From positions 13,252 through 77,251 of the forward strand of contig JAFVYZ010000060.1 in the NCBI GenBank assembly GCA_017508425.1: DNA of 64,000 bases, read 5' to 3'. The notes below the pieces were generated by a model. That model saw only the letters and a list, made by a program, of their open reading frames with translations. It did not search any database and had not been told where the DNA came from. The translations under genes were made by a program, and so were the position numbers. Positions 1-64,000 of the stretch are shown one piece after another (position 1 is the first letter of the stretch; each line of letters opens with the position of its first letter). This stretch comes from Clostridia bacterium. GTDB lineage: Bacteria; Bacillota; Clostridia; Oscillospirales; CAG-272.

Positions 1-3000
1 CGTGGGGGTAAGCATACCGTCAAGCGTGTTATCCGTGCTTACGTCAATATTCTGCACCGATGCCCATCTGTATCCGTTATAGATAATGTGGAGCATAATG
101 CCCGTTTGGTTATTGACGTAGGTCACAAAAAAGCTGCCGTCGATCTCGCGCTCCGTCATATAAGCAACATAGCCGTTTTCCTCAAGCAGTGCGCAATAGT
201 TTTGATAATGGCTCAATTTTGCATTGAGGTAGTAAAGCTCAAGCTCACCGTTGGATACGCTGACCGCACCCGAAAGCGAAAGATTTTGCGGGCGAGGATA
301 GTTGGTCACGAGGTTTTTCAGCTCGTTTGAAAGATAATTATCCGACCCGACCTGAGATTCAAGGGTGCTCATATCGCCCGTGAAGCCGTTGCTGCTTCCC
401 TTCTCAAAGCGGAAGTCCGCGGGAATTGCGTAAAGATCCGCCGTGCCGTCGCCGTTGGTATCAAGAGCAAAATCACCAAGGTTCTCGATAAACATTGCCT
501 TAGCCAGGCGAAGGGTCGCGTCGTCATACGAGCCAACGAACACCTTACCGTCCTGCACGGAATAGCCGTAATAGCCAACGTCCTTGCCTGCAAGCAGGTT
601 GATACGGGTAAGGGCAGTATTACCAATGTAAATGGCTGCACCGCTTACCGCCAAATCATCAGGCACGTAGGTAAAGGCAAGACCTGCCTCATAATCGGCA
701 TTTAAGAGCGCACCGGCGATCTCCAGTGCGGCAAGCAGCGGGTAATCAATACCAAGCGAATTATTGTGGGTATCCTTATTGTACAAATGCGTCAAATTGG
801 CATTAAAGCTGATCTCTGCATAATTCTTGCCAAGCGCGGTATAATGGCTCGTACCATAGAGGAAAACGTTGTGAGCGCGCGCATCGCGGGTGTGAGAGTA
901 CACAAAGGGCGTTTCGGCGTTCAGCGGCACCATATCTGCGTTCGAGCAGATGATCTCAGTGAGGCTGATCTTTCCGCCACGGCAAAGCTTTGAAAACACA
1001 TCAACCGCCTGCATGGTGAGTGCATCGTTGCTACCCGCGATCACGATCGTGCCATCGATAACGCCGATATAGTAGCCGTAGCCCTCAACCTTGGCAAGAG
1101 CCTTGGTTGCAAGCGTGCCCTTGCTGCCCACAAAAATGGGCGTACCCGCAGAGCCGTAGCCGTAGGTGGTAAGCGTGCTGATGAGGGCAGTTGCTTTGCT
1201 TTGCAGGTTTGCGCCCGCATTATCACCAAACATGATATTGGTGGAGGGCGTCACGCTTGCGGTATGTCTCACAGCAGTATAGCCGCTGAAGGTCTGCAGG
1301 AGCTGCTGCTCCTCCTCGGTATATTCGCTGTATGCACCGGGCATATAAAGCGACTCGTAGCCATCCTCTACCGTGGCGGTGTAAGCCATTTTGGAAACGT
1401 ACGCCATCGTACGGACGTTATCCTCAACTCTATAAGTGCTGTAATAATAAGTACTGCCGTATTTTACATAGGAAACAGCCGCGTAAGCACGCGTATAGCT
1501 GTTCAGATCCACCAGCGCACCGCTGAAGGAAATGCTACCATCCGTGCGATTTTCGATACTGTTCTTTGCTACGATATCAACGTAAGGAATTTCAACGTTC
1601 GCGCTCGCGCCCCACGCGGTCAGCTTTTCATGCGTAAAGCCGCCGGCAGAAGCAACGTAGTCAGCGGGCGCAATGAGTGTGCCCATCGTATAGCGCCTGC
1701 CTGTAAGTTTAGTGACAATGGAGGCGGGGATATACGAGGAAAAGCGAATGCCGTTATACGCCGAGGTCAGTGCAACGTACGCACCCGCTTCCATTACGGG
1801 AGAATACGTGTTTTTGGTGATCGCCTCATACTTACGGTAGCAATAATACTGCGCATTATTGTATTTTACCGTTACGGTGTTCCCCGCGAAGGCAACGTCG
1901 GCGCCAAGCAAATCGTTGCCGTCAACGATCATTTTTTTGGCGTAGGTTGAAAGCAGAACCGCATCGCCCACAATGACCTTGGAGCTACCAATGCTCGCGT
2001 CGATCATGGTGGAGGTGCTGTTACGCTTGTCGATGAAAATGCCGCCGGAAAGCGAGATATCCACGTCGCTTGCGTAGTACATACTCGTCGGGTCCTTGGA
2101 GTTATCCTTGTCCAGCTCATCAAGCGAAACGGCAACACTTGTGCGAATCAGTGCACAGTCCATGACGGTGCTGGATTCAAGCGTAAACGTGCCACCTGTC
2201 ACGTTAAAGCAGTCATCGATCGACTTGCGAAGCGCAAGATCAAACAAGACGCTGCCCTTGGTGGTAAAGCTACCGCCACTGATCTCAAATTGCCCCGCAT
2301 CCGCCTCGAACATCGCAACGCCCTCAACAACGGTAGAGCCGAGGAAGGTGCCGTTTGAGATAGTAACGACGAACTGACCGTTCTCCAAATAATTGCCCGT
2401 CACAAGCATAACGCGGCAGGTATCCTTTGCGTTGAAAAGACCGCCGGAAACGGTAAGCGAGGGGGCAAGCACCTTCCCCGGCTTCATTTGCGATTCGAGG
2501 TAAAAGATGCATCCGTTAGGCGCCGAGCTACTAAATGTGCCGCCGCTGACCGCAAAAGTACCGAGGTAGAAGCCAAATAGCTTTTGCCCCTCTAACGTGC
2601 CACCCTTGAACGTACCGTTAGTGATCGTAACGGTTGCCGATTCGGAATTACAAACAATCGCCGAGGCACCGCTCGAAGACACACCCGTGAGATCAAACGT
2701 GCCACCGTTCACCGTAAGCTTGGTGCCCGCACGGGAGGCTGTGACCAAATGCGTAGCCTTCCCCTCGCTCACGCCTGCCTCATTGGGGTAGAAGGTACCG
2801 CCGTTTATGGTGATGATAGGACCCGAGGAGGGCTGAGGTGCGACGCCGATCATACCGTAGATCATGCCGCCGTCAACGTTCAACTTTGCTTTGTTGCCCG
2901 ACGTGATCGCCGTCGTGCTCGAGGTAAGCGCTCTTACCGTCGTGCCGCTTTTTACATTAAGCGTGGTGCTCGAGCCGTTGACATAGATCGCATAATCCGC

Positions 3001-3321
3001 GCTCGACTCGATTGCGATGCTTTGAAGCGTAACGGTACCCGCCGCGACCGTAAATCGATTGCTTAACGTGATCTTTACCGAGTTTGTGCTACCCTTGATG
3101 GTGTAAGCCTTTGCCACGGAAAGCGTGGCAGATGTAACCGAAACGTTTTCTGTCACCGTGATCGTACCGCCGGAAGGAACGGCCGCAGCCGCCTCCTCGA
3201 GCGTAGCATATGTACTACTGCCCACGCTAAACGGCGAAGCGGCCGAGGCCGCAAGCGCGGTAAGCGTCAACAGCAGCAACGTCACGCACAAAAATAAAAT
3301 CGGACGAAGTTGTTTTTTCAT
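1..3321 (-). CDS. Large secreted protein of unknown function. The start is complete and the C-terminus is cut by the window edge (at least 1107 aa). It has a signal peptide followed by about 9 beta-helix-like G-G-T-F repeats.
   Basis: Absent from the ORF track because it has no stop inside the window. My minus-strand translation from ATG 3321 (RBS AAGGAGAA upstream) stays open to position 1, and the frame agrees at both ends. It begins MKKQLRPILFLCVTLLLLTLTALAASAASPF. Repeats include INGGTFY, VNGGTFD, ITNGTFKGG, VSGGTFS, VSGGLFN, ISNGTFLG, ISGGSFT, VTGGTFT and LSGGIFI. The plus-strand ORFs here are short antisense artefacts. Confidence 0.75.
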   Translation of the reverse strand, partial: MKKQLRPILFLCVTLLLLTLTALAASAASPFSVGSSTYATLEEAAAAVPSGGTITVTENVSVTSATLSVAKAYTIKGSTNSVKITLSNRFTVAAGTVTLQSIAIESSADYAIYVNGSSTTLNVKSGTTVRALTSSTTAITSGNKAKLNVDGGMIYGMIGVAPQPSSGPIITINGGTFYPNEAGVSEGKATHLVTASRAGTKLTVNGGTFDLTGVSSSGASAIVCNSESATVTITNGTFKGGTLEGQKLFGFYLGTFAVSGGTFSSSAPNGCIFYLESQMKPGKVLAPSLTVSGGLFNAKDTCRVMLVTGNYLENGQFVVTISNGTFLGSTVVEGVAMFEADAGQFEISGGSFTTKGSVLFDLALRKSIDDCFNVTGGTFTLESSTVMDCALIRTSVAVSLDELDKDNSKDPTSMYYASDVDISLSGGIFIDKRNSTSTMIDASIGSSKVIVGDAVLLSTYAKKMIVDGNDLLGADVAFAGNTVTVKYNNAQYYCYRKYEAITKNTYSPVMEAGAYVALTSAYNGIRFSSYIPASIVTKLTGRRYTMGTLIAPADYVASAGGFTHEKLTAWGASANVEIPYVDIVAKNSIENRTDGSISFSGALVDLNSYTRAYAAVSYVKYGSTYYYSTYRVEDNVRTMAYVSKMAYTATVEDGYESLYMPGAYSEYTEEEQQLLQTFSGYTAVRHTASVTPSTNIMFGDNAGANLQSKATALISTLTTYGYGSAGTPIFVGSKGTLATKALAKVEGYGYYIGVIDGTIVIAGSNDALTMQAVDVFSKLCRGGKISLTEIICSNADMVPLNAETPFVYSHTRDARAHNVFLYGTSHYTALGKNYAEISFNANLTHLYNKDTHNNSLGIDYPLLAALEIAGALLNADYEAGLAFTYVPDDLAVSGAAIYIGNTALTRINLLAGKDVGYYGYSVQDGKVFVGSYDDATLRLAKAMFIENLGDFALDTNGDGTADLYAIPADFRFEKGSSNGFTGDMSTLESQVGSDNYLSNELKNLVTNYPRPQNLSLSGAVSVSNGELELYYLNAKLSHYQNYCALLEENGYVAYMTEREIDGSFFVTYVNNQTGIMLHIIYNGYRWASVQNIDVSTDNTLDGMLTPT

Positions 3322-3391
3322 AAGCGTTCTCCTTTTCGGGGGGGAATAAAACACGGATGCACGATAAAAACCAACCATGAAATCCAAGAAT

Positions 3392-3420
3392 AGTATAACA
3401 AATATATTTGTTAATGTCAA
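3392..3420 (-). promoter_or_regulatory. Sigma-A type promoter for the large secreted protein gene
   Basis: Minus strand reads TTGACA, 17 nt, TGT-TATACT (extended -10), about 70 nt upstream of ATG 3321. Confidence 0.5.
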
Positions 3421-3484
3421 TTACAAGAGAAAAATTTCTACTTTTTTACCAAATGGCGCGCGCGAGTTTCGTGATTTTTAACAT

Positions 3485-3516
3485 CAAAAAAAGGCGATTT
3501 GGAATCGCCTTTTTTG
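3485..3516 (-). terminator. Intrinsic terminator after the GerA-family gene (bidirectional shape)
   Basis: AAGGCGATT / AATCGCCTT 9-bp stem flanked by an A-run and a T-run, 17 nt past the stop at 3533. Confidence 0.7.
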
Positions 3517-3532
3517 ATCTTCTGTACCGCGG

Positions 3533-4936
3533 TCAGGAGCTCTTTTTTCGTCGCACAAAAAGCGACAAAAGCGCCCTTGGCGAAAACGGGATCAGCGGAT
3601 AAAGATAGCTCCGTCCCCCATTGACCGTTTTGTTGGAGGCGATGAGGACGATAATGAGCAAAATGCCACCTAAAAATCCCCATAGATTGAAAAACGCCGT
3701 CAGAGTCAGGAGTAAAATACGCATAAATTTAAGCGCATAGCCAAGCTCAAAGCTCGTTTGCGTAAAATTGGCAATGGCAACGAACGCCATATATAAGATC
3801 ACCTCGGGGATCAGCCATCCCACATCGACCGCAAAGTCGCCAAGGATCAGCCCCCCCACGACGGATAAAGAATTTGCCAGCATATCAGGGGTATTCATAG
3901 AGGCCATGCGAAGTCCGTCTATCACAAATTCGGCCAAAAGCAGCTGCAAATAAATGGGCAGCTTCCCTCGATTTTCGGGCAATGCAAACGAAAGCCATTC
4001 GGGCACGTACTGAGGATTTAAAACCCCGAGGAACCAAACAGGAGTCATAAAAAGAGTAAGCCAAAATACAGTATGCCTCACGAGACGAAGATAGGTGCCC
4101 GTGAGGGGCGGAAGGTAAAAATCGCCACTTTCCTGTAGAAAATCAAAAATAGAGGTCGGCAAGATCATTGCCGCGGGAGAGTTATCAAGCAATACGATCA
4201 CGCTTCCCTCCAAAAGATGTGCCGAGGCGACGTCCGGACGCTCGGTATAACGAATCTTCGGAAAAGGATTATACCATCTCGTTTTAATAAGTGTTTCAGC
4301 CAGCGACTGGTGCCCCATCGTGAGGGCATCGGTTTGGATCGTGGCGATCTTATCCTTGATATATTTTACCGTTTTCGGATCGGCGCGATCACGCATATAA
4401 CAAATGACGATATCACTTTTTGAGGACTTGCCCATTGTCATATAGTGCATAGTGAGCTCCGCATCGCGAATGCGTCGCCGAACCAGTGCGGTATTAAAAA
4501 CGAGTGTTTCGACAAACCCATCACGCGGACCGCGCATCACACGATCGTTTTCGGGTTCAGCCGTTTCACGCGCAGGATAGGTTCGCGCGTCAATGATCAG
4601 CGCCTCGGCACCGAATGTGCTTCCCAAAAGAAGGGTCGCACCGGAAAGCACCATTTGCAGCATGAGATCGGTGTTCCCCGTCACATCGCTTTCAACGTAC
4701 GGCATATTGCTTTCAAGAAATTCCGTAGCACTTCCCGGCAAGGTCTTTAACCCGAGCAAATAGATAAACAGCTTTTGCAGGGATCCGTCCTTGATGAGAC
4801 CGTCAATATAAAAAAGTGTAAGCTCCTCCCGACCGATCTTCAGCACTTTTTTAATGACATCAAAATTTTCCCCCGCGCGCAGCGTTTCCTCAAAAAGTGA
4901 AACATTTTCGCGATAATTTTCTGTTAACGGTTGCAT
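3533..4936 (-). CDS. Spore germination protein, GerA family (GerAA/SpoVAF-like)
   Basis: 467 aa. N-terminal soluble domain (LTLFYIDGLIKDGSLQKL) plus C-terminal multi-TM region, typical of the GerA/SpoVAF family. No adjacent GerB/GerC partners. Confidence 0.8.
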   Translation of the reverse strand: MQPLTENYRENVSLFEETLRAGENFDVIKKVLKIGREELTLFYIDGLIKDGSLQKLFIYLLGLKTLPGSATEFLESNMPYVESDVTGNTDLMLQMVLSGATLLLGSTFGAEALIIDARTYPARETAEPENDRVMRGPRDGFVETLVFNTALVRRRIRDAELTMHYMTMGKSSKSDIVICYMRDRADPKTVKYIKDKIATIQTDALTMGHQSLAETLIKTRWYNPFPKIRYTERPDVASAHLLEGSVIVLLDNSPAAMILPTSIFDFLQESGDFYLPPLTGTYLRLVRHTVFWLTLFMTPVWFLGVLNPQYVPEWLSFALPENRGKLPIYLQLLLAEFVIDGLRMASMNTPDMLANSLSVVGGLILGDFAVDVGWLIPEVILYMAFVAIANFTQTSFELGYALKFMRILLLTLTAFFNLWGFLGGILLIIVLIASNKTVNGGRSYLYPLIPFSPRALLSLFVRRKKSS

Positions 4937-4991
4937 ATTTTACTCACCCCTCTTTTGGGTGTAGTATGCACCAAAATCTTGGACCATATGT

Positions 4992-5019
4992 AAAAAAGCA
5001 CCCAAACGGGTGCTTTTTT
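4992..5019 (-). terminator. Intrinsic terminator after pfp
   Basis: AGCACCC-AAAC-GGGTGCT hairpin with flanking A and T runs, 10 nt downstream of the stop at 5029. Confidence 0.7.
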
Positions 5020-5028
5020 ACGGCATTT

Positions 5029-6273
5029 TTAATCAATCACGAAGAATTGAGGCAGGCCCTTTTCATAAGCAGGCGTTGCCTCGCCGGCAATCAGCGGCAA
5101 CAGATAATCAGCACAAGCGCGCGTGATGTGGTTGGAGCGCTTATTGATGAAATGATCGGGCACGCGTTTGACCTGATTGGCAACCTTTGACACGTCGCAG
5201 TGATCAATGTGATACACATACGGCGAGGTGTTATCGCGTATGATCGTCATCATCTCACGCGTTGCACCGTTCGCTGCCGCACGCACTGCTTCTCTGCCCA
5301 CATTGACAGATTCTGAAATATCGGTAGCCGAAGCAATATGCGACGCACATCGCTGTGAAATATTAAACTCTACCGAGCGCACCTTGCAGCCAATCTCCGC
5401 ACGCACAGCAAGCTCCAGTGCCTTGCCCGTACCCGAAAGCTGCTTGTGACCGAATGCATCGGTCGTGCCAACGCCAAAGCCCTCACAAACGTATGTACCG
5501 TCAGCAAAGCGAATGCCCTCTGAAACAGCGATCACCACGTTCGGGTGCTTGTCGAGCGCCTTACGCACGTCTTCGAAGAACTCTTCTTTACTAAAGGCAC
5601 GTTCGGGCAAATAAATGAGGTCGGGCACGATACCGTTGGTGGCAAGCCCCATACCTGCGGCTGCGGTAAGCCAACCTGCATCACGACCCATAATTTCAAC
5701 GATCGTCACGGCAGGTGTGCTATAAACCGCACAATCGCGAATGATCTCCTGTATTGAAACGGCAATATACTTCGCAGCAGAGCCGAAGCCGGGAGTATGA
5801 TCTGTCACCACGAGGTCGTTATCGATGGTCTTGGGCACGCCCATGATACGCATTTCGTAATCCTGCTCCTTGGTATATGCCGAGAGCTTTGCCACGGTAT
5901 CCATCGAATCGTTACCGCCAATGTAGAAAAAGTAACGGATATTGTACTTTTTGAAAATCGAAAGCAGTTTTTCGTACACCGCATCGTCTTCTCCCGGTTT
6001 GGGCAATTTTTGGCGGCAGGAGCCGAGTGCAGCAGCCGGTGTATGCTCCAGCATATCAAGATTATACGGGTCAGCAAAAAGCTCGTTCAAATTGACGAGT
6101 CGCTCCTCGAGCAAGCCTTCTACACCGTTTTTCATTCCATAAAGTGTTTCAATCGCACCCTTACCCACGTTTTCAAGCACGCCCCGAATAACACCGGCAA
6201 GCGTGGCATTGATCGCAGCGGTAGGCCCACCGGACTGCCCGACAACGGCATTTCCAACCAGCTGTTTCATCAT
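5029..6273 (-). CDS. pfp: 6-phosphofructokinase, probably pyrophosphate-dependent (415 aa)
   Basis: PFK motifs GQSGGPTAAINA, IGGNDS (Asp in the GGxDS position typical of PPi-PFK) and PKTIDNDL. I moved the start to ATGATG at 6273, preceded by AGGAGGGG. The track's longer N-terminus is hydrophobic junk. Confidence 0.85.
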   Translation of the reverse strand: MMKQLVGNAVVGQSGGPTAAINATLAGVIRGVLENVGKGAIETLYGMKNGVEGLLEERLVNLNELFADPYNLDMLEHTPAAALGSCRQKLPKPGEDDAVYEKLLSIFKKYNIRYFFYIGGNDSMDTVAKLSAYTKEQDYEMRIMGVPKTIDNDLVVTDHTPGFGSAAKYIAVSIQEIIRDCAVYSTPAVTIVEIMGRDAGWLTAAAGMGLATNGIVPDLIYLPERAFSKEEFFEDVRKALDKHPNVVIAVSEGIRFADGTYVCEGFGVGTTDAFGHKQLSGTGKALELAVRAEIGCKVRSVEFNISQRCASHIASATDISESVNVGREAVRAAANGATREMMTIIRDNTSPYVYHIDHCDVSKVANQVKRVPDHFINKRSNHITRACADYLLPLIAGEATPAYEKGLPQFFVID

Positions 6274-6539
6274 AATTCCCCTCCTAAATATGGAAATATC
6301 GCCTATAAATACAGACATCATTGTAACAAACGGAAAACAAGAAATCAAGCAACCAAGAATGACAACATTTTGCAACCAAAGGTTGCGGGTTTCTCCTTAA
6401 AAGCGTTACAACAGATTTCCCCATTTTCTTTTATAAAGTATAGCACGGCAAGGGCTTTTATGTCAAGCCCGGAAGTGTGTTATCACGCGTTATTTTGGAC
6501 AGGCGCCGGTGCATAAACTAACACCTGGGAGGTGATTTT

Positions 6540-7217
6540 TTGTTTTCAACCTTGATTTCTCTAATTCTTAACGCTGTTCATTTGTTGCTTGGCATAAGCA
6601 CCCCGCAAAATTTCCCACCTCCGCTCTCGGCGGCCGAGGAGCGCGAGGCCTTTACGGCAAAATCCGCGGGGGATATGGCGGCAAGAGAAAAACTGATCTT
6701 ACATAACCTTCGCCTTGTGGCGCACATTGTGAGAAAATATTACGGTGCTGCAAAAAACAGCGAGGACCTGGTATCGATCGGCACCATAGGGCTCGTTAAG
6801 GCAGTTGATTCCTTCAATCCCACCAATGGAGCAAGATTTGCTACCTATGCAGCCAAGTGCATTCAAAATGAGATCTTAATGCACTTTCGTGCGCAAAAGA
6901 AGCTCTCGTGCGAGGTATCGATCAACGAAACGATCGACGTGGATCGAGATGGAAATCCCCTGACCTATATGGATGTGATCGCAACTGAGGATAATGTGGA
7001 TGAGGAGCTTGACAAAAGCATTAAAAGTGCGCGAGTACGACGCTTGGTGGAAAACGTGCTGGATCCTCGCGAGCGCGAGATCATTTCCCTGCGCTACGGC
7101 CTTTCGGGTGACGCGCCCATGACGCAACGCGAGGTAGCGGAAAAGCTCAGCATCTCGCGCTCGTACGTCAGCCGCATTGAAAAAAGCGCACTGGATACGT
7201 TAAGAGAATATTGTTGA
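6540..7217 (+). CDS. sigK: Sporulation sigma factor SigK (pro-sigma-K), uninterrupted
   Basis: TTG start after GGGAGGTG. NFPPPLSAAEE...LILHNLRLVAHIVRKY and ISRSYVSRIEKSAL closely mirror B. subtilis SigK. A hydrophobic pro-sequence is present. Confidence 0.85.
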   Translation: MFSTLISLILNAVHLLLGISTPQNFPPPLSAAEEREAFTAKSAGDMAAREKLILHNLRLVAHIVRKYYGAAKNSEDLVSIGTIGLVKAVDSFNPTNGARFATYAAKCIQNEILMHFRAQKKLSCEVSINETIDVDRDGNPLTYMDVIATEDNVDEELDKSIKSARVRRLVENVLDPREREIISLRYGLSGDAPMTQREVAEKLSISRSYVSRIEKSALDTLREYC

Positions 7218-7218
7218 G

Positions 7219-7250
7219 AAAAGGGACTGCCCGCGGGCGGTCCCTTTTGT
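7219..7250. terminator. Bidirectional intrinsic terminator between sigK and the 555-aa gene
   Basis: AAGGGAC...GTCCCTT stem enclosing the palindrome GCCCGCGGGC, followed by TTTTGTTT. Confidence 0.7.
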
Positions 7251-8918
7251 TTATTCTTTTTCAAGAGTGATCTTGATTTCAATTTCTTTGTTGCCAATGG
7301 CGGCAAAGCCACGGTAATGACCGTTGCGGTTGTAGCCAATCTCATCAAGATCTATGATCTTGCCCGTTGTGGTATAGCGGCAAACATAGCCCTGATAGTG
7401 CACCTCGAGTGTGCGGTCGCTTACCTTGATATCGGTATGCGTCTCACCGTCAAACGCGAAGGCGGGGAGCATATGTGCCAGCTTATCGCTGCTCGTGGCC
7501 TTGATGGTGACACCACTCTCATCCACGGTATAGGCGGTGGTGACCTCCTTGGCGTTAAAGAAGCGGCAAAGGAGCTTGGCGTGCGCCTCGTTTTCCCCTT
7601 CACCCATATCGAGGAGCTCGTATCTGCCAATATAGGCGTCGGTCGCAAACTGCCAGTAGTTATCCGAGAAAATACCGGGAGAAAGCGACATTGCCACGGG
7701 GTGATCCCCTACCGCAAACTTCGGCATTGCGGGGCAAGGCAAGGACAGGCAAAGCGCCGAGGGCGCACCCATCTTGTGCACACGGCCAAGACCCGATGCG
7801 TCGTAGTGAGGGTCTGCATCGGTATCAAACTCCAAAGCATAGCCGCCCGCACGAAGGAAGAGCTTCGTGAATTCATCAGAGGTCTTGAACGCCATGGGAG
7901 ACACGTCAAACTCACCCGGTACCACCTCATCGTTACAGAGCATATAGGCATTATAGAGGTTTGACGCCAGCGTGATCATATATTTGTCGAAATACGCATA
8001 CACCTCACACCCGAACCTGCTCTCGAGCGGAAAGCGATTCTTGACGTGATGAACAGGGGTGCGGTCAAGCCACCTCTCGATGCAATCCAGAGCGCTGAGA
8101 GCTGCGGCCTTGAACTTGCCGGCAAGTTGGAAATTGCCCTCCTTGTGGTAACGGTCGGCGGCGTATTCGAGCACGATCAGCTGCATGGCCTCATTGTGCA
8201 GGAATTGGTTACTGCGACCCCCAAAGGGCACCTCACCCGTGACCGACTGCATCATCAGCGAAAGCGGCTCGGTACGGCGAAGCATCGCGTCAATTTCATC
8301 GCGGTAGGGGCCATTGTAGCCGAAATGGAGCAGCATGGAAAACAGTCCTCGCGGCACGAGATCGTAGATCATAGGGGGGTGGTACAGCGCGTCGCGATAC
8401 ATGCCGTTTTCATCCAGCCACTGAAGCTGGGTGGGGATCTGAATATCCACAAATTCGTCGGCATTGCAAAGGCCGTACGCATGGCGTGCGTACTCGCTGA
8501 CTGTGGTAAACAGCGCCCAGTTAAAGACCCTGTCGGTCTTACTCTTGGCATATTTATCGTAGCAGGTGTAGGGATCGATCGAGGCGATGTCGCGCTTCCA
8601 CTTTTCAAGGCGCGGTGCGGGCACAGCGCCTGCCGTCTCGATCTCCATGAGGGCGCAAACGATCTCACGCACCGAGAAATCGTTGGCCGCCTTGACGCGC
8701 GGAATTTGCTCGCAGCAAAAATCCATCATTTCAAGGAAAAGAGACATCAGGTCGGTACGGCGGCCGTGGGCAATAAGAATGCCGATGTTGGCGGCCATAC
8801 GGGGGAACCCGTGCTCGGTGAGCCCGTCGCGCTTTACGCGCTCGAAATACGAAACGATCTGCTCGTCGGCATAAGCGGCGAGCGTGCGCTCCATCAGGTC
8901 AATGTAACGTTCCTTCAT
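7251..8918 (-). CDS. Hypothetical cytoplasmic protein (555 aa). Context suggests an enzyme acting on uronate or unsaturated oligosaccharides.
   Basis: Long clean ORF with no signal peptide, sitting 5 nt downstream of the kduD-like gene. I could not assign a family from the sequence alone. Confidence 0.6.
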   Translation of the reverse strand: MKERYIDLMERTLAAYADEQIVSYFERVKRDGLTEHGFPRMAANIGILIAHGRRTDLMSLFLEMMDFCCEQIPRVKAANDFSVREIVCALMEIETAGAVPAPRLEKWKRDIASIDPYTCYDKYAKSKTDRVFNWALFTTVSEYARHAYGLCNADEFVDIQIPTQLQWLDENGMYRDALYHPPMIYDLVPRGLFSMLLHFGYNGPYRDEIDAMLRRTEPLSLMMQSVTGEVPFGGRSNQFLHNEAMQLIVLEYAADRYHKEGNFQLAGKFKAAALSALDCIERWLDRTPVHHVKNRFPLESRFGCEVYAYFDKYMITLASNLYNAYMLCNDEVVPGEFDVSPMAFKTSDEFTKLFLRAGGYALEFDTDADPHYDASGLGRVHKMGAPSALCLSLPCPAMPKFAVGDHPVAMSLSPGIFSDNYWQFATDAYIGRYELLDMGEGENEAHAKLLCRFFNAKEVTTAYTVDESGVTIKATSSDKLAHMLPAFAFDGETHTDIKVSDRTLEVHYQGYVCRYTTTGKIIDLDEIGYNRNGHYRGFAAIGNKEIEIKITLEKE

Positions 8919-8923
8919 AGCTC

Positions 8924-9720
8924 TTACTTCGGTTGCTTACCGATGTAGGCAAGAATACCGCCGTCAACGTAAAGCACATGACCGTTGACAAAGTTCGAGG
9001 CATCCGACGCGAGGAATACCGCAGGACCCACAAGATCCTCGGTCTCGCCCCAGCGTGCCGCGGGGGTCTTGGCGATGATAAAGGAATCAAACGGGTGACG
9101 GCTGCCGTCAGCCCCACGCTCGCGCAGGGGTGCCGTCTGGGGCGTGGCGATATAGCCGGGGCCGATGCCGTTGCACTGAATGTTAAACTCACCGTACTCC
9201 GAGGCGATGTTGCGGGTCAGCATCTTAAGACCGCCCTTTGCCGCACATAAGCGGAAACGGTCTCGCGGCCAAGCTCGCTCATCATCGAGCAGATGTTGAT
9301 GATCTTACCGTGACCCTTCTTGATCATGGCGGGGATCACAGCCTTTGACACGATAAAGGGCGCGTTGAGGTCCACGTCAATGACCTTTCTGAAGTCGGCC
9401 GCAGACATCTCGCACATCGGGATTCTCTTAATAATACCCGCGTTATTGACAAGAATGTCAATCACACCCACCTCTTTTTCAACGGTGGCAACAAGTGCGT
9501 TTACCGCATCCTCGTCGGTCACGTCGCAAACGTAGCCATGCGCGTCAATGCCCTCTGCCTTGTAGGCAGCCATTCCTTTCTCCACAAGCTCCGCGTTGAT
9601 ATCGTTAAACACGATGGTAGCACCTGCATTGGCAAGTCCCTTGGCGATCGCAAAGCCGATGCCGTAGGAAGCACCCGTCACGAGCGCGACCTTGCCGCTC
9701 AGATCAAACATATTTGCCAT
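8924..9720 (-). pseudogene. kduD: KduD-like short-chain dehydrogenase (2-deoxy-D-gluconate 3-dehydrogenase / gluconate 5-dehydrogenase family), split by a 1-nt deletion
   Basis: ORF 9217..9720 (TGASYGIGFAIA, NNAG, ...SAY) and ORF 8924..9223 (MLTRNIASEY...PGYIATP) are two halves of one SDR. The reading TAT-GT-GCG-GCA-AAG lacks one base at 9245-9246, inside the catalytic Y-x-A-A-K motif. Confidence 0.8.
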
Positions 9721-9737
9721 GATTTTACCCCCCTAAA

Positions 9738-10568
9738 TTACAGAAGATCCTTGGTTGCGACGTGATCCATATCGGTGAACTCCTGGTTCTCGCCGCACAT
9801 CGACCAGATGAAGGAATAGTTGCGCGTGCCAACGCCCGAGTGGATCGACCACGAGGGAGAAATAACAGCCTCCTCGTTATGCATAATAATGTGTCTTGTT
9901 TCGGTGGGCTCGCCCATCATGTGGAATACCACGTCGTTCTCGCCCATATCAAGGTAGAAATAAACCTCCATGCGTCTGTCATGCGTGTGGCAGGGCATGG
10001 TGTTCCAGTTCGAGCCGGTCTCAAGCTGCGTGAGGCCCATGGTGAGCTGGCAGCTCTTGATCACCTCAGGGTGAATATACTGGTTAATGACGCGCTTGTT
10101 GCACTCCTCAGCCGAGCCGCAGGGTACCTTTTTAGCCTTGCTGATGTCGATCTTCACGATCGGGTAGGTTGCGTGTGCGGGGCAGGAGCTGACGTAGAAC
10201 TTTGCAGGATCTGCGGGATCTGCGCTCTCGAACACGATCTCCTTGTTGCCCATGCCGATATACATACCGTCACGGGGATTCATCTCGTAAGCAACACCGT
10301 CAACAGTTACGGTGCCCTTGCCGCCTACGTTGATGCAGCCCATCTCACGGCGCTGAAGGAAATATTCAGCCGCGAGCTCCTTGCCTGCTTCAAGCGCGAG
10401 GGGCTTGGTGACAGGCATCACGCCTGCGGTGATGATTCTGTCAATGTGGCTATACACCATTTTGACGTTATCCTTGGTGAAAAGACCGGAGATGTGGAAC
10501 TCCTCGCGCAGTCTTTCGGTTGTGTAATACTTGGCGTCCTTTGCGTTTGCGGGTTGACGAATTTCCAT
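9738..10568 (-). CDS. kduI: 5-dehydro-4-deoxy-D-glucuronate isomerase
   Basis: 276 aa, near-collinear with E. coli KduI (MVYSHIDRII, NTMPCHTHDRRMEVYFY, ISPSWSIHSGVGT). Confidence 0.9.
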   Translation of the reverse strand: MEIRQPANAKDAKYYTTERLREEFHISGLFTKDNVKMVYSHIDRIITAGVMPVTKPLALEAGKELAAEYFLQRREMGCINVGGKGTVTVDGVAYEMNPRDGMYIGMGNKEIVFESADPADPAKFYVSSCPAHATYPIVKIDISKAKKVPCGSAEECNKRVINQYIHPEVIKSCQLTMGLTQLETGSNWNTMPCHTHDRRMEVYFYLDMGENDVVFHMMGEPTETRHIIMHNEEAVISPSWSIHSGVGTRNYSFIWSMCGENQEFTDMDHVATKDLL

Positions 10569-10704
10569 GGTAAATACCTCCTGAAATATTTTTTTACAAT
10601 CCTATTATATCAAATATTTTTTGCAAATTCCTTGCTTGTTTTCACATTTTTATTGCATTTTCAATCATTTTGTGCTACAATCATTCACAAGAGAGGTGAA
10701 TGTG

Positions 10705-11550
10705 ATGAAATGTTTTTTTGACACCTGCCACGAGGCAGTAGCCTACACCACCGAAACCAAAAGCTTCGGAATCTACTTTTCAGAGGAATCAAACCCCACC
10801 TGGCACGTGCACGTACACGACTGCTGTGAGATCTTTTTGTGCCTTGAGGGGGGCAGCACCTTCCTTGTTGACGACAAGGTTTATACGATCAGCGACGGCG
10901 ACCTTTTCGTGATCAACCAGTTTGAGGCGCACAAGGTGGTCGCCAGCAAAGGGAGCAAATTCGTGCGTTATATCTTGCACGTGCACCCTGCCTTTATTTA
11001 CGCCAATTCTCTTGGCGACGTGGGGCTTTCCCCCTGCTTTTTTGCAGCGAACAAGATCACCAAGGTGTCCCCCACAAAGGAGGAGCTTTCAAAACTCGTT
11101 GCCCTGTTTGAGGATATGAAAGCCGAGCACGAATACGGCGACGCGATCTACAAAAGGCTGCGTGCCACCGAGATCCTTTTGGAGGTCAACCGCTTGTTTG
11201 CCACGCACACGACCGCACGCGATAACGCCTTTCGCCACAAGGCTGTCCAGCTTGCCATTGATTACATCAACGGCAACTACGCAAGCGCACTTTCGCTGGA
11301 TGCCGTGGCGAAAAGCGCGTTTGTTTCAGTGGCACAGCTCTCGCGTCTGTTTAACCGCTACTGCGGCACGACGGTGACCAAATATATCGCAGGAAAGCGC
11401 ATCACGGAAGCCAAAAAAATGCTTGCCGAGGGGAGGAGCGTGACGGACACCGCACTCTCCTGCGGCTTTAACGATTACGCAAATTTCATCCGCACCTTCA
11501 AAAAGGCAGTGGGTGTACCTCCCGGCAAATATCGGGCAGACATTCTATAA
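10705..11550 (+). CDS. AraC-family transcriptional regulator (cupin sensor plus HTH)
   Basis: C-terminal AraC HTH (LSLDAVAKSAFVSVAQLSRLF ... GFNDYANFIRTFKK). Start set at ATG 10705 after GAGAGGTG. Divergent from kduI. Confidence 0.85.
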   Translation: MKCFFDTCHEAVAYTTETKSFGIYFSEESNPTWHVHVHDCCEIFLCLEGGSTFLVDDKVYTISDGDLFVINQFEAHKVVASKGSKFVRYILHVHPAFIYANSLGDVGLSPCFFAANKITKVSPTKEELSKLVALFEDMKAEHEYGDAIYKRLRATEILLEVNRLFATHTTARDNAFRHKAVQLAIDYINGNYASALSLDAVAKSAFVSVAQLSRLFNRYCGTTVTKYIAGKRITEAKKMLAEGRSVTDTALSCGFNDYANFIRTFKKAVGVPPGKYRADIL

Positions 11551-11555
11551 AAACA

Positions 11556-11589
11556 GGGCTAAAGCGCAATGTTACGCTTTAGCCCGTTT
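11556..11589. terminator. Bidirectional terminator shared by the AraC gene and the flippase gene
   Basis: GGGCTAAAGCG / CGCTTTAGCCC 11-bp stem then TTTT. It overlaps the flippase stop codon. Confidence 0.65.
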
Positions 11590-13008
11590 TATTTGCCGAA
11601 GTGCCACGCGAAGCTCGGGAAACAGGAGTGCGGCTCCGAGCAAATCCGCAACGACCGCCAACATCAGGTTAATGAACACCGACAAGCGAAGATACACAAA
11701 GAGCGCAAACGCCAAAAGCGGCAAAAAAAGAAGATAGCGGGCACGGAGTTTTAATCCCACGGTACGATAAAGCAGCAAAAGGCGCACCGACACAGTCACG
11801 GTCACCGCAAAGATCAATGCGAGATGCCCCCCGAAGGCACCGCAAGCAGGAATCAACCACCAAATAAGGATCACATTGGAAAGAGCACCGAGCGCGGTGG
11901 TCAAAAAAAGCTTTCCCGTTTGCGCAGTAGCCCCAAACATCGGTTCGAGAAAATCGCAAAATACAGTGAGGGCCGCACCCACGAGTGCTACGGGAATAAG
12001 ATCCCCTGCCGCGGCATAATCGGCGGCGATAAAGCCCGGGAAAAGTGCTAACGCCACACGCGACAACGGAATCAATAAAAAGCACACCGCGAACACGATA
12101 CGCACAAAAAGATCGGTTCGATCACTGTAATAACGTCCGCGCTCCCCTACCGCGTCGGGCATCTCCCCTTTTGCGAAGGCGAGCTCCTGCCAGGCAAGAC
12201 GAAAAGCAAACGAGGCAAATACCACGATTTGTGCAAACTTCAACGAAATGCCAAAGGCACCGCCCGTGGCCTCATCAACCCACAGCGTTACCGCCACGCG
12301 TCCAAACGACGTCAGCACCCAATAGGATGCGGCACTGATCCCGAGCGGCAAGCAAAACCGGAGAATGCAACGCACCGATGAAGAATCGGGTTTCCCTAAG
12401 CGCCACACATTTTTTGAACCAAGCAAAAGCAGCAGCACACCGACCGCGGCCCCCGCTGCGTAAGAAATATAAAGCGACTCTACCCCAAGTCCTGCGCCCA
12501 GGATCAAGGCCAAATTCAGCACGATCTGAACCAAGGTCGAGACAACGCCCGAGGCCGCGTACAAGCGGATGCATCCAGCGGCACGCGCCACCAGTCCCAA
12601 CGCGGCCAAAAGCGCGTTGCACAAGCCGTAAAGGAGAACCAGGGGGAAGCCGGGCAAGCCAAGCATCCCAAAGATCACTCCACCCAATACAAGATAAACA
12701 AACGAAAAGCAAGCGATCAAAACAAGACCAGAGGAGAGTATTTTTCCCTTCTCCTTCTCATCGGTGCCGGCCGATGAAAAGCGAAGAACGCCGACACCCA
12801 CATCAAAAAACACCACCGAAGACAGCAGCACCGCAAAAGCCGTAACGGCCTCGTACACGCCCATATCCCCTGCAGGGATCCTCGCGGTATAGATCGGCAG
12901 CATAAAAAACAATGCCAATTTCGACAAAAAGCTGCCGATAAAATAGGCAAACGAGTGCTTCAAAAAGCGAGCTCCTTCCATTTTATACAAGCCGATCACC
13001 TCCTTCAT
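11572..13008 (-). CDS. Polysaccharide flippase (Wzx / MOP superfamily)
   Basis: 478 aa with at least 12 predicted TM segments and a typical Wzx N-terminus. The true start may be TTG at 12990, downstream of AAGGAGGTGA. Confidence 0.75.
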   Translation of the reverse strand: MKEVIGLYKMEGARFLKHSFAYFIGSFLSKLALFFMLPIYTARIPAGDMGVYEAVTAFAVLLSSVVFFDVGVGVLRFSSAGTDEKEKGKILSSGLVLIACFSFVYLVLGGVIFGMLGLPGFPLVLLYGLCNALLAALGLVARAAGCIRLYAASGVVSTLVQIVLNLALILGAGLGVESLYISYAAGAAVGVLLLLLGSKNVWRLGKPDSSSVRCILRFCLPLGISAASYWVLTSFGRVAVTLWVDEATGGAFGISLKFAQIVVFASFAFRLAWQELAFAKGEMPDAVGERGRYYSDRTDLFVRIVFAVCFLLIPLSRVALALFPGFIAADYAAAGDLIPVALVGAALTVFCDFLEPMFGATAQTGKLFLTTALGALSNVILIWWLIPACGAFGGHLALIFAVTVTVSVRLLLLYRTVGLKLRARYLLFLPLLAFALFVYLRLSVFINLMLAVVADLLGAALLFPELRVALRQIKRAKA

Positions 13009-13021
13009 TTATATCAAAAAA

Positions 13022-14137
13022 TCATTGCCAAAAGAAGCGGTAGGGTAACGCATCATACCAGAGTGCACTTCGACCGAACAGCAGCACCAAAAAATAAGCG
13101 AGGGTCGCGGCAAGCACCAATAGCTCTTCTTTAGGGAAAATAAGATACCGTTTGCCCTCTTTTACGGTGGCAGGCGGCACCGTTGCCGGGAGCCAGAGCA
13201 AATAAAGCACCTCAAAATAATTGAAGATGCGTTGAAGCTGCCCAAAGCGTGTCATCATCGAGGCAACGATCACACCAAGAAGCATCATCAGCGTTAAAAA
13301 GCCCCTTTGATCGATCTTATCCTCGCCGCCCAAGGCAGGGACAGCATCTTTTGCAAAATAAAAGCGATAAACACCGTAAGCGGTGATCAGAGCAAAGACC
13401 GCCAAGTACCAATAAAGAGCGTCAAACGTGGTAGGCTCATACTCGGCATAACGCGGCAAAAGCATCTTTGCAACATGCACGATCGGGCGCACGAACAATG
13501 CGCCAAGCAACGAGAAAAGTACCGTAACGGGTATTAAAACGCGTAATGTTTTTTGAGTTACAGGAATCAAAAGCAGCAACGGGCAAGCGAGGAACAGCAA
13601 TGCACTTGTGTGGAAGGTAGCGGCAAGCAAAACAACTCCCGCATACGGTAAAATCTGCCGTTTTTTGAAAAAATCCCAAGCAAAAAGCAAAACCGCAATG
13701 GCCAACGCCTGCCGCATAATATTGAGGTAAAAGGGGTAGATCATCATCGCGAGATACAAATAAAACGCGAGATAAATATTTTTGGCGTGGCGATAGATAA
13801 AAAATGATACCGAGCCGTGAATGAGCACCGAGCTGACCACGATCAGCCATTGCCCATTGGCGGTAAAGCGCGTGAGCACGTAGCACAAAAGACGGAAGCC
13901 CGGCTCGGCCCAGGTAGAGAGCGCAAAGGTCTCGGTAAAATTACGGATGCGGATACGATCAAAGACACGTTGGATAAAAAGCGTCGTGTCGCGCCCCACC
14001 TCAGGAGCGCGGCAAGCGGCGATAAAGGTAAGGATGAAAAAGCACGCCAAGGCAAAAATACGCCGCGAGCGCGTGGTGTCACGCGGCAAACAAAGACGCA
14101 ATCCAAGCATCAATACCAATGCCACAACGTAGATCAT
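13022..14137 (-). CDS. EpsG-family / Wzy-like polysaccharide polymerase membrane protein
   Basis: 371 aa, polytopic, with an EpsG-like VGRDTTLF motif. Strong RBS GGAGGGGAGGG. Confidence 0.65.
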   Translation of the reverse strand: MIYVVALVLMLGLRLCLPRDTTRSRRIFALACFFILTFIAACRAPEVGRDTTLFIQRVFDRIRIRNFTETFALSTWAEPGFRLLCYVLTRFTANGQWLIVVSSVLIHGSVSFFIYRHAKNIYLAFYLYLAMMIYPFYLNIMRQALAIAVLLFAWDFFKKRQILPYAGVVLLAATFHTSALLFLACPLLLLIPVTQKTLRVLIPVTVLFSLLGALFVRPIVHVAKMLLPRYAEYEPTTFDALYWYLAVFALITAYGVYRFYFAKDAVPALGGEDKIDQRGFLTLMMLLGVIVASMMTRFGQLQRIFNYFEVLYLLWLPATVPPATVKEGKRYLIFPKEELLVLAATLAYFLVLLFGRSALWYDALPYRFFWQ

Positions 14138-14152
14138 CGTTACCCTCCCCTC

Positions 14153-15238
14153 CTATTTCTTCAATTGATAAAAATCGTAAAGCTGTTTTGCCGAGATGTC
14201 CAGTGCGTATCCTGCCGCTATCACGCGCTCGGCAAAAGCGTGTCGGTCATCGGGCAAGAGAGTGCAAAGCGCACGAACCCAGTCATCCTCGTTTTCGGTG
14301 TTCGCAAAGGCAACGATGCCACATAGATCCGCTTCACGTGTCACAGTGCTTGAAACCACTGCGGGAAGTCCTGCGGCGGTCGCCTCCACCAAGGTGATCG
14401 GCAGGCCCTCAAAGCGCGAGGGCAAAATAAAACGGTCCATAGCCGAATAAAGCGCTCCTACGTCGGTACGAACACCAAGAAAGCGCACCGAACCCCGGGG
14501 GAGCAATTCCCCGGCCAACCTTTCGGTAGCGGCTCGCAAGGGCCCGTCGCCGACAAGAAGAAGCACGGCAGTGGGGTCTTTTTTTAAATAAGCACCAAAA
14601 AGAGCGAGTGCCCGTTCGTGATTTTTTTGCGGGCTGAAGCGCGCAACCATACCAACAACGGTTTGATCTTTGTCAATATTCAGCTCTTTTCGCTTCAAAA
14701 GGCGCCACTCTTCACGGTAAGAAAAGTCCCGAACGTCGATGCCGTTTTTTAGGATCCGTGCTTTTGCGTATTGCTTGCCAAACGCCGTCCTTGCGGCATC
14801 GGACCCGCAAGCGAAATAATCGGTGGCGGCGCGGCGTGCCCATGCAAAGAAAACAGTGTGGGCAAGTCTTAAAAGCAAACTCTTCTCACGCCGTGCGGCG
14901 TGAGAATGCTGAATACGACAAGGCACCCCTGCTTTTTTGGCCGCAGAAAGAGCCAAGGCACCCCACTCGGTCGTATGAACGTGTACCACCTCGGGACGGT
15001 AGATCTTGAAAAGCGAGTAAAGTACCCTTTGGTGATGAAGGATCTTTTTGCGTGAGGGTACGAAATGAACCGTTATACCACATTCCCGAAAGCGGTCCGC
15101 ACAAGAAGGGACCGGGGCCTCGTGCGCCACGATGTGAAACTCCACATCCTTTGGCATTTTTGCCACAAGGCGCAATATCAATGTTTCCACACCGCCGTTT
15201 TCAAAGCCCGATATCACGTGAAATACGCGCACGGCCAT
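14153..15238 (-). CDS. Glycosyltransferase, GT4 family
   Basis: VFHVISGFENGGVE N-terminus and a C-terminal EGLPITLVEA motif. Start moved to ATG 15238 after AAGGGGGGG. Confidence 0.85.
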   Translation of the reverse strand: MAVRVFHVISGFENGGVETLILRLVAKMPKDVEFHIVAHEAPVPSCADRFRECGITVHFVPSRKKILHHQRVLYSLFKIYRPEVVHVHTTEWGALALSAAKKAGVPCRIQHSHAARREKSLLLRLAHTVFFAWARRAATDYFACGSDAARTAFGKQYAKARILKNGIDVRDFSYREEWRLLKRKELNIDKDQTVVGMVARFSPQKNHERALALFGAYLKKDPTAVLLLVGDGPLRAATERLAGELLPRGSVRFLGVRTDVGALYSAMDRFILPSRFEGLPITLVEATAAGLPAVVSSTVTREADLCGIVAFANTENEDDWVRALCTLLPDDRHAFAERVIAAGYALDISAKQLYDFYQLKK

Positions 15239-15294
15239 CCCCCCCTTTTGCAAATTCTAAAACCATTATACCTTAAACATTACCAAAAAGCAAG

Positions 15295-15333
15295 AAAAAA
15301 GGAAAAAAGCCTATAAAGGCTTTTTTCCTTTTG
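15295..15333 (-). terminator. Intrinsic terminator after the DUF1385 gene
   Basis: GGAAAAAAGCC / GGCTTTTTTCC hairpin directly after the stop at 15336. Confidence 0.65.
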
Positions 15334-15335
15334 AA

Positions 15336-16364
15336 TCATTCGGCATTCTCCTCAGTCGATGCCACAGACTTATCCTCCTCCGGCATCACGGCCACAAAGG
15401 CCATAATGGCGCATTCGATCATATCGTCATCAGGCTCGCGAACGGTAATGCGTTGCAGCCACATACCGGGTGCTGAAATAATGCGCGTAAAAAGGTTGTC
15501 ATAGCGCCCCGCAAGCTTCAAGAGCTCATAACCAACGCCCATCATTACGGGAATCAGCAGGATCTTCACAGCGGCGCGCACCAAGGTATTGAGTACGCCC
15601 GTAAGCCCCCAAAATTGCACCGGGACAAAAAGACCGATCACAATACTCACCAAAAGCATCAAAATAAGGAATGAAGTACCACAACGAGGATGAAAACGAC
15701 GCTGTGCTCTCACATTTTCAACCGTGAGCGGCAATCCGTTTTCATAGCAAAAGATCGTCTTATGCTCCGCGCCGTGATACATAAACGTACGGCGAATATC
15801 CTTCATAAAGGATACCAAGGCCATATAAAGAACCAATACAAGGATCTTGAAAAGCCCTTCAAACACCGAGCGTGCCAAGCGGCTTTCAGCCAAGCGCTCG
15901 GAGAGCACGTGATCGGCCAAAAGCTGGTAAATAAAGGTCGGGAGCCAAAAGAAAAGACCCAATGCAAGCGCAACGCCGAGGACGGTCGCAATCACCATTA
16001 TGGCCGTCATCGTAGCTTTGCCAAAGGCACTTTTCGGTTCGGTATTCCCCGTCTCCTCTACACCGTCCGCCTTAACGTCGGACGCATCCTCTTCACAAAA
16101 GATCTCGGCGGAACGCATCAAATATTTATAACCAAGCTTCAAGGAGCCGGCAAACGCAAACACGCCGCGTACGATCGGCACGCGTAATATCGCGTGCTTC
16201 TTCTTTTCGTGCTGCTCCTCCTCAAAATAGATGAGGCCGTTTTGACGCCGTACCGCCATCGCACTTTTTTCGGGGCCGCGCATCATAATTCCCTCCATCA
16301 ATGCTTGACCGCCGATGGAGGTTTTGCGGCACGCCATCCCCTTACAGTTTTTTTCCTTTTTCAT
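15336..16364 (-). CDS. DUF1385 family membrane-associated protein (YqhQ-like)
   Basis: The signature IGGQALMEGIMMRGP near the N-terminus plus internal TM segments. Confidence 0.75.
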   Translation of the reverse strand: MKKEKNCKGMACRKTSIGGQALMEGIMMRGPEKSAMAVRRQNGLIYFEEEQHEKKKHAILRVPIVRGVFAFAGSLKLGYKYLMRSAEIFCEEDASDVKADGVEETGNTEPKSAFGKATMTAIMVIATVLGVALALGLFFWLPTFIYQLLADHVLSERLAESRLARSVFEGLFKILVLVLYMALVSFMKDIRRTFMYHGAEHKTIFCYENGLPLTVENVRAQRRFHPRCGTSFLILMLLVSIVIGLFVPVQFWGLTGVLNTLVRAAVKILLIPVMMGVGYELLKLAGRYDNLFTRIISAPGMWLQRITVREPDDDMIECAIMAFVAVMPEEDKSVASTEENAE

Positions 16365-16376
16365 ACTTACCTTTCA

Positions 16377-16410
16377 AAAGCTCGCGCCACCCTGAGGCGG
16401 CGCGAGCTTT
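16377..16410 (-). terminator. Intrinsic terminator after prs
   Basis: AAAGCTCGCGCC / GGCGCGAGCTTT 12-bp stem, 8 nt after the stop at 16418. Confidence 0.65.
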
Positions 16411-16417
16411 ATTTTGC

Positions 16418-17548
16418 TTATTTTTTCAACTGGCTTTGCGACTTCTTGTGCTTGTCAACCAGCTTATGAATGCGCTTCACAGGATCAAGCAGGTTGCTGA
16501 TCGTATCGTCGTGATTCAGGGTATCGATGATGTACGCCACGTACTTGCACATATTGACCTCAACGTACCACTCCTTCGAGAGAAGCTCGGGGGTGCGATA
16601 TACGAGGTTGGTGGTAAAGATGCGATCGATGATCCCATCCTTATGCGCCTGATCAAACTTTTCAAACACATCGGTAAAGAGGCCAAAGGTTGCAAAGTTG
16701 AAAATGCGTCTTGCGCCCTTAGCCTTCAGCTGCTTTGCAACGTCAAGAAGCGACTCACCCGAGGAGATCATATCGTCAACAATGATCACGTCCTTACCGG
16801 TAAGATCCTTGCCGAGATACTCGTGTGCCTCAATGGGGTTTCTGCCATTGACAATGCGCGAGTAATCGCGACGCTTGTAGAACATACCAATGTCAAGGCC
16901 AAGCACCGACGAGAAGTACATGCAACGGCCCATCGCCCCCTCATCGGGCGAGATGATCATCAAATTCTCTTTATCAAGCGAAATATCGGGGTACTGGCGG
17001 ACAAGTGCTTTGATCATTTGGTACGTGGGACGTATGTCATCAAAGCCCGAAAGCGGAATCGCATTTTGAACGCGGGGGTCGTGTGCGTCAAAGGTGATGA
17101 TGTTTTTAACACCCATAGCGACCAATTCCTGAAGCATCAGTGCACAGTCAAGCGACTCGCGGGTGGAGCGCTTGTGCTGACGCCCCTCATAGAGCATCGG
17201 CATAATAATGGATACACGACGTGCCTTGCCTGCAATGGCAGCGATCACACGCTTCAGGTCAGCGTAATGATCATCGGGGCTCATCGGCACCTCTTGACCA
17301 TACATTTTATAGGTAACACCGTAGTTGAAGGGATCGCAAATGATATACACATCGTGGCCACGCATCGAATTGTGCAAAAGGGCTTTCGCCTCACCCGTAC
17401 CGAAACGGGGACAATCAACGCTTGCAAGGAAAGATTCATCACCGCCGTGTCTTCTCCACTCCTTGAGGTAGCTGTCAACCTGGTTGACAAAGCCCTCACA
17501 GCCGCGCATACCAATGACACTAAGTTCACCGAAAAGTGTTTCCTTCAT
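16418..17548 (-). CDS. prs: Ribose-phosphate diphosphokinase family protein (long form)
   Basis: 376 aa with a PRPP-synthetase fold: DAHD, PDEGA, and VIIVDDMISSGESL PRPP-binding loop. Confidence 0.8.
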   Translation of the reverse strand: MKETLFGELSVIGMRGCEGFVNQVDSYLKEWRRHGGDESFLASVDCPRFGTGEAKALLHNSMRGHDVYIICDPFNYGVTYKMYGQEVPMSPDDHYADLKRVIAAIAGKARRVSIIMPMLYEGRQHKRSTRESLDCALMLQELVAMGVKNIITFDAHDPRVQNAIPLSGFDDIRPTYQMIKALVRQYPDISLDKENLMIISPDEGAMGRCMYFSSVLGLDIGMFYKRRDYSRIVNGRNPIEAHEYLGKDLTGKDVIIVDDMISSGESLLDVAKQLKAKGARRIFNFATFGLFTDVFEKFDQAHKDGIIDRIFTTNLVYRTPELLSKEWYVEVNMCKYVAYIIDTLNHDDTISNLLDPVKRIHKLVDKHKKSQSQLKK

Positions 17549-17721
17549 ACTAAACCTCCGCCAGATAAATTAAATGCAGGGCAATTCCTTGCCGATATGT
17601 TAATTATAACATATCTTTTGGGGTTTGAAAAGGTCTTTTGTGAGAAAAAACGGTTTTCGCTGCTTTTTGTTATTTTTCAACATTTACGGCATTGCAAACT
17701 CCGCATTTTTCATAAAATTGA

Positions 17722-20112
17722 TCATTTCAGCTCGACCACCGTAACGCCTCCGTCACCCTCACCGTACCTTCCGATACGGAAGGATTTGACGCGGCGGTCC
17801 TTTTTAAGATACCCCCACAGGGCTGCGCGGAGGGCACCCGTTCCCTTGCCGTGCACCAGACGCAGTGTCTTGAAGCCCGCGATCATTGCGGTATCAAAAT
17901 ACTTATCCACCATAAACCACGCCTCATCCCCCGTTTGACCGCGCAGATCAATTTCATCGCGGAACTCGCGCGAAATACTGAGCTTATAGTCACGTGCCGG
18001 TGTTTTCTTTTCGCCGGGGCCTCCCACGAGAGGCTCGTTCTCAATCAAACGCAAATTCCCCACCTTGGAGCGTGTACGAATGATACCGGCCTGTACCTGC
18101 ACGTTGCCACTTCGGTCAGGATCGGACAAAAGCACACCCTTTTTGTCAATATCCACAAGATAGACCTCATCGCCTTTTTTAAGAGGCCTTGGAAGCTTAT
18201 ATTCTTGATTGGTACGCTCCTCTACGGGGTTAAAGCGCTCTTCGTTCTCACGCAGGTGCGTGCGGACCGCGCGCCTTGCTTTGTCAAGCGCTTCGCCAAG
18301 GTGTTCACTCTCACGCTGACGGCGCACCTCCTCGAGCTGGGCAAAGATATATTCGCTTGAAGCGCGAGCACTTTCTACCAGCCCCACCGCCTTTGCCTGT
18401 GCGGATTCAAGCATAGCCGTGGCCTCACGCTGCAGCTTTTCGGCCGCCTGCCGGGCATCCGCCTTGGCTCTTTCAAGCTCGGCGCGGAGCTTTGCCGCCT
18501 CCTCGCGGTCGCGGTCGGCCGCAAGACGGGTCCTTTCAAGTGCCTCGATCACACGCTCAAAATGCCTGTTTTCTTCACTAATGCGTGACTTAGCATCCGC
18601 CACAACAGACTGGGGGAGTCCCAGCTTTTCGGAAATGGCAAAGGCATTGGATTTGCCGGGCGCACCGATCACCAGGCGGTAGGTCGGTCGCAAGGTCGCC
18701 ACGTCAAACTCGCAGGAGGCATTTTGAACGCCCTCCGTATCGAGCGCAAAGGCCTTCAGCTCCGCATAATGCGTGGTGGCAACGGTAAGAGCTCCCACAC
18801 CGCGCACGTGCGAGATGATCGACACGGCCAAAGCCGCGCCCTCCACGGGGTCGGTGCCGGCACCCAATTCATCAAAAAGGACCAACGATCGCGGCGTAAC
18901 GCTTTTGACGATCGATACGATATGGACCATGTGCGAGGAGAAGGTCGAAAGCGATTGCTCAATGCTTTGCTCGTCACCAAGATCCACTAAAATGCGGTCA
19001 AATAAGCAAAGCTCCGAGCCCTCATCGGCCGGAATGTGAAGGCCGGCTTGTGCCATCAAAGCAAACAGGCCCACTGTCTTCAGCGTAACGGTCTTGCCGC
19101 CCGTATTGGGACCGGTGATGATCAAGGTATCCCACTCACGGCCAAGAGAAACGCTTACGGGCACCACACGGTCGGGTGCGATCAGCGGATGGCGTGCTTT
19201 TTTAAGATTTACCGTACGGTCCTCTGTGATCAGGGGCTCGGTTGCCCCCATTTTATCGGCAAGCTTGGCACAGGTAAACAAAAAAGCCAGCTCGGTAATA
19301 TTTTGATAGTTTAAGCTTAAAGCACCGCCTACCGTGGCAACGGCCGCCGAAAGCTCGGCAAGAACACGCTCGATCTCGCGTTGCTCCTTCACCTCAAGCA
19401 TACGCAGCTCGTTGTTAGCATCGACCACCGCCATCGGCTCAACGAAAATGGTAGCACCCGACGACGAAGTGTCGTGGATAAGACCCTTGATCTCGTTTTT
19501 GCTCTCGACGCGCACGGGGATCACGTATCTGCCGTTTCGCATCGTGACGATATTTTCCTGCAAATGCTTGGCATAAGAGCCTGCGGTAATATAGTGCTGA
19601 AGCGTCTCCTTGATGCGATTATTGGCCACACGGATCTTGCGGCGAATATCCGAAAGCGCCGGGCTCGCCTCATCGGCAATGACATCCTCGGAAATGATGG
19701 CGCGATAAATTTTATCTTCCAGCTTTTTATCCGGCAGTAATCGCTCAAAGATTTCATCCAGCACCGTGTCAAAATGACGGTTGGTACGGCTGTAATCCAA
19801 AAGTCCTCGCGATGTGCGAAGAACGTTGCCGATGTCAAGCAGCTCGCGCGGCGAAAGTGTTGCACCCTTGGCGGCACGATCCAGTGCATCCGACGTGTCG
19901 ATAACCCGACCAAAGGACGGCATTCCCTTATCATCAAGCAACCGTCTTGCATCGCGCGTGCGCAAAAGTCGGCGCGCGACCACCACGGCATCGTCATCGG
20001 GCAACAAGCAAAGGGCTCTGTCCTTGGCACCCGCAGTAGGTGCCAAGTCGGCAAGCTGACCGAGGATCTTATCAAATTCAAGCGTTTGAAGCGTCTTTTG
20101 ATTGATATCCAT
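17722..20112 (-). CDS. mutS2: Endonuclease MutS2
   Basis: 796 aa. Walker A GPNTGGKT, MutS domain V, long coiled coil, and a C-terminal Smr domain (LRLVHGKGTGALR). Confidence 0.9.
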   Translation of the reverse strand: MDINQKTLQTLEFDKILGQLADLAPTAGAKDRALCLLPDDDAVVVARRLLRTRDARRLLDDKGMPSFGRVIDTSDALDRAAKGATLSPRELLDIGNVLRTSRGLLDYSRTNRHFDTVLDEIFERLLPDKKLEDKIYRAIISEDVIADEASPALSDIRRKIRVANNRIKETLQHYITAGSYAKHLQENIVTMRNGRYVIPVRVESKNEIKGLIHDTSSSGATIFVEPMAVVDANNELRMLEVKEQREIERVLAELSAAVATVGGALSLNYQNITELAFLFTCAKLADKMGATEPLITEDRTVNLKKARHPLIAPDRVVPVSVSLGREWDTLIITGPNTGGKTVTLKTVGLFALMAQAGLHIPADEGSELCLFDRILVDLGDEQSIEQSLSTFSSHMVHIVSIVKSVTPRSLVLFDELGAGTDPVEGAALAVSIISHVRGVGALTVATTHYAELKAFALDTEGVQNASCEFDVATLRPTYRLVIGAPGKSNAFAISEKLGLPQSVVADAKSRISEENRHFERVIEALERTRLAADRDREEAAKLRAELERAKADARQAAEKLQREATAMLESAQAKAVGLVESARASSEYIFAQLEEVRRQRESEHLGEALDKARRAVRTHLRENEERFNPVEERTNQEYKLPRPLKKGDEVYLVDIDKKGVLLSDPDRSGNVQVQAGIIRTRSKVGNLRLIENEPLVGGPGEKKTPARDYKLSISREFRDEIDLRGQTGDEAWFMVDKYFDTAMIAGFKTLRLVHGKGTGALRAALWGYLKKDRRVKSFRIGRYGEGDGGVTVVELK

Positions 20113-20118
20113 ATAACC

Positions 20119-20937
20119 TCACGATTTTATCATTTGCCGACGAATGGCAAGTAAGCGTTTGTAATTTTCAAGTGTTTCAAAGCCGCGCTCCAGATGATGC
20201 AATAAGTAGGCCTCTGTCGCGCGGGAAAACATCTCCTCAGCACGCGCGTCGGTCAAGCGGAAGGAAAACACGCGCTTGGGGGATACATCACTCACAAAGC
20301 GGAAGGCCGCCACGGCCGAAGCACAAAGGGGCGAAAGCACGTGCCTTACCCCCGTGTCATCTACCTCCGGCAAGGGCACGAGCGCGGTTTTGCGCGAAAG
20401 ACAAGGGGCACACACAAGCGCGCCGTCCATCACGTCAAGATACACATCGTCCCCGATCTCCTTACCGCAATGCGTGCAAGCATCCAGCGCCGGGGCAAAG
20501 CCCGCAATCACCGCAGAGCGAAGCTCAAATGCCGCCTTGATACGCGTATCCTCCCCTGTGGTGGTTGACAGCATATGAATGGCGTTCAGGCAAAGGGGTA
20601 AAATTTCCCCTGCCGGGGACTTTTCATCGGAAAGCTCAAAAACCACATCGGAAAAATACGCGGCAAGAAACAACTTTTCGCTATCATAGCGCACTCCGCC
20701 GAAGGATTCAATGGCAGTCGCATTTTTAACCCACTTAAACCCGTTTCTCTCGTAGAACTCAAAATTACTCCACGTATAGGGCTCCGTGGCTGCCACTTGA
20801 CGGTTTTTTATCGAATTTCCACCCTTTAAAATGGCGTAAAATCGGCCTTCGGTAGGAGAAATTAGTGTTAACAGCTTGTCCGAGCTGCCACGAGGGGCCA
20901 CGCGCAGGACAAATGCGTCGGTTGTCACGTTCGGCAA
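20119..20937 (-). CDS. recO: DNA repair protein RecO
   Basis: OB-fold N-terminus (DAFVLRV...KLLTLISPTEGRF) and a Cys-rich zinc motif (CTHCG...CAPC). Positioned after era. Confidence 0.85.
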   Translation of the reverse strand: MPNVTTDAFVLRVAPRGSSDKLLTLISPTEGRFYAILKGGNSIKNRQVAATEPYTWSNFEFYERNGFKWVKNATAIESFGGVRYDSEKLFLAAYFSDVVFELSDEKSPAGEILPLCLNAIHMLSTTTGEDTRIKAAFELRSAVIAGFAPALDACTHCGKEIGDDVYLDVMDGALVCAPCLSRKTALVPLPEVDDTGVRHVLSPLCASAVAAFRFVSDVSPKRVFSFRLTDARAEEMFSRATEAYLLHHLERGFETLENYKRLLAIRRQMIKS

Positions 20938-20940
20938 GGC

Positions 20941-21828
20941 TTACCTCTCCTCTCGGTAACCGAAATTGCCCACGGCGGCGCGGCTGTCGCGCCAATTTTC
21001 CTTAACCTTGACCCAAAGATTCAAATAGACCTTCGCGCCCAAGATCTTTTCAAGATCCTGCCTTGCATAGGTGCCGACCATTTTAAGCTCGGCACCGTTT
21101 TTGCCGACGATGATTCCCTTGTGAGAGGCCTTTTCGCAAAAGATCTCCGCACGAATGCGAACGATGCTTCCCTCATCCTTGAATTCCTCAATGACAACGG
21201 CTACACCGTGCGGTACCTCCTTATTAAGGGTGCGAAGCAGCTTTTCACGAATGACCTCGGCCGCCATGGCTCGCTCGGGCTGATCGGTGATCATATCCTC
21301 AGGGAAAAACCACTCGCCCTCGGCAAGCAGCTTTTCGCATTCATCCAGCACGTCAAAGACCTGCTTCCCGTTTTTGGCACAAAGCGGCACCACGGCGGCA
21401 AAATCATGCAGGGCCGCGTAACGCTGGATCGCCTCTGCAATTTCAGTAGCATTGTAAAGATCGGTCTTGTTGAGTGCAAGCACGGCAGGGATGCCGGACT
21501 GCTTTAAATAGCGGATCACGTTTTCCTCAACCGTCGTCACTTCTCTGCCCGCATCAACCATCAGAACCACCGCATCAGCCTCGCGCATCGAGGCGTTTGC
21601 CGCCTCTACCATAAAGTCACCAAGACTGTTTTGCGGCTTATGCATACCGGGGGTATCCACAAACACAAACTGTGCCTCGCCTCGGGTCAAAATACCGAGA
21701 ATACGGTTACGCGTGGTCTGCGGCTTATTGGAAACAATGGCGATCTTCTCGCCCAAAATGGCGTTGAGCAGTGTGGATTTGCCCACGTTCGGGCGCCCGA
21801 CGATCGCAATATATCCCGTTTTTTTCAT
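20941..21828 (-). CDS. era: GTPase Era
   Basis: GRPNVGKSTLLN, DTPG, NKTD, and a C-terminal KH domain. Confidence 0.95.
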   Translation of the reverse strand: MKKTGYIAIVGRPNVGKSTLLNAILGEKIAIVSNKPQTTRNRILGILTRGEAQFVFVDTPGMHKPQNSLGDFMVEAANASMREADAVVLMVDAGREVTTVEENVIRYLKQSGIPAVLALNKTDLYNATEIAEAIQRYAALHDFAAVVPLCAKNGKQVFDVLDECEKLLAEGEWFFPEDMITDQPERAMAAEVIREKLLRTLNKEVPHGVAVVIEEFKDEGSIVRIRAEIFCEKASHKGIIVGKNGAELKMVGTYARQDLEKILGAKVYLNLWVKVKENWRDSRAAVGNFGYREER

Positions 21829-22295
21829 GTACGTTTCTCCTTTATTCCAAGTCCCATAGCGGTAACGATCTTACTTTGTCGCTCGCGCATATCCTTTTCA
21901 TCTTCCTCGCCCGTTTCATGGTCATAGCCAAGCAGATGAAGCGTGGAATGTACCGTCAAAAAAGCGCATTCACGCCGGAAGCTATGCCCAAATTCCTCGG
22001 CCTGTGCCTCACATTTTTCAAGCGAGAGCACAATATCACCCAGCATTCTTGTGCCGCCCATACCCTCCTCAAACAAAGGGAAAGAAAGCACGTCAGTGGG
22101 TCTGTCTATCCCACGGTGCTCGGCATTCAGCGCGCGGATCCCCTCGTTATCGGTAAAGGTGACAGACACCTCGGCACCACCGCAAGCACCCTCATAAAAA
22201 AGCGTAGCAAGCACAGCACGGCGCACCAAGCGCTTTAAGGCAAAGCCAACCTTATGCTTGTCCTGTGCATTGTTAAAATAAACCGTTAATTTCAT
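21825..22295 (-). CDS. ybeY: rRNA maturation RNase YbeY
   Basis: HSTLHLLGYDH zinc motif. 4-nt overlaps with both phoH and era. Confidence 0.9.
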   Translation of the reverse strand: MKLTVYFNNAQDKHKVGFALKRLVRRAVLATLFYEGACGGAEVSVTFTDNEGIRALNAEHRGIDRPTDVLSFPLFEEGMGGTRMLGDIVLSLEKCEAQAEEFGHSFRRECAFLTVHSTLHLLGYDHETGEEDEKDMRERQSKIVTAMGLGIKEKRT

Positions 22296-23311
22296 TGGTC
22301 TTTCCCTACCTTCCCCGCGCTTTTCGACGTCTTTTTCGGTCGCGCCTGCTCGCGCTCGTAACGCTCATACGCGAGGATGATCTGCTGTACAAGCTTGTGG
22401 CGCACCACGTCGCGGTCGGTAAAATAGTGTATTTTGATGTCGGGAATGCCCGAAAGGATCTTTACCGCCGCCGCAAGACCGCTTTTGGCCCCCGAGGGAA
22501 GGTCTGTTTGCGTCAGGTCTCCCGTCACCACCGCCTTGGAATTAAAGCCAAGACGCGTCAAAAACATTTTCATTTGCTCGGGCGTACAGTTTTGCGCCTC
22601 GTCGAGAATGATAAAGCTGTCATCCAAGGTCCGTCCTCGCATATACGCGAGCGGCGCAATTTCGATCACTTGCTTTTCAACAAGCTTAGCATAGGTCTCC
22701 GCCCCCATCATCTCATAAAGCGCATCGTAAAGCGGGCGAAGGTATGGATCGATCTTGCTTTGAAGGTCTCCCGGCAAAAAGCCGAGCTTTTCCCCCGCCT
22801 CGATCGCAGGACGTGTCAGGATAATGCGGCTGACCTCCTTGGCCCGCAGGGCCTTCACAGCCATCGCAACAGCAAGAAAGGTTTTGCCCGTGCCGGCAGG
22901 CCCGACACCAAGCACGATCGTATTCTTCTTAATGGCATCCACATACTGCTTTTGGCCCACGGTCTTCGCCTTGATCGGCTTGCCGCGACTGGTCAGGCAC
23001 ACCGTACTGTCATCGAGCGCGACCAAAGACTCGCCCCGCCCGTCACGGATCATACCGATGATGTAGGATACGCGTTGCTCGGCGATCTCACCGCTTGCCG
23101 CCTCCTCACGCAAGGCACGCAGCACCTCAGCGGCAAGATAGACGCGGTTGTCGTCCGCACCCTTTACGGTTACGGCATCACCGTCCTTGCCCGAACGATT
23201 GCTGATGTCAACGCCAAAGGCCGTTTCGATCTCTTTTGCATACGCATCACAAACGCCAAAAATGCGTGCGGTGATCTCGCTGCTCGCCGTGTGAATAATC
23301 TCCTCTTTCAT
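22292..23311 (-). CDS. phoH: PhoH-family ATPase
   Basis: GPAGTGKTFLAVA Walker A and ILDEAQN. Typical position upstream of ybeY. Confidence 0.9.
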   Translation of the reverse strand: MKEEIIHTASSEITARIFGVCDAYAKEIETAFGVDISNRSGKDGDAVTVKGADDNRVYLAAEVLRALREEAASGEIAEQRVSYIIGMIRDGRGESLVALDDSTVCLTSRGKPIKAKTVGQKQYVDAIKKNTIVLGVGPAGTGKTFLAVAMAVKALRAKEVSRIILTRPAIEAGEKLGFLPGDLQSKIDPYLRPLYDALYEMMGAETYAKLVEKQVIEIAPLAYMRGRTLDDSFIILDEAQNCTPEQMKMFLTRLGFNSKAVVTGDLTQTDLPSGAKSGLAAAVKILSGIPDIKIHYFTDRDVVRHKLVQQIILAYERYEREQARPKKTSKSAGKVGKDQ

Positions 23312-23331
23312 ACGTCCTCCAAAGGTTGGTA

Positions 23332-24519
23332 TTACTTTCCGCCGGCCTCCATAAAAAACTCCGAGATAAGACCGATATCCTCCTCAAAGGTGGCCGTGCA
23401 GCATAGCGTCACGCCCGTGCCGTCAAGCACGGTCTCCACCTTGGTAGCGAGCAGCTTGCGCCCTTCACCCTCGTCAACCAGTCTTGCTGCAAGCACTTCC
23501 CGAGCTAAGGCCAACGCCTCAGCCGCGGTACGTTTGGTGCTTTTGTACTCGTAAACGTGATAAAGCGAGCTCGAAAAGCCGACAGGCAACACGCGCGCTC
23601 CTGCGAAAAAATTATACTTTTTTACTTTTATATCACAGTTTGCATTCACATTTCCAGTAGTTTTAAAAACTTTTCCGCTAAAGCCGAAAAAATCCACCTC
23701 TACCTCGCTGTAGATCTTGCCCGTATAATGCTTTTCCTCATAGACAAAGGGAATGCTTACCGTGATCGTTTCCTCAGTGCGCGCCCACACCTGGCCCGAT
23801 GCGCGCGTCACACGAAATCCCCCATCCTTACCGTCTATAATTCCCGAGGCGAGGAGCTGCCCTGCACGTACGCGCTCCCCGATCTCTACCCGACGCTCTC
23901 CCTCAAAGATCATCGGCAGCAAAACCACCCCATCCTTTTTGGCCACAAGATTTGCCGGCGCGGTAGGGGCGGTGTCCGGCACGGGCAAGGCTTCTTCGAT
24001 CTGTACAAACGCCACGGTGCCGACAAGGTTCACTGTGGCATAGCCGATACGCACATCGGATTGACGCAGTGACAGTGCAATGTCATCACCGTCAAGATGA
24101 GGCAAAAAGGCGCCTCGCTTGAGGCCCAACTCCCCGAGCTCGGCTAAGATCTCCTCCTCCCCGACAGCCTGACATCCCTCCAGCGCAACCTCCCACACGA
24201 AAAGCCGCCCCAAGCACAAAAGCATCAATGCAAGCACTGTACCTATGACAAGGCCGGGACGGTGGATAAAGCGCCGCCAAAGTGAAGGAATTCCGCCGCG
24301 CTTCAGGGGCGAAACGTCAAGACCTCTTGAAGCCGAAAAAGCAAGCACCTTCGCAGCGGAAAATGATGTAAAGCAACAGGTAAAATCTTCGGTTTTTGCG
24401 ACACGCTTCAATTTTTTCGGCGTTATTTCAAGCACACGGCAAAGCTCAAAAAAATCGGTTGCCGAGGATGCCCCAACGCGAACAACAGTGTACCCGAGCA
24501 AAAAGAAATACGGATTCAT
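23332..24519 (-). CDS. yqfD: Sporulation protein YqfD
   Basis: Follows yqfC. N-terminal GYTVVRVGASS...FFELC pattern and a central TM. Start moved to ATG 24519 after GGGGAGGA. Confidence 0.8.
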   Translation of the reverse strand: MNPYFFLLGYTVVRVGASSATDFFELCRVLEITPKKLKRVAKTEDFTCCFTSFSAAKVLAFSASRGLDVSPLKRGGIPSLWRRFIHRPGLVIGTVLALMLLCLGRLFVWEVALEGCQAVGEEEILAELGELGLKRGAFLPHLDGDDIALSLRQSDVRIGYATVNLVGTVAFVQIEEALPVPDTAPTAPANLVAKKDGVVLLPMIFEGERRVEIGERVRAGQLLASGIIDGKDGGFRVTRASGQVWARTEETITVSIPFVYEEKHYTGKIYSEVEVDFFGFSGKVFKTTGNVNANCDIKVKKYNFFAGARVLPVGFSSSLYHVYEYKSTKRTAAEALALAREVLAARLVDEGEGRKLLATKVETVLDGTGVTLCCTATFEEDIGLISEFFMEAGGK

Positions 24520-24800
24520 TGTGTATCCTCCCCAAAGGACAAGGACTCGATATTTCCCGTCACCGTCACGCATCCCGCGCCGAAGGCGGAGCAAAACAGC
24601 GACTCGCCGCGAACATAAAGCGCCGTTTTACCCACTCGCAAAGCAATACAAGTCTTGCCGTAAGAAAGTATTTTTTTGCAGCCGCGCACGACCAACTCCT
24701 CCTGCCCTGACAGCGTAAGGCCAAAGCTCCCCGGAAGGGATTCGCGCGGAATATCCAATTTCGCCCCAAAACGGGTCAAAAAATCTTTTCTTTTCGGCAT
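24516..24800 (-). CDS. yqfC: Sporulation protein YqfC (YabP/YqfC family)
   Basis: 94 aa: LDIPRE...LTLSGQEELVVRGCKKILSY...VTGNIESLSF. Confidence 0.8.
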   Translation of the reverse strand: MPKRKDFLTRFGAKLDIPRESLPGSFGLTLSGQEELVVRGCKKILSYGKTCIALRVGKTALYVRGESLFCSAFGAGCVTVTGNIESLSFGEDTQ

Positions 24801-24888
24801 ACCAAGCCCTCCTTCATCATAGCGTTTAACGTATAGAATACCACGGACTCTCGCCTATAACCTATGGTGGAAACGGAGGAAATATTCG

Positions 24889-26010
24889 TTGAAACAACGT
24901 ACCGATCACAAGGGTGCGTACCTTGGTCTTGCTTTGGGTGTTTTCCTGTTTGCGCTGACACTGAAAAATACCGAAATCGCCGCAAACGGTATCAAAAAAG
25001 GACTTGGAATTGCCACAAACACGCTCATTCCGGCCCTTTTCCCTTTTCTTGTATTTTCCAATCTTGCTCTCCAATCAAATGCCTTGGATATCTTAAAAAA
25101 GCTCCTTGCACGGCCGGCTCATTTTTTCTTTGGGCTATCCGAAAACGGAACCGTTGCCCTGCTGCTCGGTTGGCTGTGCGGACTGCCGATCGGAACAGTT
25201 AGTGCCATAACGATGTTAAAAAACGAGCAGATCGGCCGCGAGGAATTTGACCGTTTATTCCTTTTTTCGGGCATACCCGGCACAGGCTTCCTCATCGGTG
25301 CCGTCGGCACGACTCTTTTTGGAAGTCGGGAGGTCGGCTTCGCACTTCTTTTCGCCGTCTTACTCAGCAGTACTTTCACGGGTATCCTTTTAAAGCTGAT
25401 AAGGGGCAATATCACCGAACGGCCAAGCTCTCAGGCTACCGCGCCAATAGCCCTACCCTTTCACACTCAATTTACGGCTGCAGTGCGTGGCGCTTTTTCC
25501 ACAGTCCTTGAGATCACGGGCTTTGTGCTCTTTTTTTCGGCCGTGGCGGAATGTGTAAAAGCGATCGCCGAAGCCGCAGCGCTACCGTCGATCGCATCCA
25601 TACTGGCCATCGGTCTGCTTGGATTGACCTCGGGAATTTACGCCGCAGTCCTTGCCTTTGCCCCCGAAATAGCCTTTTGCCTTTGCGCCTTTTTTGCCGG
25701 CTTTTCCGGCCTATCAATATGCCTTCAGCTCTTCTCGATCGCCGTTTCGGCTCGCCCCAAAATCGGCCCTTATTTACTGGCTAAATTATCTCAAGGCGTC
25801 CTTTCCTTCCTTTTTGCCGGCTTATATCTCACCCTGCGAAAGCCCATACTCAAAACGACGACCGACAGCTTTTTTGCCGCAGGATCCATGCCGTGGAGCA
25901 CTACGCCCATCTTCACATGCTCGCTCACATTTCTCCTTCTTGTTTTTTTCCTCACCTTGATCGGCTCACTCAAGCTCAAGCTTGTCACGTTCCTACGCGT
26001 TGAAAAATAA
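24889..26010 (+). CDS. ylbJ: Sporulation integral membrane protein YlbJ-like (nucleoside-recognition-domain family)
   Basis: 373 aa, polytopic, with the LIPALFPFLVFSNL motif. TTG start after GGAGGA. Confidence 0.65.
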   Translation: MKQRTDHKGAYLGLALGVFLFALTLKNTEIAANGIKKGLGIATNTLIPALFPFLVFSNLALQSNALDILKKLLARPAHFFFGLSENGTVALLLGWLCGLPIGTVSAITMLKNEQIGREEFDRLFLFSGIPGTGFLIGAVGTTLFGSREVGFALLFAVLLSSTFTGILLKLIRGNITERPSSQATAPIALPFHTQFTAAVRGAFSTVLEITGFVLFFSAVAECVKAIAEAAALPSIASILAIGLLGLTSGIYAAVLAFAPEIAFCLCAFFAGFSGLSICLQLFSIAVSARPKIGPYLLAKLSQGVLSFLFAGLYLTLRKPILKTTTDSFFAAGSMPWSTTPIFTCSLTFLLLVFFLTLIGSLKLKLVTFLRVEK

Positions 26011-26040
26011 AAAAAGAGAGCATCACTGCTCTCTTTTTTT
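26011..26040. terminator. Bidirectional terminator between ylbJ and rpmF
   Basis: AGAGAGCA-TCAC-TGCTCTCT hairpin with an A-run on the left and a T-run on the right. Confidence 0.75.
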
Positions 26041-26054
26041 AGCAAAACGCGATA

Positions 26055-26234
26055 TTAGTCCTGCTTGATGACTTCTTTGCCGTCGTAAGAACCGCAAGCC
26101 TTGCAAACATGGTGAGCAAGCACGTACTCGCCGCACTTAGCGCATTTTACCATGCCGGGCATTTCGAGCTTAGAGTTGTTGGAACGTCTCTTGTCTCTGC
26201 GCGCTTTGGAAACTTTTTTCTTCGGAACTGCCAT
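26055..26234 (-). CDS. rpmF: 50S ribosomal protein L32
   Basis: 59 aa, below the ORF-track cutoff. My translation is MAVPKKKVSKARRDKRRSNNSKLEMPGMVKCAKCGEYVLAHHVCKACGSYDGKEVIKQD. RBS AGGAGG. Located downstream of yceD as usual. Confidence 0.9.
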   Translation of the reverse strand: MAVPKKKVSKARRDKRRSNNSKLEMPGMVKCAKCGEYVLAHHVCKACGSYDGKEVIKQD

Positions 26235-26282
26235 TTTATCTACACCTCCTTGGGATACTTTACATAATTACAAGTTATTATA

Positions 26283-26801
26283 TCACTCTTTTTCTTGTTT
26301 GTCAACCCATTTTTGCAAAATTGCCAATCTTGGATCAATTTCTTTTTTAGCACACTCGCAATCGCCCTGGCGTTTTGGCTTTCCGCACCTGTCGCAAAGC
26401 CCCTCGCAATCCTCTTGACACAAAAGGCGCATTGGGAAGCACATCAAAAGCTCTTCTCTGAGCGGCTCATCCACATCAAGCTTACCGTCGCGGATCATGA
26501 CGTAAGCATCGTCCATTACCGCAAGCTTTTCTTCGGTAATCGAGCCCTCGGGCGCTACGGTGCGTTCAAAATCAAGCACAAATTCACCCGTCACCTCATC
26601 AAGGCAGCGTGCACACGTACCGCGATAAGGGAGTGTTGCCTGCAAATAAAGGCGCATATACCCTGCATCATCGGTCACATATCCTTTGACATGCGCGTTT
26701 TCGGGGAAGGTCACATCAAATACAGCGTCAGGCACCAGGTCGTACTCGATCTCCATACGAGTGATCTCGCCACGCAAGAGCGGTCCCATATTTAAAACCA
26801 T
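26283..26801 (-). CDS. yceD: YceD/DUF177 family protein (large-subunit rRNA accumulation protein)
   Basis: 172 aa with a C-terminal Cys cluster (CQEDCEGLCDRCG). Canonical partner of rpmF. Confidence 0.85.
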   Translation of the reverse strand: MVLNMGPLLRGEITRMEIEYDLVPDAVFDVTFPENAHVKGYVTDDAGYMRLYLQATLPYRGTCARCLDEVTGEFVLDFERTVAPEGSITEEKLAVMDDAYVMIRDGKLDVDEPLREELLMCFPMRLLCQEDCEGLCDRCGKPKRQGDCECAKKEIDPRLAILQKWVDKQEKE

Positions 26802-26836
26802 ATCGTTTCCCTCCTCTTTTTTGGATTAACGATATA

Positions 26837-26865
26837 ATTATAACGGGAGAAAAACAGCTTGTCAA
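26837..26865 (-). promoter_or_regulatory. Consensus sigma-A promoter for yceD-rpmF
   Basis: Minus strand reads TTGACA, 17 nt, TATAAT. Confidence 0.55.
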
Positions 26866-26954
26866 TAGATTTTTAGCTGAAAATACCGCATTTTTCACAC
26901 AAAAAATCCTTTATGTGCTATAATAATTAAAAGAATTTTAACGGAGTGAATACT

Positions 26955-28436
26955 ATGCAAAAGATATTGACTGCACATGAAATGAAGGAAGCCGATCAAA
27001 ATACCATACACCAAGGCACGGCATCGCTTGTGTTAATGGAACGCGCCGCAAAGGCCGTTTTTGACGTATTACTTGCCGAATTCCCCACCGAAAAGGTGCT
27101 TGTTTGCTGCGGAAGCGGAAACAACGGCGGTGACGGCTTTGCCTTGGCGCGGCTCTTACTGGAGCACGGCATCGATACGACCATCACCTATCTTGGTCAG
27201 TGGAACGAAAAGGGCGAGCCCGACGCTACCTCAATGAGCCTTGAATGTGCCGCGGAATTCAAAAAGCTCCCGAAAAGCATTCACATTAAAAAAACGCCGA
27301 GCCTCACCGGTGTCAGCACCGTGGTGGATGCCATATTCGGCATTGGACTGTCACGCCCCTTAACCGGCACCTTCCTTGAGGCCGCTCGAGCCATTAACGC
27401 CTCAAAACTGCCGGTTTTGGCGATCGATATTCCAAGCGGCGTTCACGCCGATAACGGTCAGGTGTTGGGCGGTGCCGTGAGGGCTACCAAAACCGTGGCG
27501 ATCGCCGCCAAAAAGTACGGACACCTTCTTTTCCCCGGGGCGGATCTTTCAGGAGAAGTGACCGTGACTGACATTGGCATCCACGCAACCTCCGCGCATG
27601 GCCATCTTCTTGAAAAATGCGATCTCGAGGCACTTCCGACACGTCCGAGACGAGCACACAAAGGGACCTTTGGTCGCGTGCTTGTGGTAGGTGGCAGTAA
27701 AAGCATGAGCGGAGCGGCCCTGCTTGCCGCAAAAGCAGCCTACCGCGCAGGGGCGGGACTTGTTGAAATCGTCACCCCTGAGGAAAACCGTCTTGTTTAC
27801 GAGATCGCGCTCCCCGAGGCCATTGTCACCACATACACCAAAGAAAATGCCGCTCTCATACTTGACAAATCCCTTACGCGTGCGGACTCGGTGGCTCTTG
27901 GAATGGGGCTTTCTACCGATGAAACGGCAAGAGCTCTCGTTGACACGGTGCTTAACAGCAAAGAAATTCCGCTGGTGATCGATGCCGATGCGCTCAATCT
28001 CATTGCCAAGGACAACGCCTTACGTGCCAAAATGTACTTGCGCGGCCATACGGTCCTTACGCCGCATCCAATGGAGCTCTCGCGCCTGATGGCCATCCCC
28101 GTTTCAGCCGTGCTTGACGATATGCCAAAGGCCGCCGAGACCTTTTCCAAGGATAGCGGGGCGCTTGTGGTATTAAAGGATGCACATACCGTGATCGCCG
28201 ACGGTGACCGCCTTTATTTTAACACCTTCGGAAACAGCGGTATGGCCACGGGTGGGTGCGGCGATGTGCTCGCAGGCATCATTGCAACCATGGCCGTACG
28301 TGCGCCGCTTGACATTGCCGCTACGCGCGGCGTGTTGGCCCATGCGCTGGCGGGTGATGCCGCAAAAAGGATTTGCGGTGAGACCGGTCTTATGGCCTGT
28401 GACGTTGTTGACGGCTTGCGCGTCATATTGCCCTAA
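26955..28436 (+). CDS. nnr: Bifunctional NAD(P)H-hydrate repair enzyme (epimerase plus ADP-dependent dehydratase)
   Basis: N-terminal YjeF_N (CGSGNNGGDGFA) plus C-terminal carbohydrate-kinase domain (GTFGRVLVVGGS...GGCGDVLAG). ATG 26955 after GGAG is preferred over GTG 26946. Confidence 0.85.
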   Translation: MQKILTAHEMKEADQNTIHQGTASLVLMERAAKAVFDVLLAEFPTEKVLVCCGSGNNGGDGFALARLLLEHGIDTTITYLGQWNEKGEPDATSMSLECAAEFKKLPKSIHIKKTPSLTGVSTVVDAIFGIGLSRPLTGTFLEAARAINASKLPVLAIDIPSGVHADNGQVLGGAVRATKTVAIAAKKYGHLLFPGADLSGEVTVTDIGIHATSAHGHLLEKCDLEALPTRPRRAHKGTFGRVLVVGGSKSMSGAALLAAKAAYRAGAGLVEIVTPEENRLVYEIALPEAIVTTYTKENAALILDKSLTRADSVALGMGLSTDETARALVDTVLNSKEIPLVIDADALNLIAKDNALRAKMYLRGHTVLTPHPMELSRLMAIPVSAVLDDMPKAAETFSKDSGALVVLKDAHTVIADGDRLYFNTFGNSGMATGGCGDVLAGIIATMAVRAPLDIAATRGVLAHALAGDAAKRICGETGLMACDVVDGLRVILP

Positions 28437-28530
28437 CGACATTTTCCAAAAATAACATCTAAAATTCCAAATTTTAAGCGCTATTTCTCGACATTTTATA
28501 AATTTTAACGATTTTCCCTTAAAATTCACA

Positions 28531-28578
28531 AAACATACGCCCTTGTAAAGCCAATCGGCTTTACAAGGGCGTATGTTT
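28531..28578. terminator. Perfect 22-bp inverted repeat acting as a bidirectional terminator
   Basis: AAACATACGCCCTTGTAAAGCC-AATC-GGCTTTACAAGGGCGTATGTTT. It overlaps the stop codon at 28577-28579. Confidence 0.7.
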
Positions 28579-29101
28579 ATTTTTCGGAAAAGACGATGTG
28601 TGCGCAGATCAATCCAAACAAAAGATAAAGAGCCGTACATCCAAAGACAATGTACGCGCCAAAGCGCAAAACCGTCGCTTCAGCATCCAACAGGAAGATC
28701 GTCACCATAATAACACCAGTCAAAAACCGAGGCAGCTCGCGTTTCAATCGCACCATGTGATTTTCTACAAGCATAATGCGTATCAATGGCAGCAGCACTG
28801 AATAAATGCCTAGCAAAAGCAGCAAAAAATCGCTTTGAAGCAGCATCAAAAGAAGACCTAGGAAAATAGAGGAAAGTGCCATAAGGAAATTCATCCACTC
28901 GCCTTTGTTTTTGATATTCTTGACAGCGATAAGCAATGACGGGATGTTGAACACCGTTGTGAGCAGTCCCATAGCGATCACAAGAATGTCAAACACCTCC
29001 GTAGCATAGGGCGAGAGCCAAAGCAGCAAGAGGCCGAGCGATGCGCCAAAAAGCGTAGAAACGATCAAACGCAAAAAATAATATACCTTATATTTGTTCA
29101 T
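28577..29101 (-). CDS. Hypothetical small membrane protein (about 5 TM)
   Basis: 174 aa starting from ATG 29101 (RBS AAGGAG). The track's 5' extension overlaps the coaD region. Confidence 0.55.
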   Translation of the reverse strand: MNKYKVYYFLRLIVSTLFGASLGLLLLWLSPYATEVFDILVIAMGLLTTVFNIPSLLIAVKNIKNKGEWMNFLMALSSIFLGLLLMLLQSDFLLLLLGIYSVLLPLIRIMLVENHMVRLKRELPRFLTGVIMVTIFLLDAEATVLRFGAYIVFGCTALYLLFGLICAHIVFSEK

Positions 29102-29111
29102 GCGCAACTCC

Positions 29112-30158
29112 TTACTTAGATTGCATGCCGCGAGCGGCAAGATATTGTGCGACCGATTCGGGCAACAAATCGGTAGGCACTGCGCCACGGCCAAGCTCCT
29201 CACGCACACACGTAGAAGAAAGGGTCAAAAAGCGGGGATCCGATGGAAGAAAAAGGGTTTGAGCCTTTGGGTTTCGCTTTAAATTGTATGCCGCCATTTC
29301 CTCTTCATAAGCAAGATCCCTTGGGTTACGAACACCCTTGACGATCACGGTAGCACCGAGGCGATCAAAAAGATCCACCAGCATCCCTTCATCGGAAACC
29401 ACGCGTACCGTGGGCATATCTTTTGTTGCAAGACTCGCCATCTCGGTGCGCTCGCTCATTGAAAACATATATTCCTTCGCAGCATTGTTCATTACCGCAA
29501 CCACGACGTGGTCATATTTCGCACAGGCACGCTCAATGATGTCAAGATGTCCGAGGGTAATGGGGTCATAGCTCCCGGGCAAAAGCGCTACGCTCTCCTT
29601 TTTCGGGGTTAAAAGTGTCACGTGTGCGACACCGTAACGGGCGCGGCGCAGTACCTCAAATTTTTTATCCAAGGCCACATTGGACAACGAAACGTCATCC
29701 GGTGATGCGGTTTCGCAAACAATAATACCGCCTTCGGTGATGAGATTTCTTTCCAAAATCAGATCCAAACATTTTGGCATCAAGCCGAGATGGTAGGGGG
29801 GATCCAAAAAAATGAGATGAAAGGGCTCGCCACGGTAGGAGCGCAAAAAGGACAGCGACTCGGCCATATGCACCTCCACCTTTTTTTCCAATTTGGTGTG
29901 CTTGGCATTTTCCGTAATGGCGCGGATCGCGGCGCGGTCGGAATCCACAATCACAGCACTTTTAGCACCACGGCTGACCGCTTCAAGGCCCAGCTGCCCC
30001 GAGCCACCGAAAAGATCCAGGACCCGACGCCCCAAAAAGCCTTGCTGCAGCATCGAAAAGACAGCCTCCTTAGTGCGTTCAGCCGTTGGACGCGTATGCT
30101 CACCGACCGGCGCCTGTAATTTAGCGCCGCGAGCCGTGCCCGTTATAATCCGCATCAT
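29112..30158 (-). CDS. In-frame fusion of 16S rRNA (guanine966-N2)-methyltransferase RsmD and pantetheine-phosphate adenylyltransferase CoaD
   Basis: The N-terminal half carries RsmD motifs (IITGTARG, LDLFGGSGQLGLEA, FLDPPY). The C-terminal half is CoaD (LLPGSYDPITLGHLDII...VKGVRN). There is no stop codon between them. Confidence 0.8.
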   Translation of the reverse strand: MMRIITGTARGAKLQAPVGEHTRPTAERTKEAVFSMLQQGFLGRRVLDLFGGSGQLGLEAVSRGAKSAVIVDSDRAAIRAITENAKHTKLEKKVEVHMAESLSFLRSYRGEPFHLIFLDPPYHLGLMPKCLDLILERNLITEGGIIVCETASPDDVSLSNVALDKKFEVLRRARYGVAHVTLLTPKKESVALLPGSYDPITLGHLDIIERACAKYDHVVVAVMNNAAKEYMFSMSERTEMASLATKDMPTVRVVSDEGMLVDLFDRLGATVIVKGVRNPRDLAYEEEMAAYNLKRNPKAQTLFLPSDPRFLTLSSTCVREELGRGAVPTDLLPESVAQYLAARGMQSK

Positions 30159-30161
30159 AAG

Positions 30162-32003
30162 TCAATTCTCCTTTCCGTGAAAGTAAGCATAGATCGCCTC
30201 GGCCAATGATATCCCCACACCGGGGGCCTTGGCAAGGTCCTTTCGGTCGGCGCGCTTCACCGCCGCAAGGCCGCCGAAATAAGCAAGTATCGCCTTGGCC
30301 TTTTCTTTGCCAACGCCTTTGATCTTTTCAAGCTCCGAGGTCCTTACGGTCTTTCGCTTGGCCTCAGTCATACGACGCACCGAATAACGATGTACCTCTT
30401 CTTGAATGCGGTAAACCGTCGTATAAACACCCTTATCAAGGGCGATCGAGATCTCCTCGTTTTCGCCGCAAAGAGCGCGTGTTTTATGATAATCATCCTT
30501 TACCATACCGAAAATTGGCACGGTGATCCCCATTTCCTCAGCAAGACGGCGCGCCACTGCCACGTGTGCACGGCCACCGTCAAGCAAAATAAGATCGGGC
30601 TCCCGGGCAAAAGCCCCCTCACCCTTACCAAAATGAGAAAAACGGCGGGAAAGTGCTTCACGCATTGCGGCATAATCATCGGCCCCCTCGGTCGTACGAA
30701 TACGGAAGGTGCGGTATTCGTTGGGCTTAAGCTTTCCGTTTTCCCACACGATCATACCGCAGGTAATATGCTCGTCCCCCAAATTGGAGATGTCATAGCT
30801 CTCTATGCGCGACGGCACGACCTCCAAGGCCAAAAGATCGGCCATCCGCAGGGCCACCTCGTCGCTTTTTTCGGCCTCACGGCGGAGCGCCGCGGCGCAT
30901 TCGCGGGCATTGCTGATTGCAAGCTCGCAAAGGGTTTTCAGTTCCCCGCGCTCAGGACTGTGCACTACAACCTTACGCCCCGCGGCCTCACGCAAAAAGG
31001 ACGCGAAAAGGGCGGCATCCTCCTCATCCTGCGAAAAGGAAAGAAGCACGCGCGGCGGAATATCCGTGCGGTTTTTATAATGCTCGTACAAAAACGCAAG
31101 GATCGCCTCGTTTTCATCAAAAAGCTCATCCGGCGAAAAATCAAACTCAGTCTTATCGACCAAAGCCCCCTCACGCACGTAAAAAACCGATATTACGGCA
31201 CCGAATTCATCACGGTAAAAGCCGAACACATCCTCCGCGGTATCGGGAGATGCCACCACCTTTTGCTTGCTTGAAAGGTTTTCAAGAGCAAAAAGCGTAT
31301 CACGGAGCACCGCCGCCTTTTCAAACTCCTCGCTTTCAGCAGCCGCATTCATTTCTTCACGGATGCGGCGGCGCGCGGCAGCGGAATTGCCACGGAGCAC
31401 CTCGGTAGCGTAACGAATACGTTCACGGTACGATTCCGGTGTAACGTTGCCCGTGCAAACGCCCACGCATTGCCCCAGCTGATAATATAGGCAGGGACGT
31501 TCGCGTCCGATATCACGCGGAAATTGACGCTTACAGGTAGGGAGCGCCAAGGTTTTATTGAGAGTGCGGATCACCGTGCTTGCCACCGAGCCTCCCGAAT
31601 ACGGGCCGAAGTAACGCCCCTTATCGGCCTCTCTTGCACGGGTGAATACCAAACGAGGATACGCCTCGTCGGTAATTTTAATATAAGGATAGGATTTGGC
31701 ATCCTTCAGGCGAATGTTATATCGGGGCGTGTACTGCTTGATCAATGTATTTTCAAGCGCCAGCGCCTCGATCTCGGTATCACAAAGAAAATAATCAAAC
31801 TGATAAACACGGGAGACCATACGCGCAGTTTTATAGTCCTTATCACCGCCGCGAAAATATTGTGATACACGATTTTTGAGCTTGCGCGATTTCCCGACAT
31901 AGATAACCTTTCCGTTCTCATCGCGCATCAGGTAAACACCGGGAGACAGCGGTAGGCTATTTGCTTTATCAAGTAAGCGCGCAAGGCGCGTTTCAACCGG
32001 CAT
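30162..32003 (-). CDS. uvrC: Excinuclease ABC subunit C
   Basis: 613 aa with GIY-YIG (GVYLMRDENGKVIYVGKS), UVR domain, RNase H-like endonuclease domain and C-terminal HhH. Confidence 0.95.
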   Translation of the reverse strand: MPVETRLARLLDKANSLPLSPGVYLMRDENGKVIYVGKSRKLKNRVSQYFRGGDKDYKTARMVSRVYQFDYFLCDTEIEALALENTLIKQYTPRYNIRLKDAKSYPYIKITDEAYPRLVFTRAREADKGRYFGPYSGGSVASTVIRTLNKTLALPTCKRQFPRDIGRERPCLYYQLGQCVGVCTGNVTPESYRERIRYATEVLRGNSAAARRRIREEMNAAAESEEFEKAAVLRDTLFALENLSSKQKVVASPDTAEDVFGFYRDEFGAVISVFYVREGALVDKTEFDFSPDELFDENEAILAFLYEHYKNRTDIPPRVLLSFSQDEEDAALFASFLREAAGRKVVVHSPERGELKTLCELAISNARECAAALRREAEKSDEVALRMADLLALEVVPSRIESYDISNLGDEHITCGMIVWENGKLKPNEYRTFRIRTTEGADDYAAMREALSRRFSHFGKGEGAFAREPDLILLDGGRAHVAVARRLAEEMGITVPIFGMVKDDYHKTRALCGENEEISIALDKGVYTTVYRIQEEVHRYSVRRMTEAKRKTVRTSELEKIKGVGKEKAKAILAYFGGLAAVKRADRKDLAKAPGVGISLAEAIYAYFHGKEN

Positions 32004-32089
32004 TCCACTACCTCCTTATCATAAACAAAAGAGGCGCGCCACGGCACGCCCCTCGTCATCAGTGCGGTTATCCCGCCACGGTATATTTT

Positions 32090-32350
32090 TTACTCAAGCT
32101 CGTTCAAAATAAGATTTTGAAGGCCGTCAAGCGCATCGATCTCATCGGATCCGTCGGCAATCAATTTGATCGTCATATCCTTAGCAATACCGAGCGATAA
32201 AACACCGAGCAAGCTTTTGGCATTGACCTTACGATCGTCCTTTTCTACCCAAACAGAGCTCTTATAGCCGTTCGCCTTTTGAATAAAAAAGGTAGCCGGC
32301 CGTGCGTGTAGGCCGATGGAATTTTTAATGGTAACCTCGCGAGAAATCAT
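32090..32350 (-). CDS. ptsH: Phosphocarrier protein HPr
   Basis: 86 aa from ATG 32350. His15 context GLHARPA and Ser46 context KSLLGVLSLG. Confidence 0.85.
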   Translation of the reverse strand: MISREVTIKNSIGLHARPATFFIQKANGYKSSVWVEKDDRKVNAKSLLGVLSLGIAKDMTIKLIADGSDEIDALDGLQNLILNELE

Positions 32351-32418
32351 ATCGGTCAAACACTCCATTCTTTTCTCATTTGTCGAAAAAACAAATAAAA
32401 ATATCGTTTCTTTCTATT

Positions 32419-32447
32419 AGTATATCAAATAAAAACCCAAAAATCAA
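32419..32447 (-). promoter_or_regulatory. Sigma-A type promoter for ptsH
   Basis: Minus strand reads TTGATT, 17 nt, TATACT. Confidence 0.4.
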
Positions 32448-32509
32448 TGGGCATTTTTTTGGTATTTTGTCACTTTCGACACACAAAATATGTGCAATAT
32501 GCAACAAAA

Positions 32510-32992
32510 TCAACCAATTTCGGTAATGGAAATCACCCGAACGGTTATTGTGGCAACCTCGGTGTTCATCACAAGATCACTTCCCGCAAAAAGAAGGTAG
32601 CCCTCAGGCAAAACCAACGCACCCTCACGCAAGATACCGTGACAAAGCAAGGTTCCCGAAAGATCGACCATTGTGGAGCCCGTAATAGCCTCTCCCGCGC
32701 GCAATGTGATCAAGGGCTCATCAAGCATACTCCCGAGCTTAACACGATCCCGGCCGTTCAGCGTATAAAAATCCGTTCCCACCTCAAGGTCGCTGACCAC
32801 ATCATAACGCACCGAGGTGACCTCAAAGGCTACCGAATAAGAATGCCCCACGCGATCGCGCTCAAACGCCTCGACCAGGTTGTTTCTATGAATGATCACA
32901 AGAAGTGAAAAAAGCACCAGCAAAAGGATCGCTACATCAAGAACATTTATGCGCCACCGCGCTTTTCCCTGCCCTTTTTCTTCGTTATTCAT
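32510..32992 (-). CDS. Single-pass membrane protein of unknown function (possibly DUF4330-like)
   Basis: One N-terminal TM (VLDVAILLLVLFSLLVII) followed by a beta-rich domain. ATG 32992 lies 5 nt after the upstream stop; GTG 33004 is an alternative start. Confidence 0.6.
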   Translation of the reverse strand: MNNEEKGQGKARWRINVLDVAILLLVLFSLLVIIHRNNLVEAFERDRVGHSYSVAFEVTSVRYDVVSDLEVGTDFYTLNGRDRVKLGSMLDEPLITLRAGEAITGSTMVDLSGTLLCHGILREGALVLPEGYLLFAGSDLVMNTEVATITVRVISITEIG

Positions 32993-32997
32993 ACCGT

Positions 32998-33609
32998 TTA
33001 CCACCTTTTTTCAACCGAAACGCAGTTGCCCGACGCCACACTGCCCGAAAAGGAGACAGTGTACGAAAGTCCCTTTGCAATTCTAATACCATAAACAGTA
33101 TAACCGATCCCGTCCTCATAATGTGCGTTCACGGAAATTGTCATTGACACAATTTGCGCATTTCCCGTCGTAGCGGAGTCGGTAGCCTCATTGTCCGCTT
33201 GCTCGCGCAGCATCTCGGGAGGCAACACGTACGGAGATACGGTAATGCCGATCGCCTCTCCCAAATCCCGACCCGTGACCGCATCGAACAAATGAGTGCC
33301 CTCGACGGGCGCCGCGCCAAGATCCCCGTTTACGTCGTAAAATTCAATCGTATAAAGAATCTCTTGGACTTGCCCCTTGTCTGTGTTCCACATTTCACCA
33401 AGCGGTGTAAAAACCAGCAAAAGACCTGCCAGGATCGCAAGAGCAAACAAAGCAAGAACAGCATTGACCGCTACATACAGTGAACGGGGATATTCCCTGT
33501 CAACGGCCTTGCTCTCCGACAGGGCTCGGTAAGCTACTCCGCCTCGGACGCCTTGCCCATTTTTGAGATTGGCATGATGAAATGTGCCTTTACTGCGACG
33601 CTTCGCCAT
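32998..33609 (-). CDS. Single-pass membrane protein of unknown function, distant paralog of the downstream gene (possibly DUF4330-like)
   Basis: 203 aa with one TM (LYVAVNAVLALFALAILAGLLLVF). Strong RBS AGGAGGGG. The start overlaps the upstream gene by 20 nt. Confidence 0.6.
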   Translation of the reverse strand: MAKRRSKGTFHHANLKNGQGVRGGVAYRALSESKAVDREYPRSLYVAVNAVLALFALAILAGLLLVFTPLGEMWNTDKGQVQEILYTIEFYDVNGDLGAAPVEGTHLFDAVTGRDLGEAIGITVSPYVLPPEMLREQADNEATDSATTGNAQIVSMTISVNAHYEDGIGYTVYGIRIAKGLSYTVSFSGSVASGNCVSVEKRW

Positions 33610-35599
33610 GCGCTACCCCTCCTTTTTTGGCCTTGCGCGGTGCGCGCACGGCATACTCGATCTCGGCAACGGGACGACCGTAATGCTCATCCTCCGAAAA
33701 AGTTTGTCGGCGTAACCGATCATAACGCATCGCCGCTGCAACAAGTGCCGCAGCGCAAAAGAACGCCGAAAGCGCGGCAAGATCGTACCAAACGTAGCAG
33801 AAAAATCCAAGAAACACGAGTGCCGACACCAGCACGATACCGATATGTGCAAACAGCGACTTCCCATGATCTCTTGACGTGGAAAGAACGGAAAAGCAGT
33901 TTTGCAAAAGTAACAAGAAAAAGAGCGCGCAAACCACGACGCCGACCAAGCCGTAATTCACAAGCAGGACCTCAAAGAAATGGTACGCCTCCATCCCAAA
34001 CGGGGTGGCGAGATCGCCAAAATAGGGATAAAGGGCCTCGAGTCCACGGTGTCCTGTGCCAAAAATCAGGCGGCGTACGGCGCTTGTCTTTGAGAACATC
34101 CCTTCACCGTTCCCGGCAAAGAGGCGCGATAGGGTATCGCGTCCCACCCTGCGAAGCGATAGGAGAGCGGGATCCGAGAAATCGCGGAAGAATCCCAAAA
34201 TTCGCTGCCGAATGTCTTTTTTCAGTATAAACAGTGAGCCACTGACGGCACCACCCGTAAGAAGCAAAAACGGCATACTGCGATATTCATATACCAGCAA
34301 AAATACCACAAGGATCAAGATCAATGCCAAAAGCACCGCGGAATTAAAGGTCAAGAGGACGCCTGCCGCAAGGCAAAATGCCACGAATATGGGCAGTGCG
34401 CGCCGACGCGAAGATGTAAACGCGATCGAGGGGAGCACAAACGCAAAGGCAATTACCAAATAATAAGCAAACGCATTTCGATCGGCAAAGCCGGCCGTCA
34501 CCACAGGGCCGAAGTCCGCGATATTGGAAAGAGTGGCCCCATCGGTATTCAGCATCGCATACACAAGCTGTCCTATACCAAAGGCTGCGGCAAAAAAGGC
34601 AGAGCATGTAAAGGCAATGCGAGTAACCGAAAGCCAGTGCGGCGTGGATAAAATATTAACGGCAATCAAATACGTTAAGACGATCAGCAGCTCAAGCAAC
34701 ACATCACGCCAAACCGCACCGGTTGCCGGAGTTCTCGCCGAAAGAGCGAAAAGAAGCAAGAAGAAAAGCACGGGAATATCCTGCAATTCAAGGCGGAACA
34801 CACGGTTGCCTCGTAGCAGTTTTCCAACGTAGCCAAATACCATAAAGGCAAAGCAAGTCAACGTAATGGCGTCACTGCCGACAATCAATTTGGAAAACGG
34901 CAGGAAAAGAAGCGCCAATAAAAATCCGACCTCGGGCACCGACAGGATCATCAAGACGCAAGAAAGCGTTCCCAAAATAGCAATAAGCGACAACGGCATG
35001 ACCAAAAGGCCAAGTGCCGCTACTGCGATCGCAAGCAATGCCGCAGCTCCAAAATGCTGCTTACCACGCGTTTTTACACCTCGTATCACATCATCGTGCA
35101 GGCCAAAAACACCAAACATAAGGCCGCCTAAGAAGGATCTGTGGCGCAACATAGCACCAACCGAATGGTCGGAAAAAAGCAGCAGCACACCGACAAAAAG
35201 CACAACGCCGCCCGCGATCAAATGGTCAAATGTAACCCCGATCGAAATAAACGCCAAAAGCGTGGCTCCGTACAGTGCGATCCAAGCGGCACCGAGCACC
35301 GTGAAGAAAAATCCGACTGTGCGAAGGTTGCTTTCCACCAATGCCGCAACGCACCAACGCCTTGCTCGAGAAAAGATATTTTGCTCCATGGCGCAAGCAA
35401 TGGCTCGGCGGATGGTATAATGATGCTTACGGCCGTTCGCCGCCCTTGCGGCGCGGTGCTTACCGACGCGACAAATCCTCTCGTTAAGGGGCCCGTAGGA
35501 GGAAAAAAGCTTTCCGATAAAGCTACCGATGATCAAGCCGTATATAAAGCGGCTAAATCGCGCAAAAAAACGAAGAACCGCATTTTTTTCTTTTTTCAT
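33590..35599 (-). CDS. Large polytopic membrane protein, O-antigen ligase / Wzy_C-like
   Basis: 669 aa with at least 12 TM segments and an O-antigen-ligase-like central loop region. RBS GGGAGGTAGGAG. It starts 35 nt after the trmD stop. Confidence 0.55.
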   Translation of the reverse strand: MKKEKNAVLRFFARFSRFIYGLIIGSFIGKLFSSYGPLNERICRVGKHRAARAANGRKHHYTIRRAIACAMEQNIFSRARRWCVAALVESNLRTVGFFFTVLGAAWIALYGATLLAFISIGVTFDHLIAGGVVLFVGVLLLFSDHSVGAMLRHRSFLGGLMFGVFGLHDDVIRGVKTRGKQHFGAAALLAIAVAALGLLVMPLSLIAILGTLSCVLMILSVPEVGFLLALLFLPFSKLIVGSDAITLTCFAFMVFGYVGKLLRGNRVFRLELQDIPVLFFLLLFALSARTPATGAVWRDVLLELLIVLTYLIAVNILSTPHWLSVTRIAFTCSAFFAAAFGIGQLVYAMLNTDGATLSNIADFGPVVTAGFADRNAFAYYLVIAFAFVLPSIAFTSSRRRALPIFVAFCLAAGVLLTFNSAVLLALILILVVFLLVYEYRSMPFLLLTGGAVSGSLFILKKDIRQRILGFFRDFSDPALLSLRRVGRDTLSRLFAGNGEGMFSKTSAVRRLIFGTGHRGLEALYPYFGDLATPFGMEAYHFFEVLLVNYGLVGVVVCALFFLLLLQNCFSVLSTSRDHGKSLFAHIGIVLVSALVFLGFFCYVWYDLAALSAFFCAAALVAAAMRYDRLRRQTFSEDEHYGRPVAEIEYAVRAPRKAKKGGVAHGEASQ

Positions 35600-35634
35600 A
35601 ACTCCTACCTCCCTTCCGCAGTAATATCTTGACG

Positions 35635-36321
35635 TTATTTTTCAAGCAAATCCGGGCGAAGACGCTTTGTTTCTTCAATGGCCGCCTCTGTACGCCATTT
35701 TTCAATGTTTTTATGATGCCCCGAAATGAGGACCTCAGGCACGCACTTGCCGTGGAATTCAAACGGGCGCGTGTACTGAGGATATTCCACAAGCCCTGAG
35801 GAAATGCTTTCTTTTTCATAGCATTCGGGGTCGGCCAAAACACCGTCCACCAGGCGTGCCACCGCATCGGTCACAATGCAAGCGGGCAGTTCCCCACCGG
35901 TCAGAACAAAATCACCGATCGAAACCTCTTCATCCACGATCTCCTCGATCACACGAACATCCACGCCCTCATAATGTCCACACAAAATGATCAGCTGATC
36001 GTAGCCGGCAAGCTCCTTGGCCTTTTCCTGCGTAAAGACCTTGCCGCGCGGCGACATATAGATCACATGGCGCTTTGCTTCAGGATCGCTTTTGGCCACG
36101 ATATCCTCGTAGCAGTCATAAATGGGCGGAGCCATCATCAGCATACCGCGGCCGCCGCCGTAGGGCGTATCGTCCACACGGTGATGCTTATCCTTACTGT
36201 AATCCCTGATGTTATAGGTGTTTACGGTAATTGCACCGCTTTTTTGTGCTCGGCCAATAATGCTCTCGCCAAGCACCCCCTCTACAAATTGGGGGAAAAG
36301 TGTCATAATATCAAAACGCAT
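35635..36321 (-). CDS. trmD: tRNA (guanine37-N1)-methyltransferase
   Basis: MRFDIMTLFP..., GGGRGMLM, LILCGHYEGVDVRV. Confidence 0.95.
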   Translation of the reverse strand: MRFDIMTLFPQFVEGVLGESIIGRAQKSGAITVNTYNIRDYSKDKHHRVDDTPYGGGRGMLMMAPPIYDCYEDIVAKSDPEAKRHVIYMSPRGKVFTQEKAKELAGYDQLIILCGHYEGVDVRVIEEIVDEEVSIGDFVLTGGELPACIVTDAVARLVDGVLADPECYEKESISSGLVEYPQYTRPFEFHGKCVPEVLISGHHKNIEKWRTEAAIEETKRLRPDLLEK

Positions 36322-36833
36322 TACGGGAACATCCCTTCTATCGGTGTTAAAATAATGCCCCTTTCCATCGTCACCTCGTCCACAAAGGCAGGAACCACGG
36401 GCACCATGGCTTCGCCACGCTCGGTGGCAATGACGTAAATGTCGGTCGCACCGGGGTGGATCACGTCAGTCAATGTTCCAAGACGCTTGCCGCTTTCCTT
36501 ATCAAACACAGGCAAGCCGATCATCTCGGCGATCAAAAGCGTCCCATCAGGAATGCCGAGATCGGCGCGCTTGGCGTAAAGCACCGTTCCACGGAGTGCA
36601 TCGGCCGCCTCCATCGTTGTGACCCCGTCCAGCTCAGCACTGACAAAGCGATTGCCCAGCACCGCCGTACGGCCAAGGCGCACCGGCATCATCACGCTCC
36701 CTTTCTTGAAATACACCGTTTTCAGGGATGCAAAAACATGAGGGCTGTCGCACCACGGCTCGATCTTAACACCGCCGCGGCATCCGTGTGTATTGATAAT
36801 GCGTCCGCATTCGGGATATTCAATGTATGCCAT
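36321..36833 (-). CDS. rimM: 16S rRNA processing protein RimM
   Basis: 170 aa, GRIINTHGCRGGVKIEP with a PRC barrel. 1-nt overlap with trmD. Confidence 0.9.
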   Translation of the reverse strand: MAYIEYPECGRIINTHGCRGGVKIEPWCDSPHVFASLKTVYFKKGSVMMPVRLGRTAVLGNRFVSAELDGVTTMEAADALRGTVLYAKRADLGIPDGTLLIAEMIGLPVFDKESGKRLGTLTDVIHPGATDIYVIATERGEAMVPVVPAFVDEVTMERGIILTPIEGMFP

Positions 36834-36960
36834 AACGAGTCACCTCAACGAAGATACTTATAATTATTTTTATTATAACATAGTTTAGCTCACATTTCAA
36901 CACCGAACGCACCATTTTATGTTAGCATTGGCATTTTTTTGAAAAAAATTGCAAAAAGGG

Positions 36961-36989
36961 TTGTAATGGTGTGGCAAAAGTGTTATAAT
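36961..36989 (+). promoter_or_regulatory. Sigma-A type promoter for yajC
   Basis: TTGTAA, 17 nt, TGT-TATAAT, 30 nt upstream of ATG 37019. Confidence 0.5.
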
Positions 36990-37018
36990 ACTTAAAAATA
37001 TGATATGGAGGAATCAAA

Positions 37019-37306
37019 ATGGGTGATATTTGGGTTACCATAGGTATGATCGGTGTGGTCCTTGTGGTATTTTACTTCTTCGGCGTACGCCCGCAAAAAA
37101 AGCAAGAGCAAGCCGTAGCACAAATGCGTGACAGCTTGCAGGTAGGTGATGAGATCACCACGATCGGTGGCATCATCGGCAAGATCGTGAGCATCAAAGA
37201 GGAAACGATGATCATCGAAACCGGCCGTGATCACACGCGCATCCGCTTGCTGAAGAGCGCAGTGCGCACCGTTGACGTTCGCGTAGAAGACACCAAGCAG
37301 GACTAA
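37019..37306 (+). CDS. yajC: Preprotein translocase subunit YajC
   Basis: 95 aa with one TM, then RPQKKQ...LQVGDEITTIGGIIGKIVSI. Confidence 0.85.
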   Translation: MGDIWVTIGMIGVVLVVFYFFGVRPQKKQEQAVAQMRDSLQVGDEITTIGGIIGKIVSIKEETMIIETGRDHTRIRLLKSAVRTVDVRVEDTKQD

Positions 37307-37362
37307 AATCTTCCCCTCCCACATAAGATGAACTACAACGTCTTTCGGGAGGGGATATTTTT

Positions 37363-37818
37363 ATGAAAAGCAAAAAAAAGCCGTCAAAAACACGAAAAAG
37401 CATCGGCGAAGAGCCCTCTTTGCAATCGCTCGGCAAAAGCGTGTTATTGGCATTGCCCATCACAGTCGCATTCGCGCTCCTGTTGATGCTGCCCGTTACA
37501 GCCCTATTGCTCAAAACCGGGAATCCCAACGCCTATCATACCGGAGCGGGTCTGGCGATCCTTTACCTTGCCACACTTTTGGGCGGCACCATTACCACAC
37601 GCCTACATCACCGCCGCACACCGCTTTTATGCGGACTGGCCATGGGAGGAGCCCTGCTCTTACTCCTTTTGGTGATTTCTTTGATCTTGCCGGGCAACGC
37701 GCACACATACAGCACCGCGTTGCAGGTCGGGCTACACGCCTTGCTCCTGCCAACGGCACTCCTCGGTTCGTATCTCGGTGCAAAAGAAAGATCCGTGCCG
37801 CGTCGGCACCGAAAATAA
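37363..37818 (+). CDS. Small membrane protein (TIGR04086-like, often found after yajC in Clostridia)
   Basis: 151 aa with 4 TM segments and a basic N-terminus. The family assignment is from memory of typical gene context. Confidence 0.5.
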   Translation: MKSKKKPSKTRKSIGEEPSLQSLGKSVLLALPITVAFALLLMLPVTALLLKTGNPNAYHTGAGLAILYLATLLGGTITTRLHHRRTPLLCGLAMGGALLLLLLVISLILPGNAHTYSTALQVGLHALLLPTALLGSYLGAKERSVPRRHRK

Positions 37819-37860
37819 AAAAGATCCGCAAATGCAAAACGCATTTGCGGATCTTTTTTG
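37817..37860. terminator. Bidirectional terminator between the membrane-protein gene and EEP copy 1
   Basis: AAGATCCGCAAATGC-AAAAC-GCATTTGCGGATCTT (15-bp stem) with A and T runs. Confidence 0.8.
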
Positions 37861-37861
37861 A

Positions 37862-38719
37862 TTACAGCTCAACGTCAATATAGACGGGGGCGTGATCGGA
37901 TAAGTAAAGATAATAGTCGGGCATATAACGGTCAAAGCGCTTAATTGCCCCTTCAGGAAAATCCTTTACGATAATATGATCAAAGGTATGCAGGTAATCA
38001 AGCCCCTCGTGCCACTTACCGGGACCGCGCGTAGTGAGTGAATTAAAGCCGCCGTCCTCAATCGCGTAGTCAGTAGCAAGATCATGAGCGTGAAGATAGC
38101 CGCCCTCCCACAATACGGGGATCAACGCCTCGGAATCCGACCCGCCGTTGAGATCACCGACGAGAACCGCCGGAATATCCCCGTAGGCCTTGCGATACTT
38201 CTCGATCAGCTCCTTCGCCATACGAAGCTGGTAAGCGCGCGCTTCGTTCGAGCCGGGATAATACTTCGGGTGCTCGGGGTTGCCGCGCTTGAACCAAAGA
38301 TGCGTGGTAAGAAAAATGAACATTTTCCCGCTTTCCTTAGAGCGAAACACCGCAAGCGTTGCAGCATAGCCCTTGGTAGGGTTGTATTTCCTGGGCAGTC
38401 CCTCGATCTCGTTGGGGTAGCAAAAATACTCGCTGTCCACAAGATCCAGCTTTTCAGGCCGGTATATAATCGGAGTAGCATTCCCCCAGATCATCACGTA
38501 GCCGGGGAGCCCCTCTTCGGCGGCATACCAGTTAAAATACTGTTGCATTTCGGGTGTGACCTCCTGCCCGCCCACCACGTCGGGCATAAGATCCTTGAAG
38601 ACCTGAATATGTCCGTGCATACGGGTAGCGGCCGAGGAATCAAGACCTAATTCCTGCCATTCGGGGCGGTTGTCACTCCAGTACCACTGATTTTGGCTCA
38701 TCAAACGAAGCTTGCTCAT
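37862..38719 (-). CDS. Endonuclease/exonuclease/phosphatase (EEP) family protein, tandem copy 1 of 3
   Basis: 285 aa. EEP catalytic motifs are present: LMSQN, GGQE, TTHL, VGDLN, SDHAPV. No signal peptide. Confidence 0.8.
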   Translation of the reverse strand: MSKLRLMSQNQWYWSDNRPEWQELGLDSSAATRMHGHIQVFKDLMPDVVGGQEVTPEMQQYFNWYAAEEGLPGYVMIWGNATPIIYRPEKLDLVDSEYFCYPNEIEGLPRKYNPTKGYAATLAVFRSKESGKMFIFLTTHLWFKRGNPEHPKYYPGSNEARAYQLRMAKELIEKYRKAYGDIPAVLVGDLNGGSDSEALIPVLWEGGYLHAHDLATDYAIEDGGFNSLTTRGPGKWHEGLDYLHTFDHIIVKDFPEGAIKRFDRYMPDYYLYLSDHAPVYIDVEL

Positions 38720-38734
38720 GATAACTTCCTGAAA

Positions 38735-39592
38735 TTACAGCTCAACGTCAATATAGACGGGGGCGTGATCGGATAAGTAAAGATAATAGTCGGGCATATA
38801 GCGGTCAAAGCGCTTGATCGAGCCCTCGGGGAAATCCTTAACGACGATGTGGTCGTAGGCGTTGCACAAATAATGCAGGTGGCGCCATTGGCCCGGGCCA
38901 CCGACGCCCATGGTATTGTATCCGTCGTCCTCGGTGGCAAAGTCGGTAGCAAGGTCGTGCGCGTGGGTATAGCCGTCCTCGTACATCACGGGAAGAAGAT
39001 CCTCGTAATCCGACCCGGCGTTGAGGTCACCCACGTAAACCGAGGGGATATTTCCGTACGTGCGGCGGTACTTCTCGATCAGCTCCTTGGCCATACGAAG
39101 CTGGTAAGCACGGGCCTCGTTGGAGCCGGGATAATAATTCGGGTGCGCAGGGTTGCCGCGCTTGAACCACAGGTGCGTGGTGAGGAAGATAAACATCTTA
39201 CCATCCTCCTTGGTGCGGAACACGCCCACAGTAGCACCCTTACTGCTGATATCGTTGTAGGTTTTCGGCAACCCCTCGATCTCCTTGGGGTAACGGACGT
39301 ATTCCGCCGCCACGAGGTCAAGCCGGTCGGTGCGGTAGAAAATGGGCGTGTAGTTGCCCCAGATCATCGCGTAGCCGTCAAGGCCATCCTCAGCCGCGTA
39401 CCAATGAAAGTACTGCTGCATTTCGGGCGTGATCTCCTGCCCGCCCACAACGTCGGGCATCAGGTCCTTAAACACCTGAATGTGACCGTGCATACGGTGG
39501 GCGGCCGAGGAATCAAGGCCCAGCGCCTGCCACTCGGGGCGGTTGTCGCTCCAGTACCACTGGTTTTGGCTCATTAAGCGAAGCTTACTCAT
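38735..39592 (-). CDS. EEP family protein, tandem copy 2 of 3 (the most divergent)
   Basis: 285 aa with the same motif set. By eye about 70-75% identical to copies 1 and 3. Confidence 0.8.
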   Translation of the reverse strand: MSKLRLMSQNQWYWSDNRPEWQALGLDSSAAHRMHGHIQVFKDLMPDVVGGQEITPEMQQYFHWYAAEDGLDGYAMIWGNYTPIFYRTDRLDLVAAEYVRYPKEIEGLPKTYNDISSKGATVGVFRTKEDGKMFIFLTTHLWFKRGNPAHPNYYPGSNEARAYQLRMAKELIEKYRRTYGNIPSVYVGDLNAGSDYEDLLPVMYEDGYTHAHDLATDFATEDDGYNTMGVGGPGQWRHLHYLCNAYDHIVVKDFPEGSIKRFDRYMPDYYLYLSDHAPVYIDVEL

Positions 39593-39610
39593 GCGATACT
39601 CCTGCTAAAA

Positions 39611-40468
39611 TCAAAGCTCTACGTCAATATAGACGGGGGCGTGATCGGAAAGCTTCAGATAATAATCGGGCATATAACGGTCAAAGCGCTTAATAGAGTC
39701 CTTGGGAAAATCCTTGACAATAATGTGGTCAAAGGTGTGCAAATAATCAAGACCCGTATACCACTTGCCGGGGCCGCGCGTAGTGAGCGTATTAAAGCCG
39801 CCATCCTCGATCGCGTAGTCGGTGGCAAGATCGTGCGCGTGCTCGTAGCCCCCCTCCCACATCACGGGGATCAAGGCCTCAGAATCCGATCCGCCGTTAA
39901 GATCACCGACGAGAACCACGGGAATATCGCCGTGCTTACGGCGGTATTTTTCAATGAGCTCCTTATCCATGCGAAGCTGGAAGGCGCGCGCCTCATTCGA
40001 GCCCGGGCAATACTTCGGGTGCTCGGGGTTGCCGCGCTTAAACCACAGGTGTGTGGTGAGGAAAATGAACAGCTTGCCCGTTTCCTTCACACGGAACACC
40101 GCCAAATTTGCGCCCTTGCTGCCTGAATCATTATATCTTTTAGGCAATCCCTCAATTTCCGTGGGGAAGCGCAGATACTCGGTATCGACCACCTCAAGCT
40201 TTTCGGTGCGGTAAATAATGGGGGTATAGTTGCCCCAGATCATCGCGTAGCCGGGAAGGCCCTCCTCGGCGGCGTACCAGTTGAAATACTGTTGCATTTC
40301 GGGCGTGATCTCCTGGCCGCCCACGACGTCGGGCATCAGGTCCTTAAAGACCTGAATATGACCGTGCATACGGGTGGCGGCAGAGGAATCAAGCCCCAGC
40401 TCCTGCCATTCGGGGCGATTGTCGCTCCAATACCATTGATTTTGGCTCATCAAACGAAGCTTACTCAT
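39611..40468 (-). CDS. EEP family protein, tandem copy 3 of 3
   Basis: 285 aa from ATG 40468 (RBS AAGGAGA). The track's 33-aa N-terminal extension is not supported. By eye about 85% identical to copy 1. Confidence 0.8.
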   Translation of the reverse strand: MSKLRLMSQNQWYWSDNRPEWQELGLDSSAATRMHGHIQVFKDLMPDVVGGQEITPEMQQYFNWYAAEEGLPGYAMIWGNYTPIIYRTEKLEVVDTEYLRFPTEIEGLPKRYNDSGSKGANLAVFRVKETGKLFIFLTTHLWFKRGNPEHPKYCPGSNEARAFQLRMDKELIEKYRRKHGDIPVVLVGDLNGGSDSEALIPVMWEGGYEHAHDLATDYAIEDGGFNTLTTRGPGKWYTGLDYLHTFDHIIVKDFPKDSIKRFDRYMPDYYLKLSDHAPVYIDVEL

Positions 40469-40487
40469 TGTGCATCTCCTTATAAAT

Positions 40488-41306
40488 TTAGTATTTTTGA
40501 TAAATAAAAATATCCATTTGTGCCTCGCAGGAAAGCGCGTGGCAGGCGGCAAGGCGCTCATGTCCATCTTTTGAGGTACGATAGTAGTAGGGGGTCATGG
40601 CGAACAAGTTTTTTACCGCATCGCCCTCAAGCGCCATTTGAAAGGAAAGCGTTTCGCCGGAAAGCTCGCACATCGCGCGCGGCAGATCGGCACGCGGCTC
40701 GTTTTCCTTTGCCACATCGTAAAGCACGCGCTTGAGTGCCCCAAGGTGCTCTCGCCCCGCGCCCGCGGCGATCAAAATGCCACCGGGCTTCAGCACGCGC
40801 AAGAATTCCTCCTCGCAAATAGGGGCAAACAGGCTTACCACCGCGTCAACAGAGGCATCCTGCAGGGGCAACGTATAAATACCCGCTACTCCGAAAAAGG
40901 CATCAAGCCCCTCCCTTTTCGCGCGCTTTGCAGCGGTGCGCACACCGCGCTTGGAAAGATCAAAGCCAAGTGTGGAAAAGCCGGCGCTTGCCAGTTTGCA
41001 GGTATAATAGCCCTCGCCGCAGCCCGCATCGACCACGGTGCCGCCTTGCGGCACCAGCTCCGCCAAAAGCTCGGTTACACGCGCGGCAAACGGCGTATAA
41101 TGGCCGCCGTCAAGAAAGCTTGTGCGCGCGGCGATCAGCGCCGCGTCGTCGCCCCCGCCCGACGCCCTTGCCGTAGCAAGATTGACGTAGCCATCAGCGG
41201 CAAAATCAAAGCAGTGTCGCTTTTCGCCAAGGCAAAAAAGGCTATTTCCCTCTTTGGTTGTTTTCGCACCGCAAACAGGGCACCGTACGTGTTCACTCCA
41301 CCACAT
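40488..41306 (-). CDS. 23S rRNA (guanine-N1)-methyltransferase, RlmA family
   Basis: 272 aa from ATG 41306. An N-terminal Zn-finger (CPVCG...C...HC), then GYVNL and the SAM motif VVDAGCGEGYY. Collinear with E. coli RlmA. Confidence 0.8.
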   Translation of the reverse strand: MWWSEHVRCPVCGAKTTKEGNSLFCLGEKRHCFDFAADGYVNLATARASGGGDDAALIAARTSFLDGGHYTPFAARVTELLAELVPQGGTVVDAGCGEGYYTCKLASAGFSTLGFDLSKRGVRTAAKRAKREGLDAFFGVAGIYTLPLQDASVDAVVSLFAPICEEEFLRVLKPGGILIAAGAGREHLGALKRVLYDVAKENEPRADLPRAMCELSGETLSFQMALEGDAVKNLFAMTPYYYRTSKDGHERLAACHALSCEAQMDIFIYQKY

Positions 41307-41315
41307 AACATCCTC

Positions 41316-41344
41316 AAAAAAGCCCCTCGCTTTGCGCGAGGGGC
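41316..41344 (-). terminator. Intrinsic terminator hairpin downstream of the histidine kinase and immediately upstream of the RlmA-like RBS
   Basis: Minus strand reads GCCCCTCGC-GCAAA-GCGAGGGGC followed by TTTTTT, then GAGGATGTT-ATG. Confidence 0.75.
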
Positions 41345-41357
41345 AAAACTTTATTTC

Positions 41358-41386
41358 ATTGTAACACAATGAATTCCAAAAAGCAA
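41358..41386 (-). promoter_or_regulatory. Candidate sigma-A promoter located upstream of the 41316-41344 hairpin
   Basis: Minus strand reads TTGCTT, 17 nt, TGT-TACAAT. This would place the terminator hairpin inside a roughly 50-nt leader. Confidence 0.35.
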
Positions 41387-41406
41387 TAAACTTCCGCTTT
41401 TTTATT

Positions 41407-42891
41407 TTAAGATTTTGCAAGAGGCAGTTCAAACCAAAACTTACTTCCCACGCCCTCCTTGCTTTCAACGCCGTACTGCGCTCCGTGAGATTCAAGAATC
41501 CCCTTTACGATCGAAAGACCCAGGCCCGAACCGATCACGGCACGGTTGTGGACCTTATCCACACGGTAATACCGATCCCAAATTTGCTCAAGCTTATCGG
41601 CAGGGATCCCCTCTCCGTCATCATCGACCGACAGGCGCACCTTATCCTTAAAAAGCTTGATATACACGCGCACACGCAGGCTCTCACCCGTATAATTCAC
41701 GGCATTGTTGATGAGATTATAGATGACCTGCAAAATCATGCTTCGGTCCGCGCACACGTTCGCCTCGCCATCCGATTCAAACAAGATACGATATCCGTTA
41801 TGGCGAATCAGCGCATCGTAACGAAGCATGGTCTCACGGGTAAGCTCGGTAAGGTCAAAAAGCTCCTTCTCTATCTTTTTGGTGCCCGCCTGAAGCTTTG
41901 AAAGATCGAGCAGGTCATGGACCAGCTCCGACAAACGTGTCGTCTCATCAATGATGACCTGCACGTTTTCGGCATTGTTCTCTCCGGGAATATCACGCAT
42001 AATTTCGCCATATCCCTTGATCATCGTTAAGGGTGTACGAAGATCGTGCGAAATATTGGCGATCAATTCCTTTTGCAAATGATCGGTGGCGGCAATCTCA
42101 CGCGCGGCAAAATTCAACGTATCCGCCAGCTCCCTGATCTCACGGTAGCCGTTCCCTTCAAAATCCGCCGTATAATTGCCAACTGCAAGCCTTCTCGCCT
42201 TCCCTGTAATAGCGGTAAGCGGCTCGGCAATAATTTTGGATAAGAGCACCGCAAACAGTATCGCACCGCAAAGCAGTAATACTGCCGTCCAAATAAACTG
42301 CACCTGCAGGGTCCTTATCGTAGCACTCACGGGAGAAAGCTCGCTGTCAAGCAGGATAAAATATTCTTGGCCCTCATACTGAAAGATCCGCACGCAAATG
42401 GCATTTACCGTATCGGCAGGGCGATGAAGACCCGGCAAATAAACGCCTTCCTCGTCCGGCTCACTTGAAGCACTGTTGATCTCCATGCGTTTGTCGTAGG
42501 AGCCCTCGTTGAGCGCCGCGTTTCGGTGCAGGCTCCAAAGCAAGCTCATCGACAAATGGTGGATCATACATTCCACGCCGACATCGGCATCCGCCACCTC
42601 TTTGGCTTGCTTATTTACGATCGTAAAAACACGAACGCAAATAGAATGCTTCTCGGCGACCTCTACGAGCTGCTTTTCAAAATCCGCATCGCCCATATGC
42701 GTGCGAATTTCAAGGTAAGCCTCTTCCAGCTCGGCAAATTTTTCGCGCTCGTAAAAGTAAGCAAGCAGCTTGATTTGCAAAAGCCATATCACAAAAAGCA
42801 CCAAAACGGTAAAGGCCAACAGCGCGGCGATCAATTTCACGCGAATGCCCACCGTTCTTTTTTTTGCGCTCCCCTTGCGCGTTACGTTCAT
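41407..42891 (-). CDS. Sensor histidine kinase (TM-HAMP-HisKA-HATPase)
   Basis: H-box SHDLRTPLT plus N and G boxes (NLINNAVNYT, GSGLGLSIV). Confidence 0.9.
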   Translation of the reverse strand: MNVTRKGSAKKRTVGIRVKLIAALLAFTVLVLFVIWLLQIKLLAYFYEREKFAELEEAYLEIRTHMGDADFEKQLVEVAEKHSICVRVFTIVNKQAKEVADADVGVECMIHHLSMSLLWSLHRNAALNEGSYDKRMEINSASSEPDEEGVYLPGLHRPADTVNAICVRIFQYEGQEYFILLDSELSPVSATIRTLQVQFIWTAVLLLCGAILFAVLLSKIIAEPLTAITGKARRLAVGNYTADFEGNGYREIRELADTLNFAAREIAATDHLQKELIANISHDLRTPLTMIKGYGEIMRDIPGENNAENVQVIIDETTRLSELVHDLLDLSKLQAGTKKIEKELFDLTELTRETMLRYDALIRHNGYRILFESDGEANVCADRSMILQVIYNLINNAVNYTGESLRVRVYIKLFKDKVRLSVDDDGEGIPADKLEQIWDRYYRVDKVHNRAVIGSGLGLSIVKGILESHGAQYGVESKEGVGSKFWFELPLAKS

Positions 42892-43580
42892 TTTTGCTCC
42901 TCAAAGCGGTAGCCGACGCCGCGTAACGTCACGATATAGGTCGCATAGCGTCCAAGGCTCTTACGAAGTAGCTTGATATGTGTATCCAACGTGCGCGCGT
43001 CACCGAAGAAATCGTATCCCCACACCTCACTGATCAGGCGCTCTCTTGTGAGCGCAACATTTCGATTGCGCAAAAGATAGAAGAACAGATCATACTCCTT
43101 CGGCGACATCTCAATGCGTTTGCCGTCCAGGAAAACGATGCGTGCGGTCAGGTCCACGCGAAGACCGCCGTTATCAAATTCAATGATTTGATTTTCGTTA
43201 CGGACCTCCTCGTCCTTCCCCTTCACACGCTTCATTACCGCCTCAACGCGCAGCATCAGCTCACGGGGTGAAAACGGCTTTACTACGTAATCATCGATGC
43301 CCAGCTCAAAGCCGTTGATCTTATCATACTCCTCACCGCGTGCGGAAAGCATAATAATGGGCGTTTTCTTGGATTTGCGGATCTCGCGGCAAGCCGAAAA
43401 CCCGTCAAGCTCAGGCATCATAATGTCAAGAATGATAATGTCGAATTGTTCGGTGCGTGCAATGCGGACAGCCTCCATACCGTCGCCTGCCTCCGTCACT
43501 TTATGCCCCTCAAATTCGGCATATTTGCGAATAATGGAGCGAATGCGGACTTCGTCATCAACAACCAAAATCTTATACAT
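42888..43580 (-). CDS. OmpR-family response regulator
   Basis: 230 aa from ATG 43580: MYKILVVDDE...DIIILDIMMPELDG, with a winged-helix C-terminus. ATGA overlap with the kinase gene. Confidence 0.9.
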   Translation of the reverse strand: MYKILVVDDEVRIRSIIRKYAEFEGHKVTEAGDGMEAVRIARTEQFDIIILDIMMPELDGFSACREIRKSKKTPIIMLSARGEEYDKINGFELGIDDYVVKPFSPRELMLRVEAVMKRVKGKDEEVRNENQIIEFDNGGLRVDLTARIVFLDGKRIEMSPKEYDLFFYLLRNRNVALTRERLISEVWGYDFFGDARTLDTHIKLLRKSLGRYATYIVTLRGVGYRFEEQK

Positions 43581-43614
43581 CTTGTGTTTCCTTTCAAAGG
43601 GTCGTTTGTGGGAA

Positions 43615-44964
43615 TTACTGAGGGATATATTCAACCAGCGTGACCGTAACGGTCTGCTGCTGATTGCTGCGGTAGATCGTAAGTGTGACGGTATCACCCA
43701 CCTTTTTAGAGCGCACGAATCGCTTAAGAACGCTGGTAGAGGATACCTCGTTACCATCCACCTTCAAAATAATATCGTTCACCTGCAACGGTGAGCCGTT
43801 TTGCACGGCATAAACGTAAGGCATTGTTTTATAGCTGCCAAAAAATCCGCCGCCCACTTGGAAGGTTCCATCTACGACGGTCGCGCCAAGCGAGGGCACG
43901 CCGGGAATATAGCCGTAATCCAAAAGATGATTCATCGAAATCACCGCACTGTCAACGGGAATGGCAAAGCCAAGCCCCTCCACACCCGCAGCGGAATACT
44001 TGGCATTGACGACGCCGATCAGCTCGCCCGCCATATTGAAAAGGCCGCCGCCCGAGTTGCCGGAGTTGATCGCCGCACTGGTTTGAAGGAGCGTCATGAT
44101 CGTACCGTCCTCCATTTCAACCTCGCGCTCAAGGGCATTGATAATGCCCTCCGTTACAGTGCCACCAAGCTCACCCAAAGGATTACCGATCGCAAAAATG
44201 TCCTCGCCAAGGGCCAAGGCCGAGCTGCAACCGAGCTTGGCTACAGTGAGCGTTTCTTTCGGAGAGATCTTCAAGATCGCAATGTCATTTTCCTCATCGG
44301 TGCCGCGCAAGTACGCCTCGTAGGTATTGCCGTTTGTAAGGCGAACGTAAATGTTGCTGACCCCGGCGATCACGTGATTATTGGTCACTACGATTCCGTC
44401 CGCGTGAATGATTACGCCGCTGCCGGCCCCCGCCGTCAGCTGACCGCGGTTGGATACGGTCGTGGTCGAGATCTCAACCACCGAGTCCCGCACGGCAGCC
44501 ACGGCGGCAATGCGTGTCATAGCATTGCTCCCGGCCGAGCCGTTGCTCGACCCCACCAGCGTTGAACCGTCGTTTTTGGGAAGCGTCACTGCGGCATAAT
44601 TATACCCGGCCGCATCCCCGATTCCGTGGACCTGCCCGTTGCCAAGACCGCCCTCCGTCCCGTTGGGTATGACACCGTCGTCCCCCCCGAGATCAAGCTC
44701 GTAATGGTTTTTGATAAAATCCGCAATGCGATATATACCAAAGCCGACAACGGCACTGAAAATGACAGCTACCGTTACGATAAGCGCGATCAGCGTCAGC
44801 TTGGCCCGTTTGGTGATACCGCCCTTTTTAGGGGGCACGGCCGACGGCGCGGTGCCCATATACCATGCGGCACCCTGCGTACCGAGACGGGGATCTTGCG
44901 TTCTCGGTTGCTCCTCTTTTTTATTTTCGTTATTTTCAAAATCAAAGCGGTCGAATTCACTCAT
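43615..44964 (-). CDS. htrA: HtrA/DegP-family serine protease with PDZ domain, membrane anchored
   Basis: One TM, a trypsin-like domain with GNSGGGLF, and a C-terminal PDZ domain. Confidence 0.85.
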   Translation of the reverse strand: MSEFDRFDFENNENKKEEQPRTQDPRLGTQGAAWYMGTAPSAVPPKKGGITKRAKLTLIALIVTVAVIFSAVVGFGIYRIADFIKNHYELDLGGDDGVIPNGTEGGLGNGQVHGIGDAAGYNYAAVTLPKNDGSTLVGSSNGSAGSNAMTRIAAVAAVRDSVVEISTTTVSNRGQLTAGAGSGVIIHADGIVVTNNHVIAGVSNIYVRLTNGNTYEAYLRGTDEENDIAILKISPKETLTVAKLGCSSALALGEDIFAIGNPLGELGGTVTEGIINALEREVEMEDGTIMTLLQTSAAINSGNSGGGLFNMAGELIGVVNAKYSAAGVEGLGFAIPVDSAVISMNHLLDYGYIPGVPSLGATVVDGTFQVGGGFFGSYKTMPYVYAVQNGSPLQVNDIILKVDGNEVSSTSVLKRFVRSKKVGDTVTLTIYRSNQQQTVTVTLVEYIPQ

Positions 44965-45079
44965 ACGTGTTCCCCCCCTTTTGGTATGATTTGCACTCTA
45001 AGTATAGTGCTTCTTTGTGACGGATTGGTGATATTCCACAAAAAAGTCGAAAAACAATATTTTCGCTCGTTTTTTTGTA

Positions 45080-45108
45080 TTGCGCTCAAGTATATAATTT
45101 GCTATAAT
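45080..45108 (+). promoter_or_regulatory. Sigma-A type promoter for the queG-like-addBA unit
   Basis: TTGCGC, 17 nt, TATAAT, about 33 nt upstream of ATG 45142. Confidence 0.45.
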
Positions 45109-45141
45109 GATTATAACATAAAAAACGAAAGGCGGCAAGAT

Positions 45142-45966
45142 ATGATCGAAACAATTAAAAAATTATTATCGGAACGCGGTATCGACCTTGTCGCACCCGT
45201 ACCCTTTTCGGACCTCACCGTAACACGCCCCTATCTTTTGGAGCGAAACGGCCTTGTGGGCAAAACGGCCATTCTCTTTGCTGTACCTTATTATACCACA
45301 CCTTGTGATGATTGTGCAAGAAATATTTCTTGTTATGCGGTTTCCCCCGATTATCACCGATTTTTTGCCGCGCTTTTCGAGGAGATCCTGCCCATATTAC
45401 GGCAAAAATTTCCTCAAAATTCCTTTTTGGGCTTTACCGATCACTCCCCCATTGCCGAGGCGGAGGCCGCCGTCAAGGCCGGGCTTGGCACCTTTGGCTG
45501 CAACCATTTGTTTATAACAAAAGAGCATAGCTCTTTCGTTTTTCTTGGCGAGATCATCACCGATGCCGACATCCCGTGCCGGGCTCGGGAAATTTCAACC
45601 TGTACGGCCTGCGGCGCATGTAAAAAGGCCTGCCCCGTAGGTCTTGACACCGCGGCGTGCCTGTCGGCTCTTACTCAAAAGAAGGGCGCGCTTTCTCCCG
45701 ACGAGGAAAAAACGCTCATCCACCACGGCTGCGCTTGGGGATGCGACCTTTGCCAGCTGGCCTGCCCCGTCACCGAGGCGGCAAGAAGAGCGGGGACGCT
45801 TTACTCGAGGATCCCGTTTTTTAACGACAATACCCTGCACCGTCTCACCGCCGATGCCATAGATGCAATGAGCGATGAGGAATTTGCAGCACGCGCTTAC
45901 AGCTGGCGCGGACGAAGCGTCATTTTGCGAAATTTGAAGCTGCTTGAAGGAAAGGAGCCGTTATGA
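45142..45966 (+). CDS. QueG-like 4Fe-4S protein (short form related to epoxyqueuosine reductase)
   Basis: 274 aa from ATG 45142. Ferredoxin-type motifs CTACGACKKACP and CDLCQLACP. The track's 5' extension overlaps htrA and is rejected. Confidence 0.6.
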   Translation: MIETIKKLLSERGIDLVAPVPFSDLTVTRPYLLERNGLVGKTAILFAVPYYTTPCDDCARNISCYAVSPDYHRFFAALFEEILPILRQKFPQNSFLGFTDHSPIAEAEAAVKAGLGTFGCNHLFITKEHSSFVFLGEIITDADIPCRAREISTCTACGACKKACPVGLDTAACLSALTQKKGALSPDEEKTLIHHGCAWGCDLCQLACPVTEAARRAGTLYSRIPFFNDNTLHRLTADAIDAMSDEEFAARAYSWRGRSVILRNLKLLEGKEPL

Positions 45967-48900
45967 TACGTTTTCTTTACGGTGGTGACACCCAAAAACG
46001 GGAGAACGCCCTACTTTCATACCTGAAGGAGCATGCCCAAAAAGGAGAGCGTGCCGTACTGCTTGTCCCCGAGCAAGAGACGGTGACGGCCGAACGCCGC
46101 TTCGTAGAGCTCCTGCCCCCCTCGGCGCAGTTGACCTTTGAGGTATCCAACTTCACGCGACTTGCAAACCGAATTTTTAGAAATCTCGGTGGCCTCTCCT
46201 GCCGTTATGCCACCCCTGCCGCCACCGCACTTTTGATGTGGCGCTCCCTTCGCCGCATCGCGCCGATGCTGAAGCAATACGGTGCGCACGCCGCCACCGA
46301 CCTTCGCCTCACCGACCGTATGCTCACGGCCGTATCGCAGTTTAAGGCCTACTGTGTCGAGGCCGAGCAATTGACCGAGGCGGCCGAAGCACTGCAAGCG
46401 GGTGACCCCTTAAAAACCAAGCTGGCCGACCTCGCCCTGGTGCTTGCCACCTACGAGGCCGACCTGAGCGCTCGTTACGACGATGCAGCGAACGATCTTT
46501 CGCGCGCCGCAACACTCCTGCGCGAAAACAAGCACCTTTTCTCCGACGTGCATTTTTATGTATCATCCTTTCAGGATTTTACGGGACAAGAGCTTTCCCT
46601 GCTTAAAATTCTTATGGAGGTCTCACCCTCACTGACCGTGGCCCTTCCCCTTCGCACACACAGCGAGGAGGGGATTCATTTGGCGGCGGCCGTATCGACC
46701 GAGCGCCGTCTTACCGAAGCGGCAAGATCCCTGGGCCTTCGCGTATTCACCGAGAAATTACCCGATGAAAAACCGAAAACCGCCCTGGATCACCTGCGTT
46801 ACGACCTGTTTGATATGCTGGCTGATCAAGCACCCATGGGACTTGCCGAAAAAGATGAAATCTCCATTTGCGTCGCGGACAACCCCTATGAGGAGGCTGA
46901 ATACGTGGCAGGCCTCATCGCACGGGCAGTGCGTGAAGGCGCACGCTACCGCGATTTTGTTGTGATCCTGCGCGAAGCCACCGACCATATCGGCATCATA
47001 GATGCCGCACTCGAAAAGGAAGGCATCCCCTTTTACCTTTCCGAAAAAACCGACATCACCGTGCGTCCTCTCATCAAGCTTTTACTTTTTGCCCTGCGCA
47101 TCAAGCGTTACAACTGGCAAAAGGAGGACGTGGTGGGCTATCTTAAAACGGGGCTTACCGGCGTCACACCCGATGACGTAAACTTTTTTGAGGAATACGC
47201 AGAGGTATGGAAGATATGCGGTAAAGCGGCCTTTGAGGCGCCCTTTACGATGAATCCCGACGGCTATACCGACCGCTCCTCCGCCAGAGCCGCGCGCATC
47301 CTGGATGGAGCAAATCGCGCGAGAAGCACGCTTACTCCCGCGTTGATCGCCTATTTTGAGGAGCTGGATGCCGCCGAGAATGCCACAAGCCAAGCCGCAG
47401 CGACCTACCGATTTCTTAAAGCACTCAGCGTGCCCGAGGCCATGAAGGCGCGTGCCGCCGAACACCTTACAAACGGCGAGCGACGCGAGGCCGAGGAAAG
47501 CACAAGGCTTTGGGGCGTTGTTGTCGATGCTCTTGAAACCGTTGCCGACGTACTGGGCAACGAGGCGCTTGATACCGCCGCATTTTCCGATGCCCTTACT
47601 CTGGTCTTCGGCTCCACCGACATCGGTACCATTCCCACCTCGTCGGACGAGGTGATCGTGGGCTCTGCCGCCACCTTGCGTACGGCCCCCCCTCGTTATG
47701 CGATCGTCATGGGCTTAAACGATGGCCTATTCCCCAGGGTAAGTACGGAAACGGGGCTCCTCTCAGACGCTGAAAAGCGCCGTCTTGCCGATCTGGGCAT
47801 TGAGCTTTCAGGCGACCTTGCCACCACAGCCTCAAACGAATTGTTTTACGTACACCGCGCACTGTCCTTGCCCCTTGAAAAGCTCTATCTTTCCTATACC
47901 AGATCCGGCGCGGACGGTCGTGCCCTTGAGCCCTCGATCGCGATCACGCGCACCGAGGCACTCTTCCCGTGGCTCCGTCACCCCTTGGATTACAGTGCAC
48001 TACCTGCCAAAGAAAAGATTTTTACCCGCGAGGCGGCCATTTTACGCCTCTGCGAGCTAAGCGAGGCCGAGCGTGAGGCTCTGCTGCCCCTTCTTACAAG
48101 CGATGAGAGGACCAAGGAAAAGATCGAGCATCTTTCCCTGCCCGTTGTCGATATAGAGGCCAAGGTCGCGCCGGAACGTGCCGCGGAGCTCTTTGGCGAA
48201 GGCTCCTTTAACCCCACGCGCCTTGAGCAATTCGTTTCCTGCAAATTCGCTTACTATTGCGACCGCATTCTCCGATTGCGCCAAGAGCCAAGCGATGCAC
48301 TGGATGCCGCAGCGGTAGGCACCTTTATTCATTACGTGCTGGAAAACACCCTTGCCGAGATCACCAAGAGCGACAAGGATTTTGCCGATTATACCAAGGA
48401 TGAGACCGACCGCATCGTTGCAAAAAGCATTGCTGCCTATCGCGATTATCTCATCCGGGCCGGCGGCGGTATCACCCCTCGCGCCGAGGGCTTACTGCTC
48501 CGCCTTTCCTCGCTGGCGCGCATCGTGGTCGATTCCTTGATCGCCGAATTTGCCGACAGCGACTTCAGACCCGCATTCTTTGAGCTTGATCTCTCCCGTG
48601 CGGGCAAAAATGCCCCCGTAAGGCTCACCGACGGAAGTCAGATCCCCTTGTCGGGCAAGGCCGACCGTGTGGACTTTTACCGCGCCGAAAACGGTGAGGT
48701 CTATTTGCGCGTAGCCGACTATAAAACGGGGCGAAAGACCTTTAAGCGTGAGGACATCCAAAACGGCTACTGCCTGCAAATGCCCCTATACCTTCTTGCA
48801 CTTTGCGGCGGAAAGCACGAGGCTTTGGCCAAGGAATTGGGGCTTGCCCCCAACACAAGGTTCCGCCCGGCCGGGGTGACCTATCTTTCCACCGCAGTCG

Positions 48901-49247
48901 GCAGTGAAAACACCGCCGCACGCACCGAAAAGGGGGCGGCCCTTGAAAGCGCCGCCGCGCGCCTCAAGCGCGACGGGCTCCTGCCTGACAGCGAGGAGCT
49001 CTTGACCGCCATTTCAAAATCAAAAAGCGCCGCTATACTCGGCACGCCGCAATCAAGAAAGCAGCGTTTGCTCTCGCAGGAGGGCTTTGACGGACTCTTT
49101 GGAGAATTGACCGATACCGTGTCGCGCATCTCGCGCGAAATGAAGAGCGGTGCGGCAACCGTGGCTCCCACCGAGCACAACGGGCAAACCGCATGCGCGT
49201 TTTGCGCCTACGCCCCGGTTTGCCGCGCAGCCGATAAAAAACGATAA
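45963..49247 (+). CDS. addB: Helicase-nuclease AddAB, subunit B
   Basis: 1094 aa. N-terminal LLVPEQETVTAER, a C-terminal PD-(D/E)xK nuclease domain, and Fe-S cysteines (CAFCAYAPVC). ATGA overlap with the upstream gene. Confidence 0.9.
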   Translation: MIRFLYGGDTQKRENALLSYLKEHAQKGERAVLLVPEQETVTAERRFVELLPPSAQLTFEVSNFTRLANRIFRNLGGLSCRYATPAATALLMWRSLRRIAPMLKQYGAHAATDLRLTDRMLTAVSQFKAYCVEAEQLTEAAEALQAGDPLKTKLADLALVLATYEADLSARYDDAANDLSRAATLLRENKHLFSDVHFYVSSFQDFTGQELSLLKILMEVSPSLTVALPLRTHSEEGIHLAAAVSTERRLTEAARSLGLRVFTEKLPDEKPKTALDHLRYDLFDMLADQAPMGLAEKDEISICVADNPYEEAEYVAGLIARAVREGARYRDFVVILREATDHIGIIDAALEKEGIPFYLSEKTDITVRPLIKLLLFALRIKRYNWQKEDVVGYLKTGLTGVTPDDVNFFEEYAEVWKICGKAAFEAPFTMNPDGYTDRSSARAARILDGANRARSTLTPALIAYFEELDAAENATSQAAATYRFLKALSVPEAMKARAAEHLTNGERREAEESTRLWGVVVDALETVADVLGNEALDTAAFSDALTLVFGSTDIGTIPTSSDEVIVGSAATLRTAPPRYAIVMGLNDGLFPRVSTETGLLSDAEKRRLADLGIELSGDLATTASNELFYVHRALSLPLEKLYLSYTRSGADGRALEPSIAITRTEALFPWLRHPLDYSALPAKEKIFTREAAILRLCELSEAEREALLPLLTSDERTKEKIEHLSLPVVDIEAKVAPERAAELFGEGSFNPTRLEQFVSCKFAYYCDRILRLRQEPSDALDAAAVGTFIHYVLENTLAEITKSDKDFADYTKDETDRIVAKSIAAYRDYLIRAGGGITPRAEGLLLRLSSLARIVVDSLIAEFADSDFRPAFFELDLSRAGKNAPVRLTDGSQIPLSGKADRVDFYRAENGEVYLRVADYKTGRKTFKREDIQNGYCLQMPLYLLALCGGKHEALAKELGLAPNTRFRPAGVTYLSTAVGSENTAARTEKGAALESAAARLKRDGLLPDSEELLTAISKSKSAAILGTPQSRKQRLLSQEGFDGLFGELTDTVSRISREMKSGAATVAPTEHNGQTACAFCAYAPVCRAADKKR

Positions 49248-49258
49248 GGAGGATACCT

Positions 49259-52200
49259 ATGGCCCGCAACTGGACACCCGCACAACAAAATGCCATAAAC
49301 GAGCGTTCTCGTACGCTTCTGGTATCCGCCGCCGCAGGCTCGGGAAAGACGGCCGTGCTGACTGAGCGCATCATCCGATCACTTTGCGATCCTGAAAATC
49401 CGACCGACATCTCCCGTCTTTTGGTGGTAACGTTTACCCGAGCGGCCGCCACAGAAATGCGCGCGCGCATTTCCAAGGCGTTGGGGGATGCCATTGCCCT
49501 GCACCCCAACAACACTGCCCTGCGTCGGCAGCTGATGCTGCTCGGCAGTGCCAAGATCTCAACCATTGACTCCTTCTACTTGGACCTGGTACGCGCCAAC
49601 TTTGAAGCGGCGGGATTTTCGCCTACCTTCCGTATGGTCGACGAGGGCGAATTGCTTTCTCTGAAAAAGGACACCATGAACGCTGCGGTGGACCGCGCGT
49701 ATGCCACCCACCCCGACTTTGTACATGTCGCTGAGCTTTTATCCGACGTTCGCTCCGAAGGAGCCCTGGTTGACAGTCTCCTTGACATTGCCGCAAAGCT
49801 CGAAAAGTTGCCCGAACGCTACGATATTTTACTGCGCTCAGCCAAGGAAAACGAGACGCTCCACGAGGCCCCTTTTGACCGCCCTCTTGGCAAGATCCTC
49901 TACGACCGTCTTGCTTTTTGTGCTACCGAAGGACTTTCCCTTTATCAACGCGCGCTTGACCGAATCGAGTGCGAAGAGGCACGGGCGACGCTTCTTAAAA
50001 AATTCGGTGAAAATTACCGTGAAATGGCGACTCTGCTTGAAAAGGTCTTGGCCGCGATAAGCGAAAGAGATGTCGATCGAATCGCCACCCTGTTGAATTC
50101 CCCCCTTACCGCGCGTGTCGGCTCACACAAAATGCCGGATTGCACGGAAGAATTTTCCCTTCTCACCGAAGCCTGTAAGGAGTTTCGGAACGATTGGCGC
50201 AGCACAGCTGCCGCGCTCGGCGCATTTGACCGCAAGGAGATTCGAGAAGGCGGGCTCGAGGCAGCCGCGATCCTTCGCTTGCTCTATACCGTTTTAAGCA
50301 ATTACGATCAGCATTACACCGCCGCCAAACGTGAAAGAGAGGTCGCCGAATTCGGCGACATATCGCGTGCCGCGTATCATCTTTTGGTGGACAAAAGCGG
50401 AGCTCCCACGCCCCTTGCCGTGTCACTTTCCTCGGCCTACGATGCCGTTTACATCGATGAATACCAGGATGTTGACGCCATGCAGGATGCCACCTTCCGC
50501 GCCATCTCCACCCCCACTAACCGTTTTATGGTGGGCGACATCAAGCAAAGCATTTACCGTTTCCGCGGCGCGGATCCCGATGTGTTTGCGTCATACCGCC
50601 ACGCCTTCCCCGACCTTGATGATGCCTGCGAAACCGACACCGCCGCCACGATCTTTATGTCCAACTGCTTTCGTTGCGACAAAAACATCATTCGTTTTTC
50701 CAATGCCGTATCGGGATATTTGTTCTCACACAGCGCCAAAAGCATCGGTTACCGCCCCGATGACGACCTCGTGTTCAGCAAGGATAGCGACGCAGGACAA
50801 AAATGCACCGTCCTGCTGCTTGACAAAAAGGACAGTGAGGACCACGAGGACGGGGGCGAGGTAAAAATTGACAACGCCGAGGCCAAAATGATCACAAAAG
50901 AGATCAAACGGCTGCTCTCGAGCGAGAAAAAATCGGATGGGACTCCCATTACGCCCCGCGATATCGCCGTGCTTTCGCGCGGCTCCGCCTTTGCCGCCCC
51001 CCTTGCCAAGCTTCTTCGCGCGGAGGGGATACCCGTCAACGACACCTCTCGTGAAAACTTCTTTGAAAATCCCGAAGTGCTTTGCATGTACTCCCTGCTT
51101 GCCACGATCGACAATCCGTTTCGCGACGTCTATCTCGCGGCGGTCCTTCGCTCCCCGTTCTTCGGCTTTACCCTTGAGGAGTTGGTAAGCATTCGAACGG
51201 CAAGTGACCCTTCCCTTTCGCTCTACGAATCCTTAAAAGCGGCAGGCGATACCCTGACCGATGCCGCCCTTTTGCGCCGTGTAAAGGCCGTCATCGACAC
51301 GATCGAGGCCTACCGCGCCAAGGCCGAGCTGTTGCCTGTCGATAAGCTCCTGCGCTATCTCTACCGTGACACGGCGGTGCTTTCCTTTGCCGGTGAGGGC
51401 GAGGGGCACACCAAAAAGAACAAGCAGCAAAATTTGCTTCGCCTGTACGAATACGCCAGATGCTTTGAGGCCGGTGGCTTTAAGGGTCTTTACCGCTTTG
51501 TACGCTACATAGAGGACCTGATGGAAAATGACACCCAAATGCCGATCCCGGAGGGACCTCGCGACGCCGTGTCACTCATCACCATTCATCACTCCAAGGG
51601 ACTTGAATTCCCCGTTTGCTTTGTGGCTACTGCGGGAAAAGCCTTTAACGTTGACGATCAAAAGGATCAGCTCCTCATCGATGGGGCCCTTGGCTGCGGC
51701 ACTCGCGTGCCGAACGTGGGTGCCTTCTCACGTGCCAATACCTTTGCGCGAGAAGCCATCAAGGAGCGGCTGAAGCGGCTCTCTCTTGAAGAGGAAATGC
51801 GCGTGCTTTATGTGGCGATGACCCGTGCAAGAGAACGGCTCTATATCACGGCAAAGCCGCGATACGGTGTTGAAAAAATCGAAAAACGCGTACAACTTGC
51901 CAAGAGTCCGTCGGCCTATTTTAAGCTTTCCGGAAATTCCTATATCGAATGGGTGCTCACCGCCCTGGCACACGTGCCGGGCGGAGGCGATGACTTTCAT
52001 GAGATCCGATCGATCTACCCCGAGGACCTGCTTTGCGACGGCAGCGCCGAGGCAACCGAGCCTGAGCAGGCCCCCAAAGTCGCCGAGTACAACGCGGCGT
52101 CCCTGCGCAAGGAATTTGCCCGTCGCTTTGATTTCACCTATCCGAGCGAGCATCTTTCGCGCCTGCCCGCCAAGCTCTCCGTATCGCGTCTTGCCCCCGA

Positions 52201-52873
52201 AATTCTTGACGTATATGATGTTGAAAGCACCGGCGAAGACGCGCTCCTTGATCCCGACGTTGAGGCCCTGCTCCACACCTTTGAGCGCGCCCCCCGTTTC
52301 GGCGCAGAGCGCAAGAGTGCTCCCGATGCCGCCGCACGCGGCACGGCCACGCACGAATTCTTGCAATTTTGCGATTTTGAGCGTGCCGAAAAAGACCTCG
52401 ACAAGGAGCTTGAGCGTCTCATCGACGCGCGGTTTTTGCCCCCCGAGGCCAAAAGTGCCATTCGCCGCAAGGAGCTGGCACAGTTCTTTGAAAGCGACTT
52501 TTACCGCACGCTGAAAAGCGGTTCCTCCTGCCATCGAGAAACGCGCTTTAACGTCTTTTTACCCGCCGCTGACTTTACCGCAAGCAACGACCTAAAGCGC
52601 GAGCTTGCGGGTGAAAATCTGCTTGTGCAAGGTGTTATTGACCTGTTTTTCACCGATAAGGATGGAAATTTGGTGCTGTGCGACTACAAAACCGACCGTA
52701 TTCCGCACCAGATCGGGGACGATCTCCGTCGCGCGCGTGAATTTTTGTTCTCGCGCCACGGCACCCAGCTTTCTTACTACAAAAAGGCCCTCTTTGAGCT
52801 CACAGGAAAGGAGCCGGACAAAACCGTCATCTACTCCCTGCCCCTTGGTACGGCACTGGAGGAGCCGCAATAA
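49259..52873 (+). CDS. addA: Helicase-nuclease AddAB, subunit A
   Basis: 1204 aa. UvrD-like helicase motifs (AAAGSGKTAVLTERI, VDEYQD, TIHHSKGLEF) and a C-terminal nuclease domain (DYKTD). Confidence 0.95.
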   Translation: MARNWTPAQQNAINERSRTLLVSAAAGSGKTAVLTERIIRSLCDPENPTDISRLLVVTFTRAAATEMRARISKALGDAIALHPNNTALRRQLMLLGSAKISTIDSFYLDLVRANFEAAGFSPTFRMVDEGELLSLKKDTMNAAVDRAYATHPDFVHVAELLSDVRSEGALVDSLLDIAAKLEKLPERYDILLRSAKENETLHEAPFDRPLGKILYDRLAFCATEGLSLYQRALDRIECEEARATLLKKFGENYREMATLLEKVLAAISERDVDRIATLLNSPLTARVGSHKMPDCTEEFSLLTEACKEFRNDWRSTAAALGAFDRKEIREGGLEAAAILRLLYTVLSNYDQHYTAAKREREVAEFGDISRAAYHLLVDKSGAPTPLAVSLSSAYDAVYIDEYQDVDAMQDATFRAISTPTNRFMVGDIKQSIYRFRGADPDVFASYRHAFPDLDDACETDTAATIFMSNCFRCDKNIIRFSNAVSGYLFSHSAKSIGYRPDDDLVFSKDSDAGQKCTVLLLDKKDSEDHEDGGEVKIDNAEAKMITKEIKRLLSSEKKSDGTPITPRDIAVLSRGSAFAAPLAKLLRAEGIPVNDTSRENFFENPEVLCMYSLLATIDNPFRDVYLAAVLRSPFFGFTLEELVSIRTASDPSLSLYESLKAAGDTLTDAALLRRVKAVIDTIEAYRAKAELLPVDKLLRYLYRDTAVLSFAGEGEGHTKKNKQQNLLRLYEYARCFEAGGFKGLYRFVRYIEDLMENDTQMPIPEGPRDAVSLITIHHSKGLEFPVCFVATAGKAFNVDDQKDQLLIDGALGCGTRVPNVGAFSRANTFAREAIKERLKRLSLEEEMRVLYVAMTRARERLYITAKPRYGVEKIEKRVQLAKSPSAYFKLSGNSYIEWVLTALAHVPGGGDDFHEIRSIYPEDLLCDGSAEATEPEQAPKVAEYNAASLRKEFARRFDFTYPSEHLSRLPAKLSVSRLAPEILDVYDVESTGEDALLDPDVEALLHTFERAPRFGAERKSAPDAAARGTATHEFLQFCDFERAEKDLDKELERLIDARFLPPEAKSAIRRKELAQFFESDFYRTLKSGSSCHRETRFNVFLPAADFTASNDLKRELAGENLLVQGVIDLFFTDKDGNLVLCDYKTDRIPHQIGDDLRRAREFLFSRHGTQLSYYKKALFELTGKEPDKTVIYSLPLGTALEEPQ

Positions 52874-52877
52874 CAAA

Positions 52878-52912
52878 TAAAAAAAGAACGGACAAGCGTC
52901 CGTTCTTTTTTT
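52878..52912. terminator. Bidirectional terminator shared by addA and sbcC
   Basis: AGAACGGAC-AAGC-GTCCGTTCT with A and T runs. The T-run overlaps the sbcC stop codon. Confidence 0.8.
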
Positions 52913-55550
52913 ATTTATCGCAGTCCGCACGCACGGTGCTCCCCGTTTCGGTTCGCGTGACAACAAGCTTTTTTTCAATGCGCTCACGAAGCTCTCCCAC
53001 GTGAGAAATGACACCCACGGTGCGTTTGCCGTCCGACAGGCGCGAAAGCATGACCAAGGCACGTGACAGTGTGTTTTCATCAAGAGATCCAAAGCCCTCG
53101 CCAATAAAAAGCATATCAAGGCGAACGTTTCCACTGGCGTTTTGTACCACGTCGGAAAGCCCCACGGCAAGCGCGAGCGATGCCATAAAGCTCTCACCGC
53201 CCGATAAAGTGCTAACATCACGCCACTTGCCGGTGCTGCGGTCCAGCACCTCAAGATCAAGGCCCGCCACACGGCGCATATCGGCCGCGCTTTCACGGCA
53301 ACGAAGCACAAAATTGCCGTCGGTCAAGACCTGCAGGCGGCGATTGGCGGCAACGATCACTTCTTTAAAGTAATAGCGCTGCACGTAGCTTTCAAAGGAC
53401 AGTCTTTCGCGTCCGCCCGTACCCTTTCCGCCCACGGTGCGTACCAACGTATCCATCACTCCCCATTCCTCATTTAACCTTTCGGTTCGGGTCGCAATAT
53501 CCAAAAGAACGTTTAGAGCACGCTCGTTAAAGGAAAGCAGGCGTTCTAAGCTTGAGAGCACCTCACGAGCTGCCGTTTCCTCACGCTCCAGCTCACGCTT
53601 TTGCACAAAAAGCGGCTCAAGATCGGTGTTGGCGCGCCCTCCTACCGCAGTGGTCAGCTCCGCAATTTTACCGCCAACGTGCGCCACGTGCTCCTCCGCT
53701 TGCTGAAGCGTCGAACGGCGTTTTTCAAAGGTCCTTTCATCAAGGAGTGCCGCACGGTATGCCTCGGCATCCACAAAATCGGCGGCGGCAAGACGCACCT
53801 CAAAATCGGTTTTTGCCTTGATTTGGGCCTCGTTGACCAGCACAAAATGTGCCTCGGCGGCCTCAAACGAGGCCTTGGCAGCGGCAAGATGCTCCGCGGA
53901 CTCCTTTTCGGCCCTTTTTGCGGTGGAAAGAGCCGCATTTAAGGACTCAAGCTCGCCTTTTTTTGCCGTAAGCCGCGTCTCAATCTCACGCGCTGTTGAA
54001 TCGGTAATCTCAAGAACGCCAACTGCCAAAAGCTCGGCGCAAATCGCATTCAACGCCTCGCTTGCCGCCCTGCGCTCGGCCTCCTCACGCATACAAGCAT
54101 CGCGGCATTTGGCGCAATACTCCTCGGCCGCCTCCAGTGTTTTTTTGTCGGGAGTATCCTCACCGACCACGGCCGGCGCAGGATGCTCGACCGAGCCGCA
54201 AACAGGGCAAGGCGCGCCGTCAAGCAGCTCGCCGGCCAAAAGACCCGCTTGTCCGAGAAGATACCGAGCACGCAGGTCCGCAGCCGCAGTTTCGGCGGCC
54301 CTTGCCGCCGAAACTGCCAAAACAAGTGCCTCCTTTGCCGCATCCAGACGTGCCGCCTCGCGTTGGTACCGTACAAGCAAGCTTCGTGCGGCATCCAACG
54401 AGCGAATATCGCCTTCGATTTGAAGAATTTGCTCGGCATTTTTCTCGGCCTGCGCAAGCCCGTTTGCGGCCATTGCGGCATTTTTTTCGCAGGAGGCCAG
54501 CAGGCCCGACTGCCTTTCTTTATTTTCTGCGGCCGTTCGCACCGCCTCTCTTGCATTTTCCCATGCTTTTTCAACGGGGCGAATGCGCAATGCCAGCTCC
54601 GCCAAGGCCAACAGCCTGCGCTCATTCTCACGGGAGAGTGCTTCGGCATCGGCAAGCTCCGGCAACGCTTTTAGCGCATTTAATGCCGCAATGGTATCGT
54701 TTAAAGCCTTGCCCTCACGTATTTTCAGCTCGCTCCCTTCAAGCTCACGGCGAAGGCGAAGGAGCACCTCTTTATTTTCCTTGACCCCAAGGCGAAGGTC
54801 CTTACAGTAGATCGCCAAAAGGTCGGCAAAGGCCCTCGGAGTCAGGGACGCATTTTCCTTGGCGCGCAAAAAGGTCTCAAGACGTGCATCGGTCGGGCTC
54901 ATTTCGGCTTGATCCGCGGCGGAACGAGCCTGCAACGCCAAGTCCTCGCGCAAGCGCGAAAGTGCAGCGGCGCGGTCCTTTAAAAGCTGCTCGGCGCGTT
55001 GATAGATCTCGGTATGAAAAAGGTGACCAAACATCGCCTTACGGTCGGCACTGGTAGCATTTAAAATGCGCAAAAAGTCGCCCTGTGCGATCATTACAGT
55101 CCTTGAAAACTGTTGACGGTCAAGACCCACGATCTCCACAATGCGCGCATCCACGTCCTCCATACGCGACAAAACGCGATCGCTCCCCTCCTCGATCAAG
55201 AGCGCCGAGGCAGGAGAGGTCGTTTTGCCCGTACCGCGCAGCTTCGGGCGTTCAAATTCGGGACTGCGTTCCACGGTATAACGGCTTTGCCCCTGCGAAA
55301 AGGTAAAGCGCACAAACGTCTTTGCCTCGGCCGAGGCAAAGTCCGATCGGAAGGATTTACCGCTACGGCGCTCCTTGCCGCCGCTGGCCTCACCGTAAAG
55401 CGCAAAGGAGATGGCATCAAAAATACTGGTCTTACCGGCACCCGTCTCGCCCGTCAGCAGGAAAAGATTCCCCGAAAAGGGTTCAAAATCAATCACGGTG
55501 TGTGCGGCAAACGGGCCGAAGGCACACATTTCAAGCAAAAGCGGTCTCAC
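52911..55550 (-). CDS. sbcC: Exonuclease SbcC (SMC/Rad50-like ATPase)
   Basis: 879 aa. Walker A GETGAGKTS, long coiled coils, a CPVCGS zinc hook, and a C-terminal signature LSGGE. Confidence 0.9.
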   Translation of the reverse strand: MRPLLLEMCAFGPFAAHTVIDFEPFSGNLFLLTGETGAGKTSIFDAISFALYGEASGGKERRSGKSFRSDFASAEAKTFVRFTFSQGQSRYTVERSPEFERPKLRGTGKTTSPASALLIEEGSDRVLSRMEDVDARIVEIVGLDRQQFSRTVMIAQGDFLRILNATSADRKAMFGHLFHTEIYQRAEQLLKDRAAALSRLREDLALQARSAADQAEMSPTDARLETFLRAKENASLTPRAFADLLAIYCKDLRLGVKENKEVLLRLRRELEGSELKIREGKALNDTIAALNALKALPELADAEALSRENERRLLALAELALRIRPVEKAWENAREAVRTAAENKERQSGLLASCEKNAAMAANGLAQAEKNAEQILQIEGDIRSLDAARSLLVRYQREAARLDAAKEALVLAVSAARAAETAAADLRARYLLGQAGLLAGELLDGAPCPVCGSVEHPAPAVVGEDTPDKKTLEAAEEYCAKCRDACMREEAERRAASEALNAICAELLAVGVLEITDSTAREIETRLTAKKGELESLNAALSTAKRAEKESAEHLAAAKASFEAAEAHFVLVNEAQIKAKTDFEVRLAAADFVDAEAYRAALLDERTFEKRRSTLQQAEEHVAHVGGKIAELTTAVGGRANTDLEPLFVQKRELEREETAAREVLSSLERLLSFNERALNVLLDIATRTERLNEEWGVMDTLVRTVGGKGTGGRERLSFESYVQRYYFKEVIVAANRRLQVLTDGNFVLRCRESAADMRRVAGLDLEVLDRSTGKWRDVSTLSGGESFMASLALAVGLSDVVQNASGNVRLDMLFIGEGFGSLDENTLSRALVMLSRLSDGKRTVGVISHVGELRERIEKKLVVTRTETGSTVRADCDK

Positions 55551-56656
55551 GGTGTCACCTCCGCTTCCTTTAAAATTTCGCGCATCAAATCAAGATGCTT
55601 CTCGGTAGGAGGGGTACCGTTTTGCGCCTCAAAAAATTCCCCGAAAAGATCGAGGGGATCGCGCCCCTCCACGCTCTGGGTGGAAGACACGTCCAGCTCG
55701 GCTGTCGTGCGGCTGTTTTCCACGGCATAACGCATCAAATTGGGGTAGATCGCACGGAGTGTGATGCGTGCATCGGGCGAAGGATCCTCGTCGGTCACCA
55801 CGGCGCGAATATAATCCTCACTGTATTCCCCTGCCATAAGCTCCTCCATACTACCGCGGATCTCTCGCATACGGCGACGGGGATATAAGGGCAAGCGACG
55901 CGTGCTCACGCCCTCGCGCGTAACATCTAAGAGCACCGCGCTTTTTTGCTGCCCCGCCTCGGAAAAGGAGTAGCAAAGAGGCGAGCCGGCATACACCGCG
56001 TTCCCAAACGCTTGCGGGCGGTGCAGGTGCCCCAAGGCCACGTAATCAAAGCGTGAAAGCAGCTCGGCCGGTACGGCATCCACCGTACCGATCACAGGCA
56101 GCTCGCTGTCTGACGTAGTGCTGCCCGCAACAAACAGGTGCGCAAGTAGGATGTGGCATTCGGCCACCGAAAAATCAATCCTTAAGAAAATGGCCTCCAA
56201 GGCCTCGGCCGAATTTTCAAAACGTCTCCCCTCAAAATGCACCCCTAACGCCGACGGGCGAAAATGCGGTAATAAATGAAGGGCCACGCGCAGTCCCTGC
56301 TCTTCCAACACCAACGTCTCGGGCACACCGCGGCACTCGCCTGCAACGTGCACGCCCGTTCTTGCAAGCAAGGGCGCGGCAAAGGAAAGACGCTCGCCGC
56401 TGTCATGGTTGCCGGCGATCACGGCCGCTAAAATACCGTGACGATGAAGATCCGACAAAAAATCGGAGAAAAGAGCTGTCGCCTCGGCGGGCGGTACAGG
56501 CCTATCGTAAATATCCCCCGATATCAGCACCGCGCGCACGCCCTCGCGGACGGCCTCGCGTACCATGGCGGCAAGGATGTCGCGCTGCTCTTGGAGCATG
56601 GAATATTCACAAACTCGCTTGCCAAGGTGAAGATCGGCTACATGTAAAAGCTTCAT
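55547..56656 (-). CDS. sbcD: Exonuclease SbcD (Mre11-like phosphoesterase)
   Basis: MKLLHVADLHLG, GDIYD, GNHD motifs. 4-nt overlap with sbcC. Confidence 0.9.
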   Translation of the reverse strand: MKLLHVADLHLGKRVCEYSMLQEQRDILAAMVREAVREGVRAVLISGDIYDRPVPPAEATALFSDFLSDLHRHGILAAVIAGNHDSGERLSFAAPLLARTGVHVAGECRGVPETLVLEEQGLRVALHLLPHFRPSALGVHFEGRRFENSAEALEAIFLRIDFSVAECHILLAHLFVAGSTTSDSELPVIGTVDAVPAELLSRFDYVALGHLHRPQAFGNAVYAGSPLCYSFSEAGQQKSAVLLDVTREGVSTRRLPLYPRRRMREIRGSMEELMAGEYSEDYIRAVVTDEDPSPDARITLRAIYPNLMRYAVENSRTTAELDVSSTQSVEGRDPLDLFGEFFEAQNGTPPTEKHLDLMREILKEAEVTP

Positions 56657-56676
56657 AATCTATTATGCATCCTTTC

Positions 56677-56707
56677 AAAAATAACTGCCCGTACGGGCAG
56701 TTATTTT
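56677..56707 (-). terminator. Intrinsic terminator after the lipoprotein gene
   Basis: AAAATAACTGCCC-GTAC-GGGCAGTTATTTT. It overlaps the stop codon at 56706. Confidence 0.7.
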
Positions 56708-58207
56708 ACGATTCAAACGATAAGGGGGCGATCAAATAAGCAAAAATACCCTCGGTAGTAAAGGCATCAAGCTCCACCGCTTCAAGGAATGTGGCCTTCG
56801 CCGCCTTGGCGCGCTCGGCCACGGGTGCGATCCGTTGCTCGGTCACCGTAACAAGATTTACGTAATGCGGTGCCGGGGCCATTTCGGCCTTTTCCTTCAT
56901 CGAAAGAGAAAATTTAAAATCCACGGAAGCATCGCCGGATTTGACGCTGTCGATCGCAAAAACGAAGGCATCGTTCTCGCAAGAAAAACGGCCCGATACA
57001 GTTTTCACAGCACCGTTTTTGCCAAGCGTTAGGGTATAGGTATCCTCTTTTTTGAGAAGATCAAAGCGGCCCGATACAGTTTTGGGAGCGGCATCACCCA
57101 ACGCCCTATGATAGGTGTAGTCTGCCGTAAAGGTGCGCCAAGAATCCTTTTCAACGGCAACCGAAAGCGAGTGCTTTACGCCCTCAACAAGAAAGGAAAG
57201 CTCCAAATGATCTTTGGCTGAAAGGTCGATCGAAAAGGCGGTTGCATCCTCGCCGGATCTATGCGTAAGATCAAGATAAAGTAATTTGCCCGTTAGCTTT
57301 TTCACCGTGGCGTTCAACTCAAAGGTGAAGGGATCGGCTGCATCGATCTTGGCGCAAAGTGCCTCGATCTCTGCGCTGTTTGCCAGCCACGCCTCCACTT
57401 TATTGGTCCACTCGGAATACACCACGCCGGACAATGCCGATTGCATAGCATCGCGGGTCCGAGCCACCTCGCGCGCACGGCGCACAAGAGTCTTATCCTT
57501 CACGGCTGTCGCCCACGTATCGCGCAGGGCGCGGGAAAGCATCGTATTATCTACCGAAAGATAAACCTTGACCTTCCCCTTTTCACTGTAACGCGAAATA
57601 CCAGCATATTCCGTAAGGTTTTTTAAGAAAATTTCTACGTACTTATCGAGCATATCGGGGGTATCCTCCAATGCACCGAAAAGCGTATAAAATCCATCCA
57701 CCCATGTCAAGATGGCGGCGGCGGTGCTTTCATTGATCTTTTCCTCGGCGTAAGCCGTTCCGCTGCCGTTGATAAAGATCGAATGCGATATGTCATTTTT
57801 GAGTGTATTAAAATCAACACCAAGCGTGGTGGAGCCCAACAGCGCATCCGAGGTGAGCACGGCACGGTCCTCTGAAAACCAAAGCTTGGCATCAAAATTC
57901 TTTTCACCCGCACGAAGCAACGATTCGGCCGTGATCTCACGCGCCTCAGCATCAAAGCCGAGCGAGAGATCAAGGGCGTTGACACCGCCAAGGGTATGCC
58001 CCCCGACACCGAGAGATCCAGCGTCCCCTCGCCAAGAGAGGATAACACGACCGAGAGCACCTCGCCGAGCACCGAACGCTCAATTGTGCGTTCGAGAGAG
58101 GATTTGACATAAGAGAGCGGTCGCTTGTGCGATGCACACCCGGCAAGGGGAGCAACGACCAAGCAAAGTGCCAATATCAGGCACAGTGTTTTTACAATAT
58201 GCTTCAC
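56706..58207 (-). pseudogene. Lipoprotein of unknown function (about 500 aa if repaired), frameshifted in a G6 run
   Basis: ORF 57707..58207 begins with a lipobox signal peptide (LILALCLVVAPLAGCAS). Protein-like sequence continues in the frame of ORF 56706..57920; my upstream extension of that frame reads ...TLGGVNALDLSLGFDAEAREITAESLLRAGEKNF. The frames switch at the C6/G6 homopolymer at 57999..58004. Confidence 0.7.
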
Positions 58208-58383
58208 GGAAAACTCCTTAGATATATATTATACCGCTTATATTATAAAGCAGGTTTGAAAAAATGTCAATCGGCAGGAACCGATAAATTTTTACCTTCC
58301 TCCTCATAATAGCAATTTTAGCGCGACTACGATCCCCTTTTTTGCGTCAAAAAAACATTTTGCAAAAATATTTTAAAAACCCC

Positions 58384-58413
58384 TTGACAACAAGGGGCTT
58401 CATTTGCTATAAT
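58384..58413 (+). promoter_or_regulatory. Near-consensus sigma-A promoter for tRNA-Thr
   Basis: TTGACA, 18 nt, TATAAT, 28 nt upstream of the tRNA 5' end. Confidence 0.55.
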
Positions 58414-58441
58414 ATCAAGCGTCGCCGCATATTGCGGTCGT

Positions 58442-58517
58442 GCTGCTATAGCTCAGTCGGTAGAGCACGTCATTGGTAATGACGAGGTCATCGGTCCGAA
58501 TCCGATTAGCAGCTCCA
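58442..58517 (+). tRNA. tRNA-Thr (anticodon GGU) with encoded CCA
   Basis: Hand-folded cloverleaf: acceptor GCTGCTA/TAGCAGC, D arm GCTC-AGTCGGTA-GAGC, anticodon arm CGTCA-TTGGTAA-TGACG, variable loop AGGTC, T arm ATCGG-TCCGAAT-CCGAT, then discriminator T and CCA. Confidence 0.9.
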
Positions 58518-58520
58518 TAC

Positions 58521-58551
58521 AAAAAACCCCGCCAGTCGGCGGGGTTTTTTG
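58521..58551 (+). terminator. Intrinsic terminator after tRNA-Thr
   Basis: CCCCGCC-AGTC-GGCGGGG followed by TTTTTT. Confidence 0.8.
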
Positions 58552-58553
58552 TA

Positions 58554-58686
58554 TGCTGCCGCTTCTCGGGACGAGGAGCGATATGGAAGGTGCTGCCAAA
58601 ATTTTAAACTTTTATACCCAAAGGCGCACCTTCCCACGTCGCCATCGGCGACGGAAACGGTCACGAATCCGATTAGCAGCTCCATA
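58554..58686 (+). repeat. tRNA-Thr-derived structured unit 2. It has tRNA-like 5' GCTGC and 3' ...CGAATCCGATTAGCAGCTCCA ends with a roughly 105-nt internal insert.
   Basis: The last 21 nt are identical to the tRNA 3' end including CCA. Internal hairpins: 58561-58579; 58585-58593 paired with 58626-58634; 58638-58652. It shares CGATATGGAAG and ACGGTCACGAATCCGATT with unit 3. Confidence 0.6.
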
Positions 58687-58687
58687 A

Positions 58688-58724
58688 AGAAAACCGTCAC
58701 CCAATCGGGTGGCGGTTTTCTTTA
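58688..58724 (+). terminator. Intrinsic terminator after unit 2
   Basis: AAACCGTCACCC-AATC-GGGTGGCGGTTT (one G-U pair) followed by TCTTT. Confidence 0.65.
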
Positions 58725-58830
58725 TGCGGCCAATCGATAAAGGGACCGATATGGAAGCCGCCCACACCTCACGGGCGGCTTTCTACAAGCGAAGCTTGTG
58801 GACGGTCACGAATCCGATTTGGCGTATGCT
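58724..58830 (+). repeat. tRNA-Thr-derived structured unit 3, more diverged and without CCA
   Basis: Shares CGATATGGAAG (58747-58757) and ACGGTCACGAATCCGATT (58802-58819) with unit 2. Hairpins at 58755-58763 paired with 58773-58781, and at 58785-58799. The ends GCCAA and TTGGC are complementary. Confidence 0.55.
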
Positions 58831-58836
58831 ATCCTT

Positions 58837-58866
58837 AAAAAAACGGACCTCGGTCCGTTTTTTTGT
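58837..58866. terminator. Bidirectional terminator after unit 3 and the GH115-like gene
   Basis: ACGGAC-CTCG-GTCCGT with an A7 run on the left and a T7 run on the right. Confidence 0.75.
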
Positions 58867-58873
58867 TATTCCC

Positions 58874-60859
58874 TTACACCTTTGCGATGGGATCGTGCTG
58901 GCACAGCTCGCGAATGCGCTCAGCCACGGAAAGGCGGATGTCAAACTTATACCAGTTATGCCACTTGCCACACTGAAATTCCTTGCGCTTTTTGTAGATC
59001 TCAAGCAAGCAATCAATGGCTTGCGTGCGGTTTTGCTCAACGTTGTTTCCAAGGCACATTTCGGTCACGCAAAGTGCGCGCTTTGTTAAAAGAATCATGA
59101 GCTCGCACTGATAGATCTTGGCAAATCGAAAATGCTCGTGTGCATTTTCGGGGATTTGCGCCTCAGCATCATAAAGCCTCGGCAGGAGAGCCTCATATTT
59201 CACCAAGCTCTCCTGTAGCACACGGCGGAAATGGTGGAAATTCTCGGCGTTTTCGGTATATACCGCGCCCTGCTTTCTCCACCACGCGCCGATCAGCCAC
59301 GAGGGGGCGCGCATCAGCGTGCCGTCCGTGAGAGGATAGTACGGGAACGGCAGGTCGCCGGGATCGTAGAAGTAAAAATCACGGTAAGAAAGGATCTCGT
59401 TGCCCATCCTCACGCCAAGGTCACCGATGGCGTCAAAATAAGCACGCTCAAGCTCCGCCACAACGGGTGCGGCATCTCCCCAAACGGTGGGATAGACGGT
59501 CTTATAATAGTTGTCAAGTGAAAACGTAGTGGGATCAGTGCCGAGAAGCGCGACGTTCAGGCGGATCGAGCTGCAAAGCTCACGCACGTTGGCGACGTTC
59601 AGGACCGAAAAATAAAGAGAATCGCGCGAGGCAAGCTCCTGGTAGCAATACACCATTTTACGGGGATCGGTGCCGTCGGTATAGTGCGGTCCCTCCGCGA
59701 AGAAGCCTGCGTGGTAATATACGCCGTATTTCACGCCCTCTCGGCGCGTAACGCGATAGAAATCGCCGCCGAGCATTTGCGTGTCACCCACGTCGCTAAA
59801 GACGACGACGGTATCGCTTGGCAGCTCCAAACATCCACGATCGTAAAGCTCCGCGCCCTCGCACCACAGCGTGGTGGTGGAAAGAAAATCGGTGTGCCCG
59901 AGCGCCTCGGTGATCAAGCGGTACTGTGTTGCGATCGCCCCCGAAAGGAGTGTACCGCGTGCCTCGGGGGTATCGCCGACGCTGCTGTCGCTGCGCCACA
60001 CGGCAATATCACCGTCTCCGCGAAGTCCGATCTGCCAGATAACGTTTTTGCCGTATTTTGCCCATTTCTGCACGTAGGTGCGCCATACCTCCTCCATTTC
60101 CCTTGGGCTTTGAACGAAGGATACCGCCTTGGAGGGATACCTCTGCCTCATATAGCGCTGTGCGGCGTAATGCCCAACGCCCACGGGCTCTTGGTGATGC
60201 TGAGATACGTAAAGCCCTCTTTTTACCGCCGCCGCCACGATCGCCTCATCGGCGGGATTCAGGATATCGAGATAGGTTGCGGGAATGATCAAATTCATTT
60301 CAAGACGCAGCGCCGCCTCGTAAATACGGTCCATCATTGAAAGCGAGATCACCTCTCGAAAGAAACGCGTATTGTTTCCAACGTCACGCAAAGCACCGCT
60401 TGGAGCGTACCCCGAAAGAAAATCCTCATCGTTGATAAACCACCCACGGAAGCGGCAGGTATATTGCTTGGCAACGAATCGCCCCTGTGGGAGCGAGAGC
60501 GCAGGGACCGTTTTGGGCGTAATATCGGTAAAGAAATAAAGCGGATCCATACCGAGGCACTTGGTTGAAAAGGCATAAATGCCAAAGACCGTACCAAGCG
60601 CATCAAAGCCGACGATCCGCGCGCCCTGCTCGCTGACCTCAACCGTATAGCCCTCGGGGAAGGCGCAGGCACAGCACGTGCCGGTTTCGATCACGATCGC
60701 AGGAGCATCATCTCCCGTAACGATATCAAACCCCTCACTTTTCCCCGATACGAGAAGGAGGTCGCGGCGCAGGTCGGCGGCGGCAAGCACGACGCAGGGC
60801 TCTGCATCGGCAGGCAGCACAATATTTACGGTATTCCTACCGGAAAACAATTCAAACAT
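58874..60859 (-). CDS. Cytoplasmic glycoside-hydrolase-like protein, possibly GH115 (alpha-glucuronidase-like)
   Basis: 661 aa with no signal peptide. The N-terminal GFDALGTVFGIYAF module and FRGWFINDEDF resemble GH115/GH67-type architecture. This assignment is from memory only. Confidence 0.45.
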   Translation of the reverse strand: MFELFSGRNTVNIVLPADAEPCVVLAAADLRRDLLLVSGKSEGFDIVTGDDAPAIVIETGTCCACAFPEGYTVEVSEQGARIVGFDALGTVFGIYAFSTKCLGMDPLYFFTDITPKTVPALSLPQGRFVAKQYTCRFRGWFINDEDFLSGYAPSGALRDVGNNTRFFREVISLSMMDRIYEAALRLEMNLIIPATYLDILNPADEAIVAAAVKRGLYVSQHHQEPVGVGHYAAQRYMRQRYPSKAVSFVQSPREMEEVWRTYVQKWAKYGKNVIWQIGLRGDGDIAVWRSDSSVGDTPEARGTLLSGAIATQYRLITEALGHTDFLSTTTLWCEGAELYDRGCLELPSDTVVVFSDVGDTQMLGGDFYRVTRREGVKYGVYYHAGFFAEGPHYTDGTDPRKMVYCYQELASRDSLYFSVLNVANVRELCSSIRLNVALLGTDPTTFSLDNYYKTVYPTVWGDAAPVVAELERAYFDAIGDLGVRMGNEILSYRDFYFYDPGDLPFPYYPLTDGTLMRAPSWLIGAWWRKQGAVYTENAENFHHFRRVLQESLVKYEALLPRLYDAEAQIPENAHEHFRFAKIYQCELMILLTKRALCVTEMCLGNNVEQNRTQAIDCLLEIYKKRKEFQCGKWHNWYKFDIRLSVAERIRELCQHDPIAKV

Positions 60860-61041
60860 AATTTTCTCCCTTCAAAGCATCGCTTCGTAGCTCGTAACCA
60901 TTATTTCTTCTTTTCGCCGTCTTGTCAAGCGCAATACTCAAAAAAGAAAATATTTCACCGTTTTCACCAAAAGTTTCTATGTTTTGTGCTATTACACCCA
61001 CGCTTATACCATTGCCGCGCGAAAATAATTCCCCCACCTCG

Positions 61042-61070
61042 TTGACAGTTCTATTTTTATATGTTATACT
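61042..61070 (+). promoter_or_regulatory. Sigma-A promoter for valS
   Basis: TTGACA, 17 nt, TGT-TATACT, 38 nt upstream of ATG 61108. Confidence 0.55.
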
Positions 61071-61107
61071 ATACTGTAATATTCTTATATCCATTGGAGG
61101 TTTAGCT

Positions 61108-63822
61108 ATGACCGAAAATCACGAGCTTCCCAAAACCTACGCCCCCGGCGAATTTGAGGAGCGTATTTATAAGGGTTGGTGCGAAAAGGGTTACTTTACG
61201 CCTAAGATCGACAAAAAGAAAAAGCCCTACACCATTGTGATCCCGCCCCCAAACATCACGGGACAGCTTCACATGGGTCACGCACTTGACAATACCCTGC
61301 AGGACATCCTCATCCGCTACAAGCGCATGAGTGGCTTTTGCACGCTTTGGCTGCCCGGCACCGACCACGCGTCGATTGCCACCGAGGCCAAGATCGTCGA
61401 GGCCATGCGTGCCGAGGGCATCACCAAGGAGCAGCTCGGCCGCGACGGATTCCTTGAGCGCGCCTGGGCCTGGAAGGAGCAATACGGCGGCAGGATCGTA
61501 TCGCAGTTGAAGCGTCTTGGCTCCTCCTGCGACTGGACGCGCGAGCGCTTTACGCTTGACGAGGGCTGCTCCGAGGCCGTCAAGGAGGTGTTTGTACGCC
61601 TTTATGACAAGGGCCTGATCTACCGCGGCAACCGTATGGTCAACTGGTGCCCCACGTGTGTGACCTCGATTTCCGACGCGGAGGTTGAATACGAGGACAA
61701 GCCCGGCAACTTCTATCACCTACTCTACCCCGTCAAGGAAACGGGCGAGATGCTTGAGCTTGCCACCACCCGTCCCGAAACGATGCTCGGTGACACCGCC
61801 GTTGCCATCAATGCCGAGGACGAGCGCTACAAGCACCTGCACGGCTGTCACGTGATCCTTCCCTTGATCAACAAAGAGATCCCGATCGTGTGCGATGAGC
61901 ACGCCGATATGACCAAGGGCACGGGCGTGGTGAAGATCACCCCCGCACACGACCCCAACGACTGTGAGGTCGGCGAGCGTCACAACCTGCCGCGCGTGCG
62001 CGTATTTACCTACGACGGCAAGATGACGGGTGCTGCCGACAAGGCGGCGGCTGACAAGCTCTTCGAAAAGGGCACGGCTGCGGTTGGCGAGCCCGAGGTG
62101 CTCGACTGCGGCAAGTACGCCGGCATGACCACGCTTGAGGCACGCAAGGTCATTTTGGCCGACCTCAAGGAGCTTGGACTCCTGAAGGAGGTCGAGCCGC
62201 TTGCTCACAACGTAGGCACGTGCTACCGTTGCCATCAGGTGATCGAGCCGATGATCTCGAAGCAGTGGTTCGTCAAAATGGAGCCGCTTGCGAAGCCCGC
62301 GATCGCGGCTGTGCGCGAGGGTAGAACCAAGTTCGTGCCCGAGCGATTTGAGAAAAACTACTTCCACTGGATGGAAAATATCCGCGACTGGTGCATCTCC
62401 CGTCAGCTTTGGTGGGGTCACCGTATCCCTGCCTTCTACTGCGACGCGTGTGACGAGGTCGTGGTAACGAAGGCGGCAACCGCCACCTGCCCCAAGTGCG
62501 GCAAGGAAATGCGTCAGGATCCCGACACGCTCGACACCTGGTTCTCCTCGGCCCTGTGGCCCTTCTCAACGCTCGGCTGGCCCGAAAAGACCGAGGATCT
62601 TGATTACTTCTACCCCACGAGCACGCTCGTAACGGGCTACGACATCATCACCTTCTGGGTATCGCGTATGATTTTCTCCGCGCTCGAATACACGGGCAAG
62701 GAGCCCTTTGACACGGTACTCATCCACGGCCTCGTGCGTGACGCACAGGGCCGCAAGATGTCCAAATCTCTTGGCAACGGCATTGATCCCTTGAAGATCA
62801 TTGACGAGTACGGTGCCGATGCCCTGCGCTTTGCGCTTGCCACGGGCAACTCCCCCGGAAACGATATGCGCTTCTCGGATGAGAAGATCGAGGCCGCACG
62901 CAACTTCGCCAACAAGCTTTGGAACGCCTCTCGCTTCGTTCGTATGAACCTCACCATTGACAAGGTTGAGCTCCCCGATGCCGATCAGCTGGCCGCCGAG
63001 GATAAGTGGGTTCTTCACGCCTACAATAACACCATCAAGGCCGTGCGAAACGCCCTTGACAACTACGAGCTCGGCGTTGCGCTTTCAACCCTTTACGATT
63101 TCCTTTGGGATATCTTCTGCGACTGGTACATCGAGCTATCCAAGGCTCGCCTTACCGAGAAGGATACCGAGGGCAATCTCATTGCGCAAAAGGTGCTCGT
63201 TTACGTGCTGGTGGGCACGCTCAAGCTCCTGCATCCCTTTATGCCCTTCATCACCGAAGAAATTTACGGATCGCTGCCGCACGAGTGCGAGAGCATCATG
63301 ATCGACACCTATCCCGAGGTGAGCGAGGCGCTGAGCTTTGCCGCCGACGCCGCCCAAATGGAGCGCGTGATCGCCGCCATCCGTGCCATCCGTCAGCGCC
63401 GCAATGAAATGAACGTACCGCCCTCCCGTCGCGCTAAGGTCTATATTGCCACCAAGTACCGCGATAGCTTTGGCGAGGAAAAAGCCCCCTTCTTTGCCCG
63501 TCTTGCCTCGGCATCGGGTCTTGAGGTGGCCGAGAGCTTTGAGGGCGTCATTTCGGGCGACAGTGCCGTGCAGATCGTCACCGACTCGGCAACCATCTTC
63601 CTGCCCCTTTCCGACATCATTGATACCGAAAAGGAAAAGGCTCGACTTACCGCCGAGCAAAAGAAGCTTGAGGGTGAGATCGAGCGCGGTGAAAAGAAGC
63701 TCCAAAACGAAAGCTTTGTAGCAAAAGCCCCTGCCGCCGTGGTCGAGGCCGAGCGCGCAAAGCTCGCAAAATACCGCGAAAATCTCGAGGGCGTGCTTGC
63801 CGCGCTTGCGAAGCTGAACTAA
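61108..63822 (+). CDS. valS: Valine--tRNA ligase
   Basis: 904 aa from ATG 61108 (RBS GGAGG). PPNITGQLHMGHA (HIGH motif), KMSKSLGN (KMSKS motif), and a C-terminal coiled coil. The track's 62-aa extension is rejected. Confidence 0.95.
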   Translation: MTENHELPKTYAPGEFEERIYKGWCEKGYFTPKIDKKKKPYTIVIPPPNITGQLHMGHALDNTLQDILIRYKRMSGFCTLWLPGTDHASIATEAKIVEAMRAEGITKEQLGRDGFLERAWAWKEQYGGRIVSQLKRLGSSCDWTRERFTLDEGCSEAVKEVFVRLYDKGLIYRGNRMVNWCPTCVTSISDAEVEYEDKPGNFYHLLYPVKETGEMLELATTRPETMLGDTAVAINAEDERYKHLHGCHVILPLINKEIPIVCDEHADMTKGTGVVKITPAHDPNDCEVGERHNLPRVRVFTYDGKMTGAADKAAADKLFEKGTAAVGEPEVLDCGKYAGMTTLEARKVILADLKELGLLKEVEPLAHNVGTCYRCHQVIEPMISKQWFVKMEPLAKPAIAAVREGRTKFVPERFEKNYFHWMENIRDWCISRQLWWGHRIPAFYCDACDEVVVTKAATATCPKCGKEMRQDPDTLDTWFSSALWPFSTLGWPEKTEDLDYFYPTSTLVTGYDIITFWVSRMIFSALEYTGKEPFDTVLIHGLVRDAQGRKMSKSLGNGIDPLKIIDEYGADALRFALATGNSPGNDMRFSDEKIEAARNFANKLWNASRFVRMNLTIDKVELPDADQLAAEDKWVLHAYNNTIKAVRNALDNYELGVALSTLYDFLWDIFCDWYIELSKARLTEKDTEGNLIAQKVLVYVLVGTLKLLHPFMPFITEEIYGSLPHECESIMIDTYPEVSEALSFAADAAQMERVIAAIRAIRQRRNEMNVPPSRRAKVYIATKYRDSFGEEKAPFFARLASASGLEVAESFEGVISGDSAVQIVTDSATIFLPLSDIIDTEKEKARLTAEQKKLEGEIERGEKKLQNESFVAKAPAAVVEAERAKLAKYRENLEGVLAALAKLN

Positions 63823-63830
63823 ACAAAACA

Positions 63831-63860
63831 AAAAAAGGAACGCGAATGCGTTCCTTTTTT
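63831..63860. terminator. Bidirectional terminator between valS and the right-edge gene
   Basis: GGAACGC-GAAT-GCGTTCC with A and T runs. Confidence 0.75.
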
Positions 63861-63865
63861 GTTTA

Positions 63866-64000
63866 TTACTGCTTCGCGAGTGGATCGCGGTAATAACGCG
63901 GGTATCCCTTTGCCACCTCGGCGATTCGGTGATAATCGTTGGTGAGGATCGTATCCGCGCCAAGATCAAGGTAGCGCTTCGCCTCCTCGGGGTCATCCGC
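63866..64000 (-). CDS. C-terminal 44 codons of a gene entering from the right edge, possibly a glycerophosphodiester phosphodiesterase
   Basis: Not in the ORF track. My translation is ADDPEEAKRYLDLGADTILTNDYHRIAEVAKGYPRYYRDPLAKQ followed by a stop. The GADTILTN(D) ending resembles GDPD-family C-termini. Confidence 0.4.
   Translation of the reverse strand, partial: ADDPEEAKRYLDLGADTILTNDYHRIAEVAKGYPRYYRDPLAKQ

Follow-up and report, generated by a model that had tools for sequence, protein, structure and literature searches.

A strain-variable tandem array of predicted EEP-family phosphoesterases in uncultured gut Clostridia

Why would a bacterium keep three EEP-family genes of identical length and catalytic make-up side by side? 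Such genes lie in the window, i.e. the whole 64,000-nt stretch of Clostridia DNA analysed here. The earlier note on this DNA described three head-to-tail genes of 858 nt, separated by 15- and 18-nt spacers with ribosome-binding sites. The coordinates agree, and we add that the genes are on the minus strand, where each encodes 285 amino acids plus a stop codon. The order of transcription is copy 3 (39611-40468, MBR7112846.1, IKC75_08040), copy 2 (38735-39592, MBR7112845.1, IKC75_08035) and copy 1 (37862-38719, MBR7112844.1, IKC75_08030). The 18-nt spacer between copies 3 and 2 (39593-39610, minus strand) carries an AGGAG ribosome-binding site for copy 2, the 15-nt spacer between copies 2 and 1 (38720-38734, minus strand) an AGGAAG site for copy 1, and the repeat periods are 873 and 876 nt. 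As read from the sequence, a Shine-Dalgarno-like AGGAG or AGGAA stands 5-7 nt ahead of the start codon in all three copies. A 318-aa open reading frame for copy 3 (start at 40567) was rejected, as its ATG, upstream and in frame, lies within the preceding gene; judged by homologs and the ribosome-binding site, the true start is 40468.

That preceding gene (40488-41306, minus strand) encodes an RlmA-type 23S rRNA (guanine-N1) methyltransferase (NCBIfam NF008300, E 9e-58, below the model cut-off), and Pfam finds Zn_ribbon_RlmA and Methyltransf domains in its orthologs. The gene opens the transcription unit that holds the EEP copies and ends 19 nt before copy 3. In the terminator scan, a minus-strand hairpin at 41322-41344 (9-bp stem with 8 GC pairs, then a T-run) lies between the histidine kinase gene and rlmA, splitting the htrA-RR-HK unit from the rlmA-EEP unit. 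At the other end, a strong intrinsic terminator (37817-37859, minus strand; RNA fold -31.9 kcal/mol, z -7.3) directly follows the stop codon of copy 1; it is predicted to be usable both ways, also serving the convergent DUF3792/TIGR04086 gene. We propose that the EEP copies are co-transcribed with the upstream methyltransferase gene and that the transcript stops at the strong terminator past copy 1. The copies would thus share their transcript with an rRNA methyltransferase gene alone, and if this company says something about their substrate, it speaks for RNA. The surroundings comprise rlmA, a two-component system, htrA, yajC and rimM/trmD; no sugar-utilisation genes adjoin the array in the 64-kb window, and Rfam gave no matches for the EEP genes or spacers.

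Are the three proteins really EEP enzymes? The complete catalytic set that had been read in each copy is borne out by alignment: N10, E53, H140, D189, N191 and D275-H276 are found in all three, as is D247-H248, and all these residues are invariant among 48 family members. Other invariant residues, H210-A-H212-D213 and D114-x-x-S117-K118, are specific to the family. The AF2 model (pLDDT 95.2, pTM 0.93) has the four-layer alpha/beta-sandwich EEP fold, and Foldseek returned 159 PDB matches with E <=1e-3, the top 50 of which are all EEP enzymes with probability 1.0, in agreement with the fold first assigned. The match to Pfam PF03372 is borderline overall, with 25.8 bits for copy 3, which passes the gathering threshold of 24.5, and 20.3 and 16.8 bits for copies 1 and 2, which fall short; of the family members listed, some two thirds have a precomputed match. 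The catalytic Asn is already residue 10, which leaves no room for a signal peptide in any of the three copies, as expected of the cytoplasmic enzymes that the earlier note had proposed. NCBIfam gave no Xth/ExoA/ExoIII or other nuclease equivalog match for the copies, the sole match being a sub-threshold one to the ExeM/NucH domain (17-19 bits against a cut-off of 300). The possibility that the copies fall into a well-characterised EEP subfamily found no support in the profile, NCBIfam and Foldseek searches, and by sequence comparison they appear to belong to none. A literature search for this EEP clade returned no paper on it, only one on BT3783 and one on an unrelated Bacteroides EEP DNase (BT3563), and PGAP annotates family members as 'hypothetical protein'. 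The three genes are thus predicted, from sequence and model, to encode functional cytoplasmic Mg2+-dependent phosphoesterases of an uncharacterised EEP clade, so far confined to uncultured gut Clostridia.

All the sequences compared come from short-read metagenome assemblies, and in other assemblies the contigs frequently end within or beside the array (L001, L004, L070, L071 and L072). One might thus suspect an assembly artefact, be it a repeat that was collapsed or duplicated, or strains joined into a chimera. Yet the copies are only 76-81% identical in DNA, their longest exact common runs being 66, 31 and 29 nt, all open reading frames are intact with proper ribosome-binding sites, the order in the window is matched at 100% in L004 over 4.7 kb, and a three-copy array was assembled independently in GCA_045657305.1. 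The low identity among the copies and the recurrence of the array in other assemblies argue against an assembly duplication, and we regard an artefact of any of these kinds as scarcely credible. The paralogs have diverged by a dS of 1.1-1.4. A dS above 1 implies that they are old, so that recent duplication is rejected. Hence, the 'triplication' of the earlier note stands in that there are three genuine tandem copies, but not as a recent event, and strains and species differ in the number, order and content of their copies. Horizontal acquisition of the array as a whole was also rejected, since its GC content (0.52-0.55) equals that of the surroundings.

Each copy is held under strong purifying selection. 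Between paralogs dN/dS is 0.08-0.13, and among alleles of one type across strains it is 0-0.06 (0.04-0.06 for the copy 1 alleles of strains L001 and L072). Between copy 3 and its allele in strain L001 there are 41 synonymous changes and no non-synonymous one, whereas four flanking genes have 28 synonymous and 13 non-synonymous changes (Fisher p = 8e-5). The EEP genes are very strongly conserved, beyond the level of the neighbouring housekeeping genes. Within the proteins, the copies differ at just 3 positions in the first 60 residues and at 4 in the last 35. The earlier note had ascribed these near-invariant ends to purifying selection, and rightly so, since synonymous divergence there is high (in codons 1-60, pS is 0.41-0.59 and pN 0.007-0.027). 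Gene conversion was rejected as the cause of the conserved ends, where pS is 0.36-0.59.

The two divergent internal segments described earlier fared unequally. Region 1 (about residues 81-130) is confirmed and holds 26 of the 74 variable positions. Region 2 is better bounded as residues 192-250, and its strong divergence is that of copy 2 from copies 1 and 3 (pN 0.28), whereas copies 1 and 3 are alike (pN 0.054). The strand topology of the AF2 model suggests that both segments are on the active-site side, which supports their earlier placement as substrate-facing: in the first segment, a loop with strands at about residues 81-126, loop 101-118 comes before the hairpin ending in H140, while in the second, residues 237-246 lead straight into the catalytic D247-H248, at which that segment ends. 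In the TDP2/nocturnin/CCR4 branch of EEP enzymes, the segment between the D-x-N and the last D-H motif shapes substrate recognition, and we take it to correspond to variable region 2. In the variable segments pN/pS is about 0.3 with a pS of ~0.74, and as pS is saturated positive selection there cannot be assessed.

These segments fall into discrete types, A, B and C in region 1 and X and Y in region 2, which occur across genes in the combinations A+X, B+X, C+Y, A+Y and B+Y. The modules keep a fixed length: none of the full-length genes compared from the close clade shows an indel (there is a one-residue difference in P0003 and P0007). Copy 3 is of the 'core' type B+X, which is the lone copy in sister species (single-copy orthologs in L002, L005-L007, L073 and L076). 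Copy 2 (C+Y) is the most divergent, with 77-78% amino-acid identity to the other two; it has type Y in common with two outgroup genes (L008_e1, L009_e1), retains A245 and Y225, which are conserved in the family, and so has an ancestral-like region 2. Copy 1 (A+X) is derived in both variable regions and has P, G and Y in place of D114, S117 and K118, residues that are 97-100% conserved among 39 distant members.

Such differences might matter little if the array served gene dosage only and the variable segments were surface loops drifting under relaxed constraint. In fact, positions that differ among copies are more variable family-wide than the others (entropy 1.46 vs 1.00, p = 3e-4), and pN/pS is below 1 everywhere. 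Yet the copies also differ at positions 85-100% conserved in the 39 distant members, including D114, S117, K118, A245 and Y225. In these members, conservation reaches 80% or more at 24 of the differing positions (97-100% at D114, S117, K118 and A245), and differences at such positions point to a functional shift rather than loose loops. Each type is also conserved across strains and species at the dN/dS of 0-0.06 given above, the A-type module recurs almost unchanged in a species with flanks 71-76% identical, and at dS > 1 redundant copies would be expected to decay or to be homogenised. We find mere redundancy improbable. We propose instead that the A/B/C and X/Y segments are specificity modules, so that the array would provide three enzymes alike in chemistry but unlike in the substrates they prefer, i.e. 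paralogs diversified for different substrates.

How are the modules distributed among strains? Sequence comparison indicates that divergence is modular and recombinational, with types reassorting between genes and species. The PHI statistic is 0.526, whereas permuted data averaged 0.646 (sd 0.006), and 0 of 1000 permutations were as low. Copy 1 and the gene L003_g2 have 98% DNA identity over residues 91-120, whereas the flanks of the two genomes are only 71-76% identical. Within one species we found three distinct array orders, one shared by the window and L004, the others in L001 and L072. Flanks are 99-100% identical between the window and L001, but array slots only 63-95%. Synonymous divergence reaches 0.20-0.28 for EEP alleles and 0.012-0.053 for flanks, i.e. 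alleles of the 'same' copy are 5-20x more diverged than flanks at synonymous sites, while amino-acid change is near nil. This synonymous excess, together with the reshuffling among strains in 99%-identical genomes, marks the locus as a hotspot of recombination or balancing selection. The array would change by unequal crossing-over, giving 1-3 copies, and segmental gene conversion and lateral exchange of modules would leave strains of one species with different sets. A diversity-generating retroelement or a shufflon was rejected, given discrete conserved types, a single direct orientation and the finding that neither a reverse transcriptase nor an invertase is encoded next to the array.

An array that is hypervariable between flanks of 99% identity, with that allelic excess at near-zero dN and modules reassorting across species, could also be read as an anti-phage or inter-strain conflict system, in which EEP enzymes target a variable foreign molecule and frequency-dependent selection keeps the modules. 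Candidate targets would be modified phage DNA or the terminal-protein-DNA linkage. It may count for this idea that copy 2 is the one member of its 90%-identity cluster among ~15 billion proteins, and that TDP2-like enzymes unlink protein-nucleic acid bonds. But PADLOC-DB gave 0 families at E <=0.1 for all three copies, PHROGs gave no matches, and the viral structure library gave generic EEP matches only. We found no partner genes, toxin-immunity pairs, mobile-element genes or compositional anomaly at the locus, which lies among housekeeping genes in conserved synteny, and in sister species there is one strongly conserved, housekeeping-like copy. Conflict is thus an unlikely explanation. We give about as little credit to the array being a population-level library of modules, under frequency-dependent selection, that tracks a variable foreign or competitor phosphodiester-linked molecule. 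Examples of such molecules are a phage terminal-protein-DNA bond cut TDP2-fashion, hypermodified phage DNA and a variable phosphoglycan. If true, the array would represent a type of modular single-gene defence or conflict locus, built on an EEP scaffold, that has so far gone unrecognised.

On what, then, might the putative specificity modules act? In the profile search the best matches were the uncharacterised BVU_0621 (PDB 3g6s; E 6.8e-12) and BT3783 (PDB 3mpr, 4c1r; a remote match that covers residues 78-251 at E 1.7e-5), with TDP2, nocturnin and CNOT6L ranked after them. Foldseek matched this group at E 1e-17 to 2e-15 (TM 0.65-0.75, 19-22% identity), and BT3783 itself at E 2e-15 (TM 0.71-0.75, 19-20% identity). 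Both proteins resemble those of the array in EEP fold, Mg2+ site, catalytic set and gut origin. BT3783 of Bacteroides thetaiotaomicron is a demonstrated sugar-6-phosphate (mannosyl-6-) phosphatase, exported (mature from residue 27) and encoded in a mannan PUL, which acts on phosphorylated mannan/N-glycan (PMC4978465). The array proteins differ in being neither exported nor encoded in a polysaccharide-utilisation locus, without signal peptide or glycan-utilisation neighbours, and in their extra invariant HAHD and D-x-x-S-K residues. To our knowledge, BT3783 does not form a tandem, strain-variable array. Tentatively, the substrates would more likely be phosphorylated sugars or metabolites of small size, or phospho-glycan fragments taken up by the cell, than chromosomal DNA. 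We make this guess because the nearest characterised relative is BT3783 and because of faint genomic context, and on no other basis. The likeness to BT3783 is remote, and the nucleic-acid enzymes TDP2, nocturnin and CCR4 follow closely in the ranking.

These eukaryotic enzymes, which act on DNA/RNA ends or NADP(H), resemble the array proteins in fold, catalytic residues, size and solubility (cytoplasmic/nuclear). TDP2, nocturnin, CNOT6L and PDE12 are the next-best matches and significant ones, both in structure (Foldseek E about 1e-13, TM 0.6-0.77, 15-20% identity) and in profile (E 0.005-0.03), the TDP2 sequence alignment covering the N-terminal 85 residues only (E 0.007-0.03) and its structural match being at 16-20% identity. 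The array might thus encode nucleic-acid enzymes, i.e. phosphodiesterases of end processing or repair, for TDP2-like 5'-tyrosyl unlinking, CCR4/PDE12-like 3' exonuclease or nocturnin/ANGEL-like nucleotide phosphatase activity, with paralogs recognising different adducts or ends. A cytoplasmic location, co-transcription with a 23S rRNA methyltransferase gene and conservation beyond that of neighbouring housekeeping genes would all fit. Yet this group ranks below the Bacteroides phosphatases in the profile and Foldseek searches, the copies match no NCBIfam nuclease equivalog, and we found no evidence of nucleic-acid-binding elements or repair context. The rlmA-EEP linkage is itself limited to the close clade. 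A nucleic-acid role is on balance unlikely, though clearly the most serious of the alternatives.

An exhaustive HMM search brought in a further argument against repair. It identified a sister clade (e.g. P0132, P0140, P0146) of secreted or lipoprotein EEP relatives of 430-730 aa, which match the EEP domain over its full length (E 1e-50 to 1e-34) and share with the array family the motifs RxMxxNxW, a CSA-containing one with a nearby conserved Arg, S-K-(G/S)-Y, HLWW and SDH-x-P. They differ by signal or lipobox sequences, by the absence of HAHD and by an N-terminal domain of 150-330 aa that has no Pfam or PDB sequence match. This clade is equally uncharacterised, but secretion or lipid anchoring suits polymer or glycan substrates better than repair.

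The survey of copy number and neighbours that had been suggested shows that arrays recur in the family: 9 other loci of gut Clostridia carry tandem arrays of 2-3 divergent paralogs, and copy number, order and content vary. This recurrence, the discrete reassorting types, the strain-variable arrays and the synonymous excess of alleles go beyond the earlier note. A scan of metagenome contigs gave 4 loci only, including one close relative, which is incomplete. Analysis of conserved neighbours at 62 loci revealed no universal partner. The commonest neighbours, a PF12831 FAD oxidoreductase (7 loci) and a pyridoxamine kinase (4 loci), look like lineage synteny rather than a pathway. Around distant members we found FAD_oxidored, GFO_IDH_MocA, PfkB-type kinases, MFS sugar transporters, AraC regulators and a rhamnosidase, which gives these neighbourhoods a carbohydrate or redox flavour.

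The account that we favour, and hold to be probable though far from certain, is that of phosphoesterases from an uncharacterised clade, encoded by old and constrained paralogs with specificity modules in a recombining array, and, more tentatively, acting on sugar or metabolite phosphates. Tandem arrays of catabolic paralogs occur in gut bacteria, e.g. glycoside-hydrolase or SusC/D expansions. These offer an analogy, not a homology, in their head-to-tail paralogs with a conserved core, divergent substrate-side loops and strain-variable copy number and content; here the enzyme would be a phosphoesterase and divergence is in two reassorting modules of fixed length. In this sense the array is a real but fairly ordinary case of enzyme-family diversification, which does not overturn current knowledge. 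Nevertheless, the family is a well-conserved and wholly uncharacterised branch of a major hydrolase superfamily, and the array is a natural experiment, with an identical catalytic core common to the three enzymes here and to further ones in other strains, and two swappable fixed-length segments, well suited to mapping how EEP enzymes choose their substrates. The locus is useful as a strain marker, and its reshuffling among strains hints at a substrate that differs between niches. The family occurs in uncultured Clostridia that abound in the gut of livestock and wild ruminants. If the substrate is a phosphorylated glycan or a cofactor, these enzymes would provide a missing cytoplasmic step in gut carbohydrate or vitamin metabolism.

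Three open reading frames of exactly 858 nt each (285 residues plus stop) lie head to tail on the minus strand of the window: copy 3 (39611-40468), copy 2 (38735-39592) and copy 1 (37862-38719). They come from a 93.7-kb contig of an NCBI MAG labelled "Clostridia bacterium", where all three (IKC75_08030, IKC75_08035 and IKC75_08040) are annotated as "hypothetical protein". The spacers of 18 and 15 nt, which give repeat periods of 873 and 876 nt, each carry an AGGAG-like ribosome-binding site 5-7 nt ahead of the ATG. A 318-residue version of copy 3 (39611-40567), from an in-frame upstream ATG overlapping the 3' end of the preceding gene, rlmA, was ruled out, as homologs and the ribosome-binding site place the start at 40468. 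Pairwise identities are 77-86% in amino acids and 76-81% in DNA. The residues N10, E53, H140, D189/N191, D247-H248 and D275-H276 are present in all three copies and invariant across a 48-member family alignment, and with the catalytic Asn already at residue 10, a signal peptide would not fit. The earlier note had described a tandem triplication of cytoplasmic, apparently active genes of the endonuclease/exonuclease/phosphatase (EEP) family, diverging mostly in two segments; its observation and interpretation hold overall, with corrections to the strand, the extent of the second segment and the age of the duplication.

Such an array might have been an assembly duplication, as the earlier note cautioned. 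The longest exact runs common to the copies are 66, 31 and 29 nt, the maximum being well under final assembler k-mers (e.g. k141 in the contig name of L001, a homologous locus from another assembly), and arrays were assembled independently from several samples, which rules out an artefact. Five homologous contigs (L001, L004, L070, L071 and L072) end inside the array or less than 200 nt from it, and such breaks fit co-existing array haplotypes, or strain heterogeneity, breaking assembly graphs.

Because a gene for an RlmA-type 23S rRNA guanine-N1 methyltransferase (rlmA, 40488-41306) stops 19 nt short of copy 3, and hairpins bound both sides, the transcription unit would comprise rlmA, copy 3, copy 2 and copy 1. 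Upstream, a GC-rich hairpin with a T-run (41344-41322) divides rlmA from the htrA, response-regulator and histidine-kinase genes; after the stop codon of copy 1 comes a 19-bp perfect hairpin flanked by A- and T-runs (37859-37817; -31.9 kcal/mol, z -7.3). The upstream hairpin, on the minus strand, stops only some 16 nt ahead of the rlmA start, its T-run running into a GAGGA ribosome-binding site. It is preceded by an extended -10-like element, TGt-TACAAT (41366-41358), and a weak -35, TTGCTT (41386-41381, minus strand), and a transcript from this promoter-like element would have the terminator as its 5' leader. The hairpin could serve attenuation of the rRNA-methyltransferase gene or simply be the terminator of the kinase operon. 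The array is followed downstream by a convergent TIGR04086/DUF3792 membrane-protein gene with yajC, then by rimM and trmD, and beyond trmD a gene for a 669-residue polytopic membrane protein (33590-35599, minus), whose ortholog in the homologous locus L076 carries Pfam Wzy_C (O-antigen ligase/polymerase-like). The GC content of the array equals that of its surroundings. A tRNA gene at 58442-58514 is the sole Rfam gathering-threshold match in the 64-kb window.

Placement within the superfamily was checked by profile searches, structure prediction and Foldseek. Pfam PF03372 gave borderline scores (20.3, 16.8 and 25.8 bits for copies 1, 2 and 3, against a cut-off of 24.5), and the sole NCBIfam match, to the ExeM/NucH domain, was sub-threshold. 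An AF2 model of copy 3, built from a 48-sequence family alignment (pLDDT 95.2, pTM 0.93), put EEP structures on top of the Foldseek search of the PDB: BVU_0621 (3g6s, E 1e-17), BT3783 (3mpr and 4c1r, E 1e-16 to 2e-15), then TDP2, nocturnin, the Enterococcus protein 3l1w of unknown function and CNOT6L, all at 15-22% identity and TM 0.6-0.77. A profile search of PDB sequences gave a similar order (3g6s at 6.8e-12, 4c1r at 1.7e-5, then 3l1w, PDE12 and TDP2 at 0.0035-0.007). None of these searches found a well-characterised subfamily containing the copies, which appear from sequence and model to be bona fide EEP enzymes outside every characterised subfamily. BT3783, a Mg2+-dependent mannose-6-phosphatase, is exported and has yeast mannan and phosphorylated N-glycans as substrates (PMC4978465), whereas the window copies lack a signal peptide. 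Searched exhaustively with an HMM, 1.84 billion representatives yielded 2074 relatives at E <=1e-3, but only 70 at E <=1e-30. Proteins of the nearest outgroup are 430-730 residues long and have a signal or lipobox sequence, a C-terminal EEP domain and an N-terminal domain without match in Pfam or the PDB. For the substrate class we tentatively favour small phosphorylated sugars or metabolites, because of the nearest characterised relative, this secreted sister clade and a faint carbohydrate context. A role in nucleic-acid end-processing, of the kind played by TDP2 or CCR4, is a serious rival, and TDP2 stands in both structural and profile rankings, below the BT3783 structures.

All three copies are paralogs of old origin and under constraint: Nei-Gojobori estimates put their pairwise dS at 1.1-1.4 and dN/dS at 0.08-0.13, so that the triplication is an old event and not a recent one. 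In codons 1-60, pN is 0.007-0.027 while pS is 0.41-0.59, and in codons 251-285 pS is 0.36-0.46; high synonymous and low non-synonymous divergence at the ends shows that these are conserved by purifying selection, as the earlier note had proposed, and not by recent copying or homogenisation. Of the two divergent segments, the first holds for every pair (codons 85-126, pN 0.19-0.26). The second is wider than described (codons 191-250) and strong only for copy 2 (pN 0.28 against either other copy, 0.054 between copies 1 and 3). Between copies pN/pS is below 1, although with pS around 0.74 and dS saturated these genes are beyond the range for judging positive selection.

We typed both segments in 16 close-clade genes and eight homologous proteins (P0001-P0008). 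In region 1 (residues 72-126), type A is found in copy 1, L001_g2, L003_g2 and L072_g1, type B in copy 3 and every single-copy ortholog, and the divergent type C in copy 2, with further variants in P0003 and P0007. In region 2 (residues 190-250), copies 1 and 3 and the single-copy orthologs have type X; type Y is found in copy 2, L001_g3, L003_g2 and L071_g2, and since the outgroup genes L008_e1 and L009_e1 are Y-like, type Y would be ancestral. The combinations A+X, B+X, C+Y, A+Y and B+Y all occur, and the two segments are thus discrete modules that reassort. The copies differ at 24 positions with at least 80% conservation among 39 distant family members: copy 1 has P, G and Y in place of D114, S117 and K118 (97-100% conserved), and type X substitutes A245 (100% conserved), just ahead of the catalytic D247. 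Changes at such positions point to a functional shift more than to loop drift. In the strand topology of the AF2 model, loop 101-118 leads into strand 119-127, hairpinned to strand 133-140 that ends in H140, and region 2 starts at N191 and finishes at D247; we infer that both segments lie on the active-site face.

The array varies strongly between close strains. Locus L001 (GCA_045657305.1) is 99-100% identical to the window over htrA, the response-regulator and kinase genes and most of rlmA, and 99% again past the array; within the array, slot 1 is 95% identical and slots 2 and 3 only 63-87%. Within this one species, the order is copy 3, copy 2, copy 1 in the window and in L004 (a 4.7-kb contig 100% identical to it), but a copy-3 allele, a copy-1-type gene (94% DNA identity) and a fourth type only 80% identical to copy 2 in L001. 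In a third strain (L072, RlmA 98% identical in amino acids) a copy-1-type gene comes straight after rlmA; its second array gene (L072:1752-1859) starts with MSKLRLMSQNQWACRVNRPEW instead of the close clade's otherwise invariant QNQWYWSDNRPEW, and the contig ends after 36 codons. Copy 2 (38735-39592) is alone in its 90%-identity cluster among some 15 billion proteins; its closest relative is L001_g3 (80% identity), and copy 2 represents a rare allele or type within the array. Synonymous divergence is 0.012 in htrA, 0.033 in the response regulator, 0.030 in the kinase and 0.042-0.053 in rlmA, against 0.20-0.28 in same-type EEP alleles (dN/dS 0-0.06), and the copy 3 allele shows 41 synonymous and 0 non-synonymous differences versus 28 and 13 in the flanks (Fisher p = 8e-5). 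At the same position in sister species (flanks 70-79% identical), eight loci (L002, L005-L007, L073-L076) carry one B+X copy and two (L003, L071) at least two copies. Between sister species EEP proteins are 86-89% identical in amino acids, versus 71-74% for RlmA.

Nearest-neighbour scans in 90-nt windows revealed mosaic ancestry among close-clade genes. Copy 1 and L003_g2 are 98% identical over residues 91-120, yet have a region 2 pN of 0.25, and the flanks of the L003 genome are only 71-76% identical to the window. The PHI statistic (14 genes, 312 informative sites) was 0.526, against a permutation mean of 0.646 (sd 0.006), and none of 1000 permutations was as low. The hypervariable-island signature of the array prompts the reading of a role in conflict or defence, to which we give a low probability; searches of the EEP genes and spacers with PADLOC, PHROGs and Rfam gave no signal.

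Among GTDB species representatives we found 62 family loci, all in uncultured gut MAGs, mostly ruminant, from Oscillospiraceae, Lachnospiraceae, Acutalibacteraceae, Faecousia, Ruminococcus and Roseburia. Nine other loci have tandem arrays of two or three copies. In a neighbour-joining tree the window copies are monophyletic with their close clade, indicating a lineage-specific expansion, and the arrays of L015 and L019 (e1-e3), L011, L017, and L008 and L009 (e2) mix deep paralog clades. Tandem groups of differentiated paralogs thus recur across the family. Two homologs from Faecousia MAGs (L064:6001-6403, L066:3006-3405) match only query residues 3-56 and 214-285, and 4-62 and 213-285, respectively, joined almost directly; lacking the central ~150 residues, H140 and D189/N191 included, they may be deletion derivatives or pseudogenes.

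No conserved neighbour was found over the family loci. The commonest are a PF12831 FAD oxidoreductase (7 loci) and pyridoxamine kinase (4 loci); GFO_IDH_MocA, MFS transporters, AraC/PocR regulators, rhamnosidase and ABC exporters are also frequent. The oxidoreductase gene (~560-590 residues, E down to 9e-87) is directly upstream of the EEP gene in L028, L030, L031, L036 and L055, with a gap of ~10-15 nt in the first four, and relatives of 736 residues are encoded downstream, on the other strand, in L038 and L039. In L009, L010, L019 and L023 a gap of 110-270 nt separates the EEP gene or array from an upstream pyridoxamine kinase gene (NCBIfam NF005491, 257 bits, over the cut-off). The first EEP genes of these loci fall into three different deep clades, and spoIIIAA is divergently upstream in three of the four. 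This adjacency might be plain synteny or might point to a functional connection, for instance a B6-vitamer phosphatase.

In the best-supported reading, the array would encode three cytoplasmic phosphoesterases, predicted to be catalytically competent, that share a core, differ in their specificity modules and are each kept by purifying selection; it would have been remodelled by unequal crossing-over and segmental exchange within and between species. Not surprising in kind, the array is a new uncharacterised member of the known EEP superfamily, with a neat modular, strain-variable layout that is experimentally tractable.

Follow-up and report, generated by a model that had tools for sequence, protein, structure and literature searches.

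The locus described here raises the question of what two short units, each closed by a terminator and partly built from tRNA sequence, represent directly behind a tRNA-Thr gene in Clostridia: a structured RNA under selection, the remains of integration at the tRNA, or a by-product of duplication. An earlier note on the same DNA had favored a selected, tRNA-like RNA fold. The window, by which we mean the whole 64-kb stretch of DNA that was analysed, was therefore compared with related genomes, and the units were characterized by folding, covariance modelling and searches for known RNAs, proteins and mobile elements.

Organization of the tRNA-Thr locus

The array runs in the order tRNA-Thr, T1, unit 2, T2, unit 3, T3 (Table 1). 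This bears out the description of two units behind the tRNA gene, each with its own terminator, and the elements lie where the earlier note had placed them; unit 2 had been located correctly, but its end, given as 58686, is moved to 58684, where the CCA ends. The tRNA-Thr(GGU) gene is the sole tRNA gene of the window according to both ARAGORN and Rfam, and it is identical at 76 of 76 positions across the related loci, the exception being a T-loop substitution in L098, the closest relative. Its promoter, kept in all related loci, is the sole promoter-like site upstream of the units on the + strand. The genes flanking the array encode SbcCD, two ORFs without a Pfam domain, a GH115-like protein, for which an exact-protein look-up gave no match, and ValRS.

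By eye and by folding, T1, T2 and T3 each comprise 7-9 GC-rich pairs followed by 4-7 U, a composition that fits predicted intrinsic terminators. None of the three is in the terminator list of a simple pattern scanner, apparently because their stems run into A/U tracts. Unit 2 begins 5 nt past T1. The loop of T2, CCAATCGG, is kept across genomes and is complementary to CCGATT; in L098, the T2 hairpin stands directly after the tRNA. T3 also terminates the convergent GH115-like gene (58874-60859, minus strand). Rfam searches at the gathering thresholds and at E<=10 returned only the tRNA plus weak matches to terminator parts of leader and sRNA models, those of T1 being to the terminator portions of leader families; beyond this terminator-like noise, the units match no Rfam family.

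Table 1. Features of the tRNA-Thr array, with positions counted from the first letter of the window
Feature	Position	Strand	Basis or remark
Promoter, sigma-70 consensus (TTGACA-18-TATAAT with TG)	58384..58413	+	12/12 match; drives tRNA-Thr
tRNA-Thr(GGU), CCA encoded	58442..58517	+	ARAGORN; Rfam, 71 bits
Terminator hairpin T1, AAAAAACCCCGCC-AGTC-GGCGGGGTTTTTT	58521..58550	+	sequence, fold, weak Rfam matches
Unit 2, full module	58555..58684	+	covariance model R1, 116.5 bits
Unit 2 closing pairs, GCTGC with GCAGC	58555-59 with 58676-80	+	sequence, MFE fold
Unit 2 H2	58560-58580	+	fold
Unit 2 conserved 5' block	58575-58589	+	sequence
Unit 2 H3	58585-58634	+	fold
Unit 2 H4	58637-58653	+	fold
Unit 2 conserved 3' block	58657-58674	+	sequence
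Unit 2 repeat of the last 21 nt of the tRNA, CCA included	58664-58684	+	sequence
Terminator hairpin T2, AAAGAAAACCGTCACCC-AATC-GGGTGGCGGTTTTCTTT	58686..58723	+	sequence, fold
Unit 3, shorter module without acceptor/CCA	~58725..58827	+	R1, 83.9 bits; ortholog in L098
Unit 3 closing pairs, GCCAA with TTGGC	58729-33 with 58819-23	+	sequence, MFE fold
Unit 3 5' block GGACCGATATGGAAG	58743-58757	+	sequence
Unit 3 H3, 11 bp	58753-58783	+	fold
Unit 3 H4	58785-58799	+	fold
Unit 3 3' block	58802-58819	+	sequence
Terminator hairpin T3, AAAAAAACGGACC-TCGG-GGTCCGTTTTTTT	58837..58864	.	bidirectional; sequence, fold

Anatomy of the units and their relation to the tRNA

The 21-mer CGAATCCGATTAGCAGCTCCA, which forms the 3' end of the tRNA (58497-58517), recurs without change at the end of unit 2, as had been reported. 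With up to 3 mismatches allowed, the 3' block ACGGTCACGAATCCGATT occurs in the 64 kb solely at 58657 and 58802 (0.05 expected), and exact matches of CGATATGGAAG occur in the window solely at 58579 and 58747. Both shared blocks had thus been recognized correctly; the 6-nt deletion invoked to derive the second from the tRNA is superfluous, as one inserted A suffices. The shared 3' block corresponds to the 26 nt of the tRNA that run from CGGTC to CCA, apart from one A inserted in the T-loop and two changes in the 5' strand of the T-stem; the 3'-terminal 27 nt of unit 2 equal the last 26 nt of the tRNA plus one inserted A, and unit 3 retains the tRNA 3' part only up to CCGATT. Judged by this match, tRNA-Thr(GGU) at 58442-58517 is the origin of the 3' sequence reused in the units. 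The wider claim that the units derive from tRNA-Thr is therefore clear for the 3' 26 nt and merely suggestive for the remainder, where the likeness involves a D-loop GTCGGTA and an anticodon-stem CACGTC (p about 0.01-0.2).

Structurally, the module comprises a 5' block GGA(G/C)CGAT(AT)G, the hairpins H2, H3 and H4, the T-arm-derived block and a terminator hairpin. H3 loops measure 9-33 nt and H4 loops 2-5 nt. Many copies add the tRNA acceptor 3' strand and UCCA: the full CCA end is present in 7/16 aligned units, while the acceptor/CCA part is missing from about half of the units, including unit 3 of the window. The hairpin stems of the window are GGAAGGTGC/GCACCTTCC, GTCGCC/GGCGAC, (GG)AAGCCGCCC/GGGCGGCTT(TC) and ACAAGC/GCTTGT. 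All of the stems and closing pairs named previously are in place and form in the MFE folds of units 2 and 3, which reach z = -5.9 and -4.7 against shuffles; the folds of the units in general lie well below shuffles. The conserved blocks described as lying beside the stems are likewise there, but the conserved GGAAG forms the base of the long hairpin.

Distribution of the family

An exact scan for the 18-mer ACGGTCACGAATCCGATT in one genome per species (185,579 species) returned 65 loci, 10 of them with the full unit architecture and all ten in Clostridia/Eubacteriales/Oscillospiraceae MAGs; about 50 of the 65 represent a conserved coding region of Solirubrobacterales or other chance matches. 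In all ten unit loci (10/10), a co-oriented, identical tRNA-Thr(GGU) precedes the units by at most a few hundred nt. The 3' block served as the query, so that its invariance is partly due to ascertainment; features outside the 18-mer, namely the hairpins, the 5' block and the linkage to the tRNA, provide independent confirmation. A two-block pattern scan of JGI metagenomes yielded one true locus (L098), the 25 other matches being chance occurrences within coding sequence.

The ValRS neighbour, which has a 100% identical match (P0001, labelled 'MAG: Clostridia bacterium'), served as the anchor for fetching 11 syntenic loci. Units are carried by L102, L103/L108 and L107, including variants of the 3' block, and L099 carries a truncated unit. 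In L100, L101, L104 and L105, the tRNA and its terminator are present without units; L109 is without the tRNA, as is L106, which has a T-box-like valS leader. Because these four unit-free loci belong to close relatives, the units are dispensable. The same architecture is found in ~13 related Clostridia/Oscillospiraceae MAGs, always directly downstream of tRNA-Thr(GGU); the number of full units per array ranges from zero to three or more, with truncated and variant modules in addition. R1, a covariance model derived from 16 units, recovers at E<1e-6 a total of 21 units from 13 genomes; neither the remainder of the 64-kb window nor the 22 loci searched contain a further copy. No description of tRNA-Thr-linked repeats in Clostridia was found in the literature.

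Pairing, covariation and subtypes

A plain MAFFT alignment of 16 units (A1) shows pairing of 90% in H3 and 95% in H4, against 34-47% in slid controls, and the covariation observed was equalled in 0/500 column shuffles. A model-fitted alignment of 21 units from 13 genomes (A3), which leans towards its own model, raises the values to 97.9% for H3 and 98.4% for H4, with 5 and 6 pairs, respectively, changed on both sides and at most 3 pair types per position. The pairs of H2, the 5' hairpin that the earlier note had called D-like, were counted by script, as MAFFT misplaced the gaps in this hairpin: across eight alpha-type units, 71/72 pairs form, with compensatory changes at five positions, and a polymorphism on one strand is matched on the other (GGAGCG with CGCTCC, GGACCG with CGGTCC). 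The earlier proposal that the stems are selected for pairing is thus supported for H3, H4 and H2, which covary across units in the MAFFT, model-fitted and script-based counts, the independent compensatory events being fewer than the cell counts because the unit sequences are related. Perfect palindromes can also be maintained by template switching at the DNA level.

The stems contain 25 G.U and 8 A.C pairs, and the 5' strand of the closing helix varies mainly by wobble-compatible transitions (A3). Since G.U pairs outnumber A.C pairs, this wobble excess points to an RNA of the + strand.

Different subtypes use the closing helix and H2 alternatively. The beta-type units (L022, L046, L049, L060 and L107U1) are without the 5' strand of H2 and start with GCTG(C/T)T(A/G)(A/G)TCGG; because this start is the complement of CCGATTAGCAGC, their closing helix extends to 12-13 bp, and the folds of L049, L060 and L046 leave a free UCCA tail. 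Unit 2 of the window is a hybrid that combines 5 closing pairs with H2, and unit 3 is closed by unrelated pairs.

Two further candidate elements were set aside. The inner helix P2 (GA(G/C)CG with CGGTC) is perfect only in GGACCG-type units, competes with H2 and has a G.G mismatch in the majority of units. In the T-like hairpin, all pairs are invariant or mismatched, which makes it uninformative as evidence.

Comparison with tRNAs

The 12-13 bp closing helix of the beta-type units resembles the acceptor/T stack of a tRNA (7+5 bp), and these units retain G1-C72 and C2-G71 as well as the U73 discriminator and CCA. The 3' half of the T-loop, CGAAU, is also present in the units. In contrast to a tRNA, the units have no anticodon loop, D-stem or G3.U70, and their T-like hairpin has 3 bp, an A.A mismatch and an 8-nt loop (UCACGAAU); in L102 and L103, whose units came from the synteny search, this hairpin varies. 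Neither ARAGORN nor the tRNA and tmRNA models of Rfam detect the units; a tRNA is called only at 58442-58517. The class-II tRNA-like topology suggested in the earlier note is consequently not upheld: the anticodon loop is absent, the T-like hairpin is deviant, the closing helix and H2 alternate by subtype, and the tRNA-like call sought in the units does not appear.

Array dynamics

Array periods are 167/145 nt for the window and 165-170 nt for L046, L049 and L060. L098 has the order tRNA-T2-unit 3; relative to it, the window has exactly one additional 167-nt period (T1 and unit 2), which is bounded by the 21-nt repeat. In L049 and L060, perfect or near-perfect direct repeats of 62 nt and 84 nt, respectively, spaced 165-170 nt apart, span the T-loop, CCA and terminator and continue into the start of the following unit. 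Hairpin types are common to several genomes and reshuffled among them, and terminal units are truncated in L046, L060, L099 and L042; the many truncated or mosaic copies suggest decay. Because the arrays carry direct repeats of this length, unequal or homologous recombination between them is the probable cause of copy-number change. In sequence terms, the repeat pattern is the one expected from tandem-repeat recombination, not from attL/attR sites around an element.

Comparison with the RtT RNA of E. coli

The RtT RNA of E. coli is, to our knowledge, the only other known case of a structured repeat RNA that derives from, and trails, a tRNA gene. The tyrT/tyrV locus contains four RF00391 copies in Rfam (133-138 bits, 178-nt period), each ending in AATCCTTCCCCCACCACCA, the last 19 nt of tRNA-Tyr, and the 3' strand of the consensus RtT closing helix is the T-stem 3' strand. 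The MG1655 annotation lists tyrT, tyrV, the sRNA rttR and tpr ('protamine-like protein'). PMC3318445, citing Bosl and Kersten 1991, identifies rttR as one repeat unit of the tyrT operon and states that the repeat was detected as an RNA product. For E. coli, RtT RNA is reported to be released from the tyrT transcript by processing. The mode of action of rttR is still called unknown (10.1101/2024.07.17.603846).

The two systems share their layout: tandem, co-oriented repeats of ~170-180 nt immediately following a tRNA gene, a unit end copied from the final ~20 nt of the tRNA, which begin in the T-loop and include CCA (19 nt in E. coli and 21 nt here), a closing helix that uses the T-stem/acceptor 3' strand around internal hairpins, and an arginine-rich ORF overlapping one copy. 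They differ in the source tRNA (Thr here, Tyr in E. coli), in the host (Clostridia and Enterobacteria) and in the internal stems, which are unlike; each unit here has an intrinsic terminator hairpin, whereas the E. coli sequence has none between copies, and the E. coli repeat was detected as RNA, whereas the Clostridia units are putative RNAs. RF00391, whose gathering threshold is 45 bits, has no match in positions 58300-58950 of the window at E<=10 or in a beta-type unit of L049 at E<=1. On these comparisons, RtT is an analogue of the tRNA-Thr units in layout, not a homologue.

Interpretation of the units and alternative explanations

We consider it about an even chance (roughly 50%) that the units constitute a new, lineage-restricted family of structured RNAs of ~105-130 nt, which would have arisen from the adjacent tRNA-Thr(GGU) and its terminator and would be transcribed by read-through from the very strong tRNA promoter. 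Read-through is the proposed route because no promoter fits between a terminator U-run and the next unit, and because the wobble pairs favor the + strand. In copies with the 12-13 bp helix and UCCA, which resemble a tRNA acceptor/T minihelix, the RNA would probably be excised by the tRNA maturation machinery, with RNase P cutting on the 5' side and CCA-end trimming on the 3' side, a step modelled on the release of RtT RNA from the tyrT transcript. As to its role, our best guess is an RNA that mimics tRNA and acts in regulation or as a decoy, linked to tRNA-Thr supply. Read-through into the units may be low, since a strong-looking terminator precedes each of them, and minihelix processing would not be universal, because about half of the units are without the acceptor/CCA part. 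A more specific version, which we regard as unlikely, would make the units a second, independent class of tRNA-trailer mimic RNAs convergent with RtT: a tRNA-Thr acceptor/T minihelix on a variable body of three hairpins, matured by RNase P and the CCA-end machinery, which may be recognized or charged by ThrRS and would act as a decoy or sensor coupling tRNA-Thr supply to a cellular response.

The units could instead be stacked att-site scars, left by elements that target tRNA-Thr from the T-loop to the 3' end and deposited tRNA 3' ends together with element-end sequence. The feature that suggests such scars is real: the 21-nt repeat at 58497 and 58664 is identical to the tRNA 3' portion from T-loop to CCA and starts in the T-loop, as is typical of a tRNA att core; it bounds the very module that L098 is missing, and several module types all end in CGAATCC(GATT). 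Partial tRNA copies derived from integration are common in prokaryotes; typically, an element of 9-121 kb ends up with a complete tRNA at one end and a partial one at the other (10.1101/2022.07.05.498093). Here, however, the copies lie 167 nt apart, no integrase or cargo is present in the window flanks, and recombinase families are absent from the 11 gene-called syntenic loci, in line with the doubt that the earlier note had itself cast on this alternative. The 18-mer scan revealed no unit away from the tRNA or separated from it by an island; phage and plasmid BLAST searches with the 501-nt region matched through the tRNA only, and IMG/VR scans with both conserved blocks gave only chance or coding matches, including two SD-ATG gene starts. 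Moreover, in all genomes the start of the unit directly adjoins the U-run of a terminator, a constant junction not expected of random internal deletions, the hairpins between the repeats carry compensatory changes, and repeats of 62-84 nt that run through the terminator fit tandem duplication instead of attL/attR, leaving this origin very unlikely. A related scheme envisages mini-cassettes of ~167 nt (terminator plus unit) moved at the tRNA T-arm by a recombinase encoded elsewhere, with the hairpins serving as DNA or ssDNA recognition structures. It would account for the gain and loss of modules as exact periods, for the mosaic hairpin types shuffled between genomes, and for the inverted repeats CCGATT/AATCGG that recur in terminator loops and at the borders of modules, in some cases spaced by 6-8 bp; yet homologous recombination over 62-84 nt explains gain and loss without a recombinase, none was found in the gene-called loci, the bias of G.U over A.C points to a one-strand RNA, and neither the 18-mer scan nor R1 placed the module at another site. 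We judge it decidedly unlikely.

Another reading, somewhat unlikely in our assessment, assigns no discrete RNA role to the array, which would have arisen as the tRNA 3' end and terminator duplicated in tandem and would persist because its several terminators insulate the neighbours from a very strong tRNA promoter, its hairpins maintained or regenerated by template switching. Three consecutive bidirectional terminators, a perfect promoter, the dispensability of the units in relatives and the frequency of truncated copies are what such an insulator would show. It accounts less readily for the non-stem blocks GGAGCGATATG and ACGGTCACGAATCC, which persist across genomes as the stems diverge, for three hairpins that hold their positions with many pair types, and for the units of L102, which follow each other without an intervening terminator. 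That the units encode small peptides is extremely improbable, even though GAGGAGCGATATG, an SD-like sequence plus ATG, occurs in nearly all of them, unit 2 contains an arginine-rich ORF of 34 aa (MEGAAKILNFYTQRRTFPRRHRRRKRSRIRLAAP) ending right after CCA, and E. coli tpr is annotated inside rttR. The ORFs from that ATG range from 5 to 85 aa, cross the conserved 3' block in all three frames and share nothing past the first 2-3 residues, while the SD is sequestered within H2 and the ATG abuts H3; with neither frame nor length conserved, the coding hypothesis was dropped.

Biological significance

As judged from the alignments and searches above, the tRNA-Thr units are a real, previously undescribed structured repeat family that has the layout of the RtT-type trailer repeats without belonging to them. 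For a clade of uncultured gut and rumen Clostridia, it offers a candidate ncRNA family in which three helices covary and for which a usable covariance model now exists. The family also carries a warning for annotation: in L107, a gene caller set a 235-aa 'protein' across the array, and the tRNA 3' repeats could pass for island boundaries. The role of RtT is still unclear decades after its description (10.1101/2024.07.17.603846), and the units provide a comparative handle on what tRNA-trailer RNAs do. An unrelated family built on the RtT plan from another tRNA and in another phylum suggests that this design has been selected repeatedly; if the reading of the units as tRNA-trailer mimics is true, a tRNA gene followed by tRNA-mimic repeats would be a recurrent bacterial design instead of an oddity of E. 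coli.

Features around the tRNA-Thr array and in related loci
Locus	Feature	Position	Strand	Remarks
Window	Overlapping ORF pair (404 aa, 166 aa)	56706-58207	minus	no Pfam match
Window	Consensus promoter, 12/12	58242-58270	minus	drives upstream minus-strand gene
Window	Consensus promoter, 12/12	58384-58413	plus	drives tRNA-Thr
Window	tRNA-Thr(GGU)	58442-58517		T-loop 58495-58501, TCCGAAT
Window	Unit 2 ORF, 34 aa	58583-58687		arginine-rich; opened by unit 2 ATG
Window	T2 terminator loop	58700-58707		CCAATCGG
Window	GH115-like gene	58874-60859	minus	between array and valS
L038	Further module type	1640-1870		ends in CGAATCC(GATT)
L107	Further module type	~3130-3340	minus	ends in CGAATCC(GATT)
L107	Called "gene", 235 aa	3075-3782	minus	Pfam-less; spans tRNA and unit array
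L102	Fused unit pair	4416-4640	minus	no terminator separating the two units

Genomic surroundings of the array

The tRNA-Thr(GGU) gene preceding units 2 and 3 shows 76/76 identity across approximately 20 related loci. Position 55 of its T-loop, near-universally U (pseudouridine) in tRNAs, is C, and the T-loop of L098, the closest relative, reads CCCGAAT. Upstream of the gene, two promoters with perfect consensus matches are arranged divergently. The Pfam-less ORF pair beyond them may reflect either a frameshift or a mis-called start; its place in relatives is occupied by two genes of ~500 aa, likewise lacking Pfam matches.

In most relatives, the array is followed directly by the ValRS gene valS, which has its own promoter; the GH115-like gene separates the two only in the window and L098, while another, different gene intervenes in L033. 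The valS leader in this clade is short and lacks a T-box. The more distant locus L106 has no tRNA and carries a T-box-like GGTGGTACCGCG motif 5′ of valS (~4890-4960).

Reading frames, variant modules and the CCA end

The ORF of unit 2, whose TAA stop codon lies immediately 3′ of CCA, recalls E. coli tpr, encoded inside the RtT repeat sRNA rttR behind tRNA-Tyr; it is not conserved across the other units. The gene called across the L107 array is almost certainly spurious. Of the hairpins, the further module types of L038 and L107 retain only a stem resembling H3 (GGAAGAT...ATCTTCC), whose interior is branched; they lack both the internal hairpin H4 and ACGGTCA, a part of the T-arm-derived conserved 3′ block. 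In L102, the last T-block has turned into a hairpin (ACGGTCGTCGGATCCGACCGTTTT), which looks like the only terminator of that array.

The T2 loop sequence is found, nearly without exception, in the terminator loops of most related loci too; it is complementary to CCGATT(GG), the 3′ strand of the T-stem. Pairing in the terminator palindrome continues beyond the hairpin itself, CTCCATAA with TTATGGAG, so that the tRNA CCA end can be sequestered.
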